Of a DNA stretch of 64,000 nt, positions 1-64,000 are shown in pieces. Positions within the stretch are counted from its first letter, which is position 1; each line of letters begins with the position of its first letter. Source of the DNA: Lama glama (Eukaryota); contig CM052816.1 of the NCBI GenBank assembly GCA_028534125.1, forward strand, positions 35,900,001 through 35,964,000, in the 5' to 3' direction. Under the pieces are notes generated by a model, which was not told the origin of the DNA, made no database searches, and saw nothing but the letters and a program-made list of their open reading frames with translations. Made by a program: the position numbers and the translations under genes.

Positions 1-2126
1 GGCTGTGCTCCACCATCCTCATTTGTATGAATTATGTTAGTGTCATCAGCGTGTGCTGCGTTGAGCAGCCTGAACCAGGCATAGCTGGGAAGGCAAATCA
101 ACCCATCCCCTCTGTATCATATTCTAAAGCAAAATATTCATCATTTTAGTCAATCTTTTGCCCTTTGAAATCATTCTAACCATTATGAGCATTGTTGACT
201 ATGAATTATATGCACTTTGATTAAAGATAAAGCACCACATATTATAACATCTTATAATTCACTTTAATTCTCCAAACTTTCTTAGTGAAACTAAATCCTT
301 TTGACTTGATCAAAGGTGCTACATGGAAAGATTTGATTGAACTTGGGATACTGGTTGCAATATAATGCTTATTAAATCCAAGCATAGCTTCTCTAATTAC
401 CTCTCTAAACCCTTACTTAAATAAAATACTAGATCCTGAAGTGACTTATAATTTGAAGAATAATTTAAAAGTGGATTTTCTTTTGTTTTGGATATTAACC
501 ATCTTTGGGCTTTAACCATGCATTCGCTCTCTCTTACTCTGTGTAGATAATATAAAGTGTGTCTAGTTTCTGACCTGTTCACTGTAAAACATGGCTTTCG
601 GCATAACTGGGGGAAAGAAAAGATGAAAGAAGACACCCCGCCTTGTGCTGATTATATCTCCAACTGACTGAGGTTTCTGATCATGGGATAGAAGAGTTAT
701 TAGTCAGATTTTAAGAGAAGCCAGCTTTTAGAGTACAGGAGAATTTTTTTTTTCGGTCTGCTCTCTAGAAACCAGAGAGGAAAGGACGCATAATGGGATG
801 CTGTACTTGTGCATTTTGGCAAAGATCTAATCTTTTTGAATTCATTGCTTGTGAGTTATTATTTCTAATCACACGCTTGATTGACTCCAGCTAAATGACT
901 GTCTGACTGCAAAGGCAGGGGTGTTAAATCCAAAACCATAAGTGCGCATTTTAGCTGAAAATGGGGATCATCACGGAATGCCTTCTCAATCAGTAGTGCC
1001 TGACACCCCCCTTCCACCCCGGATGTATTTTTAAATAGAAATCCTCTTGCATCCTCATGTAGGAACAGAGCATCACAGAGCGTGATTGAGCTCCAAGAGA
1101 GAAGATTGAAACCCTGGAGGGGATATCAAAATGATAAAAACTGAGGCTCCAATGGTGCCACAATGAGTGTAGTTAATATGCCACTTTAGTCTGACAAGCC
1201 AGTCAGGTGCTCCTTAAAACTTGAGATTACTGTGTCATTTTAAAGATTTTTTTTAAAGTGGAAGTAAGAGAGGTTAGCGGTAATATCTTTTAGAAACAGA
1301 ACTTGGCCATTTTTCTCAATGCTTTTTGTACGAAGATCTAGTAGATACCTGATTTCTTCTTTTTTGGGGTGGGGGACGGGTCGTTCACGTTGGTATTTTC
1401 CAACATCAAAACATCGTGCTCCTGAATAATTTGTTTTCATTCACAACAGAACGAGATAAAGGAAAATCCCATGTAGAAAAAGAAAACAGCAGTAATATCT
1501 GAGCTGTCTTTCCACAAAGGGCTTTTTTTGGTATCACTTATTTTAAAAAGTTAGAGTTGTTTGAACATTTAAATATACTGTTCATCATACTGTTATATAT
1601 GGTTTGTTGATTATATCACTATTCTTGCTTTAATATCCTACAAATATTCAACAATTGCTTCTGGATTTTTGAGAGAGAACAATCCCACAATTTGGAACCT
1701 AACAGATTAATGTGAATGTATCTGCCTGGCGTTCTGAAAGCTAAAATATAACCATAGGTCTTTACTGGAGAAAAGAGCCTTTTCTAGAGTCCACTGCATG
1801 TGCTCCAAGATCGTATGTGTGTTGCCTTCAAAATAAGGCAGAATTATAAATGGACACATGATGAATGGTCTGAACACCTTTCTGCTTGGGAGAACGCCAG
1901 TGAAAGCTGAGTGTTTTCATGTATGACTAGCTTGTTTTTTTTAACCAGTATATTTCAGTGGCAATTTAAAAATAATTGTAGCTTTTACATTAGATAATAA
2001 TTTATATAGGATTTAAGATTCTGATTTTATGAAACCGCCTGAAACTGAAACACCGTTAACACCAAGTTAATATGGTAAATCTTCTGTGTTTTATAGTTTA
2101 AAAATAAAATTTTCATTTTATCTCAG

Positions 2127-2251
2127 CATTGCAAAGCTTCCTTCTGGAACAGCCATCCGGTTCTATCTCATGCCGAGGGAGGAGATTGAAGTTGCTGTGA
2201 ACCAGTTCCAGCAAGAAGCATTATCTGTGTAATTAGCGCAGCAACTATACG
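2127..2251 (+). other. Candidate 125-nt spliced exon of the host gene (probably 5'UTR)
   Basis: Acceptor ttttcattttatctcAG ends at 2126 and donor ACG|GTGAGG starts at 2252. The interior is more GC/purine-rich than the AT-rich flanks. All three frames hit stops inside the exon, which argues against an internal coding exon. Confidence 0.6.
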
Positions 2252-3915
2252 GTGAGGGACGTGGATTATGTGTGTAAACTATACAGGGTGTGAGAGTTGG
2301 GTGTTAATCTTTTTATGAAGGTCATTGGATGGTGAGTAGGAACAGGTGCTAGGACGACTATGCATTCTCCAAGGATCAAAAGGTTAGATAAACTGCTTTT
2401 AGGATTTATGCAGGGTAGTGATTTTCATGTCAGTTTAATTACCCTTATGTTTTACAAGACTGTCAATCAAGATGCCTAGAAATCTTAAGGAGTTGGAGGC
2501 CCTGAAAATTTTTGAGGTCTTTTCTGATAGGGTTTATTTGATAATCATTCTTTTCATGGTGACCTTAGTGGAAATGAAGAGTCGTGAGAACTACAAGGCC
2601 CGCTTCAGTGTCAGAAGAAGATTTAATCAGGAGTCTATCATCCAGTGAGAAAAGTGCCTTTCATTCTCTTTTCATTTATTTGAAATTACTCAGTGATTCA
2701 GGAATCTCTTACTGGGGTCATTACTTTGCTTTTTAACTTAGCACTGTAACTCTTGAAATACTTTATGTAAATGATTTCCTTCAAGGTGCACTGTGTTTAA
2801 AAAGCTATCAATCAGTTGAAAATTGTTTTTAATTTATTTGACGGTAGAGGCACAGTCTGTCAGGAAGAAAGAGAGAGAGAACAGAAGTTCATGCAGCAAG
2901 GGTCATGCTGTGCCATCCAGTCACTGAGTTAGAATTTTCAGTGTTTTCTTCCTTTTTAGGAAACGTGAAGCATCTTGAAGATTACGTTTATTTTAATTTG
3001 GTGGTAGTAATTACACTGGTCACATTATAGTTAATAACTTGCATGTCATTTCTTCAACCCCAAAGGCATTGAAAGTAAAAGAAGCTTACGTGATATTAAA
3101 AAATACCCTCAGCAATTTTTCCAGGCCTGTTACTTTTATAAAACACTTGAGATTTTATTTTTATTAGAGTAAGAACTTAGAAACGAGAAACTAGCAAATA
3201 AACTTAGTGATATAATTCAAGTTTCTATTGCTTAGTTAATAAAATGAACAAGATCAGTCTTTCCTAAGGTTTACCTTCTTCTTTCTTTTTCTTTCTTTTT
3301 TTTAATTACAAAATAAAATGGTTAAAGTTATATAGTTTCCAGTCTTTTAGGGAATTATCTTTGGTTGTTTGTGTTAATTTATAACTGTTTCTAGATGATG
3401 AAGCAAATTTTCTGGCTTTTGCCAAAGTAATGAGTCTTTGAGAAATTTTATTTGGAAACAGTTTGTTTTATTCCCTGTTTTGCTACTGAGCATGTATGTC
3501 TAGAATGTTATTTCCTTTAACTGTTACTCATCTAAGAGGATTCTGGGATCTTATTGCAGATTTTACAGTCTGGTAAACACAAAATGTATTCTCATAGTGG
3601 CCCTCTTCTGTTCTCAGCAGTTCATTAAGGAGGCTTCCCCTGTGTTAATAAAGTGACTGACGGGACTATCACAACCGGGGCTTTTATGTTGGAGAGCTGC
3701 TCACAGCTTTGTTCCAGATCTTCACTGTGCACTGTAGTGAGTGCTTCTCATTGCATCTATGTCCTGATTAAACACACAGCACACGCTCCTTGATAACTTT
3801 TTAGTACTGATTCTGTATGGAACTCGACAGTTACCAGTTAGGTTTAGGGTCCAATCGAGGTAGATATTTTGGATGAGCATTTATTTAAAAAAATATATAT
3901 ATTGTTTCAACTTCT

Positions 3916-3971
3916 TTTTTTTTTTAATTGAGTTCTAGTCAGTTTACAATGTTGTGTCAATTTCTGGTGTA
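3916..3971 (-). mobile_element. Ultra-truncated young LINE-1 3' end
   Basis: Poly-T followed by AATTGAGTTCTAGTCAGTTTACAATGTTGTGTCAATTTCTGGTGTA, matching the terminus of the 52.3-kb L1. TSD-like tcaacttct (3907-3915) / tcagcttct (3972-3980). Confidence 0.8.
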
Positions 3972-6900
3972 TCAGCTTCTATTTTGAAAAGAGAATTTTC
4001 ACTTTCTGGGCCAGTTTTTTGCTCGCTTGGGCTATTGATAATGTTCTAAAACATACAAGCTTTCCTGGTTGTAAGAGTCCAGAATCCATAGTTTAGATGG
4101 CCTAATTAGACTTTCCTCAGTGATTCATGTATTTTCCTGATTCTGTACAATTTAACTAAGTCATTATAGTACAACTCATTATAAATGACATGGAAGTTAT
4201 AATTAATCAAGTTTCATGTTTATCAGTAAAATTTACTTTCTAAGAACCATCAGAAATAAATAAAAGAACTAGTTCTGGTCAAATAACCTGAAATAATTTT
4301 CATGTAGGTGTTTATATATAACATATACCATAGCGAAAAATAGCTCAAAGTTCTTTTCTGGGTGATGCTATTTAATAAATGTAAATTTTATGTTAAAATT
4401 CTTTGTTAACTTCTGAGAAGAATAGATACATCTGAAGGATATCTGTTAATTATCCCTTACTCCCCACTTCCTATCCTATGCTAATGTTAGGTTAGTATGT
4501 TGTCAAAATTGTTGCATCACTGGGTACAGAAGCAGTTACCCATTCAGTTTCTTTGAATGAAATCCAGCAGAGAAAATGACTTGAAATAAATACTCCTTGC
4601 ACCTTCATGCATTCCTTGGTTGCTACTGTGGTGCTTTTTGTTACTAATCAGGTCAAGGATGTAGGTTCAGGCTGCATTAGACTAGTTTAATTCCTTTCTA
4701 AGGCTAAAAATGCGTGTTCTGCTTCCTTACCAATGTTTATCTTTGGAACTAATGAAAGATCAGTGTGACTATAGCAGCACAAACCCATATCCTCCCTGGG
4801 GGAAAAAAAATTGTAAGCTCAAGCTCTGTGTCTATCATATTCACATATCTGCAATTAGGACCTAGAATTCTTAAAGGAAAAAAAAAACTAAAAAAAAGAA
4901 ATAATAACGTTCTGAACATATGTGCCTGCCAAGAAAATAGAATAAAGAAAACCTAATAAATTTATATACAAAATTTGAATGCTCATTAATGTAACCCCAG
5001 CCTCCTTTTTCTGCGCCATGGGTCAAGCTTAAGTCAAGAGCAAATCGTTTTATTCTGTCTTCTGTGGAATTTTTACCACCTTAGGTTTTTGTAGGCAATG
5101 CATGATGTTACATAGGAAATAAAGCATATGCTGACTCAGTATTTGGTTCACTGTGGGTTAAAACATCTACTAACATTTAATTTGTACTTCCTGATTGAAT
5201 ATAAGACTATTTTAAACATTGTCTTTTGTGATATGATTTTTGTAGCTTTTCCTTAAACTATGGCATTTCCAGCTCGGTTTTTATGTCGTTATTTTTGTCC
5301 GTGGACTCTGGCCTCGTATGTGTGGTGGAGTGATAAAGCTGTGTTGCTAGGCAGAGTTCTGCCAGGCAGTTCATGCTGGGCTTCATATCTGTCATTGCCC
5401 CACTTTCATGTTTCTATGAGGATGGAAATGAGTTGAGACAGAATATCATTGGGAATAGGCGCATAGTTAAGTGCCCAGGTCTCCTGATTCTCCATTGAGT
5501 CATCATGAGTGTCTCTGAACAGCACCAGTGGTATTCTTGGCACGCGAGGCTCAGCGGGAATAACACTGAAATAGCAAAGATCGAAACCTGCGTTGCTAGA
5601 ATATTCTCCGCTTGCTATCTGACCTTTTTGGTCTTCCCCCTTTGAATATGTGCCTATGCCTCGGTGCCGCTATGGAAAGATCAGGGCTGCCATCAAAAGT
5701 GCCAGGGAGAAGGCAGGAAAGATGTGAATAAAATGAGCAGTTGGTGACATGACTGTATTAATTTTTTTTCAATGTTCAAGGGATTTATATCAGAAACAGG
5801 GGACTTTGACACCGTATGTATTGAAAAAGAATTGAATGATAATTCTCATTTTTCAATAGCAAAACTTAAGAGAGGATTTAAAAAGAGAGGCTTCTTGTGA
5901 CGATTCAATGATAGCATGACAGTTCTGTAAATGTAGAGTTGGCCCTAAATAATTTGCCTTTATAAAGACAAAGTATCATGTTGCATCTTAGTAGTTGACA
6001 AAAATAACCGGTCATTTGCCTTTTCACATAAAGTGTTTGGCTGTATGTATCTGTAAGTGAGCATGATCTTGCAGTTGAAGGACTGTGTTTATTATTAGGC
6101 TTTTCAAAATGTCTGCCGGGCTTTGGAACCTCAGAAAGGGAGGCGGGTGCAGCGTGAGGTTGGTCTGCTCAGCATTTCTCTGTAAATGCTCCTCTCATGA
6201 TATGCCTGAAAACCTCCAATATTATAATAATGCTAATAAAAATGGAAAACTCTGAATTCTTTATAGATGCATAAAGAAGTGTAATTTCTCTGTGACCTGA
6301 ATAACTCTTCGAATCACTGCTCTGGCCTTTTGAAAGAAGGCAGCTCGACTATACTGCTTTGTGTTCCTTTGAATGTCTTGCTATCTGACTGTTTTAAGGA
6401 CCAAAATAATAGAAGTGAATTTAACTCAGGGTTATACTTTGAAGGACAAGTGGGGTTCCCCCCCCACCCGCCCTGCAATTTTTTCCCTTTTCCCAGTCTA
6501 TTGAACAGTGCTATCTAGCCTGGCTTCTTAAATGAGAGGTGATCTTGTTGATGAATAAAATTAAATGATAATACAAATTTTCACTTATTCAGACTCTCCA
6601 CCTTTTGGTTTTGTCCCTTTGAGAATCATAAATTGGATTTGTTATCGCGACCTTTCAAGAGGCACCGCTCAGTCATCCTGTTTTAATCGTTGGCCGGCAG
6701 GGACTGGGGTGGCTGGCAGAGTGCGGGGGCACAAGACTGAGCGCGGTACACTTGGAGGCCTGTGGCCTTGGGAAGCAGGTAAATTCTGGGAGAAATGATT
6801 CTAACAGTGACCGATTCTCTCAGGATGCTGTGGATGGAGCGGGGGACACAGGGCGAGGTGTGTGCGGCAACACAGCCTCTGAGTCCTAGTCGGACTGGGG

Positions 6901-9811
6901 CGATTTGGCTTCCCCGACACGGCTCAGTGTTCGAGGCACTTGCTGTGTTTTAAGCTCTCTTCTGCTTAGGAATTATTTTTCTTGTTTTGACGTGGATCTA
7001 CTACTCCTGCCACTAACGTTAATAACCAGGGGAGAAAGATCAAAGGAGGCCAAGCCCCGGGAAGACTGGAGGAGGGCAGCCTGGCCTGGGCTGGCATGGC
7101 AGACAGTTAGTTTTAATGACCACTTTTATAGGTAATTTTAGTAATGACAGATTTCAGTTTTTGCTTAAATGAATGGAAATTATTGACAGTAAATTTTCAT
7201 TGTTTTTGTTTCTTTGTGCGGTACTGAATGCCGGTGTAAAAACCGGTTGCAGTCATATGAACGGTACAACCAAGCACGTTTTATTAGAAATTTGGAGAGG
7301 ACACCCTTTTAATTACACTGTGTAATTTTAGTTGGTCTTCTTCCAATTTCCTTCTTACTTAATTTAACCTCCACTTGATTATTTGAGATTTCTTGCTTTT
7401 ATGATTATTATTAGCTGCATATAGATGTGTATAGAATATATAAAATCCACTTTTCGCAGGAAGGAATATTACATCCCTGGCTCACAGGGTGAAGAAACCC
7501 AGGAAGTTTTGTGGAGCACCTTTATTGAGCATATCGCAATTAGAAAGCACTGTTTAGAGTTAACTTAAAAAGCCTAACCTCTCCAAATTCACAGAGTGAA
7601 GTGTTCTGTTGGCTGGGTATGTGGACATTCACAGAGACTGAAGTCTTTGCTCAGCTTCTGGAATCAGCCGAGCCCGGGGTGGGCTGCCCATGACCATCAA
7701 GTGTGCTGTTGCGGACGGGAGGGAGGCTGTGGCCACATGGGGCTCTGCAGCCCTTTGTGGAGGGGAGCCCGCGTGAGTGTGGCCGTGTCTCGCCCAGCAG
7801 GGGGGTAATGCCCAGCCACAAGGGTGAAGTTGCCTTCCTTCCTCCTCCATTGCCGAGAGCTGGGTCAAGCCTGCTGCCGGCCGGGCTGGGCCTCGGAGCC
7901 TCCATCCCCTGCTCCAGGGAGCCCCTCTCTCGGTACCCTGGGGCCCTGGGACTGCTGCTCGTGGCCTCCTGGCACCGTGGCACAAAGGGGACAGAAAGAA
8001 CATTCTGCAGAGGGCATCTTCAGTTGAAATAATCAGGCAGAAAGACCTGCCTGCATGCTATATACATGAGTATGTCTGCATTAGGGAGGAGAGCCTAGGG
8101 TTTGAACGGTGTATCTCTATGGTGAATGAGGCTTAACATTTTAAATTGTGTATGAAGCTGTGGGCCACATCCTGGGATGCTGGCTTTGTTTTGTTGCAGC
8201 GATGGCTAGATCGAGTCTCCTAATACAGTTGCTTAAGAGGCGGTACAACGTGTATCACAGTATGGGTTAGAAGGTGCCGAGCCTTTTGGGGACTGAACTG
8301 AGAAACATGTATTCTGAGTGTCAGACAAGACACCTAGAGGCCGGCATCAGGCATTTAGTTTTTGAAGCCCTTACTTCAGTGCAAGTTAGACATTTCTCTA
8401 TTACAACTTGTGCTTCAGAATTAAGTGCAGCAGCAGTGATGTACACATTGCCAGCCCTCTTCAGGCAAGAACGAGGTCTGTGTTCCTTTTGGCTTTGCTG
8501 ATCACTGTTTTCCTCTTATGGTGCTGAATTTTAAACACTCAGAGAAATTTGTGAGCAGATGGATAGTAGATGGCTTGGATGTACAGGCTCTGACAGCTTA
8601 TCTGTATTTTAGTGTGAAGGTGGTGGATTTGGAGAGCGTGGAAGAGAAGGGTTGGGGAGACGGGGAAACGCTGAGGGATGTATAGGTTTGTTTGGCCCAG
8701 GGCTGTTCTTAGATGGGCCAAACACGATAAGCAAGGTGAGTACCTTTTTGACACTGAAGGTTTATTTATATTTCATTTTCTTCTTTCCTGTGTTTCCTAC
8801 CCTTACTCTTCTCCTCCCCTGCACAAACTTTGTTGAGAGGCCAAGAAGAGAAAAAGACAAACTTTTGGATTTTCAGCTGAAAAGATGCAAGATCAGCTAC
8901 CAAATATCATAGTCTTTGTAACTGAGTATTGATTTTAAATGTCACAACAGATCATGTTTTTATTGTTGGCGAGATAGGTTAGTAAAATCTTAAATCCATG
9001 GGGGGAAAATCATTAGTTTTAAAAGTTTGTATGTTAAAAGACTAGAAAGTAAAATAGATAGTATTGTCTTGAAACAGTTTTTTTAAGGTATTGATTGACT
9101 GGGCTCAAACTCCACTGCAAATGTTTGGAGACGAAGAAATGAGTGTGGTGGCATCCCCAGAAGAGTGCGGGCTAGCCACTTCGCTGTTCTGTTTCAGTGT
9201 GTGCGAATGTGTGTCCCTCCCAAGGGCTGGAGAGGCGCACCCCCTCGCCCCTCACCCATTTGTCATCCAAATGTGCTGATATCTGTTATTAGTCCTAGTA
9301 TCTGATTCAGAGTTGTTTTCATTGGAACTTGTGGACAATTTCTTTTAGGACGTAAACTTTATATTGGCTATCACTGTGTGGGTGAAATTTTTAACGTTTT
9401 AAACATAACTTTAGAACTCAAGGCTAATGACAGGATAACCGTATTTATAGTTTTGTTTCAAGTTGGTGTCTATTACTAATATAGTTACAGCACATTAGAT
9501 CTTGTTACTTTTATAAAATGTTAGAAAAACAAAAACATCAATCCACTGAAGATATGAGAATACAGATTTAAGAAAGAAGTTAGAAGTATTTAAATAAGAA
9601 ATTGGCACTGGAAAGAACAAAGTGGGGACTTTTCCCAGCATCAGCAAACCCCAAAAGAAACCCTTTCCTATTCATTGATCTGTAAAGTCTACATTTAAAG
9701 GCTATTAAAGTGCATTGTGCTTGGAGACAAGGAAAGAGGTGGAAACTAGTATTTATAAAGTTCCGAATCTTGTTGCGGGGTATTATTTGCTAGCCCTGTG
9801 AGCCAGGAGTA

Positions 9812-9888
9812 TCATCTTGATTTTATAGAAGAGGAAAACTAAAGATTCAAAGATGCTATGTAACTTGCCAAAGTCATACAGCCAGTAT
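9812..9888 (-). mobile_element. MIR SINE fragment
   Basis: ttttatagaagaggaaaactaaag...taacttgccaaagtcatacagccagta resembles the reverse-complement MIR core. Confidence 0.7.
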
Positions 9889-9927
9889 GCGGTTCATGTA
9901 AAAATTCTGCCACATTACATTACAAGC

Positions 9928-9950
9928 TGTGTGTGTGTGTGTGTGTGTGT
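9928..9950. repeat. (TG)11 microsatellite
   Basis: Perfect TG dinucleotide run seen directly. Confidence 0.95.
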
Positions 9951-12900
9951 ATGTTGTACTTGCATGTTGTGTCTGTGATCATGGTAGAATAGCAGGGGCT
10001 GAAGTATCAAAGCAATTAAAAACAAAACAGGAAGTTGGATAGATGGATGGATGGGAGGGACGGAGGAAGGAATAATAATTTCCCTTTATGAATCAAGGGG
10101 ATTCATTTACTCATTCACCCAGTGGGAAGAGAAAAGCTATTTTGAGAGTTAAGACCAATACTATTTTAGCCTGTTCTTTATTCTGCATTAAAGCATTAGA
10201 TGTGAGCAAGTCATAGAAGCCAGAGAAAGTCCATTTCAGTGGATGTTCATTATGGTACAAGTGATGATACCAGAGTCTGGGAAAGTAAAAGGATTTTTTT
10301 TCTTTTTAAAGTTAAGTTAAAATGTGACTTCATTACATTAAGTGGTTGCCACAGCTCTTTTTCTGAGCACGTGGAAGTGTTTGATTTGCTGTATTTGGGC
10401 AGCTGGAGCGCTGGGTAGAGGGCTTGCTTGTCGTGCTGCATTGATTGGGAGCATGTGGTCTGTGTTGTATACTCTTCACGAGTGTAGTCTCCTGCCCTTG
10501 TCTCTGTTTTTCATCACCTTCTCACCTTGAAGTGACCTGGGTGATATTATATAGGAAACAGGAGTTTTATTAAAATAGGAGTGATACTCCATCCCCTAGA
10601 AAACCATTTTATTCAGTGCCAAGAGAAATAAAAATACCTCCCTTCCCCCTGCTTCCTCTCACTTCCCCATATTGGCTTTACAAGGAAGAAAGAAAGCCCG
10701 TTATTGAGGACAATATTGAAGGGAAGAGAGGTCAGGGCAGGCAGAGGAAAGGGAGATTCTTGTAAGAACAATACATTCTCTGTGTTATTTTAAATAGTAT
10801 GTGACATTAATTTTCAGTTAGAGCTAGAAGTCAAAGCCTCTTGAAATATGTATGGATCAACAGAGCCACTTTTGCACCCAAGAAAGGAAAAAGGTGCTGG
10901 CAATGAGCCATATTGAGATCTTGGGTTGAGAGTCTGAAGGTGGAATTGGGGAAGGCTGGGGCAAAGGTCACCACAGCGACAGGATGTACCATTTGTGGAC
11001 TGGTGGGTCAGCCTTCAGTCTCCAGTTAGCTCAGGTTTGTTGTTTCTTTAAAGTTTCTCTTAGTTATCATGACTACTATCTGCCAGCAGTGCAATTTTCT
11101 GCTGTAATTGGATAGAAGAGGACTTTTAACAATTATCAAATAAAAGTTGACAGCAGTTTACGTCACTGTCGTGGCAGGTAACTTGTGCCTCTAACATGCT
11201 GAGTTATGGTCTCCAGCCCTGCGTACAGTTAGGAGAGCCTGTTCTCTCCGTTGGGTCATATGCATGCTTTCCTTCCTAATACCCATAAGAGGCTTTGGGG
11301 AGGGGGGAAGGAGAAGAATATAAACACAGAAACCACATCCTAACAGCTGCCTCGAGTTAGCTCTGTTTTCCCCCCAGCTTTAAATCTTACAGCGGCACCT
11401 AATTTGTCCCACATGGCTTTCCTCCCAGTGGAGGTGCTGTCCCTTCCCCTGCTGCACTATTGGAACAGAAGCAAGCAGTTATGAAGAATTAACTAGTTTT
11501 GCTAGTTTAGGTCACTGTCATTAGGTTGCTGGTCAGCAGATGCCCACAAATAGGAAGCAGATAACCATTTATAGATTGGGAGACACTTCCAGCAAAGTCG
11601 GAACCCATTTAGGGGCCGGCATGGACCTATCAGAATTACCTTCCGTTTAAAAACTCCCTGAAATTAGTTGACCAAATGAAGGAGACTGTGAACCAGTGAG
11701 TGGACAACTGTGATTTGAGTAGCTATGTGGTGCTGACCTCAGATGACCTATCACAATCATCTAGGGTGTTCACAAAATTCATATGCGTGCCCGGCTCCTC
11801 CCCGATGTTCCGCCTTGATTTTAACAAACCTGGGAGCGAGGGGTGTAGGCTTAAACAGATTTGTGTTCCAACATGTCTCCACGGGAAGTGGGTTGCAACT
11901 TGCACTAATTATATTCATTTTTTTTTTAAGTTCCAGATTATTTCTTTCTTGTGTGTTTTATTCATGTCTCTATTCCCTCTTCCAGGTTTTTTTTTTTTTT
12001 TTAATACAGTGAGGCTGAGGACGGATGCTTATAGGGCAGGAAGAATACTGAATGAAGTTATTTCCTTCACTGAAACCAGTGTTCTCTTTCTCCTTTCCAG
12101 CTCCTGTTTATTTCATATTGCTGCCGAGATAGTGAGACGTGAAATCCACACAGCTGATGTCTTTTTCTTGTGACTTCTAAAAAGTGAAATTGGTCCAGTT
12201 TAACACAAATCTTGATTTTTTTTTTAATGACAGGAAACAGCCGTTCTCTTATAGATATTTAGCCCTCCAGTACTGTCTTATTCAAGATTTATGGGTTATC
12301 TGAATTTTATTGCATGTATGCAGAATACTTGTTTGTGTCCTCTAAAATGTGAGAAATGTGTGTACTTCACCTTGAAAAAGAAGGACCTGAATTAGTCCTT
12401 ATAAAATCACCTTGTCCTGATGATTCTGCTAAAGAACTGATTGTCTTTTTGTGAAGTAAGGAATAAGCCTATCACGGGCTTGCTTTAAAAGGTCTCTTGC
12501 AAAGCGGATTAGCTCACCATGTTCTATGAGCAGGAACCATGCTGCAGCTCTGTAAAACTATACATACAAAGTAAATTTCTGCTCTCATTTTGATTTGCTC
12601 TTGTAAAAGAAATTTCATGCCTACCAGTTTCCACTTGCTGACATAAGTCACAACTCCTCACGGGTAGAGTGGGAGAACGATGAGGATGCTGTCTGTAGTG
12701 TGCGTCTGTTTTTAATGTTTCTCTGCTCTTAACAAATGCAGATTACCGAGTGTGGGAAACAGGTACAAAAAAACACCAGTGACAAATTTGGTGATTGAAT
12801 ATTTTTGATGTCGCTAGGGCCAGTCTTAGGAGGCGAGTCACAGCAGTCATTGAAATGACTAAACTTGCATTTCGTGAAAGTAACTGACTGAAATGGAACC

Positions 12901-15459
12901 TTTCCCATGGTTCATGTGTATCGTTCAGAGTGAGAGCACTGGTCTCCTGAGGTCTGGCCTATTAATCTCTGTTAAGTATAAGTCCTCATGTAACAGAGAC
13001 AGTGGTTTATCCTGTCACTTAGAAAAGCCTGTAAATGTATGTGAAAGTCAGGGATATTTTCTTGAAGAAGCATCATTAATTCTGTGTATTCTTCCCTTGC
13101 TAAGCTAAGAATGGAACTGGGGGGTGGGGTGGAGGGGGCACAGTTCCACTAAGAGGCACACTCTTCGGTACACCTTAAACCACAACCTTCCTTAGGGTAG
13201 CAATTCTTCTAGAGTGTTCAGGAAGGAGGAGTTCTGCCTAAATCTGCTTAATCCGTTAAACAATGAAACAGTTATAACTGCTCTCATTGCAAATGGTTCT
13301 AAAATGTCACAGTCATTACCAGACATGGTCTGGTAGAGTATGGTGAGTTTTCTCAATGAACCAGGACCCTCATTAAGAACACTGGTTATTGAACTCTTTG
13401 GTAATACTGGAATGTGTTCGGGAGCCTTTGAGGTCTGTAGGTTTAGCCTGACTTTTCTATGATATTTCCCAGATGGCTGGTTCTCCTGCCTCTTGCCAGT
13501 GTCTAGGGCTTTTTATCCCAAAGCCCACAGCCTCTGGTCACTGCACTCCTCTAATTAGTTTTTTTTTCCCCCTTCTTTTTGCCCCCTTTTCATAGTTTCT
13601 ATTCTCCTCTGCCACTTTTAAACCACTAGGAGCCAGCTCTGACTTCCAGAATCTCAAATTGGTGTTTCTCTCCTTTTTCTGTTTATAACCGAGGATCAGT
13701 TTGAGGGTTTCGGGTTGAATCCAGATAAGAATTACCTTGTAATTAAGTAGGGTTATTAGTCCTGTCCACAGCCTGGGAGGTGTGCGGTGGGGAGGGGCAG
13801 GGGTAACCACCTTCCTGTTAGAGAGTACGTATGTGGGCTTTGCAGTTGCTGTGTTCATTTCGCTTGAATGTTCCTTTGTTTTCTTCCTGAGGTTCTGGGA
13901 TTCCTGACTAAACGTTGACCCCCAAACAAGAAGCAATTCCACTTTCCCTTCTAAAGGCAGGCAGTTCACAGGCTCTGATTTCAGTCTTTGCCCACAGTCT
14001 CTTTGCCTTTTTTCTTTCTTGGAATGGTTATTTGTTAGGACTGTACTTCTGCATACATTAACAGGCCTGTTTAGAAGTAACGAAGCCCCAAACCCTGCCC
14101 CCTCGTCCCTCAACAATATCTGGAATTATGTTTCATAAAAGGCTGGGTTTTCAGTAGTCAAGTGAAAGTGAAGTGTGTCGATTTTCCAAATTTAACTCCT
14201 GTATTAAATGGAGACTGTGAAAGGGCTACTTATATTGAACATGTCTTTGCTTTGAATTCCATTAATAATGTGTGCATTTCCTGAGTGATCATAAATTCCC
14301 ATTCCTTCTTTGAGGTCACATCTCTTTCCTAAGATTAACCGGAGTGTTAAATTCAGAGTAATGCTCATTGTAAGTATTCAGTAAATAAAGGAAAATTTAA
14401 ATACATGCATTAAGGCTAGAAAGGGAGAAAATAATTAGTTCCTGGAAAGCTGTGAATTACTCTATCCAAAAACATAGGTTTTTGAGAAAGCATCTAATGT
14501 GTCTAATGAGTATTTTGGCATGCATGCTTTATTGTCACAATGAGTCATCATCATGCAGTCACCTCCTCAGGGCTCCAGGTTACCCCCACAAATTCATCTA
14601 GCTTTTTTTTCCCCCTTCCTATTTCTATAAGGTATTAATCAAAAGTAAAAGGAGAAATAGTAAAAACATGGTTTAAAGAACTTAGAGCACCTGGAATAGT
14701 GTCTTGCGACTAGTTAAGTACTGAGTTCACACACTCACCCTTAGGAAATGTAGTTAGTGTCAGTTTCAGGCAATCCTTTCTGTATTTAAATCTTATGAAC
14801 TCCTCTTTAAAAAGAAGATCATTGCTTTATCCTTCTAATCGGCTGAGAAGTTTGCCCTGTTATTTTTCAGTCTTCTTGAGATTAAATGATACAGATGTCC
14901 TAACCATGTTTACTTTTGTGCACTTGATTCATTTAGGTTGATTTTTCAAAATGGTGTTTATTTCTACAGTCCTGAGAAGATGGTGTAGCCCAGTGCAATT
15001 CTGAGCAGAGACTGCTAGTGAATTACCTTGTGCGTCTCTAATGCTATGCCTTGAGGTTTATATTACCTTCCTTTGAGATTTCCCCTCTGTCTGTCCTGCC
15101 AGAAGACCTAAGAGCTGAGATCGAGGTGGTCCTGCATTGTGAGTTCTTTGCTTGCCAGCAGGACAAAGTTTCCCTTCCTTGGAATGTACTACAAATAGTG
15201 TTTGTTTCTGGTAATAATATATTGTGATTGTACTTCCTGTGAAATGATGTAAACCTCTTTAGAAGTCACTTTTAGACTGAGCATAAGCCACCCCTAGGGG
15301 TAGTGAGTTCTCTAAGTTTGCCACATATTTTATAAAGACTGCTTGCTTTTTTTTTTTTTAATTGAAGTAAAATAATTTGTGTTGGTGGGAGGAGGGGAAG
15401 TCCTGAGGTCAGGACTGGAAATAGTGATACAAAACAGAAATCGCAAATGTTTCCATCAA

Positions 15460-15610
15460 TCCCTTCCCTGCAGCCTACTACACCCCAGTATCACTGAACT
15501 GTTGCAGGTTCCCCAAAAGGCCTGTGGTCTTTAGTCCCCCATGCCTCCATGCAGGCCAATCCTCCTCTTGCAGGCAGAGACTCGGAGAGAAATTTATCTC
15601 CTCATAATCA
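15460..15610 (+). mobile_element. L2 LINE fragment
   Basis: cactgaactgttgcaggttccccaaaaggcc...atgcctccatgcaggcc resembles the L2 3' region; highly diverged. Confidence 0.4.
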
Positions 15611-16124
15611 TCGGAGGATCTGATTTCTTAAACACGGTGAAGCTCTGAGAGGCTATGCCAAGCAAACAGCTGGATTGCACACAGGTGGCCCTTGAGCAAA
15701 ACCTAACATCGCTCCAGGCTCTTCTGATAACTTCCTCTCTCTTGACACGCACACTAGTAATTGCTGGCTACTCAGTGACCTTTGTTGGAAACCCAAGGGT
15801 GTCCGTTCCCCCAGGGTCCCTGGCCTTGGCCCACATACCAGACCCTCCCAACCCAGTTGGGGCTGCTGCTTCTGTGTCTGAGCTCCCTTGGGGTGGCCTG
15901 GAGATACCCTGCTAAGTTGATGCCCCAAACCTTCCCCGCAGCCCCTTGGGCACTGCTCAGAACTGACCCTCCCCCATGTACCTAGGGCTGGGCTGGCCAG
16001 ACAAGGTGACATGACACCATTCAAGACTACTTGCTTTAATTTCTCGTATTTGCCAGGCTTGAAGGGAATAAGAACTTGATCATCACTTTTCTCAGCTTTC
16101 TCTCTTGTAGACAAAGGCACTCTA

Positions 16125-16240
16125 ATCTTTATAGGTCTTCTGAGCCTCTCCCTATCTTGATCACAGTAATTTCTCTCCTCTGGACTGTCTTCAGCTCTTT
16201 AGGTGGTAGAGTCCAAATTTAAGATGGAATACTTGAGATT
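16125..16240 (-). mobile_element. CR1/L3 LINE fragment
   Basis: ttgatcacagtaatttctctcctctggactgtcttcagct resembles reverse-complement CR1 ORF2 3' sequence. Confidence 0.35.
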
Positions 16241-16558
16241 TGTGCATTAAGAAGGAAACACTTTTAACAACAGCTGATTACTTTGGGCTATGGTAGTGTA
16301 TGAGTTTGCAGTCTGTAGTGAATAGTCATCAGTGGCCAGCAGTTCCTCTTCTTGGGTTCTGACACCCTGTAGCACGTGAATCATCCTCCAAATGTAATTT
16401 ATATTCATTTCCCTTAAATGCCCACCATTACAGTTGCCCTTCATTTTAGCTCATGCCACTGTTCTGTCTCTTCACGCAGCCCTGTGAAATCTGCAGTTCA
16501 TCTATTGTCAACTTCGCGTTGATTCCCGTTTTGTCACTTCTAAACCTTGGTGCAAATT

Positions 16559-16938
16559 CACTTCCTCTGGGAAGTAGAGTAGCCTGCGGTGAGCTTTGAC
16601 TCACACTGATGACTCACTCATCATGCAGATGACGTCACGAGGACGTCAGCATCCAGTTTCTTCTGCTCTTCTGGGTTTTGTTGCAATTATCATTTCTTGA
16701 CTCTATCTACTTCATATTTCTTTTTATGAGTTTGGAATGTATTCAAGAGATAGGGGAAAGTCCCGAAGGGTAGCTGCTCTTTGAACTATAGCAGACACGT
16801 TCAGGGTTTTCCAGATGTGTTCCTGGAAGCAACTGCCACTGAGTGTTTGCAGGGTACACCCGAGGAGATGCATTTCTGGAAATGGGAGCTTTCACTGCGT
16901 CTTCATAGCAAAGTACCTACAGGAAGATTTTCCTGGAA
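16559..16938. promoter_or_regulatory. Candidate stimulus-inducible (inflammatory/myeloid-type) enhancer
   Basis: PU.1 site AGAGGAAGTG (- strand, 16559-16568), TGCGGT RUNX (16585-16590), TGACTCA x2 (16597, 16610), TGACGTCA (16630-16637), GACGTCA (16642-16648), TGTTGCAAT (16679-16687), GGGACTTTCC (- strand, 16755-16764), TTCCTGGAA x2 (16820, 16930). Confidence 0.6.
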
Positions 16939-17119
16939 ACACTGGTAATTACTCTTCTTTCCTCAATAAATCTCCAAAGCTCTATAGGTAGCTACTTTTC
17001 ATGAAGTATTTGATGCTTAGTCCTTTAGACTTCAGTGATATTTATAATCACTACATATTATCAAAAATTTTCTCTTAACTTCTGGTATCTGTAGAACTTC
17101 TATCTGATTTTACGTTTTA

Positions 17120-17560
17120 ATAGTTAATGCATTCAGGAGGTTAAAAAAAATCAGCATGATATAAAAAGATACATATTAAGTTTGCCCTCACCCTGTCTCC
17201 ATCCCCCTGGTCTCCATTATCCTCTATAGAGAGAACCTCTTTTATTAGTTTTTTGGGTACTCTCAAAAATACAGGCACATCCCAAGATAGATTTTTATAA
17301 TCCCTACTTTCTTACTCAAAGCATATTATGTGCTGTGTTCTATACCTTGCTTTTTAAATTGGAGATTTAAATATGGGAATTCCATATCAGAACATAGAAA
17401 GCTTCCTCATTATTCTTACTGCTTCGTACCATTTGATTGTGTGGATGTGCAGTCGTTTATTTAGGTGGTCCCTAGTGATGGACCCTGGGGTTGTTTGCAG
17501 TATTTTTCTATATAAATAATGCAATAATGTATAACCTTGTGCACACATCATGTCAAATAT
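17120..17560 (-). mobile_element. Ancient L1 (L1ME-like) 3' region
   Basis: Typical antisense L1M signatures: ttccatatcagaacatagaaagcttcctcattattctt, gatggaccctggggttgtttgcagtattttt, ataatgcaataatgtataaccttgtgcacaca. Confidence 0.75.
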
Positions 17561-18419
17561 CTACCTACTGATCTTTATCCTGTTTCCTTACCCGTTTCCT
17601 TGTAGACCTCATAAGCCACTGTAAAACTGAGTCAGCATGATGTTTTTATCTGCTTTAATATAGCCACAGTACTTCCTGAGTTGGGAAGCAATGTCTTGAA
17701 CTTCAGGATGCCCCCAGTCCAGAACTCTTGGGATTCGTTTGAGTCCTAGTTCTTTGGGCATCTTTAACTTAGTGAATTGAGCTAAAAGACAGTGAATATA
17801 ATTTAGATGATGTATGCCCTATTCAGATAAGCTAAAGAGTTAAACTTGGTAGTATTTGCCATACAATGAAATATTAACATTTTAATGAGATTATTGGCTC
17901 TTTAGAGAAAAAGAATTAAAAAACGTTACATTGCAGTTTAAGTACTGAGAATTTAAATGTAACTGGATGAGCAACAAATTAGTGTCATAGTACACTGGTC
18001 AGGCAGGGTTCATAATTCTGATTCTAAATTCTGACTTTCATGGACCTTTTATATGTTGATCTCTATGTATTTATGGATTCAGAAGTTGGTTTGTGTGTGC
18101 ATTTATAATACATAGCCTCCCAAAGGAAAGATTGTAAACTTTTCAGGTGAATAATTGTTTTATTCCCCAGTCTTTCTTTTTTCTTGTATTTCCCATTGTA
18201 CCAAGAGCCTGTGGTCCATTATGAATCTTGCTTTTTCTGTATTTGAGCTTATCTAGTCTTTCCAGAATTTAATTTCCTCCATTCATGGATAAAGTCCGTT
18301 TATTGCTTATCGTCTAACCTATTGGAGTATTCACTATCCCAGTCAGTTTTGGTGTCAGAGCCAGTCACTATGGAGAAGATGTTTAAAATGATGCAGGGGC
18401 CAGGGCAAGACTCAGGTAA

Positions 18420-18585
18420 GGAAAATTACTCAACTCCTCTGAGTTAAGTAATTTACAGGGGCATCTCTTCTGTAAAATGTGAGTGATAGCACAGTGTCCC
18501 CCTCCAGGTTATTGAGAGGTGGATAGTGGCAAGGCATGTAGTACCTAGCATGGTGTTTGACACGTGTGAGGCGCTCGGTCAGGAG
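18420..18585 (+). mobile_element. MIR SINE fragment
   Basis: tctgtaaaatgtgagtgatagc...ggttattgagagg...tagcatggtgtttgacacgtgtgaggcgctc matches the MIR 3' half. Confidence 0.7.
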
Positions 18586-19609
18586 CAGAAATAGTAGATG
18601 TTCTACATTATCTCCTACATGTATTACTTGATGAGTTTCTGTTGTCTTTGAGGACTCGTAAGGATTATTGTAAATGGTTGAATAAATTATTCGAATAGTC
18701 TTTAATGATTTTCTTATTCAAAAATAGGAAAATGACCGTGGAAGTTGGTAGAGATCTGTGTTAGTGAACTGTGATTGTTTGTGCTCTCTAGTTTGTTTAA
18801 TGCTTCTCCGTTGTTCTGGCAGTTGATTAGGCATTCTGCGGGGGGATGCACTTCTATCAGCACATTATCAGCAGCTGAAGAATTTTCGGTTTTCTGCTCA
18901 CTCAGTGCTTGTAAAAATTGAATATATATCGTTTCCCCTTTATCATGTTGAAAATCTCTGGTTCATGGTCTGTTGAAATTCATCTTGTTATATTCAAAAT
19001 GCATCTCCTGGAAGCAGCGACAATGCACAAGGCTTGAGTACACTTAATTCGCAGTATTTTTGTTTCAGTTCCTTTTCTGCACTTTTTACTTGGAGATATT
19101 TTGTTTTAATCTGTTCTTCCCCTTTTCCCTAGCCAAGTTTTTTGTTTGTGAAAAGTAATATTTTTCCAGGCTATATTCTGTGTGCTACAATATGGCTGTG
19201 TTTCAAGATGCTCTTCAGCTCTTGCATCCAGCTACTAATTCTGTGCTCTGAAAAAACTAGATGATGTTTGTGGTGATGGGTCAGTGCCAGTGGAAGGAAA
19301 TAATTTTGCGGAAGATGAATCCATTTCCAAGTAATGTTGGCTCAGTAGAAGCTTACGTTGGAATTTGTTAGGCTGTCTGATAGAAACCAAATTTGACCAA
19401 GACAAGGTTGTATGTATATGTCTTTGTCTACTCATGTATACCTTATGATATGTGTGTATATATATGTGGTAAAATTTCATTTTGATAGTTAACGTTTAGG
19501 CTTTAAAAGGATTAAAACTAGTAGCTTTAATTCCACTTAGTAAAATTTTTTGGTGGGTGTTTTAAAACATTTTAAATCAAATTTTATAATAACAAGCTAT
19601 TTTCTGAAA

Positions 19610-19790
19610 TAGTTTTTACATGCCTGGCTATATTTCATTGAATCATTGCACCAGTCCTGAGACAAGTATTATTAATCATAATTTACAGGTGTGGAAATAA
19701 GCTCAGAGAAGTTAAATAACGTACTCAAGGCTTCAGAGTTTAATAAGTGCCAGAGCTCGATTTTGAGTCTTGGAGTCCTGGGGTCCTGAT
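19610..19790 (-). mobile_element. MIR SINE
   Basis: tattattaatcataatttacaggtgtggaaataagctcagagaagttaaataacgtactcaagg matches the reverse-complement MIR core. Confidence 0.8.
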
Positions 19791-20414
19791 CTCACTGATC
19801 GAATTTTTTGATTGATTTGTCATAGTGAAGTGACAGTTAGATTTCACTTTAGGACTTATTTTGGGGGGTTTTCTCAGAATATAAAATCTTAGTGGTGACA
19901 GAAATAGAGTCCCTAGTATTTCCCCCTCATCTGCTCCGGGCATGGAGGAGTGTGGTCACAACCTGCTGATTCCAGATATCTCATTGCCAGGGGATAGACA
20001 AATTACAGTTTTACAAGTTGCATAGCTTTTCAAACATTTTGAGGCCAAAGATAAATTTGGGTGCTCTTCCAAATGATCAAAATTATTATTGATAAATTAG
20101 TAAAAAAAAAAAGACATCTGTTATCACTTTCTACTGAGAAAATTATGTTTTCTTCTAACAAAATAGTTTTAAGTGAAATTGTAGCTTTGCTTCTTACCCT
20201 TGCATTTTATTTCTCAGTCTGGATTTGACAAGCAGTAGTAGAAAGCAGGACTTATTTTTTTCCTAGACAACTTAAAAAAAATTAGTATTTGGAGTCTTTT
20301 GATTATCTCCTGCTAGGAATATGTCTTTTTGCTTGTTACCACCTGGAAATATTTCCTTCTTCACTTTTACTTTTTAAGGTTCATGTATTATTTTCTCTCA
20401 GGTGTCATTCATGG

Positions 20415-20548
20415 AGTGTATTATACCCCCATTTTAGAGATGAGGGAATCAAGGATGGCTTAATTAACTTGCGTGTGGTATACAGCTCACAGTGGCAAAG
20501 CTGGGCATGAAATCTCAGCCTGTCTGATTCAGGATCTTGTGCTTTTGA
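20415..20548 (-). mobile_element. MIR SINE
   Basis: ttatacccccattttagagatgagggaatcaagg...taacttgc...agtggcaaagctgggcatgaaatctcagcctgtctgattc. Confidence 0.8.
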
Positions 20549-22528
20549 TTCTGTCCGTGCTGAGGGGAGTAGGTGTGACTTGTAGCCTTGCCTGGGTTGG
20601 GGGGGAGTTACTCAGAAGTGAACTCTTCTCTCAGTAAGGTTTGTAATTTTTGAGAAAGTGGAGTTCATAGTAAATTAATTTTATCTTCCCCTGCTCAGCT
20701 TCCCCCACGTGAGTTACTGCTGCTTTTTCTGTAAAGGATACTTACTGAATAATAGATTTAAAAGGGTACATGGCAGTACATAACAACAGAGCTTCATGAT
20801 CGGGTGAGGTGATTTCAATTATTAGGGTTTGGTATAGGCTTATGTCAAGTGTATCCATTTCATAATGAGCCCCCAGTTGTATAGTGAGTCCTGCCTTTAT
20901 TAAATTGTACAGAGAAATTCCTTTGTAAAGTATGACTGACTTTTCTTCCTCTTAGGAAGACAGATTAATAATTTTTCACTATTAATGAGGTTCCATCTGC
21001 TCATCCGGCCTTCCATTCTAAAGGTTATACTTATTACCATATTCACAAACCAACCCAACTGTGTAATCGAAGTTTAAAAAAAAATTTTTTTTAAACCAGA
21101 CTCCATCTTGGTTTCTATCATGTATTTTTTGGCTACTACAGAGCAGGACAAGTGAGTCCACTTCCTCCTCCTTCCCTGTTTTCTCAGGTTCCATTTCGTT
21201 TCTTCTTGTCAGCCAGCCATCTGCCACAAGTCACAGAAATTAAACTGCCTGATACAAGGGATAGTCGTAAAAGAAGGAGCGCACCCAGCAGTGCCATTCT
21301 GGCCAGAAGTCCCCTTTGGGATGCGGGTCCCGGAAATGAGCAGAGGAAGGGCCTCCATGTTACCTGCACATAGGGATGGAGACTTGCGTTCCCTGCTTCT
21401 GTGTTCTTCTCATTTCAAGCAGGGCACTTCGGCATCTGTGCTGAGCATCTGGCAGGGCACGTCTGCGGGACACCGCATGAGGGGAAGGATGAGGAGACGG
21501 TTGGAAGAAAGCAGGCCCTGACTTGCTAGCTAAAAATACGAATCAGTGAAAGTTCCATGCCACAAATTGAGTAAAATTTGATGATAGGGGATTACTGGAA
21601 CATTTTATTAACTTGGGTTGTGCTTTAAAACATTAACTTTTGAAAACAGTTGAATCTCCGAGCTTATGTGTAAGGGTTTGGCTTGTGGATGGTGGTGATT
21701 ACAGCAGCTAGTGCTGGTATCCAAACCCCGTCTGTCACACCCTGCAGTGACCGAGCTCATTTTTTCCTCTCTCTGCGTCTCCTCCCGCGCCCCTCCTGCC
21801 CCACCTGCCTTCCTGCTTTCCTTCCTTTTCTTGGCCCTGAGCCCCTAAGGACCACCAGGTACCCCTTCTTGTTACCCGTCATTATAAGCCTGACGTAGCT
21901 TTGGTGACTCATCCAATCGCTTTATTTAGAAGGTAAGTACGAATAAGTGTCAGTTTACGTAATCTTTACCAGTCCACCTTACCTTCCAAATTGGTCTTTG
22001 ATAAAAGAGCCTTTCAATCTTCCACACTATCACAGATGTTAGCATTTTCAGTACGGGTGAAGCAGATTATATCAAAGAGGCAGAGGTACCCAGGCTTACA
22101 GTATTTGAAACAAGATTCCTTTTTTCTATTCAAGTTGAATTGTTCGAAGAGCCAGTAACAGACAGCAATGAGAGGACGAGCACATACCTGGTTTTGTCTT
22201 CTCTCTTCACTAATCAAATCACCTTTTTTTTTTGGAAGCCAGAATTTGTCAGTAGGCAGAATGTAGGAATGTAGTTCTACTTTAGTAGCTTAAAACAAAC
22301 GAACAAACAAAAAGTGGATTATAAATAACTGAAGGATTTTCAGGTGGAAATAGAGTGATAGCTGGGTCAGGAGAGGAATTAGATCTGAGCTGTCCTGGGA
22401 GACCGTGGGCAAGTTTGTAATTATTTGGTGAGGGGGGTCCTTTATAGCAACATCCCGCCTTTTACCCTGCTTTTTTCTGAGTTAGCATTTTCTTTCTGGT
22501 GGTTTCTTTTTTCACTTCAGTCCCAGAT

Positions 22529-22713
22529 CTGTGGTTCTCAGCACCAGCTGCATGTTTGCATGCCTGGAATCACCTTGGTGGGGAGGGGAGGACTTGCTGG
22601 GATCCCACCCTTGGAGAGTCTGATTTGATTTGGATCAGGTGAGGCCTGAGTGGTGGTGGTTGTTTTAATAGGTCTCCAGGTGATTCTAATGGGAGCCAGA
22701 ATGGGAGAACCTG
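22529..22713. mobile_element. hAT-Charlie MITE (MER5A1-like)
   Basis: Starts ctgtggttctca; internal ggaatcacct, tctgatttgatttgg, ccaggtgattctaatgggagcca; ends gagaacc. Internally palindromic, as MER5 elements are. Confidence 0.75.
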
Positions 22714-23947
22714 TACTGTAGAGGTTTAAAAATCACTGACCAAACTGGGCATGCCCAGGAACCCCGGCGTAGGTAGGATTTTAAGTCAAAAGCAGGGCAG
22801 TTTCCCTGCTGAAGACTCAGCCTTCTCGACCACATTAGCAGATTGGCTGGAACTCTCCTTCCAGAGAGAACAGATTTGTTCTCCTGGTGCACAGCCATGG
22901 AATAGTTCAACACTGAAGTCCAGTTCTCTCCTGGGAAGGCGCTGCCTCCTGGAAACAGCCTGGCCTTGCTTTGACAATCCCGGGCGGATGACTAACAGTC
23001 GGGAGAGTGCATAAGGGCTGAGTCGTAGCTCCCCGCTTCATGGGCTCACTCAGCTGCTCTCAGAGCTGTTTCAAAACAGGTGCTAATGTACATCCTTGGA
23101 CAGCAAGAAATCACCCAGAAACTGCTGACCAGGAGCGTGAACAGAGATCACATGCTACGACTTCTTCTGGAGGTTAGTTTCTCACACCCTCTTTTAATAT
23201 TTTTCACTGCTGTTTTTGTGAAATGTTAAATTTGACAGATTCTGCTTCATTGATGCTTTCTTGTGGCTACTCAGAAAAATGAGTCGAAAGAAGCTTGGCT
23301 TTTCCCGTCTCCACTGCAGCTTTTGAGCTGAACTCATTCACAGAGAAGATGGCCGAGGGCTCCCTGGTTTGTCATTTGGGTGGAGAAGTTCGTGTGAGGG
23401 GTTATTCCCAGCCACAGATTGCACTCTTCACCTCCCCAGCCGTGCGCGGCTCCCTGGCCCGTGCTGCTCTCTGATGGCAGTTCATCCAGGCTGAAAAGGC
23501 CCTGTCTCGTCTCTGGGGTCCTTCCCTTCTACGGGGGTCCTGTTTTGCTTGAGTCTGTATGTGCGGGTTTTTGGTAGGAGTGTTCTGATTGGGATGTCCA
23601 AACTCCATGGAATTTAAAGTTTACAACCATCTGAAAGAAGTCATATTGTTGGTCTACCTCATTTCCTCTGCTTGAGACAAGTTTTCAATAATTTTTAAAG
23701 CAGCAGGATTCAGGGGTGTGGTCAGATTTTCAGATTTAAAAAAAAATTAGAGGATTCATAGAGTATTTAAAACCTGTCCATGTTACAAATAACCGTGCAA
23801 TATTTGACTTAGCTTTGCTCAGGAAAGAGGGCTGGATTTACATCCACCAATTGACTTCTTGGTCAGATTTGCATATCAGACGTATACTGATTTAGCAGAG
23901 ATTGAATGTTGGTATAACGGAAGATCCCTCTACACAAACTATTTTTT

Positions 23948-23992
23948 TCTTTTCATTTTTTTTTACATTTTTTTATTGAGTTACAGTAATTT
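23948..23992 (-). mobile_element. 45-bp LINE-1 tail-only insertion with 17-bp TSD
   Basis: TSD tacacaaactatttttt (23931-23947) / tacacgaactatttttt (23993-24009). The insert is a T-rich tail plus ttattgagttacagtaattt. TTTT/AA endonuclease site at the right junction. Confidence 0.8.
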
Positions 23993-24202
23993 TACACGAA
24001 CTATTTTTTAAATCTTGGAACCCATTTGAAAATACATTTTAATATGTCTGTAACTTTAACAGCCGTAAAAGTAACTACTTTGAGAAACAGACTGGAAAAT
24101 ATTTTGGGCTTGTCTACACTGAAGTTTTAAAAGTTTGATCCTTCATGGACTCGGTCGATCTTTGCTAAGCATCTTCCAGGTGTTAAACTCCTTGATCTAT
24201 GC

Positions 24203-24450
24203 CAGGTGTCTCAAACTCAAATGCCAATGAAGGTCAAGAGAGGGTCAGAGAAATAGGTGAGGAAGATAGTGTTGTAGAAAGAAAGAAGGACCGTGGTCAT
24301 CTGGAGGGTGGAGGCCCTACCTCATGGGGCAGCTGCTGTTCAGCTCTGGCTGGGCATGAATATTAATCTGAACAGTGTTGCCAGATGTTACCACATTTTT
24401 ATGAGAAGCTAATAAGCTCGATTTTTAGGTCAGTTCAACATGGACTTTTA
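24203..24450 (+). mobile_element. hAT-Charlie element (MER102-like)
   Basis: Begins caggtgtctcaaactcaaatgcc and contains cagtgttgccagatg...tttttatgagaagctaataagctcgattttta, as in recalled MER102. Confidence 0.6.
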
Positions 24451-27385
24451 AGTCTTGTTTGGAGGAAAAAAAATGCTTTGTCAGCCAAGTCAAGTATGTA
24501 TGTACTGAGAATTTTTGTGACCCCTGATCTTTTATGGCTCTGTTCTCTGCTCCCCACCCGACCCCAAATCCATGGAAACCATTTGAACAAGGCAGCTTAC
24601 TTTAAATATATTCTCAGCACTGAGTATCGTATGTGAAGTAATTAAAAATCATTGAAACAACAGATGGTAATAAAATATGTACAATGATAGATTCACTTCA
24701 CACATAGACTCCCCTCTTGACCCACCCACACAACTGTTAAAATTTTTACACTAAGAACCAAATGGGCTACAAGCGTCTGTGATTATTGGTGTGGAAAATG
24801 CTCATGAATATGGGCACATAAACTATCCCAATGAGTATCTAAATGAGTTCTGGTCCCATTATTTCTCAAAACAATTTCTGAAAGCACTTGTGGTTGCAGT
24901 GAGCGTAGTCCAACCGTATGGCCTTGGAACATGCGAGATTCTTGCCTTACGTGTACATGCCATTTACTTTTAAGATAAGATCATGCTGGTGAATAGAGAT
25001 CCCAGATCACTGACATTTGACACAGAACTATAAATTCTCTTCCTCTGGATAGAACTCATTTGGAAGTATGTCAAGAATGTCATTCTTCCTAAGGTTGTGG
25101 TTTGGAGGGCAAAGAAGGTTAGAATATAGGAAGGAACTACCACTGTAAGAGAGGAGATGAGTGATTCCTGTTTCTTGAGCATTTTTAGGAAAAGTCTTGA
25201 CAGCCTTCCTGAGTCATTTACATTTGTTCTCTTAAGTGCTTTGATAGAAGGCATTCTTGGGGTACAGGTGAGGAAGCCTAGGAAGGGAAGCCTAATTTGT
25301 CTATTCAAGATGACTATCTCCAGTGAGAGCGAAGTTGACATTCATTAAGGCATTTCTGGGCCACCTTAGCTGGGGCTACCTCTTCCTTCTGCTGGAACAG
25401 ACTGTCGGGCTGCGGTGTGTAACCTGGTGGGTGCAGAACCACGCCTGGAGCCAGGGTGTGGAATGTGAATAGCTGTGTTCCCCAGTCTATGTGAATGTTG
25501 TGTCAGTCACATATTTGCATAAAACAGGGTAATACAAAAGTAATTCATGGTCAAGAGAAGGCAGGAGCATGAGGGAATTTCTTTCCTTGCAGGGTTTATA
25601 GAGGGAGAAATTTAGGAAATTGAAACTGTAAGCAGAGAACAACACAAGTCATTTAAGTTTATTAGCAAGGGGTAAAACTCAAGCAAACAGATGCCTTAGT
25701 ATCTAAGATAATTACTTCCACAGAAACCCCTCTCCTCTTTGGGGATCAACATAAGTAAGCAAAGGAGAAGGTAAACAAAGAGCTTTAAAGAATGATCTCT
25801 TCTGGACTTAAAAAAACAAAAAACAATGATGATAAAATACGAAAGATACAGGCAGATTGCCTCCTTTTCATTTCAAGCCCCATTTGGGAGATGTATCTCT
25901 TTGCAGGAGAAACCTCATGTAGTTCAATTTCATTCTAGAGTTTTAAAATATTTACTATGGAAAGGAGTATTCATTCTCTTTACTGGGTGTGTGTGTGCAT
26001 GTGTGTGTGTGTCTATGTCTATGTTTATAATTAGGTTTTCATTTGTTGGAGCCTATTTAACTCAATTGGACGTTATAAGAGCTCTTGATTGTATCTTTTC
26101 CCTCTTACTTGTTTTAGGTCTTTTCAGTTGCTTTTTGCAATCTGGATAGGGGAGTATGGGAATTAAACTCAAAGGACTGATTCTGGTTCTTTAAGCAGTT
26201 TGGGGACTTAGTCTATGAGAAAGTGAAATCTGTTGCTTATATTTAGAGTTTGTGGCTCTCTGTAGGCTTAATTCATTCGTCCTGGTCCTCCTTGTCAAGT
26301 ATAATTTGGTTGGCTTAACATGCCTAAATCCATGACCATCTGCATAATTTCTCTTTGAGTTTGTTCTGTTTGCCCCAAATTTGCAGCCTTTTGAAATGGC
26401 AAGTCTGTCGTCTGTCCCTAGACTCTACATATCACTCTCACAAGACCACATACCTGGTAGGGGCTCAGGAAAAACTGTCAACAAGGTTGGAATGTTGGAA
26501 ATCTTTTTTAGAGCAAGTTGAGGACCTTGGTACCTTTTATAGGAGCTGGAGTGGAATGCACGCTCCTCACTTTGCACTGCAGCCAGAGCACCTGTTCAGT
26601 GAGAGGAATCAGCTAAATTACTAGATGTAATTGATGTTTGTGCAAAACATAGAACATTTGTTTTTCTCTCCTTGTGGTTAATGCTCAGCTTGATAATTTA
26701 AATGAGGCTTTTCCCTCTCTCTTCCCATCCCTCTCTACATTCTGTTGAGCACATTTTTTTCCCTCTTAGCCTTTGTCTCCTGGGCACTAACAGTTGTTAA
26801 ATGTTTCTTATGGGGGATAATATATTTAGGAAACAATTTCCATTCAGGATTGTCATGCTGCCTGGCCCCTTTCTACCACACAGGTGATGAAATGCAGATG
26901 CGATAGTTACCTTCCGCAAGTCGAGTCATTTTAAAGTGTATGCACGTAATACATAGTTTTTAAATAATCTCGGCTAAGAGCATAAACTGGTCTATGAACA
27001 AGGATGGCCTGATGAAGCTCGCTTCCCTGTAAACATGGCCTGAGCGGAATCAGCCAATTTCAAGGCAGATCAGTGTCAGTGCAGAGAGACCAGGATAAAT
27101 AGCCAACAAACATCTCTTGAAGAAAAGAAAAATCATGAGAAGATCCTCTTCTGGGACACGAGGATAAAGTTGAGGTGACCAGAATGGGCCTCCCAGGTCT
27201 GTATTCTGACTGTGCAGCAACGTGCCAAAAGGCCTAGTGGCTGCCTCTGTTGTTGTTTTGTCCGTTTTTAATAAAAATAAAATCTAGTTGTTTGAAAAAC
27301 TGATTCTGACCATGTAAGCAGCAAGTAGAATTTGAACACACTTCCCAGACAGGGATTTGGCTTGTCTAATTTCTTGCCAACCCAT

Positions 27386-27569
27386 TTATTTATTTTTTAT
27401 TTATTTTCTATTATAATTTATTAAAATTTCTCTCGTTTTCCTTTTCCCTACATCTTTTTTTTTTAATCAGTTGAAGTACAGTCAGTTACAATGTGTCGAT
27501 TTCGGGTGTACAGCACAATGGTCATGCATATACATACATGTATTTGTTTTCATATTCTTCTTCATTGAA
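27386..27569 (-). mobile_element. Truncated young LINE-1 3' end with extra downstream segment and second A-rich tail
   Basis: L1 terminus 27455-27569 is collinear with 52288-52400. TSD core gccaacccat (27376-27385) / gccaactcat (27570-27579), followed by TTTTT/AAA. Confidence 0.8.
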
Positions 27570-28374
27570 GCCAACTCATATTTTTAAATGAGTTACTGCA
27601 TGAGCCAGGGAAGGTCATTGTTAAGTTTATAGCTTCATCCTTGCTCGTGGTAAGTCGTGCAGCTCTCCCAGTTTGTCTGGCTTTGATCACTTTCTCTGGT
27701 GCATGTTGGTTTGCAGCCTGATGCTTCACATCATAGGGCCTGGGGTTAGTCTAGTGCACTGGGGGGTCCACATGTCTTCCCTTAGCACCTCCTGCTGCCT
27801 GGATTGTTTGGCTACTTGTTAGAGTAGCGACCCCAGAAGAGAGGAACTGTTATCATATCTTAGAATTGTAGGTGACAAAGAGAGAAAAGTGATGACACTG
27901 TCTTACAGATACAGGGCGTAATCACTGTTACATACACAATTTCAAGTGTAAATGCCTGATTTTCATACCTCTGAAAACCTTACATATTATTTCTGCCACT
28001 TTTCCTCTCCTCCTTTCCCCCAGCATACAAGTAGGTCAAGAAGTCTTCTGAGAGTCCTGAAATAACTTTCAGGTTTCTTTGGAGGCCAGGAGGCTTCCAC
28101 TTTCACTGCTTCCCGAATTTTCCATCAAAAGGAGGAGAAGAGGGCAAGCAGAGAAGGGAAGTGCATGGTTTGGTTAAGCCTGTTAGCAAGCATTTTTCTG
28201 TTTTATACATGTCAGTCATTTAAGTGGCTCTTGACTGCTATTATGATTTTACTTAGAAAATTAGCCCTATGGCCCCTTATTTTCCCTTGCCTTCTGCATT
28301 TTGCTAAGCCACAGGTGAAAATAAATGGGATCTCTAAAAGATTTGGTGTGTCCATTTAGTCTGCATTGAGGTAC

Positions 28375-28615
28375 AGTCTGAAGGTTCCATGAGAAATAAT
28401 CTAGTTGACCCCTCCATGTAAGATTACACCTGGTCATACCTGAGAGGCATTTGTTAACTCCAGAAATGGACGCTCTGCAGTCTTCTTTGATAATTCACGG
28501 ATATGCTTAAAAGCTGAAAACTTCTAAAGACCAAATTGTCTCTAATTTTTAACCTAAATTCTTCCCTTATGATTTTTGATGGACTCTTCTTGGTTTCCCT
28601 TCTGAAGTGACAGGC
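28375..28615 (-). mobile_element. CR1/L3 LINE 3' end
   Basis: gaaggttccatgagaaataatctagttgacccct ... aacctaaattcttccctt ... ttggtttcccttctg resembles the reverse-complement L3 terminus. Confidence 0.5.
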
Positions 28616-30355
28616 TTCACTTTATAGAATAGGTGTGTTCCTTTAAGATTGGTGCATTTCTGTAAATACTAGGCCATTGGAGCTATTTTCCCATTGACTT
28701 GCATCATAAAATTGAAAGCCACATTTAAACCACTCCCTGCATTTAAAATGTGCACATTAATGGAGAATAATTATTTTGGGGAGAGGGGTAGTAAAAATAG
28801 TCATCAAGTAAAAACACTCCAGGGGTGCCTGAAATACAGTAGCACAAGGTACATTCTCTCGGGTCTGGATGCGTGGGAGAGCGCTGTCCTACATTTCTAC
28901 ATTCTGTTCGTGGTTCTAAGCCCTTGCTCAATCTCGTGCTTTTAGCTGTTCTTTCTAAAGATGGATTTATGAGGTCTGCTATTTCAGCTGCTTACTCAAT
29001 AGGCCTAATTAGGGGTGGGGATGTATTTGTTTACCATCTTTGGTTTCGTTCTTTATAGGAAAGGCTAGCTAGCGTTTCCTGATTTCTAGGTATGAAGTGC
29101 CTTTAAAAACCATTACTGTGAGCAGTTATTTTCATAATTGCAGATCTTTATGTAGTGAGTTTTTTTTAGGCAGGCTTTCTTCTTAATTAAGCATGATTGA
29201 GTAAAACAAAAATACCTGAATATGAGCAATCCCATGAGTCAGCCAAAGAATTCGGAAACAAAGGAAAAAATACTGTAAATATAATATTTTTCAGTCCGGT
29301 GGTATGAGAAGTTGCATGTTAAAAACAAAACAAAATAAAACAAAAAACTGCACTCACTCCAGCATTAGTTTGGGGATTTTGATGTCAGTCTGATTTTTCT
29401 CTTTGAGTGATCTGCTTTACATAGTAGTCTTCATTTCAGCAGTTTTACTTACATGCTTTGCAAAGCATTAAACATACCAGTGAACTAAACTGTCCCCAAA
29501 ATGTAGTTTCATTTTATATCATACAATATCTTCCACTGATTTTATCACCAACCAGATGTTCTTATGTAACTTAACTTATAACCACAGTTCTGAAACATTT
29601 AGGGCTAATTTCTACTATGGTACTGTCTCAACTTCTCTCATGGAAAGATAATTATCTTTTTCATATTTGAGGACTGACTTATTTTAAAGGGTTGACTAGC
29701 TCAATGAAATCTACCCCACCCCCACTTTTTGCCGTTAGTTCACGTGTCTTGGATAGTGGATGTAGTACCTGATTTGGTGCCACACTGTGATTCATCCCAA
29801 GTTCATTATGAAAACTGTTTATTTGTAATTTGCAGCCACGAAAAGAATGCTGTTCAGTTTTCCTACTTCTCCGTATGGCTTAATATTATTTAAAATTGAT
29901 CAGCACCTTAACTTGATAACCAAACTACCGTTCTGTCTTTTGAAATAATTTATCCTTCCAGATCCCAAAACTGCTTTCCTACTTGCCTTGGACTGGCTGT
30001 TGCTTTTAATAGAAATGACAAGACAGTGAGGTACCCCTCTTTGCCCTCTGTGTGGTACAACAGGAATAAACCAGTGGTGGGTATCAGTGAGAGGGTCCTT
30101 GGTTTTCATATTTTACAGAAGTTGACTTAGAATTTCCATTCAGTAGCTCTTATTATAAGTGAGAAGCAAGAAACTGACCCCACTGCATCTTGCTGTGGGT
30201 ATTGCATGAAACTCTTCTTCAAATCCCAGTTTGGTTTTGTCCACATCTGTTGGAGGATGACTTTTCCCCCTGATCAGAGAACATTCTCCATCTGATGTGC
30301 CCTTTTTTTCCCTGCAGTAGAATAACCAGAGGACTAATAATTAACCATGATGGCT

Positions 30356-30449
30356 TTTTTTTTAATTGAAATATGGTTTACAATGCTGTGTCAATTTCTG
30401 GTGTACAGCATAATGTTTCAGTCATACTATACGTACACATATTCATTTT
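30356..30449 (-). mobile_element. Truncated young LINE-1 3' end (~95 bp)
   Basis: Poly-T + aattgaaatatggtttacaatgctgtgtcaatttctggtgtacagcataatg. TSD catgatggct (30346-30355) / catgatgact (30450-30459). Confidence 0.85.
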
Positions 30450-30844
30450 CATGATGACTGTTCTTACCACCACTTCTGCTCTTGCTTCACGACAGTTGAA
30501 TGCCTGCAATTGTCAGACCCCTTAAGTTCTTTATGGGGAGCCTCAGGATATTCTAGCAGCAATGCAGTTCATTCATTTATTCCACAAAGATTTATTGGGT
30601 ACTAGGAAATTCACACAAGATACCATAGTGAAAGCAACTATAAAAATTGATAGCAAGTTGTTCATCAGCAATAACTATTAGTAAATGCTGTCAGTTGGGA
30701 CGGAAAACAAATCAGACGTTAATTGTGCCCATTAAATTTCTTAATGGTTGAGTTTTTATACTAAGAGAGACTGGCAATATTCAGAAGATGATGAAAGACT
30801 CAAATAATATTTGAAATAAAAATGTTCAGTTATCACACTTAAAA

Positions 30845-30899
30845 CTTAAATAATAAATTTAGGAAATGCTTAAATAATAAATTTAGGAAATACATAAAT
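30845..30899. repeat. 24-bp tandem duplication (about 2.3 copies)
   Basis: cttaaataataaatttaggaaatg / cttaaataataaatttaggaaata / cataaat. Confidence 0.9.
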
Positions 30900-33019
30900 C
30901 TCAGGGAAGACACTGTGGCCAGCTACCAGGACTGTGCCCTGGCTGTGTGCCTTTTCCTAAAAGGGCTGAATTCTGGGCAGCCAGTTTTGCTATAAAGGAC
31001 ATCAAAAAAGGGGGTTTAACTTCAATGAGCCCAGCTCCTTGGTGTCTGGAGGCCATTTGTTCAGGTGAAACTGGTGGCTACTGAATTCTGGTCACATGAA
31101 AAAGTTTGAGGTTACTTCAGAGGATAACTCCAGCAGTGTTCTTGGCTTACTGCCCAATCATTGGTTTCTTAAGAACAGAGTTCTGTTTTGTAGACTTCCT
31201 AAGGGGGTTCTTATTGGTTCTGTGGGGAAAGTGCTGATATTCCCAGAGGAGCTTGGACCTCCTTAGTATTCCCATGGAGCTTATTGGAACCTTTGGGAGA
31301 GTTTGGTTTGCACATAGTGTTTCTCCGGAGATGTGCACTTCTCCATGGTCACTGAGCCTGCCTGGGTCCATGATGCATTCTCTTCTGGAGCTGTGACTAG
31401 GAGTAAAGCCCTCATCTCTGCTCTGAGGTGCAGGTCAAGTGTACAGATCACCAGATGATCTACCTGTATTTGACCCGCCCATTCTGTTTGGTTTGCTGTG
31501 ATTGTCTTCCAGAGTTGGTGGTGAGAGGAATGAAAATACTCAGTTTATCTGTGCATTCTTGAGTCACCAAATAAGACATACACTATTCTAATTGAATAAG
31601 AGCTGTCTTCTTCCAAATAAAATACTCATTGGTAACAGCACTTTTCAAGTCTATATTCTAAGATGCAACCTGGTTTTCCACCCAGGGTGGCAGTGCTGAC
31701 ATCCTGTTATACAGACCCTTTTCCTCCCTTGTGTCCACTTTGCCTTTGCTCTCCAGTCCTAGCGTGACCCATGCTGGCCTTCCAGGGGCAGGTGTTCCTA
31801 CAGAGTGCCCACTCTGTTTGTAGCAAGCCCCAAGAACTTCCATCGAAATTCTCATTCATTGGAAAGATGTCTGAAGAAGCAAGTTCATGTTTAATGAGTG
31901 AGGAAATTATACCCCCATAATCTCATTGCCTTGTCAATGCCTGGTACACAGTAGTGCGTAATTAATATTTTTATATCCAAATTATTCTAGTAAAACCTGA
32001 TATTTTCATATTTTCCTTTTTTAGGTACTTCAATCTGAACCAGAATTTTTGGCCAAATTATTTCTACTTCATTTTTAGTTCTTTTAAACATAGTGAAATT
32101 TGTTTGGACAGTCACTTAGGCTGCTGTATTTGGGGTGGGGTGAGGTGGCTGCTCTTAGGACAAAATATGCTAATTCATACTAAGCTAGCTTCTCACTTTT
32201 TCCTCAGAGAATAGTTGTGAGAACTATGGATCTTTGTTTACCTAAATTTTATAGGATTAAAATTCTTTATCTTGGTTCTTTATTACTAGTTCATATATAT
32301 GGATGTTATACACATGACCTTGTTTTTGAACTTTAGAAGGTGTCCTGTTGTTTCCCTATCGGAGGGAATTAAAGTTTTTGGTCAGGGAAACTTAGGACTC
32401 CTGTTGTTACAACCTTTTGAGCATAAAGGAACCCTCCTAACTAGATTATAGTTCCTTACAGCTGTTTCCTTGAAAAGCTGATCTTCTATTCATCTGTTTT
32501 AGATGGAATGTGAAATTAATTGACAATGATCTGGCCAGAGAGTAAAAGATAAAGAGCACATTTGTTTTTACTTTTTTTTTTTTATAGGATCGTGGTAAAT
32601 TCCTTAAAAATTATGCTTAGTTTCGTTCTCAATATTCATTTTCTTCAGAGTGGATGAAAATTAAAATAATATTTAAAAATTAGCTGAAAAGATTATCATC
32701 TGGTCACTTTTATGTTCCCAAATACTATGCTCTGAGGCCTGTAGCAGAATTCGGTGGAAAATTGTTCCTGATTGAGCAACACCAAACATTTTTGGCTTAG
32801 CTTCCTGAACTAGTAAAAGATACGTAATGTACAAGTCTTTAAGTCTTCAGAAGGCCCTGTTCTGTCTTCAAACATACATTAAGTCATTTATTATCTGTGA
32901 TAGTGGTTGATATGTGCTCAGGTGAACAAAACATAATCCCAGTCCCAAATGAACTTAAATTTCTTAGGCAGATATGCTGAAGGATTTTGAATACAAGCAG
33001 TTTTAAAATTTTTATTTGT

Positions 33020-33075
33020 TGAACCCACCAAAATTTATTGAGTAACTGCTATGTGCTAGCCTTCAGCATATCAAA
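33020..33075 (-). mobile_element. L2 3' terminal fragment
   Basis: ccaaaatttattgagtaactgctatgtgctag matches the reverse-complement L2 tail. Confidence 0.55.
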
Positions 33076-35479
33076 AGCATGTAACACTACACTAATTAAA
33101 AGTGAAAACAGGCTTGTAAGTAATATTGAATCACTGTCAGAGCTACTACTTTGTAAAAGTCTTCAGTCTGTCTTTTTCACACTCATCTCCCACTTAGAAA
33201 TGATTGATTTATATACCCTTGTACTCAGAATGAGGCTTGGTTACTGGGGTTTGTCCAAGTACGTGCAGAAAGCAGTTCTTTTTCTCCCTTTCTTTGAAGA
33301 GAGAGGATTTGAGGTGTTTTCTATCTCTGATTCTCTTTCACTTGTTGGCATTGACCTCAATTGATGTCAGCCATCCAAGGAGAACCCACAACAGGCAGTT
33401 CACTTCGCTTCTGAATGTTGAGCAGAGATGTTTTGGCTGCTAACATGATACAGAAGTCTTGGTTCTCATGAGGCCCTGGGACAACCAGTTTGTCTCTTAA
33501 GACATAAAAGGATCTGTTTTCCCTGCACTAGGGACATAGACTCTACTCTGTTCCCATTTACACACGAAGGCAGGCAGCTGCGCGGGTGGAACTTGAGTCT
33601 CAATCACAGGGAGTTATAACATACGAAACTTGAATGTGGCAACTGTTATTGTCTGCAGTCGTGAACTGTCTGGGGAAATTCAATCTCAGCCTTGGGCCTG
33701 GCAGTGCAGGCTCCAGCAGCACCGGGTCACCAGTGCAGATGACTTTGGAGCTGATTTTAAACACTTTTCATTGGAACTGAAGTATAATTCTGGCCTGCAG
33801 CTTAATCACATATTCGAGGTGCTCTGGACCAGTGGAATTTTTTTTTTACTGTTTTTGGCTGTGACCATCCCTAAAGACACAATGGGTCTCTGGTGCTCTT
33901 TGTTATTCCTTCATATGCCTCGGGGGTAAAGGACCATGATAATGAATAATCTCTCAGGATCACATCACAGGGGGAATGAAACTTTATAGCAAGTGGGGAA
34001 TGAGGTAGACTAAATTATTTCTAAAGCCTCTTTCAGGACTGTCTATGAAACAGTTTACCCTGTATTAGTTTGTTCCAAGGTGAAAAATAGGATGTTACTG
34101 GAAGCGATGAGTAGAATTTTGGCAGACAAGTGTACTGGGGACGAAGGAGCTGGATCTGAGTTACACGGGCGGGCATACTGATATTGTTTACAGCCTGAAT
34201 TGCTCAACTTTAACTAGATCTTGCCGCAGTCGTACTCTGATAAGTTTTATACACAAACATGCACATGCACACATGTCTTAAAAATTTCTCATTGAGAGTC
34301 ATTTTCCAGCTTTACCTCAAAGCACAAATTGACAGTAAAAATTATTCTTAGTATACTGGCTCAGTGCTGAGATCAGGAAATTCGCTAAGCTTTTTTCTTT
34401 TTAACATGCTGTTGTTAAGATCAGAGATTCCTATTGTTTGAAAGGCAGCAAATTGACCAGAACAGCCAAAGTCTTGTGTGGACAACAGAATGGGTTATAT
34501 ACGAAAGGGTATGTCTTTGTTTTTGCTTTGCAATTGTTCACCCCAATTTGTCATCATTTCAGATAATCATGATGAGAAGAAGATCCCTGCAAGGGGGCAT
34601 AAATAGCAGGAGAAAAGGAATTTATTAAGGTATAGGTCCTGTTCTCACACAAATGTCCCTCATTTTTAAATTCAGACATAGAATTTGGTATCTTATCAAA
34701 ACTGTCTCCGAATGGACTATTCCTCACATTGTTCATGAGGTCCTGTCAGAGATTTCTTTTAGAGTTAAGTATCCTCCATTGCAATGGCAGTTGGTGACTG
34801 AAAAGAGCTCTTTAAATTGTAATTTGTATGTAACTATACAGACTTGTCAAGTCCCTTCAGAAGTGTGATTATGTAGTCCTCTAATGTACCATTCTGAGGG
34901 GCTGAATTATTGTTAAAGTCCTCATCAAAGGCATATAAAATCAGCCTTGAAAGTCCAGGAAATGCTATGGGTGACTGCAAACTGTTAAGAGATTTATGGA
35001 TAAAGACTTTTATTATAAATGTCCTGACTTGTGGTTGATTAAACATCCTACCTCCTTTGTTATGTAGTTGAAATGCTGTAAACAGCTGCAGAGTTGGATT
35101 GACTAATAAGTGAAGTCAGCGAATGACACAGGTCAGAAGTGCAGCTCTTGGTGTTAAGGTGGCAGATGAACATTCTGCTGGAAGGGAATCAAGGGGTGCA
35201 GCCTCTAGGGTGGATGAAAGCATTTTAACTGAGTCATTAATTCACCCTGCGTTTTCTTAAACTGAAGTTACCAAGTCATGTGGCTGATTTCTGTTAGTAA
35301 GAAGACTATGGCACTATTAATGTGGCTTTAATTTTTCTTCCTGTTCTACATATAATGATTTTATTGAAGGTTAGGTGGTCTCTCCCTTTTTTCTTTGAAA
35401 GACTGCATCGCAGAACTCTAGAATTGTCGGGACGTCCTGTCTGCTGTATAGGTCTAAAGAAGAACATGGCTGCATTAAG

Positions 35480-35705
35480 AAAAGGCCTCAGCAGCAGACC
35501 TGAGTTTGAATTTGGGTTCAGCCACTAGCTGTTTAACCTTGGGCAATAATAATGATTACAGTAATAGCCACTGTTTATTACATATTCTTTGCGTACATTT
35601 GAACTCACGCTCTTAGCCCTGGAAAGTTGTCACATAGCTGGTTAAATGGAGAAGCCAGAATTCCCATCAAGATGTGACTGTCCCTTAAATTCATGATCTG
35701 TCTTC
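35480..35705. mobile_element. Two adjoining MIR fragments (+ then -)
   Basis: cagacctgagtttgaatttgggttcagccactagctgtttaaccttgggcaa (+), then gtcacatagctggttaaatggagaagccagaattc (-). Confidence 0.6.
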
Positions 35706-37353
35706 AGGGTCACAATTACTTAAGCTTTGTGCACTTCAGTATCCACATACATAACATCGAGACATGTTAATACTTCTAGAGATGTTGGGAAGAACAGAGA
35801 GGGAAAGTTGAGTTCACAGCGTCCAGGAGGCCCAGCAAGTGGCAGTTCTGATCAAAGTCACAGCGTGATTGGCGTAGCCTCCACCTCTTGCGGCTTCATA
35901 GGCCCTTTCCTCCTTGAGAAAAATACTGAAAATTCTGTCTTAAGATTGTGCTGGTATAAAAGCAAATATAATTAAGGTGGACTTTATTTGTGTTTTCTTT
36001 TATTCAAAACAAAAAAGGAAACCTTGTATAGTCCCTCAGGACTGGGGCTCCCGGGCCTGGCTGTAAGTTGCCCAGATCCTCACAGGTTCACTTTTTACCT
36101 TCAGAGCCCTGGCTTTTTCTTTGGGAACCATGTTGCTGTTATGTCCTGTCACTTTGTTGTGAATTCTGCTTAGCCAGTGTCCATGGGTGTGTGTGTGTGT
36201 ATTTGGGGGAAGAGATCTGTCATCATTGGTGTTCGCTGGACAGATGTTCTCAGCAGTGGGTGCTTATGAGGATGGTTCTTGACTGACACAGTCTGGCTTC
36301 TGCTGTTTATCACTTATTTTTCATGGTGCTTGACACATCTTACAACTTTCGGACCACTCATCTTCGTACTGAAAGCTATGTATAGAATGGTCTGGAAGAG
36401 TTTCTCACTTCTTTTCCCCTCTACTGATGAGAACTGGCAGTTACTTTTGGCCCTGTGTGGCCCCTCCTGGTCCTCTCTGGATTGGAAGCTGGTTTCCAGG
36501 GCAGATTTTCCTTGTCTCGTACCCATGAAATCCACAACCAAACACTGATTACAATCAGCATTTCTCAATTTGCAGAATGAAACTCATGGTTACTTCAGAC
36601 TTGATGGACTTGGGCCCAGTCCTCATGCCTCACCAGTTGGATTGACTCATAACTAGTTTAATGACTTGGTGTTGGGCTGGCTTAGCTCACAAACTTCTCC
36701 AGGAGAGGCCCTCTTGTATCTTCTCAACACCTAAGCATTGAAAAATTCTTGTTGACTGACTGAAGGAATGAGTGGCTGGCAAAAAACCAGCCAGTTACGT
36801 CCAAGGTGCCTGTTTGGTTGTGTTTATAGATTCCATCCATTAAAAGCTCGGCTGTCTGGGTGAGGCCCCTACTCCCTCCACAAAGTTGAGAATTTGAGAG
36901 AAACCTTGTATAATCTTATCAGGATCCAGGCTTTGTTCTCTGATCAGTTAAGGGAAAAAAATACCAACTGTCAGGCATAACCCAAGATTTCAGGAAGCCT
37001 TCCACAGCGATGTCTGAACCCCAGTGCTCCGAAAAGCTTTTGTCCCTCCCGTGGATGGCAGACAATATGCTTGCTGAGGCAGCCGGTGATATAATTAAAC
37101 TTTTGACCACATGCATGACTTTAAGTAAAAAAGTGGCTAAAGCTCTGTGTCTAACGTGATTGAGGGTTGGAATCCAATGCTGGGGCTCCCCCAACTAATC
37201 TCTCCTTTCAGAGTTCACTAGGGGCTGCCCTTCTGGGGGTCCAGAGTTTACAATAAGACCCTTTTATACTTAGAATGTCAGCAAAATACTAAGACGAGCT
37301 CTTCCCGATACATGAAGGGCTAAGCCTACCCATTCTCTCCTCTTGCCATTTGG

Positions 37354-37380
37354 TCTGATTCTGTCCAGGACAGAATCAGA
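37354..37380. repeat. Perfect inverted repeat, 13-bp arms with 1-nt spacer
   Basis: TCTGATTCTGTCC-A-GGACAGAATCAGA; the arms are exact reverse complements. Confidence 0.95.
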
Positions 37381-40300
37381 TAAGTGGGTGTCAGATGTAA
37401 TCTAGCAGGACTGGGGCATCCTGAAATTCCCCCACTTCGATGTGCTCTTTGTATCTCACCCTTATCGCTAAACCTTCCCTGGGTTTTCTGTATTTGCAAA
37501 GGGCATAGCTGTGTCTTTTTGGGTGGGGGGGCTGTGGTAATATCTGATATTTAGATTTCATAGGAACTACGAAATGTTGTTCATAGACACAACAGCCCAG
37601 CCAAAAAACTGACTGCATCTGGGAATGGCAGATTTCCCGTTTTCCCATGCTCCTTTCTCCAGCAAGGTTGCAGTTTTATCTTCATGATCGACTTGCTTCA
37701 GAGTGGCCGGGTGGCCAGAGTGCCTCTGAAAACTCCCTCAGGGCCTGAGAAAATCTGTATTGGCATTTAGGTTAGTCACTTTGCAGGTGAAAGGTATTCT
37801 GATTTACATTTCACAGTCTGATCTGCTGCCAGCTGAGGGTGGAAAAAAAAAACATAAAAACGGGTACAGTTGGCCACTAGATGTTTTTGAACGAAGACTG
37901 AAATATATATACTTATTCTTCAGGTGAAATTCTCTGCCTGAAACTTACCTAGGTGGGCAGGTTGAAACAGATTGCCACGTTCTGGACCGGAGATAACCCT
38001 GGAATGTTAACCCATGGGGTGAGGGGAGTTTGTGTGTGCAAGGATTTCACTATCAGATTGTGGATTAGAGAAAGGGTTTCGTCACACTTTAATATTGTGC
38101 AGTCTAAACAGTTCTCCTAAGACTCTGAAGGAGGGAGGTTTAGTACGTTTAGAGTTCAGTAACAGTAAAGCAAGCTGTCTGATCATGTTCCCTCATCTTC
38201 ATGAACTAAAGAATTTTGAAGCTCTATAAGAGGCTTTATAAACAACCATTGTTGTGGTTTCCTCTCATATAGGACTACTCCTACTCGCTTGGTAAACAGA
38301 GTGTTAATTAATACAGACATATATCCCGCTTTATTTTTGTGGATAAACATGATCGGGAAAAAAATCTGAATCAGTCTCATCTAGGACAATTGGAAAAAAG
38401 TCAGCGTAGTTCCTGAGGATGCATTTTTTAGTGTAGTTCTTTTGTATTTGTTATGATTCAAAATTGATTTTATGAATAAGGCTGCAGATTAACCTTTCTG
38501 TAACTGGCTGAAAAAACGATCACTTGAAAACAGTCCCCCCTAATAGCATTCTTTGTAGCAATCAGAGGTAATCTGCTTGTGTGCAGTCAAGTTATTAGCT
38601 CATTTCCTTAAGCCGTTTCCTAAACTTGTTATCTGATTGCCAGGATGGTCCCAGTTATTGGATTGGGGCGTAGTTCCTTTGCTGGATGTAACTTTGCTCA
38701 GTACAAAGGAATATGATACGGACCATGGAAACGGACGTTCTGTTGGAACACTGTGGTAAGAACAGAAGACTAGAAAACATCCACTAAAAACTAGACATTT
38801 TGTACCATGCCAGTGCCTTTGGCGACCAGTTCTGGGCTGTCATCATTTTGGGCCGATGTCCTTGAGTTGCGTTTAGCACAACCTTTGAGTTACTGTTTGC
38901 CTGGTATTTCCTTCTCAAGGAGATGAGGAAGTTTGCGAAAAAGAAATTAAATCCTGCCTTTTTTTTTTTTTTTTTGCCTTTGAGATTTCCGTGAAAACTT
39001 TTATCTCTGGGGACTGCTAAGTATATTTGCTATCAGCAAATGCTAATATTCTAACTAAATGATTTTGGAAATTTGTGGAAGTAGGTCATATGCTAAGTAG
39101 GTTGAATTCTAGACCCTATGTATTTTTTGTTTGATCTCTTTCTTCATAATTTCTTGAACTTTTACTTTTTTAGTCCAGTTTTCCTGTGAGCTGTGAAGTC
39201 TTGGAGGGTGGGGACCGCATGCTGTACAACTTGTTTTCATTGTGCATAGTAAGTCTGCTACGGAGTTATTAGGATCCCAGAGAGCATGACTCATTTCCTT
39301 AAAAAAAAAAAAGGTAAAATTGATCATCTTTTCACTAGTTTGTAAAAATATTAATAGAAATATTAAAACATACGAAAAATCTCTAATATTTTCTGAACTA
39401 ATAGGTATAAAAAGAAGTCTTCCTGTACTTAAAAAATTCCTAGAAAACAGTTTTCCCTTCAGAAAATATAGTATGTGTCCAGGTAACCACAGAACAAGCC
39501 GGGTATTTTGGGGAGATAATGTAGTTCACTTTCTGAATTTTAAGTACAGCTGAATGTTCTTAAAAATTTTACTGTGGTCAATCTGTTGATAAAATACGAT
39601 ATTTTTCCTGATTATTCAAAGATCACTTCCAATCCATCAGGGGAAGAATTTCTTACAGATTAAGGGTTGTTTTTTCCCTCTTGGACCTTTTTCACTAACC
39701 ACTTGTTACATTTATACCTCCAGAATAAGACTAAAGACAAATTCCATTTTTATTCTTTGTTACGTTTGAAGAATTAATGTGAAAGAACATGGTGTGTTGT
39801 GGGGAAATGATTTTTCATGTTAGCATTAGCAGAAGCAGAGCTAGTGCCCTCTGCTGTGCTTCTTACCATATTAGACAGGGATGTCCTTCAGTGTCTTTGG
39901 TGATGATGGGCATAAATCAGATGGAGAACAGTGGTATGTAGTGAATTGAGCACAACTGCATTTTTTAATATGTAAGTAGGCTTAGGTTTTTATCTCCCTT
40001 ATCTTAAGCCCCGTCAAGATCAAACTCAAGCAAGCATTCACATCCACAATTGAATCTCACCAGCCTTTTTCTTTAAGTTAACATTAGTTCAAACTCTCCC
40101 CACTGCTTCTGTCAATAGATCTTTTAAAGGCAGGCATTAGAGTTAAGTTTGCCTTAGTCTTTTTTTTTTCCCCTTCCACAGCTCCAAGCCCAAGGGCTTC
40201 TTTTAATAGGCATTAGTTAAGGCCCAGAATTGAGTAGACATTTGTGAAGGAGACTTGAAGTTGGGAACAGAATTGGCCTTTATAGCTTTTCCATGGGGGG

Positions 40301-43300
40301 AAAAAAATCTTCTTATGAGAATAAAGGCTGCCTACTAATCTGCTCCCATCTGGAGAATGGAGAAGCCAGAGGTTGTTGGCACCAGGTCACATCCCTTATG
40401 TAAACTGTCAAATTCTTTTCATATTAATGGCATATTGAGCTTAATCTAAAGGGCTTTGGTATCAGTCAGAGCTTATTTATTGATTTTTTTTTCTTGGCAA
40501 AGGAGGGGGTCTTAGTATTGTTACAATATGAGAGAAAGACACTTAGTATCCAAACAAGAGGTTTTGATTCTTGAGGACTTTTTCTCATCCTTACACGTCG
40601 CTTTCCATTTAGTGACATTTGAGGCCATGAGTACAAACCCTCAGCATTCTTCCAAGCAGCTGTTTTCCACCTGATCTTATTGAAGAAAGTGTTAATATGT
40701 CTTAAATTCAATAAGAAGGCCAGTTGATCGCTATTGTGCTTGTCCCTACACTTGAAATAAAGCAATAGTGAGTCTAAGATTGTTTCTCTTACAGATTATT
40801 TTGCACATATGTGCATGCGAGGGTAAATATAGATGTGCATTTTTGTGCTTCAGGGTATAATAGAAAAGTGAAAATCACCTCAAGTCTTATAAGGCTCCTG
40901 CTACTGGAATGGCAAAGGATAAATATCCCTTACTTTTCGATTATGAAACCTTTAACCTCCTGTGGACACAGGGCCAAACATATTGCGAATGTCTTGACAA
41001 CTCTATTCAAAGCAGAACCTTATTCCCCAAACTGGTACCAATTGATTCTGCTCATTCTAAAATTGTTCTGCTCTTCTTCTCTTATATATAAAAATAGACC
41101 TACACCCTCACTTTGAGACCTTCTGATAGGTAAAGGTTGAACTCTCTAAACCACAGCATGGAAGCCCAAATAACCATGTCATTCCCGGGGATAGATGTCT
41201 GCAGTACAGGCTAAAAGAAGTGGTGAATAGAAGCCACTGTTGTGTTATATATTGTCCACGTAGGATATTTTGGCAAAAACAGGTCTAACTTTGAGTAAGT
41301 GGTCATTGACCAAATAAATAACAGAATAAATGCAAACCTTCTTTTTGCCTGGACAGTCTCTTGGTTGCATAAGGAATATGAAGAAATGAAACCTAAAAAT
41401 TTCAACAAAAATGATGAAATAAAGAGGAAGCACTGAGATGTCCAGCTTTTAGAAATTCTTCTTAAATTCTCAAATGAGAGCATTTGTCCTTGGGGCTTGT
41501 ATTTGACTGGCACTTCTTACCCCTTGATTACATATGTAAACCAGAAAATGAAAACCAGACCAAATGACCCATCGGAGATGAAGCATGTTTGTTCTGCCCA
41601 TTATATTTCTCTGCTCACGCCTAGATGCCTTGCCTTCTCTCTCCCCAGTGTTTGAAGTTGAGAGCTGGGAACAGACATGAGATTGAGGTCCCAGGGAGAA
41701 GCCACGCTCAGCCTGAACTGGTGAACTCACTGGGACTAAGGGCAGATAACGTGAGCAAAAGATAAGCAAGTGTGACATTTGTGCCAGTCAGGGAGAGACC
41801 CACCCGCCCTTTACAAACAGGTTTCTCTTTGGTTGTCAGAGCGTCCGGGTGCTTTTCCTTAAGTAAGAAAGCCTTCCCAGTTGTTGACGGTGGGAATGTG
41901 CTTACACCTGAGCCCATGCTACATAGGATTTTCTCCCAGAGACATTGAAGGCTAGGATTCCCAAGGGATTTGTTGTAGGGGACAGTGGGCTGATGTTACC
42001 AAACAGCAGGGTGATTTTGTAAGAGCCCAACAGCACAAGAAATGAAAAAGAATTAGGTGAAAAGGAAGGGGATTGAAAACTGTGGAGGAACATGAAAATA
42101 TCTGTGTGGATAGTAGCATCGTATAAAAGAGAAACAGTGGGAACGCAAAAAAACTGATTTTGTTCTCAAATTTTGTTGTCACTCAGTTCTGCCCTAAAGT
42201 TTGGATGTGTTTTAATCCAAGACTGCAGTGATGTGCTCAGGATTTAAGTAATTACTATTAAGAATGTCATAATAAACTCTTGCCTTTAAAAGGGTCGTCA
42301 AGATTTCCTCCGGTGGTCAGGCACTGTATATGTGAGTGACTGAAGACTTTTTATAGTGGGACCCCTTTTGTGTCTGCGCCCCTCTCCCCCTCCAACTTTC
42401 TAAACTTCTCACAGGCAAGACAGCAATCAGGGTCGTATTCATTCTTTTCAGCCAGCTTGGAATTTTTTGACTGCAGAGAACCGTGACTGGACAAAGATTG
42501 TGGCACTGGGACGGGACCTTCAGCTCCCATTGTGTGCTTTACAAGGGAGTTACTCTGCCAGAGCTCTTTACCCCTTCCCGGCCTTATATCCAGAGAGATC
42601 TGCGGGCTGCCTGGAGCTGGACCAAGAGGCGGAGTTCAGCGCCGCGGCCAGCAGGGGGTGCCCTTGCCAGATAAGAACAGGTTTCTCTGTGCCAGAGCAA
42701 CTCAAATCATGTTCTCTGCCAGTCTGTCCTTTTTAGTCAGTGTGGCTCCAGATCCGACCCCAGAAGCATTTTATTTTGCCCTCTGAGTTTCGGCCCACAC
42801 CTATGTGACTGTACTGTCCACATTGCTATTTTCAGTTTCTTTTTTGTTGTTAGCAGTAGGCTCTGCTTTGCCATAGCTGCCGTTTGGTCACCTTTCACTT
42901 AGAAACTGGAGAGTGGTTTTCTTGCCTGGCCCTGTATCTCAGGTCAAGTTGAAGGGCACAGTCACCTGCAGGGAACAGGACTGCATGTGTTCATTGAGCA
43001 TTTTGCTGTTTTACATGACCTAGCCATAAAGCAATGTCTATGGGAAGGGAAAAACCTGTTTCATAACGCAGTGCCCAGCTTTGTTTTCTCTCATCAGGAT
43101 GACAGCCCTTTGGTTCCTGCCAGTGGGTATGCGGCGGGAAGGTGGGGAAACTGGATCATGAAAATTCCATGGGCTGGTGACTGCTCATTCTTTAGCCTTG
43201 TAGCTGGGAGGATACCGTCTGGTTCCCAGGGTGGCTCAGTACAGTGTTTAATTCAGAGAGCCCAAACCTATGTGATTAGCATTTTATTCTCTAAGAGAAA

Positions 43301-46300
43301 AAAAAAAAGGACGATTCTTGGCAATTTTTAAGCAGCTTCAGCATAGTCTGGTGGGAGGGGGTGATTGGAGGAAGTGTTTTGTTTCTGGAAACTTGGATTC
43401 AGTGTACTTGTCGACTGGACTGTGCTGGGTAATGCTTTCCCCAGACAGCAAGCCATCTGCGCAGGGAGAGTTCACGGGCACACCCGGGGGCTTGTTCCCA
43501 CAGTGTGGTGCTTTATGCCTGAGAGCCTTTTCTTGAATGCCTGAGCCACTAGGTTCCTGTGCCCTCTGCCCCGTGCTGGATTACAAGCGGCCCGGACGCT
43601 GGAGCGATTCCCGCTCTGGCTGGGCAGGCTGGAGAGCAGAAGCCCCACAGCAGGTGCTGATGCTTCCGAAGTCCTTTTGTGCAGGCCCCTAAGCTCTTCT
43701 CCCCACTCACTCACAGCTCCCCAAACCCGGCCACCCTATGTTCCCAGTTTTTGGATCTGTTCTCAGGCAGCTGCGAATACTGATGTGCAGTCTCCTGTAT
43801 TTAAAAAAAAAAAAAAAGCTTTTGCAACAGGTAACCCCCAGGGAGGAATGTAAAATCACTGAGCTCACATCTTAGTTCGCTTTCAGAAGCCTGTGTTCAC
43901 TGAGGCTAGTGTAGTTTATTTTTAGCCAAAGCAACTTATTTAACAGCATCAGTTTTCTTTCTTTTCAAGCCCCTTGTAAGTAACTCGGTGGCATTTCAGC
44001 TGTATAAGGACACAGAATCAAAGTTCTTCGCTATCTATTGGGTTGCTCACATAAATGGACCTCTTCAAATAAGTCATGTGCAAAATAGAGTTCTGAAATT
44101 AAAAAAAGATTTTTTTGGAGAAACTGATGCTTATATTTTGGTCCTCTCTTCGTACTATTGATGAAATTGATTCCTGCACCCTCCACTCCATCTCCCTTCT
44201 AATTTTAAAAGTCATCTCTAGAAGCTGTCCTTCCCAGAGCCTCATTGTCCATGAATTATATTGTGAATCCATTTGGACACCGACCAGGAACTTGCTATAA
44301 TTGCTCACATGCAAGTAAAACCTTTCTCTGTGTATTAATTAGTTGATACAAGGGATTAAGATGATTATATGAAAGGCATTGCTGCTTCCCTCTGAATAGT
44401 TAGACTAAGGTGGGTGCCAAGGCATCGTTTGCTCCCATTTGCTCAGCATGGTCCCTTGATAAAGGCACAGAATCTGACCAGTGAGGTTTCCTGAGACAGC
44501 AGAAAATGGGGACCATTTGGATTCACTGTTTCTGTTGATGTGAAATGTGGGATATTAATCAAGGCTAATTACACGCACTGGATTTGGAACAAACTGAAGG
44601 CCAGTTCAGGGCATGGTTCTCTGCGTAATTACGGACTTTAAGTTACCAGGGTAATTACTAGAAATTAGAGGCCCTTCCTTTATGGGTCTGGCCTCTCCAA
44701 ATGTGGAAACAGTTTCTTTCACCATTAGGAGGTAGCCCTCTGCTCAGGGTTCGGTGTTACACAGATACAGCCAGTTTTTAAGTAGGCCTGGGTTACGCTC
44801 TGTCAAGGTTCTGGAGTTAGGGCAGCAATCCAGGTAATTTTGGCCTATTTTTCTCCTGTCAGAGACCTTCTAGGGCTTGAATTCAGAGTAAAAATCAGTA
44901 TATATATGGCCTAAAGAGAGGAACTTTATAGTTTTTTGTTCTTTGCTAGCAGACCATTTCCTCTGGTACTATATTCTTTTAAAAAAGTAATCTGCAAGGC
45001 TTTCTACTAATTGAACACCAGCTTTTTCCTTGAAAAACTGTTGTGTATAATGCTTCCCAGCGTATAAGTGTCTGAGAGTATAGCTGTCATGTTTTGGAGG
45101 TGTCTAGCTTCTTAAAGGCTCTTCCTTGCGGGCTGGGACCATCTACCATTGTGAGACACCTGTGGGGAGGTGACGGTTCAGTTCGAGCACAGAAAGCCCC
45201 AAAGGCCACATTCTCATTCCCTGGGACATCTCGCAGCTAGCGCATATGTGTGTGGCCTAAGAGCACCAATCCAGTGTCCCTGCCCATGACTTGGAGTCCA
45301 GAGGGAGGGACATGGAGAATCAGGGACACTTGAGAGCTCCCTCCATTGGCAGTGGTCTGCAGTGTCTGCTGATTGGGGCAGAGTGGCAGTGGGGTCTGGA
45401 ATCCAGCAGCTCAGCAGAGTGGCCAGATGTGGCCAGGGTGGTTGGCTCCAGCGGCTGCATTCTTATGTTTGGGTCCATTTCCTTCTAATCTTCTAGGAGA
45501 TTTTGTGAAAGACTTGATTCTCTGGTAGGAAATACCATTTTTCCTTACGTTCTCTGAGTTGGCTTGTGTTCTGACTGATATGAGCACCATCATAAGTGTC
45601 TGTATACCCACCTTAGAGTCCATATGCTAAGAATAGATTTAATTATGTGTGTGTGTATAAACACACAGATATCTATGCTGCTATAAAACACACATGCATT
45701 CTTTGTGTGTATATCTGCATGTGTTTATTACAGTTGTGCTCATGGAAAGGACTTGGTTTCCAGGCTAAAAAGAACCAGGGTGGGAGAGAAACTACTGATT
45801 TTTATAAAAGTCATACTTTTGGCCATCCATGTATGAGATATACTCTATATGATGAAGTTGTTAAAAACTTTTTTCAGGTAGTTTTCACAAGTTTCGAACA
45901 GCTAACAGTCTTAGGTTTTGTTTATGTTGGCATTTCTGAATCTTTGAGGTGCCACAGTTATTTCTATGTCCTCCATCCTACATTCCTTGCTCAGAGGAAC
46001 TTGAGCACATTCTGGGCCAGAGTCTGAGAATGAGTGGTGGATGAAGGAGTCATTGCATCCCCGAGTGGAGGCAGTCAGGGACCGAGCTGTCGGTGCTGCG
46101 TGGTTTCCTTCTTGCCTCAGTTTTTCCCCTTGAATTGTTCCATCATCACCATGCTGCTTGTGGGCATCACTTTACCATTCCTCCTTCCCCCACCTGCCTC
46201 AGCGTGTCCCCACAGCAGGACCTTGCAGGTTCCCCCAGTCCAGCCGTCTCTGAGCTCTTTCCCAGCTCTCCCATGGTCATTCTCTCCCCGTGATCTTTAT

Positions 46301-49300
46301 TTTTCCTCCTCCTCTCTTCTCTCCATTTGCTGCCCCTCCCCCAGAGGAAGGTGGATGTCTAGATTGAGATCCACAGATCAGCCATGCAGAGGGTTTATGT
46401 ATGTTTGTATAAAACTTGAATGTATGTATTAGACACACTTTGCATTCCAAGCCACCCACTGCTTCACCCAAGAACTCACACTTCCAGTGCTCAGTGCCAC
46501 ACACCCCTATTTCCAAGTGCAGCCTGGAAATGCCACCTGGACTGCACCCTTAGGCTTTTCCTTGGCTAAGAATATTTCAGGGAACCTGGTTATTAGTATT
46601 TTAAGGTTGATAGTTCTGCTACCTTATGAAATCAGAAAGAGTGCTGTTACAACTGTGGGAATGTCTACCTTTTGTCCTTTCTTGGGAACCTGTGTGTCTT
46701 GGTTTCAGGCATCTCAGCCCGAGGTAGGTATGGGGAGAGGACTTTGTCTCAAATTCCGTTTACCTGGCGTGGCATTCTCCCTGTTTCCAGAGTAGACAGA
46801 GGACAGGTTCAGGGCCCAGGTTTATGTACACACATGTGTACACGTGCTTCCACTTCTAGCAGGAGGGAAGCCCAAGGTCACAGGAGTAAATCAGCAAAAG
46901 TGGAAGCCAGGGTTGTTGACTTTTTTTTTTTTTTTAATGTTATTCCCTGCAGGCTCCCTCATAAATTCTTGAAGAACTCATATACATTTTTTTCTCCCCT
47001 GCATTTTGAAGATTTATTTCATCTCTGGCAGTACAGTAAGGAAGTGGAATTTGGTCTGTGGGGATTTTTTTTTTTTTTGTACAGAATATCAGTGATGTCA
47101 TGGAATGACCAGAGTCCTGTTTTTTATTAAAGGACACATGGAAAGTTGTACTCCACATAATGACAACTCTTTCTTATCCTGTTGACTTCAAATAACTCAC
47201 ATCTAGGTTTAAGTTCTTTTCAGCAGTTTGTAAAAGTTCAAGTAGTCATTGGATAGAATTTGGTGGATTTTTTTAAAGTAAGCATTAACTTATCAAATTC
47301 AGATGAGAACTTACAAAGGGAAACTGTAGTAAGAAGGTTATTGAGGACAGTAAACTTCTTGCGATCATTCTTTAAGGATTAGCCAAGGTAATTAAGGGAA
47401 TCATAAAGGACTGCATTTAGGGACATATTTGGAAGTATTTATAGTGTGGTAAGAAACAGGAATTTGATGGATACTCTATTCCTTAATACTTTCACACTTT
47501 TGTAAACATAACTGGAAGAGACCCAAAGCTTAAAACTCAAACGATATCACAGGCAGTGTTTATCGTCTTCTGCTTCCTCTATGGTTGATAAAAGTTGACT
47601 GATGGGATTTGAAAGGAAGCCAGGAGTCTTTTTTTGTACGTGTGTGATGTCTGTAAAGCGGCAGTAATTTCAGGCGCTCCCTCTTGTAAAAATCTACGTA
47701 TGCGTGACAAGGAATGCAGCATTTAGGAATTTGCTTACGTGTTTTAAAATATCATTAACAAAAGCATTGGAGATGATGGCTGCGCTTTGTTGTTTCTATT
47801 TTTTTTTTTTAAGCTGGACTGTTTCGTTGTGCTTTATTCCAAGCTGCTTTTAGCAAGCTGGAAACCATCTCCCCTGACACAGCCTTTCCCTTTACGTTTG
47901 AACTTTCCTGGCAGAAATGGCTTGTCGATAGAGTCCAAGCGAGTTCATTCCCTTTGTGTGTAGAGAATTAGACACATGAATGCCACAAATTAATCAAATG
48001 TAAGTCTAGAATAGAAGGCTCTCACCCACTAACATGACTGTGAAAGCCGCTTTGAGTAAGAGGGAAGGGACCCATCAAATATACATGAAAAATCGAGAGT
48101 TTATGAAGGCCCGGGAACTGGGGGGCTTGCCCGGACCTGCACACCACCACTTACGGAGGCCCGAGCAGAGGGTGGGAATGGAAGGACCACCAGCCCTGGA
48201 GGTGGGGTTTTCCTTTTCAGATGCTCTTCTTGCATTGAGAGAAGCTTCTGGGACTATCAATGAGCCCCCTGCTGAGGCAGGTCAGAGGTCAAAGTGCAGG
48301 GCCAGCTGCCAGCCTTCCTGAGGGACAATAGCAAAGCCCTTCTGTACATATGACAAAAGGATATTCCCAAACCATGTTTTTAGACACTGAATGAGACAAC
48401 AGTTAAATTAAAATTATTCTACCTCCTGTGAAATTAACCTTTTCCTCCCTTGTCTGTCTTCGATTTGAAAGTTGATTGATTTTACTCTTATTTGTTTTGA
48501 TGTCACCCACTCATTGGGTGATTTACAGAACTTTAATCATTTAGCCACTAAGTTTTACGAAAATTTATGCCCCCTTGAACACTCAGAAAATAATATTGTA
48601 AAGGAAAAAGTTCCCTTGAGGTTTTTTGTGTTGAATATACCTAATATTATTCAGCTTCCATTAATGAGAAAAAATACATGTTTCTAGATGGACATAAACT
48701 ATATACTAGCTACAGCAAGTTTTCTTGTGGAAACGGTGATAAATAGCAGTATCATCATGTGATTGAATTTAAACTCATACACGCAGGTATCATTTCCCAG
48801 AGAAACATTTAAAATCAGAAGTTGAACTCTTATGAAAATATTAACGAGAATTACCCAAGTATTTATTCTGAGATGCTCCAAATCTGGATTTGATAGAAAT
48901 GTAATTTATGTAAACATAAACAGAGGTGAAATACGAGAAGTCCTAATATTAATGTAAAAACAAAATGAAAACTTGGCATTCAAGTCATATCACATAGCTA
49001 CACGTACTATTTTCCTGACTCTGTCTTGAAAAAATTGAAAGTTACCCATAAAAATACTACTTTGTGGTCTTTCAGTTCATATTTTTTGTTCCCGGTGTGG
49101 CTTAAATTTCATATTGTGTTTATTTTTCTTCATTCTCTTCGTCCTCGCACTGAAACCACAGAAGGTTTCCAGTGGAAGGCAGGGTATTGTATCACACTTC
49201 CTGGTTGGTGCCAATTAGTTCCAGTGTGGACTGTCTTTGTGGCTTTCCGTTGGAGTGATATCATATTATTGGTCTTCACAAGTGCCAGAATAGTTCCAGT

Positions 49301-49834
49301 TTTCTGTCTTCTAGCACCAAATCCCTGAAAAGGTCACGTACAATTTAACCACTGGCCAAGCACACATGCTCTGAGGGGTGTGTGGTTTCTTGAGGGGATG
49401 ACTAAGAATGGAGATGTGCAGCTTTTTACATTCAGTCCTCACAGTCAGCATTTATGGAGCCCCTCCAGCTACAGACTCGTGGATCAGAGAGTGATAGTAA
49501 ATCACTGCTGGACATTTATTATTGTGTATCGTTAGCACATTAATCATCCTAAACTTGAAAAAGAACCCTTGAGAAAAACCAGAAAAGGATAAGGATCTGG
49601 GCCAGAGTCCCTGTCATCGCTGATGGTCCTGTTAGGACACTCTTCATCAGATGATAGTCCAGCGTATCGGCTCAGAAAACTAATCAAAGCAAGCAAGAGT
49701 ATCCCAGTTGTGGCTGAACCATCTTTCCTTCAATAGCGTGACAGCTGACAAACACTGGGTCCCTCCAGGATGAGTTAGGTGCTTTGGGGGTAGTAGTGCA
49801 GTTTATATCCTAATAATGGGAACAGGGCAAGGAA

Positions 49835-50700
49835 ATGATTATTCATCAATAGCCAGACTGATGTAACAAATACTATCAAATATATAGCACACGCTTTTAG
49901 GATTTAAAGAAAAGGGAAGAAGTCTTATGTGATGGGGGAGGTCAGGGAGGATTTCGTAGCAGAGGTGGATATGCAGTGTTAGGATTTTGAAGTGCAGAAT
50001 GGAGGGAAGGTTAGGAGCCAGGCCAGAGAGAGACAAGAAGGTCTGCCTTTAACAGTTGTCAGGCCACTTTGCCTGGAACATCTTCCCACAAATAATGTGT
50101 GCTGGCCACTTGAGTAAATAGACCCAGCTGCTCAAGGCCCGGAGGCAACAGATCCTGTAAAATATCTCTCTCAGACCCAGGACGGGCCTCCCAGTCCCCT
50201 CCCCCCAATGTGTAACCCCTCTGGAGCACAGTAGTTGAGACGTCCTGATGGTCACAACAGGTATAAACAGTGGCCCATTGAGGAAATCCTCCGATAGTAA
50301 GCCTGAGAAATTGTTTGTACCAGGAATGTAGGTGAGAGCTCTGACAACTTTTGAGCAGGACTGTGATGTCTTGAGAATTGTGCTTTAGGAAAGGTGCTCT
50401 TGTAGGGAGAGACTGGACATCGAAAGCCTAATTCAGAGGCTGCTGCATTAGCACACGAAAGAGAATGTAAGTTTGTACACAGGTAGACTCTGGGCAAGGA
50501 GAAGAAAGTAGATGTCTCAAGATTTGGAAGAAAAGGCATCTGGCCACAGGAGGAGGCACAGATGGAGCAGGTGGTGACGTCTACAGTGTAAGGCTGGGGT
50601 GGACGACGGGGTGTTTGGAAAAAGTCAGGCTTGACCTCAGATAGGGAGCTGGATGTGAGGAGTTAGTGTGAGACTGTGCAAAAATGGAAAATAAGAGTGA
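49835..50700 (-). mobile_element. Fragmented L2 LINE
   Basis: ggggaggtcagggaggatttcgtagcagaggtggat, ttttgagcaggactgtgatg...tgctttaggaaag, gaggctgctgcatta resemble antisense L2. About 50040-50270 does not obviously fit L2. Confidence 0.55.
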
Positions 50701-52287
50701 TCTCTTTTGAAAAGATTTTATCATCAAAGAGAATGAACTATTCCTTAAGGCCTGTTTCTCCAAAGAAGTTAGAATCTTTTTTTTTCACCCAGAGTTGGGT
50801 TCATCTTTAGGAAAACTTTTGCATCCATCTCATGACATCATTGTATGATTGCAGAGCCAAAGGGTGATTATCTCCACATCCCGCTGACTTTCATGTTGGT
50901 TTGCGAATCCATGGAAAAGGACACCTTTCCCCCTCACATTTTACAACACAGTCAGCCCAGTAATTTAATGCTGGTTCTTCCAATATAAATATTACATTAT
51001 GAATATAATTTCCCATTATTACCGCAAGAAATTTAGCTGGATACTAAGAATAATTCGGCTTTATAAGGTCATATACCAGTATGTTCTTTCCAAACCAAAA
51101 CATTAAAAATGAAGGGAAGTTCTTCTTTTTTTATGTCTTGTATTACATTAAAAATTTCTCGCTGGAGGAGTCAAACTTCTGCACAGTGTGCACTCAGCAG
51201 AGGCTGTTACGGTGGTCTGCTCAGTCTACTGTGGATTTGGTAATAGTTTTTTAAAAAATATTCATGCTCACTTATTTCCTGTGGAATCCATTCATTACTA
51301 TATGTCTAATTCCGATGTTTTATTAGCCACGGGACAGAGTAGAATACACCAATTACACTCTATTCCAATTGGATTTCAAGCCAAAATCCCATATGGAAAT
51401 ACTGTGTGTGGGAGAGAGAGACACGAGTCATGGTGAGTGCAGAGACAGTGGAGCGGGGAGACTGAGAGATGGGGGAGGGGGAGCAGTGAGAGAGACAGAA
51501 AGGATGGAAGGAAAGAGTTAGAATGATAAATGAAAATCTAAAAAGGTGGGCTTCATTTCACTGGTATTAATTTGGTAAATTATCCATAATTTATTAGAGC
51601 TTGTAAACATTGTGGTACAAGGTACATTTTTTTGCTCTGTTAGTAATGAATTGCTGCATCATTAATTTTGTCAAGGGATCAAGAAACAACATTGCTGAGC
51701 TTGAAGAGAGCTCCTAGCTGAGTAGAGTTAGGTCTGAAGCTCTGGTGTAGCTAAGGAAATTGAGCAGTGAATCCACAGGACTGTTTCCTGACGGAAGAAA
51801 CCGCCTCTCACGTGTGGCGGGGCGCACTGACCTGGGTGGGAAGGAGGCTGCATGGTCCAGTCTGCCTTGGGGTCCTTCTGTTTCACTTTGCCACTGTTCT
51901 GGCCCTCAGGATGCAGATGGCTTCATCCTGAGGAGGGGACTGGCTGAAGTATTGTAATATATTAACGTATCTTTTCCTTACTTTCAAGTATGCTTTGAAG
52001 CCATGGGTAAAAAAGATACACCTTTAAAAAAAAAAAAAAGTCAGTTGAAATAAAGATTATAAAAGGTGAGGATATTTTAGGGATAATTTAGTAGAAGAAG
52101 TCAGCGTATCTATTTAAGCATTATATTTGGCTTTTAGTGTCCTGGTAGCCATGGGAAAGGAAAGACCTAATTATGTAGTTGTCATTTTGTCATGACCAAA
52201 AGATGCACGTGACATGGCTCTGAATATAAATGGGACCAGGTAGGATAGAGTTTGAGTCTTGTAGTTCAGATTTTATGGCTATTTCTT

Positions 52288-53509
52288 TTTTTTAAATTGA
52301 AGTACAGTCAGTTACAGTGTGTCAGTTTCTAGTGTACAGCACAGTGTCCCAGTCATGCACATATACACACATAGTCATTTTCATATTCTTTTTCATTAAA
52401 GGTTATTACAAGACATTGAACATAGTTCCCTGTGCTATACAGAAGAAACTTATTTAAAATCTGTTTTTATATGTAGTGACATTTATAAGTCTCAAACTCC
52501 CAAACTTAGCCCTTCCCATCTTCTTTCCCCAGTAACAATGATTATTTACTATGTCTGCAAGTCTGTTTGTTTTGTAGATGAGTTCATAGTGTCCTTTTTC
52601 TTTATGTTCTTTTTTTTTTTTTTTTTTTTTACATTCCACACATGAATGACAATCATGGTATTTTTCCTTCTTTTCCTGGCTGGCTTCTCTTAGAATGAGG
52701 ATCTCTAGGTCCATCCATGTTGCTGAAAATGGCAGTATTTTATTCTTTTTATGGCTGAGTAATATTTCATTGTGTATATATACCATGACTTCTTTATCCA
52801 GTCATCTGTTGATGGACATGTAGATTGCTTCTCTGTCTTGGCTATTGTATATAGTGCTGCTATGATCATTGGGGTGCATGTATCTTTTTGAATTAGAGTT
52901 CCCTCTAGATATATACTCAGAAGTGGGATTGCTGGATCATATGGTAGGTCTACTTTTAGTTTCTTGAGGAATCTCCATACTGTTTTCCACGGTGGCTGCA
53001 CCGAACTGCATTTCCATCAGCAGTGTAGGAGGGTCCCCTTTTCTCCACACCCTCTCCAGCATTTATGGTTCATGGATATTTGAATGATGGCTGTTCTTAC
53101 TGGTGTGAGGTGATAACTACATTATAGATTTGATTTGAATTTCTCTGATAGTGATATTGAGCATTTTTTCATGTGCCTATTGGCCATTTGTATGTCATCC
53201 TTGGAGAATTGCTTGTTTAGGTCTTCTGCCCATTTTTGGATTGGGGTATTTGATTTTTTGTTGTTGTTGTTATTAAGTTGTATAAGCTGTTTATATAGTC
53301 TGGAAATGAAGCCTTTGTTGGTCATATTATTTGCAAATATTTTCTCCCATTCTGTAGGTTGTCGTTTTGTTTTGCTTATGGTTTCTTTTGCTGTGCAAAA
53401 GCTTTTAAGTTTAATTTGGTCCCATTTATTTATTTTTGTTTTTATTTCTATTGCCTGGATAGATTGCCGTAGGAGAACATTGCTAAGATTTATGTCAGAG
53501 AAAGTTTTG
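52288..53509 (-). mobile_element. 5'-truncated LINE-1 (~1.2 kb: ORF2 C-terminus, 3'UTR, poly-A)
   Basis: The ORF track gives L1 ORF2 peptides ([61 protein letters not shown]) in different frames. Poly-T at the left end. Degenerate TSD tatggctatttctt (52274-52287) / tacgtctgtttctt (53510-53523). Confidence 0.95.
52650..53509 (-). pseudogene. Frameshifted LINE-1 ORF2p C-terminal remnant
   Basis: Homologous peptide is split across ORFs 53122-53529, 52705-53001 and 52454-52786. The endonuclease and RT core are absent. Confidence 0.9.
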
Positions 53510-54069
53510 TACGTCTGTTTCTTATTCATGACCCTCTACAGACCAAACCCATGGCTGTGAACGGTAGCTCAGAGAAGACATTTCAGCAGTAAAGTTAAGG
53601 CAGGTTGCAGTTTTCTAGGTGCTGAGATGGCCCAGGTGTGCTTAACTTAGTTATCTGGCCGGAAAAAGTAGAGTCTGGTAACCTAGAGATATGAACAGGA
53701 TTGTATCCCTTACTCTGCACGTCTACTGTGAGATGCTTCACTGGTTCTTCATAGGACTAGTTAATTGACAGTTAAATCCTCATCAGTGTTTAAAGCAGTT
53801 ATTCTCTGTTGGTTGAAAAATAGAGCCTGTTCTTTAGAAACCTGCTGTTGAGGTAGCCCTCCCATACAGAACTACAGCCTCTCAGGGTCCTTAGAGCTAA
53901 GCCTCCAGTGATGCCCTTAGTGCCTCGCCTACAGGATTCTGATCTCAGGGTGCCTCACCTCAGGCTCAGTCTAAGCACCAGCTGTGATGGTGGATGAGGT
54001 CTGTCCCTGCTGGGTTATAAGGATGTGGCTGGGACAGGGGCAGAGAGAGGAGCCCAACTCTAAGCCAAC

Positions 54070-54135
54070 TCCTGTTTTGACAGATGAAAAATCTGATACT
54101 CAGGAGCATTAAGCCACATACCCACATCACCTATC
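54070..54135 (-). mobile_element. MIR core fragment
   Basis: tgttttgacagatgaaaaatctgatactcaggagcattaagccacatacccacatcac. Confidence 0.55.
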
Positions 54136-54377
54136 TAGGATATAGCATATGTGAAACTAGAATGTATAGAAATAAATAGCTTGACTTATGTTTGTGGCCA
54201 AAAGCTGATCCCCATTAGAAACAGCAAGTGGGAGATGGCACAAGTAATTGAATGGAAAGGACAAGTGGGTACCATTAAAGGTGTGAATGTTGGATCAAGG
54301 TGTGTTCACATTGCTTTTTACACAAAGAGCCAAATTTACCTGCTCTTTATGGTTGGGTTCCTGGACCCAGTTTCATA

Positions 54378-55176
54378 TGTGGAGGGGGTGGTTTCCCATA
54401 CCCACAATCAATTCTCAGAAATTTTAGGATGCTGGGTGTCCTAAAAGTCAACCCAGTGCTGACAGTATCTACCCAGAGATAGCATCAGATTCTACAGGTA
54501 AAGGGCTCGGTTCCACAAGACTGACACCGGACCTCCCCACCCATTCACATACCAGTTACCAAGTCCGGGTTGTTAACCTGTACCGGTTATAAATCAGAGG
54601 TTCTTCTGACACCCTCCTTGAGTTCAGTTAGTTTGCTAGAGCAGCTCACAGAACTCAGAAACATTTTACTTAGTAGATCACTGGTTTATTGTATGTAAGA
54701 GGATATAAATCAGGAGTAGCCAGATGGAAGAGAGGCGGAGGGCAAGGTGTGGGGAGAGGGCACAGAGCTGCCATGCTTCTCCAAGCTCAGCTTTCTCCAA
54801 ATTGCTGCGAAGCTCTCGGAACCCAATGATTTAGGGTTTTATGGAGGCTCCATCACAGAGGCATAATTGATTAGATCATTGGATTTTGGTGATGGAGCTT
54901 AATCTTCAGCCCCTACAACCCCCAGGTCAGGGGGTGGGTGGAAAGTTACAGCCTTACAATCGCAGGGTTGACAATCAGCCCCCACCCTTAGGTGCTTCCC
55001 CAAAGTGCCTCATTAACATAACAAAAGACACCTTTTATCCTTCTCAATGTTTAAAAAATTCCTGGGGTTTTGGAGAGCTATGAGCCAGGCATCATGGAGG
55101 AGAACCAAGTAAGCATGAGAAATTTTGGTTGCCTGAATTATCAAATAGATATTTTTCTTATAAATGTATTATTGCA
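54378..55176 (-). mobile_element. Solo LTR, MER21-like endogenous retrovirus
   Basis: TG...CA termini flanked by a 5-bp TSD tcata (54373-54377 / 55177-55181). Internal gctgggtgtcc, atagcatcagat, tttgctagagcagctcacagaactcag and ataacaaaagacac match recalled MER21 reverse complement. AATAAA on - at 54685-54690. Confidence 0.85.
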
Positions 55177-56169
55177 TCATACCATACTGAAACAGAAGAG
55201 GAAATTCCATCAGTTAACTGGTTACCTTGTTGAGGGAATCAAATAACCTTTTCTTCTCACTGTCCCTCTCCACTTTATATTATTTGAAAAGTTTTAATTG
55301 GCCCGTTGTTTTTAATAGCAGAGCCAATGACTGCTTTTTAAGTAAAAACGGAAAATCTTCATATATTGGCTGATAAGCATTATATAAAATTCGAAGTTGA
55401 AAGTAATTCTTTAGCTTTTCAATGTAAAAGCAATCTTTTAAAAATATAATTTCAGCATAAGACGATTGGATCTTCAGTGTTGGAGCATTTGGAAAAAAAA
55501 GAGTATCTAGTTTTATATAACTTACCCTAATACTCTTAGAATACCGAAGTGTTTTTACTGTTTTTACAGTAACAAGCTTGAGATAGGATCCAATATGAAT
55601 ATATTATCCTCACAGCAAGCCTTTTCCTTTAGTCAATTTCAGAACACATAATAAGCAAAGCAATATATAAGCACCATGTATATATATGTGCAATCCTTGT
55701 TTCAAAGTATATTCATGTTCTCAGATTTGGGACGGGGTAAAGCATTCAGAAAGAAATATTTTTTTTGAAAGCAAATAAACTCCCTAAAGGATAATTGCTC
55801 TTCTAGAGACATCAATATATATTTCAATATTTATCTCTGCAATGTGGTACAGTTCTATTTGGGGGCAGTAATTTCACTCCTAGCACCAGGATGGCTGCAG
55901 GAGGACTCCTTCCAGAGATGTAATGAATGACCTTTAAACAGCTCTATTTGAGACTGTATTTTCCTTCAGAGAGAGTATAAATATTCTTTGGATTGTACAC
56001 ATTACTTAATACTTTATCTGGATAGCGAAGTGGACTTAAACAGATGTAATCTTTTCTTTGTTAAATTAAGAGTTCTCATTCTGTCCTGAATTATATTGTA
56101 GGAGAGAAAAATGAGGAGGGGGCCCTTTAGAGAGTGTTCTATACAAACAGCATTATGGCCAGGAAGAAT

Positions 56170-56450
56170 TCACTCATTCTGTCATGTTAGTCAGTAAATA
56201 CTCACTGAACATTATGGGCCTACCACTGTACTGGATCCTAGGAGGGTTGCAAATAAGTAAGACATCCTCAAGAAATGTGTATGTGTATTTTTCCTTTTTG
56301 GTGGAGACATAGGGGAGAGACTTAAATGACAGTTTAAAGGGAAGAGTCACGATGAACAATCAGAGAATGAACTCCTAGACAGCAGACATCGCTGAGAAGG
56401 GTTTTGCAGGAGGTGGGACTGCAAAGATGGTGAGCGCTGGAGAGGCCCTC
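56170..56450 (-). mobile_element. L2 3' fragment
   Basis: cactcattc...tcagtaaatactcactgaac...ccactgtactggatcctagg, then gagaagggttttgcaggaggtgggac. Confidence 0.55.
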
Positions 56451-57278
56451 CAGCAGGGAGGGGAAGGGGTGCTTCCTTGGGGGGCAGGGCTTCTGGCCCC
56501 CGCTGGGACCAATTCACTCTCCCAGGGATGGACTAACCTTATTCTGTGTCAGTTTCTTCAAATATAAGATGATGTCCAACATCTCTACTTGCCATTCTGC
56601 CATCTAAGCACACCCCCCCGAGCTGTAGAATTCTCTTCACGTCTACCTCCAATTTTTTGCTTAAACATTAAAGTGAAAAAACCTCATATAAACTAACTTT
56701 CTTTTCTCTTTTCTAAAATTCAGCCTAGATTCTTCGGCTCTGTAAATATTTCCCATTTGGATAGTAATTACATCAAGGGAAATCTATACATTTAAACGTA
56801 TGTGGTTTTCATGGTTGCATAATAACTGAGTCGTAATTGGATAATTCTCATTAATGAAAAGACAAGAAAATTAGTAAGTCAAGACATGGTTAGGTCACAG
56901 CATCTGACCATCGTGACTTAACCTTCCCTTTGCCCTTATCTGCTAACACTTTGGCCTTAATCTGGACAAAGAGCAATTTAAATCTCTTTCCATTTCTATC
57001 TTTTTTCTTAAAGCAGCTTCAAGTCTAAACCTCTAATAAAGAAAGGGATAATAAAATAGCAGGGAAAGTATAAAGGAAATTATATTGACTCTCCTAGAAG
57101 TTTTGGAAGAGAAATAGATTCTCTTTCCTCAATGTTGTAATAATAATAATCATGGTATGATTTCTACTTTGCTAGACTCAGGACTATTTGAAAATCTATA
57201 ATGAGTATAATCAGGTATTAAGCATTTAAAAATTACTATTTCCTGAAAGCCAGGAAATGATTTGCCCAGTGGAAAATT

Positions 57279-57353
57279 CAAAAGAAAAAGAAAAAAGAAA
57301 AAAGAAAAAATTCATATATATATATGTGTGTATATATATATATATTTTTTTTT
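57279..57353. repeat. (GAAAAAA)n run followed by interrupted (TA)n and a T-run
   Basis: Seen directly: aaaagaaaaagaaaaaagaaaaaagaaaaaattcatatatatatatgtgtgtatatatatatatattttttttt. Confidence 0.9.
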
Positions 57354-57359
57354 AAACAG

Positions 57360-57680
57360 TATAATCCATGTGTGATGGAGTCAAGGGTAGGAAATGTATC
57401 TTGGAGTATAAACTCGAGTGAATCATTTAATCTCTTTGGGGCTCAGATTTTTTTTTAATTGCAAAATAATAGCTAGTATTTATGTTAAACATATGCCAGG
57501 CACTATCCCAAACCTTTCATATTTGATCTCTTAATCTTTGCAATACCACTATAGAGTACGTACTACCATAGGATTGTAATTTTGTTCCTTCTTGCTTTAT
57601 CTTCCCTAACATTTCTATGAAATTATTTGAACTCAAGTCTCTTTGATTGTCTCTGTGCTATGAACCACTATCCTGGACTG
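57360..57680. mobile_element. MIR fragments (+ then -)
   Basis: aatcatttaatctctttggggctcagattttttt...aaaataata (+), then atatgccaggcactatccc...tttgatctcttaatct and tttgaactcaagtctctttgatt (-). Confidence 0.6.
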
Positions 57681-58171
57681 GCTTGTTACTCACATTTTAT
57701 AAGAGACCAAATACTTTGATTATTTAAATGTGAACATATTTCTAAACATATACAATAATAATAAAACTTTGAATGTAAAAAGTACCTTATCTTTAAAGGA
57801 ACTCTAGGAAAGGTCTTTTATTAATTTGTAGCAAAATATTTCACATCAGTAGTAGAAAGGCTTTTTTTTTTTTTTTAATCCCTATTGTACAGAGGAGAAC
57901 CACAGCACACACAGAAGTCCTGGGAGAACGTAGGAGAATCCCACAACTAACTGGGACTGAATTCACTCCTGTGTATGTTGTTGACAAATATCATAGTTTA
58001 GAAATGAGGAAGCAAAAGTAGGTTTCACCACAGTGCCCCAGACACCACAGTCTCTGAATTCCGGTCAGCCTCAGCATTGGCTGCATAATTCTTGAGGTGA
58101 CATTGGTCCAGATTCATGCCTGGATGCCAGCCCCCTGACCTGTCCTTCCCTCTCTCACCCCTTCTTACCTG

Positions 58172-58345
58172 ACTAGTAGTTGCTGGGTACCCACCATGTA
58201 CCTGGCACTGTGCTAGGGACCAGGGCCAGACAGTGACTGCCCGCAGACATGGACGCTGCCCTTGTGGAGCTTACAGGTCAGTGGAGGGTGATAATATACA
58301 AGGGGACATAAAATTGCAAGTGTGCTGAGTGTCATAAAGGAGAGA
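58172..58345 (-). mobile_element. L2 3' end
   Basis: tgctgggtacccaccatgtacctggcactgtgctaggg...gctgcccttgtggagcttacaggtcagtgg is a clear reverse-complement L2 tail. Confidence 0.8.
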
Positions 58346-60204
58346 GATGTGGGAGGCTACGGGGTGGGGGCGGGTTGTGGGACAGGAGCCTTAAAGTCTG
58401 GACTCCAGCAGTCATTTAATTTCTTCCTAAGTGTTCCAGCCTCGATACGAACAGTCTCCCACATCGTGGGTAATTTCAGGCAGATGAAATGTGCTGAAGG
58501 GATCTGAATAAGATCAAAATTTTGATCAAAAGATATCTTCCTGTGGATTTTCATTAGTGGAAGTTGAAGTGGAGTGATGAGTTGGCTTCATAAGGGCATT
58601 GGTTCAGGTAACTTTCCCTTGCAGCAGACCAGCTGGAGTGGAGAAATTTATTTGGGAAGACCATTGTGGGCAGGGCAACAGAGTTCAAGGTTGAAGGGTA
58701 GAAAATGGGAATTTTGCTTTGTGCTCTGTCACCAAACAACTTGTGTGTGTTTTTTGGTAAAATCTGGCAAGACTCTTGCGACCGTTAAGAAAGGCGTACA
58801 TGTGATGGTTCTCACAGGGCCTGGCACCTAGTAAGTACTGATTAAATTCACTCCTGCTTGTCACTGGGTGGTGTGGAAGGAACCAAGGTGGACACCCTTG
58901 ATAGAGAGCTGATGTTGATCTACAGAAAGGGTAGTTTGTGATAAATGTGAGCCAAAGAGGGGCTGTTGGATGGACTTAACCAAATAGGCAGTAAGTGGTA
59001 CAGGGACTCAGGAGGGGAATATTCCAGAGGGGGATAATGGTGTGGTAAAGGGAAAACATGGGTGTGTCCAGCAGCACAGACTAAGTTGCCCAGTTTCCTG
59101 GAGTGCCTGATCGTCATAGGGAAGGACGGAGGATGGAATGGGGAGGCTGGGTGGTGGCACTTCAAGGGGGCTGGGGTAGTTCAACCTGTCTCCCAAGAAA
59201 GCTTTCCTTCTCTTCTCAGCCTCTTGGATGGAGATCAGATCAGAAAGGCGTTGTAGAATGTTATTTTTACTCTCTGTTCTTGAAATGGAGCTTTGCACTA
59301 GCTGGTATATTCCAAAGAAGTTCCTTTCCATTATTTTTAGCTTGAGATTTAATGAAGAGTGGTAGTAAAATCAGATTAGCGGCAGTGTGGACTCCCATTA
59401 TGGAAGAATGTGTATATCTTACATCTGACTTGAAGCTGTTAGCCATTCTTTGCATTCCTTTCTTCTGTCACAGGTTAATTAAACTCATGTTGTGGTCAGC
59501 GTGTACTTTATAAGGCAGAATCTTAAACATGTGGGATAAGATGACTAGATGAGAAGTTAAGGGGTGGGAATGCAGATCATTGACTTGAAGGCTCAATTGT
59601 CATTTAAAATAATGATGAATTGACATGTCCACAAATATAAGAAAATCTCCATTCCCCTTCTACACACAAAATAAACAAAACAACGGACACGAAAGCACTG
59701 AGAAAACCTTGAGCACGGGTAACTGCACAAACAGGATTAGAAAACTGCACGTTGACCAACCGAACAGATTAATGTGCGATACGTATCTGGCTGTCTTGAG
59801 GTTCTGAAGGTGTACCAGAGCAAGATAATAAAATTGCCTGTCAGGTAATCTGATTTGAGAATTCCAGTCATCTGTGAACTGGTGTGAGGGCTAATCAGCC
59901 AAGAGTTTGCCAAGACTCATTGTGTTCTAAGCTGCTGCACTCTCTGCGTCTCTCTCTGCAGGACGTGGTAGACAGTGTCCTGCGCAGAGCAGGAGGTGAG
60001 GAACCCGGGAGAGGTCCCAGTTCAGAGGATGTCTGAGGCCCAGCTCTGGACTGAGCCGAACGTTTCTCAGTTGTTCAGAAATGGGACAATTATTCACGCC
60101 CAGCTGCTCAGCAGACAGCACAGGGACCTCCATCCCTCTCAGCTGGCAGAAGTTGCTGTTGCAGAATTGAACAGCAAGTGTCCCTCCCAAGGTGTGCAGG
60201 GTGT

Positions 60205-60330
60205 AGGCCTTTGAATCTGGGTGCTGGCAGATAGTAGCACTCTGACCTTACCCACGATACAGAACCTTTCTGAGACTCGGTTTTCCCATCTGCAAAGTGG
60301 GCCTAACTCCTGGGGTGGTTGGATTCAAAT
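60205..60330 (+). mobile_element. MIR fragment
   Basis: tttgaatctggg...tgacctt...aacctttctgagactcggttttcccatctgcaaagtggg. Confidence 0.7.
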
Positions 60331-61984
60331 CCACCTCACAGTATTTGTACCCGATAATCTGTAGATATAATCTAAGGTGTAAATAAACTGATGTCTTTTT
60401 GCATGTCATTGATATTTTTCTTTGCCTATCAATTAGTTTCTTCCCACTGTCTTTTTTCCTGAAAAGGTTATAATTGTTTCCTTCTCTTTCACTTAGTGTT
60501 TCAATGGGGATAACTAGAGAAAGCTCACAATTGTTTACTATTTACTAGTAGGTTTTTGTTTTATTAGGATCTTACATGTATTATGCAAATACTCATTGTT
60601 CTTGTATCAGTGACGTACTTTGGGTACTTTGGGTACAAGATTCAACTGGAACTTCAAAATGGGACTATTCTTAAAAAGGTGCTCAAAGCTTTAAATTATT
60701 TTTCTTTCTAATACAAGTGAGGTGTGTGCTTTTAATATATACATCTGTTTATATTCTAGAATAATTTAATTTCTCCCTTTTGTAATTTATTAGCCTTGAA
60801 ATATTTTATAGGAAAAACAATAAAATGCCTCAGTTATACGAATTGTTACTGTCAGTACCATTTCAAAAAAAGTGCTAACAAGTTACAGGGTGATCAGCCA
60901 GCTTTCTTTCTGGACATCAGTTGCTGCTCGCCTTTTATTTGAAATAACTCTTCAGTGTATGTATAGAAGTTATAAAATTATTCTACTTTTTAAAGAAATT
61001 ATATCTGAACTCCTTAAGTATTAATTTCCTTTTACAAAGTATCATAAAAGATATTATCACATCCCAGTAAGATAGTAATCAGAAAACAACTGCAGAGATG
61101 GATAGAAAATATAATGTGTGGAAGAACATGCTCAGTGTACTTTTTTTTTTTTTAACAAAAACATTTAAATGCCTTTTCACTGATTCTATAAGGAATTGGT
61201 CTCACAGAATGATTTTAAAGTATATATAATTTGGGGGGAAACATCTTTCAAAATCAGTATACTTCATTTAGTAGAGAGAAAATCATAAAGGGAATCAACT
61301 TCTCATCTCTATTATCTGTTTAGTGAATGCTGTAGAATTCCCATTGGATGTTGCAGAAGATACATCAGTGTCAACAGCAATGGCCACAAAGTACAGTATC
61401 CTGCCAGGTAATGGCTCTATCACTAGGACAAGGGAGTCTGTGTGAGGACAACAGGGATTCTATTCAAGGTCAAGGTCTCCTCTGTATGTTAAAACAACTG
61501 TACCTCAGGGAGACATGAAATGGAGATGGTCTCTCCCCTCTAGGGATATACAATCTAATGGATGGGTTTAGCTTCCCTGGGGTTACTGTGGCCTTGACCT
61601 TTGGAGGATATGAGAGCTGGGAGGTGGCAGGGCATTGGTGGAAGGGGGCCAAGATGTTCGTCGGCTCCCATCTTTCCCATTCCTTCGTCACAAACGTCTT
61701 CCCTAAGGTCACAGCAGCACTGATTACAGAGCAGGTACTTAGTGCTCACCCCGTCCTAGTGGGGACTCCTGGCTGCCCAGCTCAATGGGGTCCCTGGGGG
61801 AAGGCAAGTAAATACCTAAGTTCCGTAGGTGTTTACTTGAATTGGATCAGTGGCAGTTCTCTTGCTCTCCCTGTCACTCTTTCTTGATGTATTTGTATCT
61901 CCTCGTGGTCAGGATTCCCCCTCTGGAGGGAAATTTATATCCAAAGCCTAATTCCTTAGAGGAGAGTGTAATAATTAAACAAGT

Positions 61985-62130
61985 TGCATTTGTTTATCCC
62001 TTCACACACATTGTCTCTTTTGTACCTTGAACTAACTCTCAGAAGTAAATTATTATTGTCTCCATGTTATGGCTGATACAAATGGTTGCTCAAAGTGGCA
62101 GAGCCAGGAACTGGACTCAGAAATCCTTTT
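61985..62130 (-). mobile_element. MIR fragment
   Basis: taaattattattgtctccatgttat...aagtggcagagccaggaactggactcag. Confidence 0.55.
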
Positions 62131-62402
62131 CCTGACATGGGCTAGCCTTTTCCTCTTCACCATTCTGCTAACGGCTGTCTGCAATATCTGGTGCATGTGG
62201 ATGGCCTCAAAACAAATTATTTTCTAAATTTTTAAAAATATTTGCCCTCTTGACTTTGTAAAATAGAGAGCTCTGTGAATATAGAGTCCTGTGATGAGGT
62301 GATGTCCATTCATATAAATGGTTTATGGAGTGATATAATTTGAGTTATCGGCATTTTTAATAGTGCCTTGCTCTAAGTAGACACCAGTATTGTTTCATTC
62401 GT

Positions 62403-62650
62403 GGAACAGTGAGAATGGTTCCCTTAGACCTTGGAGCCGGCAGTCCTAGCCTTAATCACAGCTCTGTCACTTCCCAGCATTCTTCTCTCATGAGTTACCT
62501 GACTTTCCTCTGCCTCAGTTTCCTCATCTGTTAAATGAGGATGATAATAGTACCTTCCTCGTGGGTTGCTTGAGGATCAGATGATTTAATACATGCCTGG
62601 AACAATGCCTGGCTCATCGTCAGCCTTCAGTTAATATTGGCCGCTATTAG
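62403..62650 (+). mobile_element. Near full-length MIR
   Basis: cttggagccggcag...gctctgtcactt...ctctgcctcagtttcctcatctgttaaatgaggatgataatagtacct...gaacaatgcctggc. Confidence 0.9.
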
Positions 62651-63471
62651 TACTGTCATTCTTAGTATCGTTACTGCTGTAATTCTTGTCCCTCACTTCT
62701 GCTGTTGTCATGACCACACAGCTGGTGTGTGGTAGGCTCTTGGGCGTTTTCTCACTTTGCCCAGCAGTTACCAGAGACCATGAGAACACTGGGCATGTCT
62801 TGCAGTGTTTTGGCTACAGTATGTGGCCAGGATTGCATACCTCTGCCAAAGCTAGAGTTTAAAAAAAAAAAGTCATATTTTGGTAATATATGTATTTCAT
62901 AGTTTTGAAAAAAAATGAATCTCAATTTAAAAAAAAGAAAAAAGAGAGATTGTCATGAAGTACTCTTTGAGCTGCATGTGTTGGTCGTGGGACAGAGTAG
63001 TGGGGATTCGTTCAGCTTCGTAAAATCTAGCTGACTTTTTTTTCTTTAACCTTACATATTTTGCTTATAGTTCTTTCTCTGAGTTAAAAGAACTACCATG
63101 TCTTAGGGGAAATTTTATAGTAAATGTTCAGAGACACCAGTTCTTCTGATGAGACAGAGGAGAGAGAATGAATCAATACTGCAGAGAGGGGTAAAAAGGT
63201 GTCATCACTAGCTCTTTCATGATCGTGTTTCTCAGTGCACTGTCTGGTGGAGAGGAGCATGGAGATCTGTAAGCAGTTGCTGGAGTCAGTCAGGAGTCCT
63301 TCGCGGATCCCCGAATCGAGAATCTAATCACGTGGGTTTCTTGTAGTCTCTGTGGCTGATGTAAGGGACATATATGTTGTGCTTTGGTTTCCTGGCTACT
63401 ACAGAAGATTTAGTGAGAATCAGATGGGTTACATGTCAAACTAATTTGAAGATTAAAAGCATTTGAGAGTC

Positions 63472-63835
63472 AGAAGAGTGTAATGGTTTCAACCAGGAGC
63501 TGGCAAACTACACATTAGGGATTGTCTACGGCAGAGGCCACGTGGCCCACAAAGCCTGAAATATTTACTCCCTGGCCCTTCAGAAAATGCTGGTGGACCC
63601 TGGTTTAGACCATGGACTTGGATGCCACTTCCTGGGGTCTGAATCCTCGCTCTGCCACCTACGGAGCCCTTGGGCTGGTGAATGAACCTCTCTCAGTCCC
63701 TTCATCTGTAGAATGAAGGTGGTGACAGTACCAGTGCCGTGGGATGGCCAAAACTGTGAAATGAGTTAATGCACATAATTAGACATGGGAAGAGTGCTCA
63801 GGGCACCAGGTGGCACTTATTAAGTGCTATGTAAG
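63472..63835 (+). mobile_element. MIR interrupted by a DNA transposon
   Basis: gtgtaatggtt...catggac...tctgaatcctcgctctgccac...ttcatctgtagaatg...aatgagttaatgcac...taagtgct. Confidence 0.75.
63494..63602 (+). mobile_element. Internally deleted hAT-Charlie MITE (MER58A-like)
   Basis: caggagctggcaaactac ... tggcccacaaagcctgaaatatttactccctggccctt ... gaccctg. 8-bp TSD-like gtttcaac (63486-63493) / gtttagac (63603-63610). Confidence 0.8.
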
Positions 63836-64000
63836 TTTCCATGGTATTAAAGCACCTTGCCTAATGTAGGGTACCAATGGATGAAATGACAATTTTTACT
63901 GGATTCTGATCATGTAACGTTTGATATTTATACACTAAAGCTCTTAAAATTGCTCAGTTGACAGTTATAGAAACAGACTACGTATGTGCCTTTGTACCTG

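Follow-up and report, generated by a model that had tools for sequence, protein, structure and literature searches.

A dense cluster of inducible-factor motifs in intron-like DNA of Lama glama as a candidate stimulus-responsive enhancer

Stimulus-regulated transcription factors bind regions that are kept accessible by lineage factors, a scheme in which NF-kB, AP-1, CREB, STAT, PU.1, and C/EBPbeta take part (available text of PMC6719622). In the macrophage enhancers that are primed by PU.1 and C/EBP and induced by LPS or cytokines (Ghisletti 2010; Heinz 2010; both via the available text of PMC6719622), PU.1, C/EBP, NF-kB, AP-1, CREB, and STAT sites lie within a few hundred non-coding bases. The number of such elements is large; in macrophages, a single study mapped 19,417 intergenic enhancers that were positive for PU.1 (PMC6719622, same text). 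A related network was described in breast epithelial cells, where NF-kB, STAT3, and AP-1 act jointly and TEAD and C/EBP motifs accompany them; in the available part of that paper, NF-kB motifs were not enriched at YAP/TAZ sites (PMC8463077). Furthermore, FOXL2-bound enhancers of mouse Efna5 were reported to carry H3K27ac and to drive Efna5 in fibroblasts and ovary (accessible part of PMC5314486).

The stretch analyzed here, called the window, comprises 64 kb of Lama glama DNA, and the module of interest occupies positions 16559-16938 within it. The module has the PU.1, C/EBP, NF-kB, AP-1, CREB, and STAT sites of the macrophage enhancers, and it shares the AP-1 pair, the STAT palindromes, and the kappaB, C/EBP-type, and TEAD-type sites with the epithelial network. 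The macrophage enhancers were defined by PU.1 ChIP peaks and H3K4me1 (available text of PMC6719622), whereas the module is known from sequence matches alone. It also differs from them in having no ISRE/IRF site, for which the pattern scans gave no match in the module. The PU.1-type decamer, in turn, falls outside the epithelial scheme as set out in the available part of PMC8463077. The Efna5 enhancers are forkhead-driven and unlinked to the module, as far as the accessible part of PMC5314486 describes them, and a scan with 30 patterns returned no forkhead match in 16500-17000. Most likely, the module adds one more element to a class that is already well known and very large. As a class this matters little, as mammalian genomes have thousands of such enhancers. 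The module, in which 380 bp contain several full-consensus sites, is unusually clean for its kind, and it would be a good reporter substrate for combining cAMP, NF-kB, and STAT inputs.

Motifs were named and matched by general consensus patterns on sequence only. The pattern scan of the window recovered every motif named by an earlier sequence-only reading of this DNA, each in the place where that reading had put it (Table 1). A stretch of 210 bp contains the PU.1 decamer, the full CRE, and the kappaB decamer, each of which is found only once in the 64 kb. Strict GAS palindromes occur at three places in 64 kb, and two of these are in the module. The AP-1 sites are not rare in the window (13 observed against 12.5 expected), and two of the 13 are inside the module. 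A full CRE with a second GACGTCA nearby had been described with a spacing of 12 bp; the pair is present, but its in-register distance is 11 bp, which is about one helical turn. The flank of the PU.1 decamer lengthens the match by two bases, and decamer and flank together presumably resemble an ETS-IRF composite with one mismatch. We likewise take the 3' flank of the second CRE-like site to be similar to a Maf half-site, and the C/EBP-type site to be similar to a C/EBP:AP-1/ATF heterodimer site. In its layout, the module has ETS and bZIP sites in the 5' half (16559-16690) and signal-only sites (kappaB and two or three GAS) in the 3' half. The E-box upstream may also belong to it.

Table 1. Motif matches in and beside the module, in window coordinates ("new" marks sites absent from the list of the sequence-only reading).
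Feature	Position	Strand	Remarks
Palindromic E-box	16373..16378	.	180 bp upstream of the module; seen by eye
PU.1/SPI-type ETS decamer	16559..16568	-	1 copy in 64 kb
Second ETS core	16570..16575	+	back to back with the PU.1 decamer; 37 such cores in the window, hence weak; new
RUNX-type hexamer	16585..16590	+	57 in the window, chance level, uninformative
AP-1 site 1	16597..16603	.	pattern match
AP-1 site 2	16610..16616	.	13 bp past AP-1 site 1; pattern match
Full palindromic CRE (CREB/ATF)	16630..16637	.	1 copy in 64 kb
Second CRE-like site	16641..16651	.	1 mismatch; 7-mer at 16642-16648; local repeat comparison and pattern match
C/EBP-type site	16679..16687	+	non-palindromic; fails the strict C/EBP palindrome pattern
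TEAD-type site	16733..16740	+	17 copies in 64 kb, 11.6 expected; weak alone; new
Canonical kappaB decamer	16755..16764	-	1 exact copy in 64 kb
GAS palindrome 1 (STAT1/3/5; BCL6-type)	16820..16828	.	pattern match
Third GAS-like site	16873..16882	.	shorter spacing; about midway between the GAS palindromes; 9/10 identical to GAS 2; new
NFAT-type core	16927		overlaps GAS palindrome 2; new
GAS palindrome 2	16930..16938	.	sequence identical to GAS 1; overlaps the NFAT-type core

For the cluster score, 30 consensus patterns weighted by rarity were applied to 400-bp windows across the 64 kb, and 150 shuffles that kept the dinucleotide content within 1-kb blocks served as the null. The 400-bp window at 16541 ranked first among the motif clusters of the 64 kb, with a score of 13.01 compared with 8.93 for the runner-up; the sequence-only reading had called the module the strongest non-random signal in the window. 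That reading had also proposed a comparison with shuffled sequence, and this came out in its favor, since none of the 150 shuffles reached 13.01 (the shuffle maxima averaged 7.51 and went up to 11.17). With eight immune motifs, the module scored 11.06 and the shuffles peaked at 6.38, so that again 0 of 150 shuffles reached it. The module is therefore denser in motifs than shuffled sequence yields. The clustering of lineage-factor and signal-factor motifs beyond chance, by which PU.1-primed enhancers are characterized, was found here with a panel of 30 motifs drawn up after the earlier finding had been read, and its C/EBP pattern covered the variant present, so that the shuffle result is optimistic.

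These figures bear on a chance origin, in which the cluster is a post-hoc pick of short motifs from a vast sequence and has no regulatory role. The Gumbel fit for the broad panel gave a tail of ~7e-4 per 64-kb window, which by arithmetic corresponds to some tens (~20) of chance clusters in a 2-Gb genome, and to more with a tuned panel; post-hoc selection is only partly excluded. The whole-window counts of AP-1, GAS, kappaB, and C/EBP sites, which are at or below expectation in the 64 kb, and the absence of a CpG excess would also agree with chance. However, no shuffle reached the score of the module, the gap to the next real window is wide, the motifs make a coherent set, and real enhancers far outnumber ~20 per genome. 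We therefore regard a chance cluster as unlikely. The tail value of 7e-7 for the eight-motif panel was not relied on, as it is circular and extrapolated far past 150 shuffles.

The retained CpGs that had been offered in support of the enhancer reading did not hold up. The module contains 8 CpG (observed/expected ratio 0.41) compared with 5.2 expected at the window rate (P = 0.15), and the whole window has 40.5% G+C and a CpG ratio of 0.27. Among the 168 tiles of the same size, 16 hold at least 8 CpG and 24 match or exceed the ratio of 0.41. Moreover, four of the eight CpGs belong to, or overlap with, the very motifs on which the finding was based. CpG retention as a sign of an enhancer was accordingly rejected for this module; most enhancers are CpG-poor, and CpG retention is a supporting sign only.

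The module had also been called non-repeat. This stands as far as the 64-kb window goes, against which alone it was tested: self-BLAST of 16000-17600 (E <= 1) did not turn up a further copy of any portion within the 64 kb, and none of the five tandem arrays of the window is in the module. Long terminal repeats (LTRs) are rich in sites of this kind, and the MER41-borne interferon enhancers are a precedent for motifs carried by a transposable element. The motifs of the module could have been brought in the same way by a lineage-specific LTR or MER-type relic, co-opted or not, in an area that does contain repeats: the segment at ~17130-17560, directly downstream, looks by eye like an old L1 3'-end relic, which we take it to be. 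On the other hand, the lack of a second copy in the window and of tandem repeats, together with nothing LTR-like by eye, makes a transposon-borne origin very unlikely. An origin by tandem duplication was rejected, as the module has only local repeats of 9-14 nt. Three related L1 3' ends were seen on the - strand at 27456-27570, 30351-30430, and 52282-53540, the last with ~1.2 kb of ORF2-like sequence; these dispersed L1 3' ends are presumably of camelid type.

The explanation that we favor, and consider fairly likely, is that the module is an ordinary mammalian enhancer: intronic, functional, and responsive to stimuli. Its architecture is best read as a putative AP-1/CRE/C/EBP core with added NF-kB and STAT inputs. 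Dimers of AP-1, CREB/ATF, and C/EBP, and PU.1 where it is expressed, would hold the 5' half open. After stimulation, NF-kB (through TNF, IL-1, or TLR), STAT3/5/1 (through cytokines), and phospho-CREB (through cAMP or p38) would bind, and the bound factors would boost the transcription of a nearby gene through looping, with the host gene as the likeliest target. The proposed binding, opening, induction, and looping follow from the established scheme of stimulus-regulated factors at regions opened by lineage factors (available text of PMC6719622). A minor promoter is a further possibility.

The sequence-only reading had assigned the enhancer to myeloid cells. The density of the cluster and its non-coding, intron-like context support a putative inducible enhancer; for the myeloid label, the PU.1 decamer is the sole lineage pointer. 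The RUNX hexamer, which had been counted as a lineage element, is present at chance level (57 copies in 64 kb). The PU.1 site by itself hints at myeloid or B cells, and the other motifs would also fit epithelial, stromal, glial, and granulosa cells. The epithelial-stromal set of AP-1, STAT3, NF-kB, TEAD, and C/EBP motifs is present in the module, with a TEAD match that is near chance when taken alone. Since the motif set without PU.1 acts jointly in breast epithelial cells (available part of PMC8463077), a myeloid label is too narrow, and the use of the module is probably not confined to one lineage. An enhancer opened by PU.1, restricted to myeloid or B cells, and silent elsewhere would explain why an exact PU.1-type decamer, single in 64 kb, stands at the edge of the cluster together with a C/EBP-type site, and it would agree with the macrophage scheme (available text of PMC6719622). 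Yet one motif carries this restriction, the remaining motifs are not tied to a lineage, the module includes a weak TEAD-type site, and no title on ephrin-A5 induction in myeloid cells was found among the matches listed. Such a restricted enhancer is improbable compared with a stimulus-responsive enhancer used in several lineages.

The earlier placement of the module in an intron is supported by its context. No coding exon was recognized among 158 stop-to-stop frames of at least 70 aa and the splice-site exon candidates, L1-like pieces apart. A Pfam search matched 0 of 28 selected frames, not counting a candidate that contained an internal stop and had been dropped; the two L1-like fragments in the set also went unmatched, so the sensitivity of this search is low. 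Rfam gave 0 matches. As frames, exon candidates, Pfam, and Rfam showed no recognizable match beyond the L1-like pieces, an explanation by coding sequence or structured RNA was rejected. The + strand has a TA skew of +0.076 and a GC skew of +0.055; when the window is cut into 16 blocks of 4 kb, T exceeds A in 14 of them. Introns that are transcribed from the + strand show such an excess of T over A and of G over C, and the window would fit as part of a long intron of a + strand gene.

By synteny with provisional anchors, we assume that the host interval lies between CAMK4 and CHD1, in reversed order relative to human chromosome 5. Linear interpolation over 13 anchors with assumed human coordinates gave 107.54 Mb, presumably inside EFNA5 intron 1. 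Local scale factors vary from 0.49 to 1.0 in this interpolation; on the same assumed coordinates, the position shifts to 108.06-108.25 Mb, within FBXL17, if the local scale is set to 0.75-0.8, and it comes to lie beyond EFNA5 at a scale of 0.6 or less. Both genes would, on these coordinates, read on the + strand of the window. In our own estimate, which depends on these provisional anchors and assumed coordinates, EFNA5 has a slightly better than even chance of being the host gene and likeliest target, FBXL17 is a serious second candidate, and another gene is unlikely. MCC, KCNN2, and TNFAIP8 were dropped as hosts in view of the CAMK4 and CHD1 synteny anchors. FER was dropped as well, since on the assumed coordinates it would be on the - strand and would need a scale near 1.

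Searches of other material were also made. The AP-1/AP-1/CRE spacing was found at 0 loci in metagenome contigs, and the other DNA stretches compared held 0 look-alikes of the module; both searches are insensitive for mammalian introns. Among the 24 sequencing runs listed for 14000-20000, three RNA runs from two studies hold 0.41-0.46 of the words of this region and three more hold less than 0.1. Another 14 of the 24, under three organism codes, hold 0.94-1.00 of the words (13 guessed to be DNA and one of unknown kind). As these are word matches and RNA runs may hold DNA, the runs do not count as evidence here.

EFNA5 is reported to be induced by FSH in rodent granulosa cells (cited from other work in the available text of PMC6197718) and in reactive astrocytes after stroke (cited from other work in the available text of PMC11421637). 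If EFNA5 is the host, both inductions would agree with inputs from cAMP and cytokines outside the myeloid lineage. A role of the module as the conserved EFNA5 enhancer that responds to injury, cytokines, and gonadotropin is quite unlikely on present grounds. If true, it would account for the rise of ephrin-A5 in reactive astrocytes after stroke, where ephrin-A5 blocks the sprouting of axons, and in FSH-stimulated granulosa cells, and it would offer a single non-coding target to switch off the induced ephrin-A5 pool while sparing developmental expression. The module would matter more as an inducible control element of EFNA5, and no such element was found among the literature matches listed. These matches, mostly papers outside subscription, likewise described no inducible intronic enhancer of EFNA5 or FBXL17; supplements or ENCODE peak tables may well contain the orthologous site. 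A search of paper text with strings from the locus matched one short string in 18 papers, and none of the 17 titles listed was relevant. An intronic variant of FBXL17 is associated with carotid wall thickness and is unconnected to the module (available text of PMC8844072).

Several other features were observed in the window. About 2 kb upstream of the module, at 14439-14560, the remaining strict GAS palindrome of the window (14439) has an AP-1 site (14541) ~100 bp away, and a word of 11 nt directly past this AP-1 site is found again directly past AP-1 site 2 of the module; this segment is possibly a satellite module and may be chance. At 17580-17690, 0.7 kb downstream of the module, an ETS core (17671) accompanies an AP-1 site (17628) that has a Maf/NRF2-type extension; this motif window ranks eighth, inside the shuffle range. 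The second-best motif window (25441-25840, score 8.93) is also within the range of the shuffle maxima. A patch richer in G+C and CpG at 6400-8050, whose tiles hold 10-15 CpG, includes a palindrome of kappaB type (6452) and, at ~6778, a sequence resembling a splice donor, and is a possible weak promoter or second enhancer. Another CpG-richer patch, at 21660-21940, has an AP-1 site at 21905 and, after it, a splice-donor match at 21933 that is the strongest on the + strand of the 64 kb; this is possibly an alternative first exon or chance. The best-scoring exon-like segment, with acceptor and donor, was 22521-22638; it had no Pfam match, and we take it to be part of an old DNA-transposon relic.
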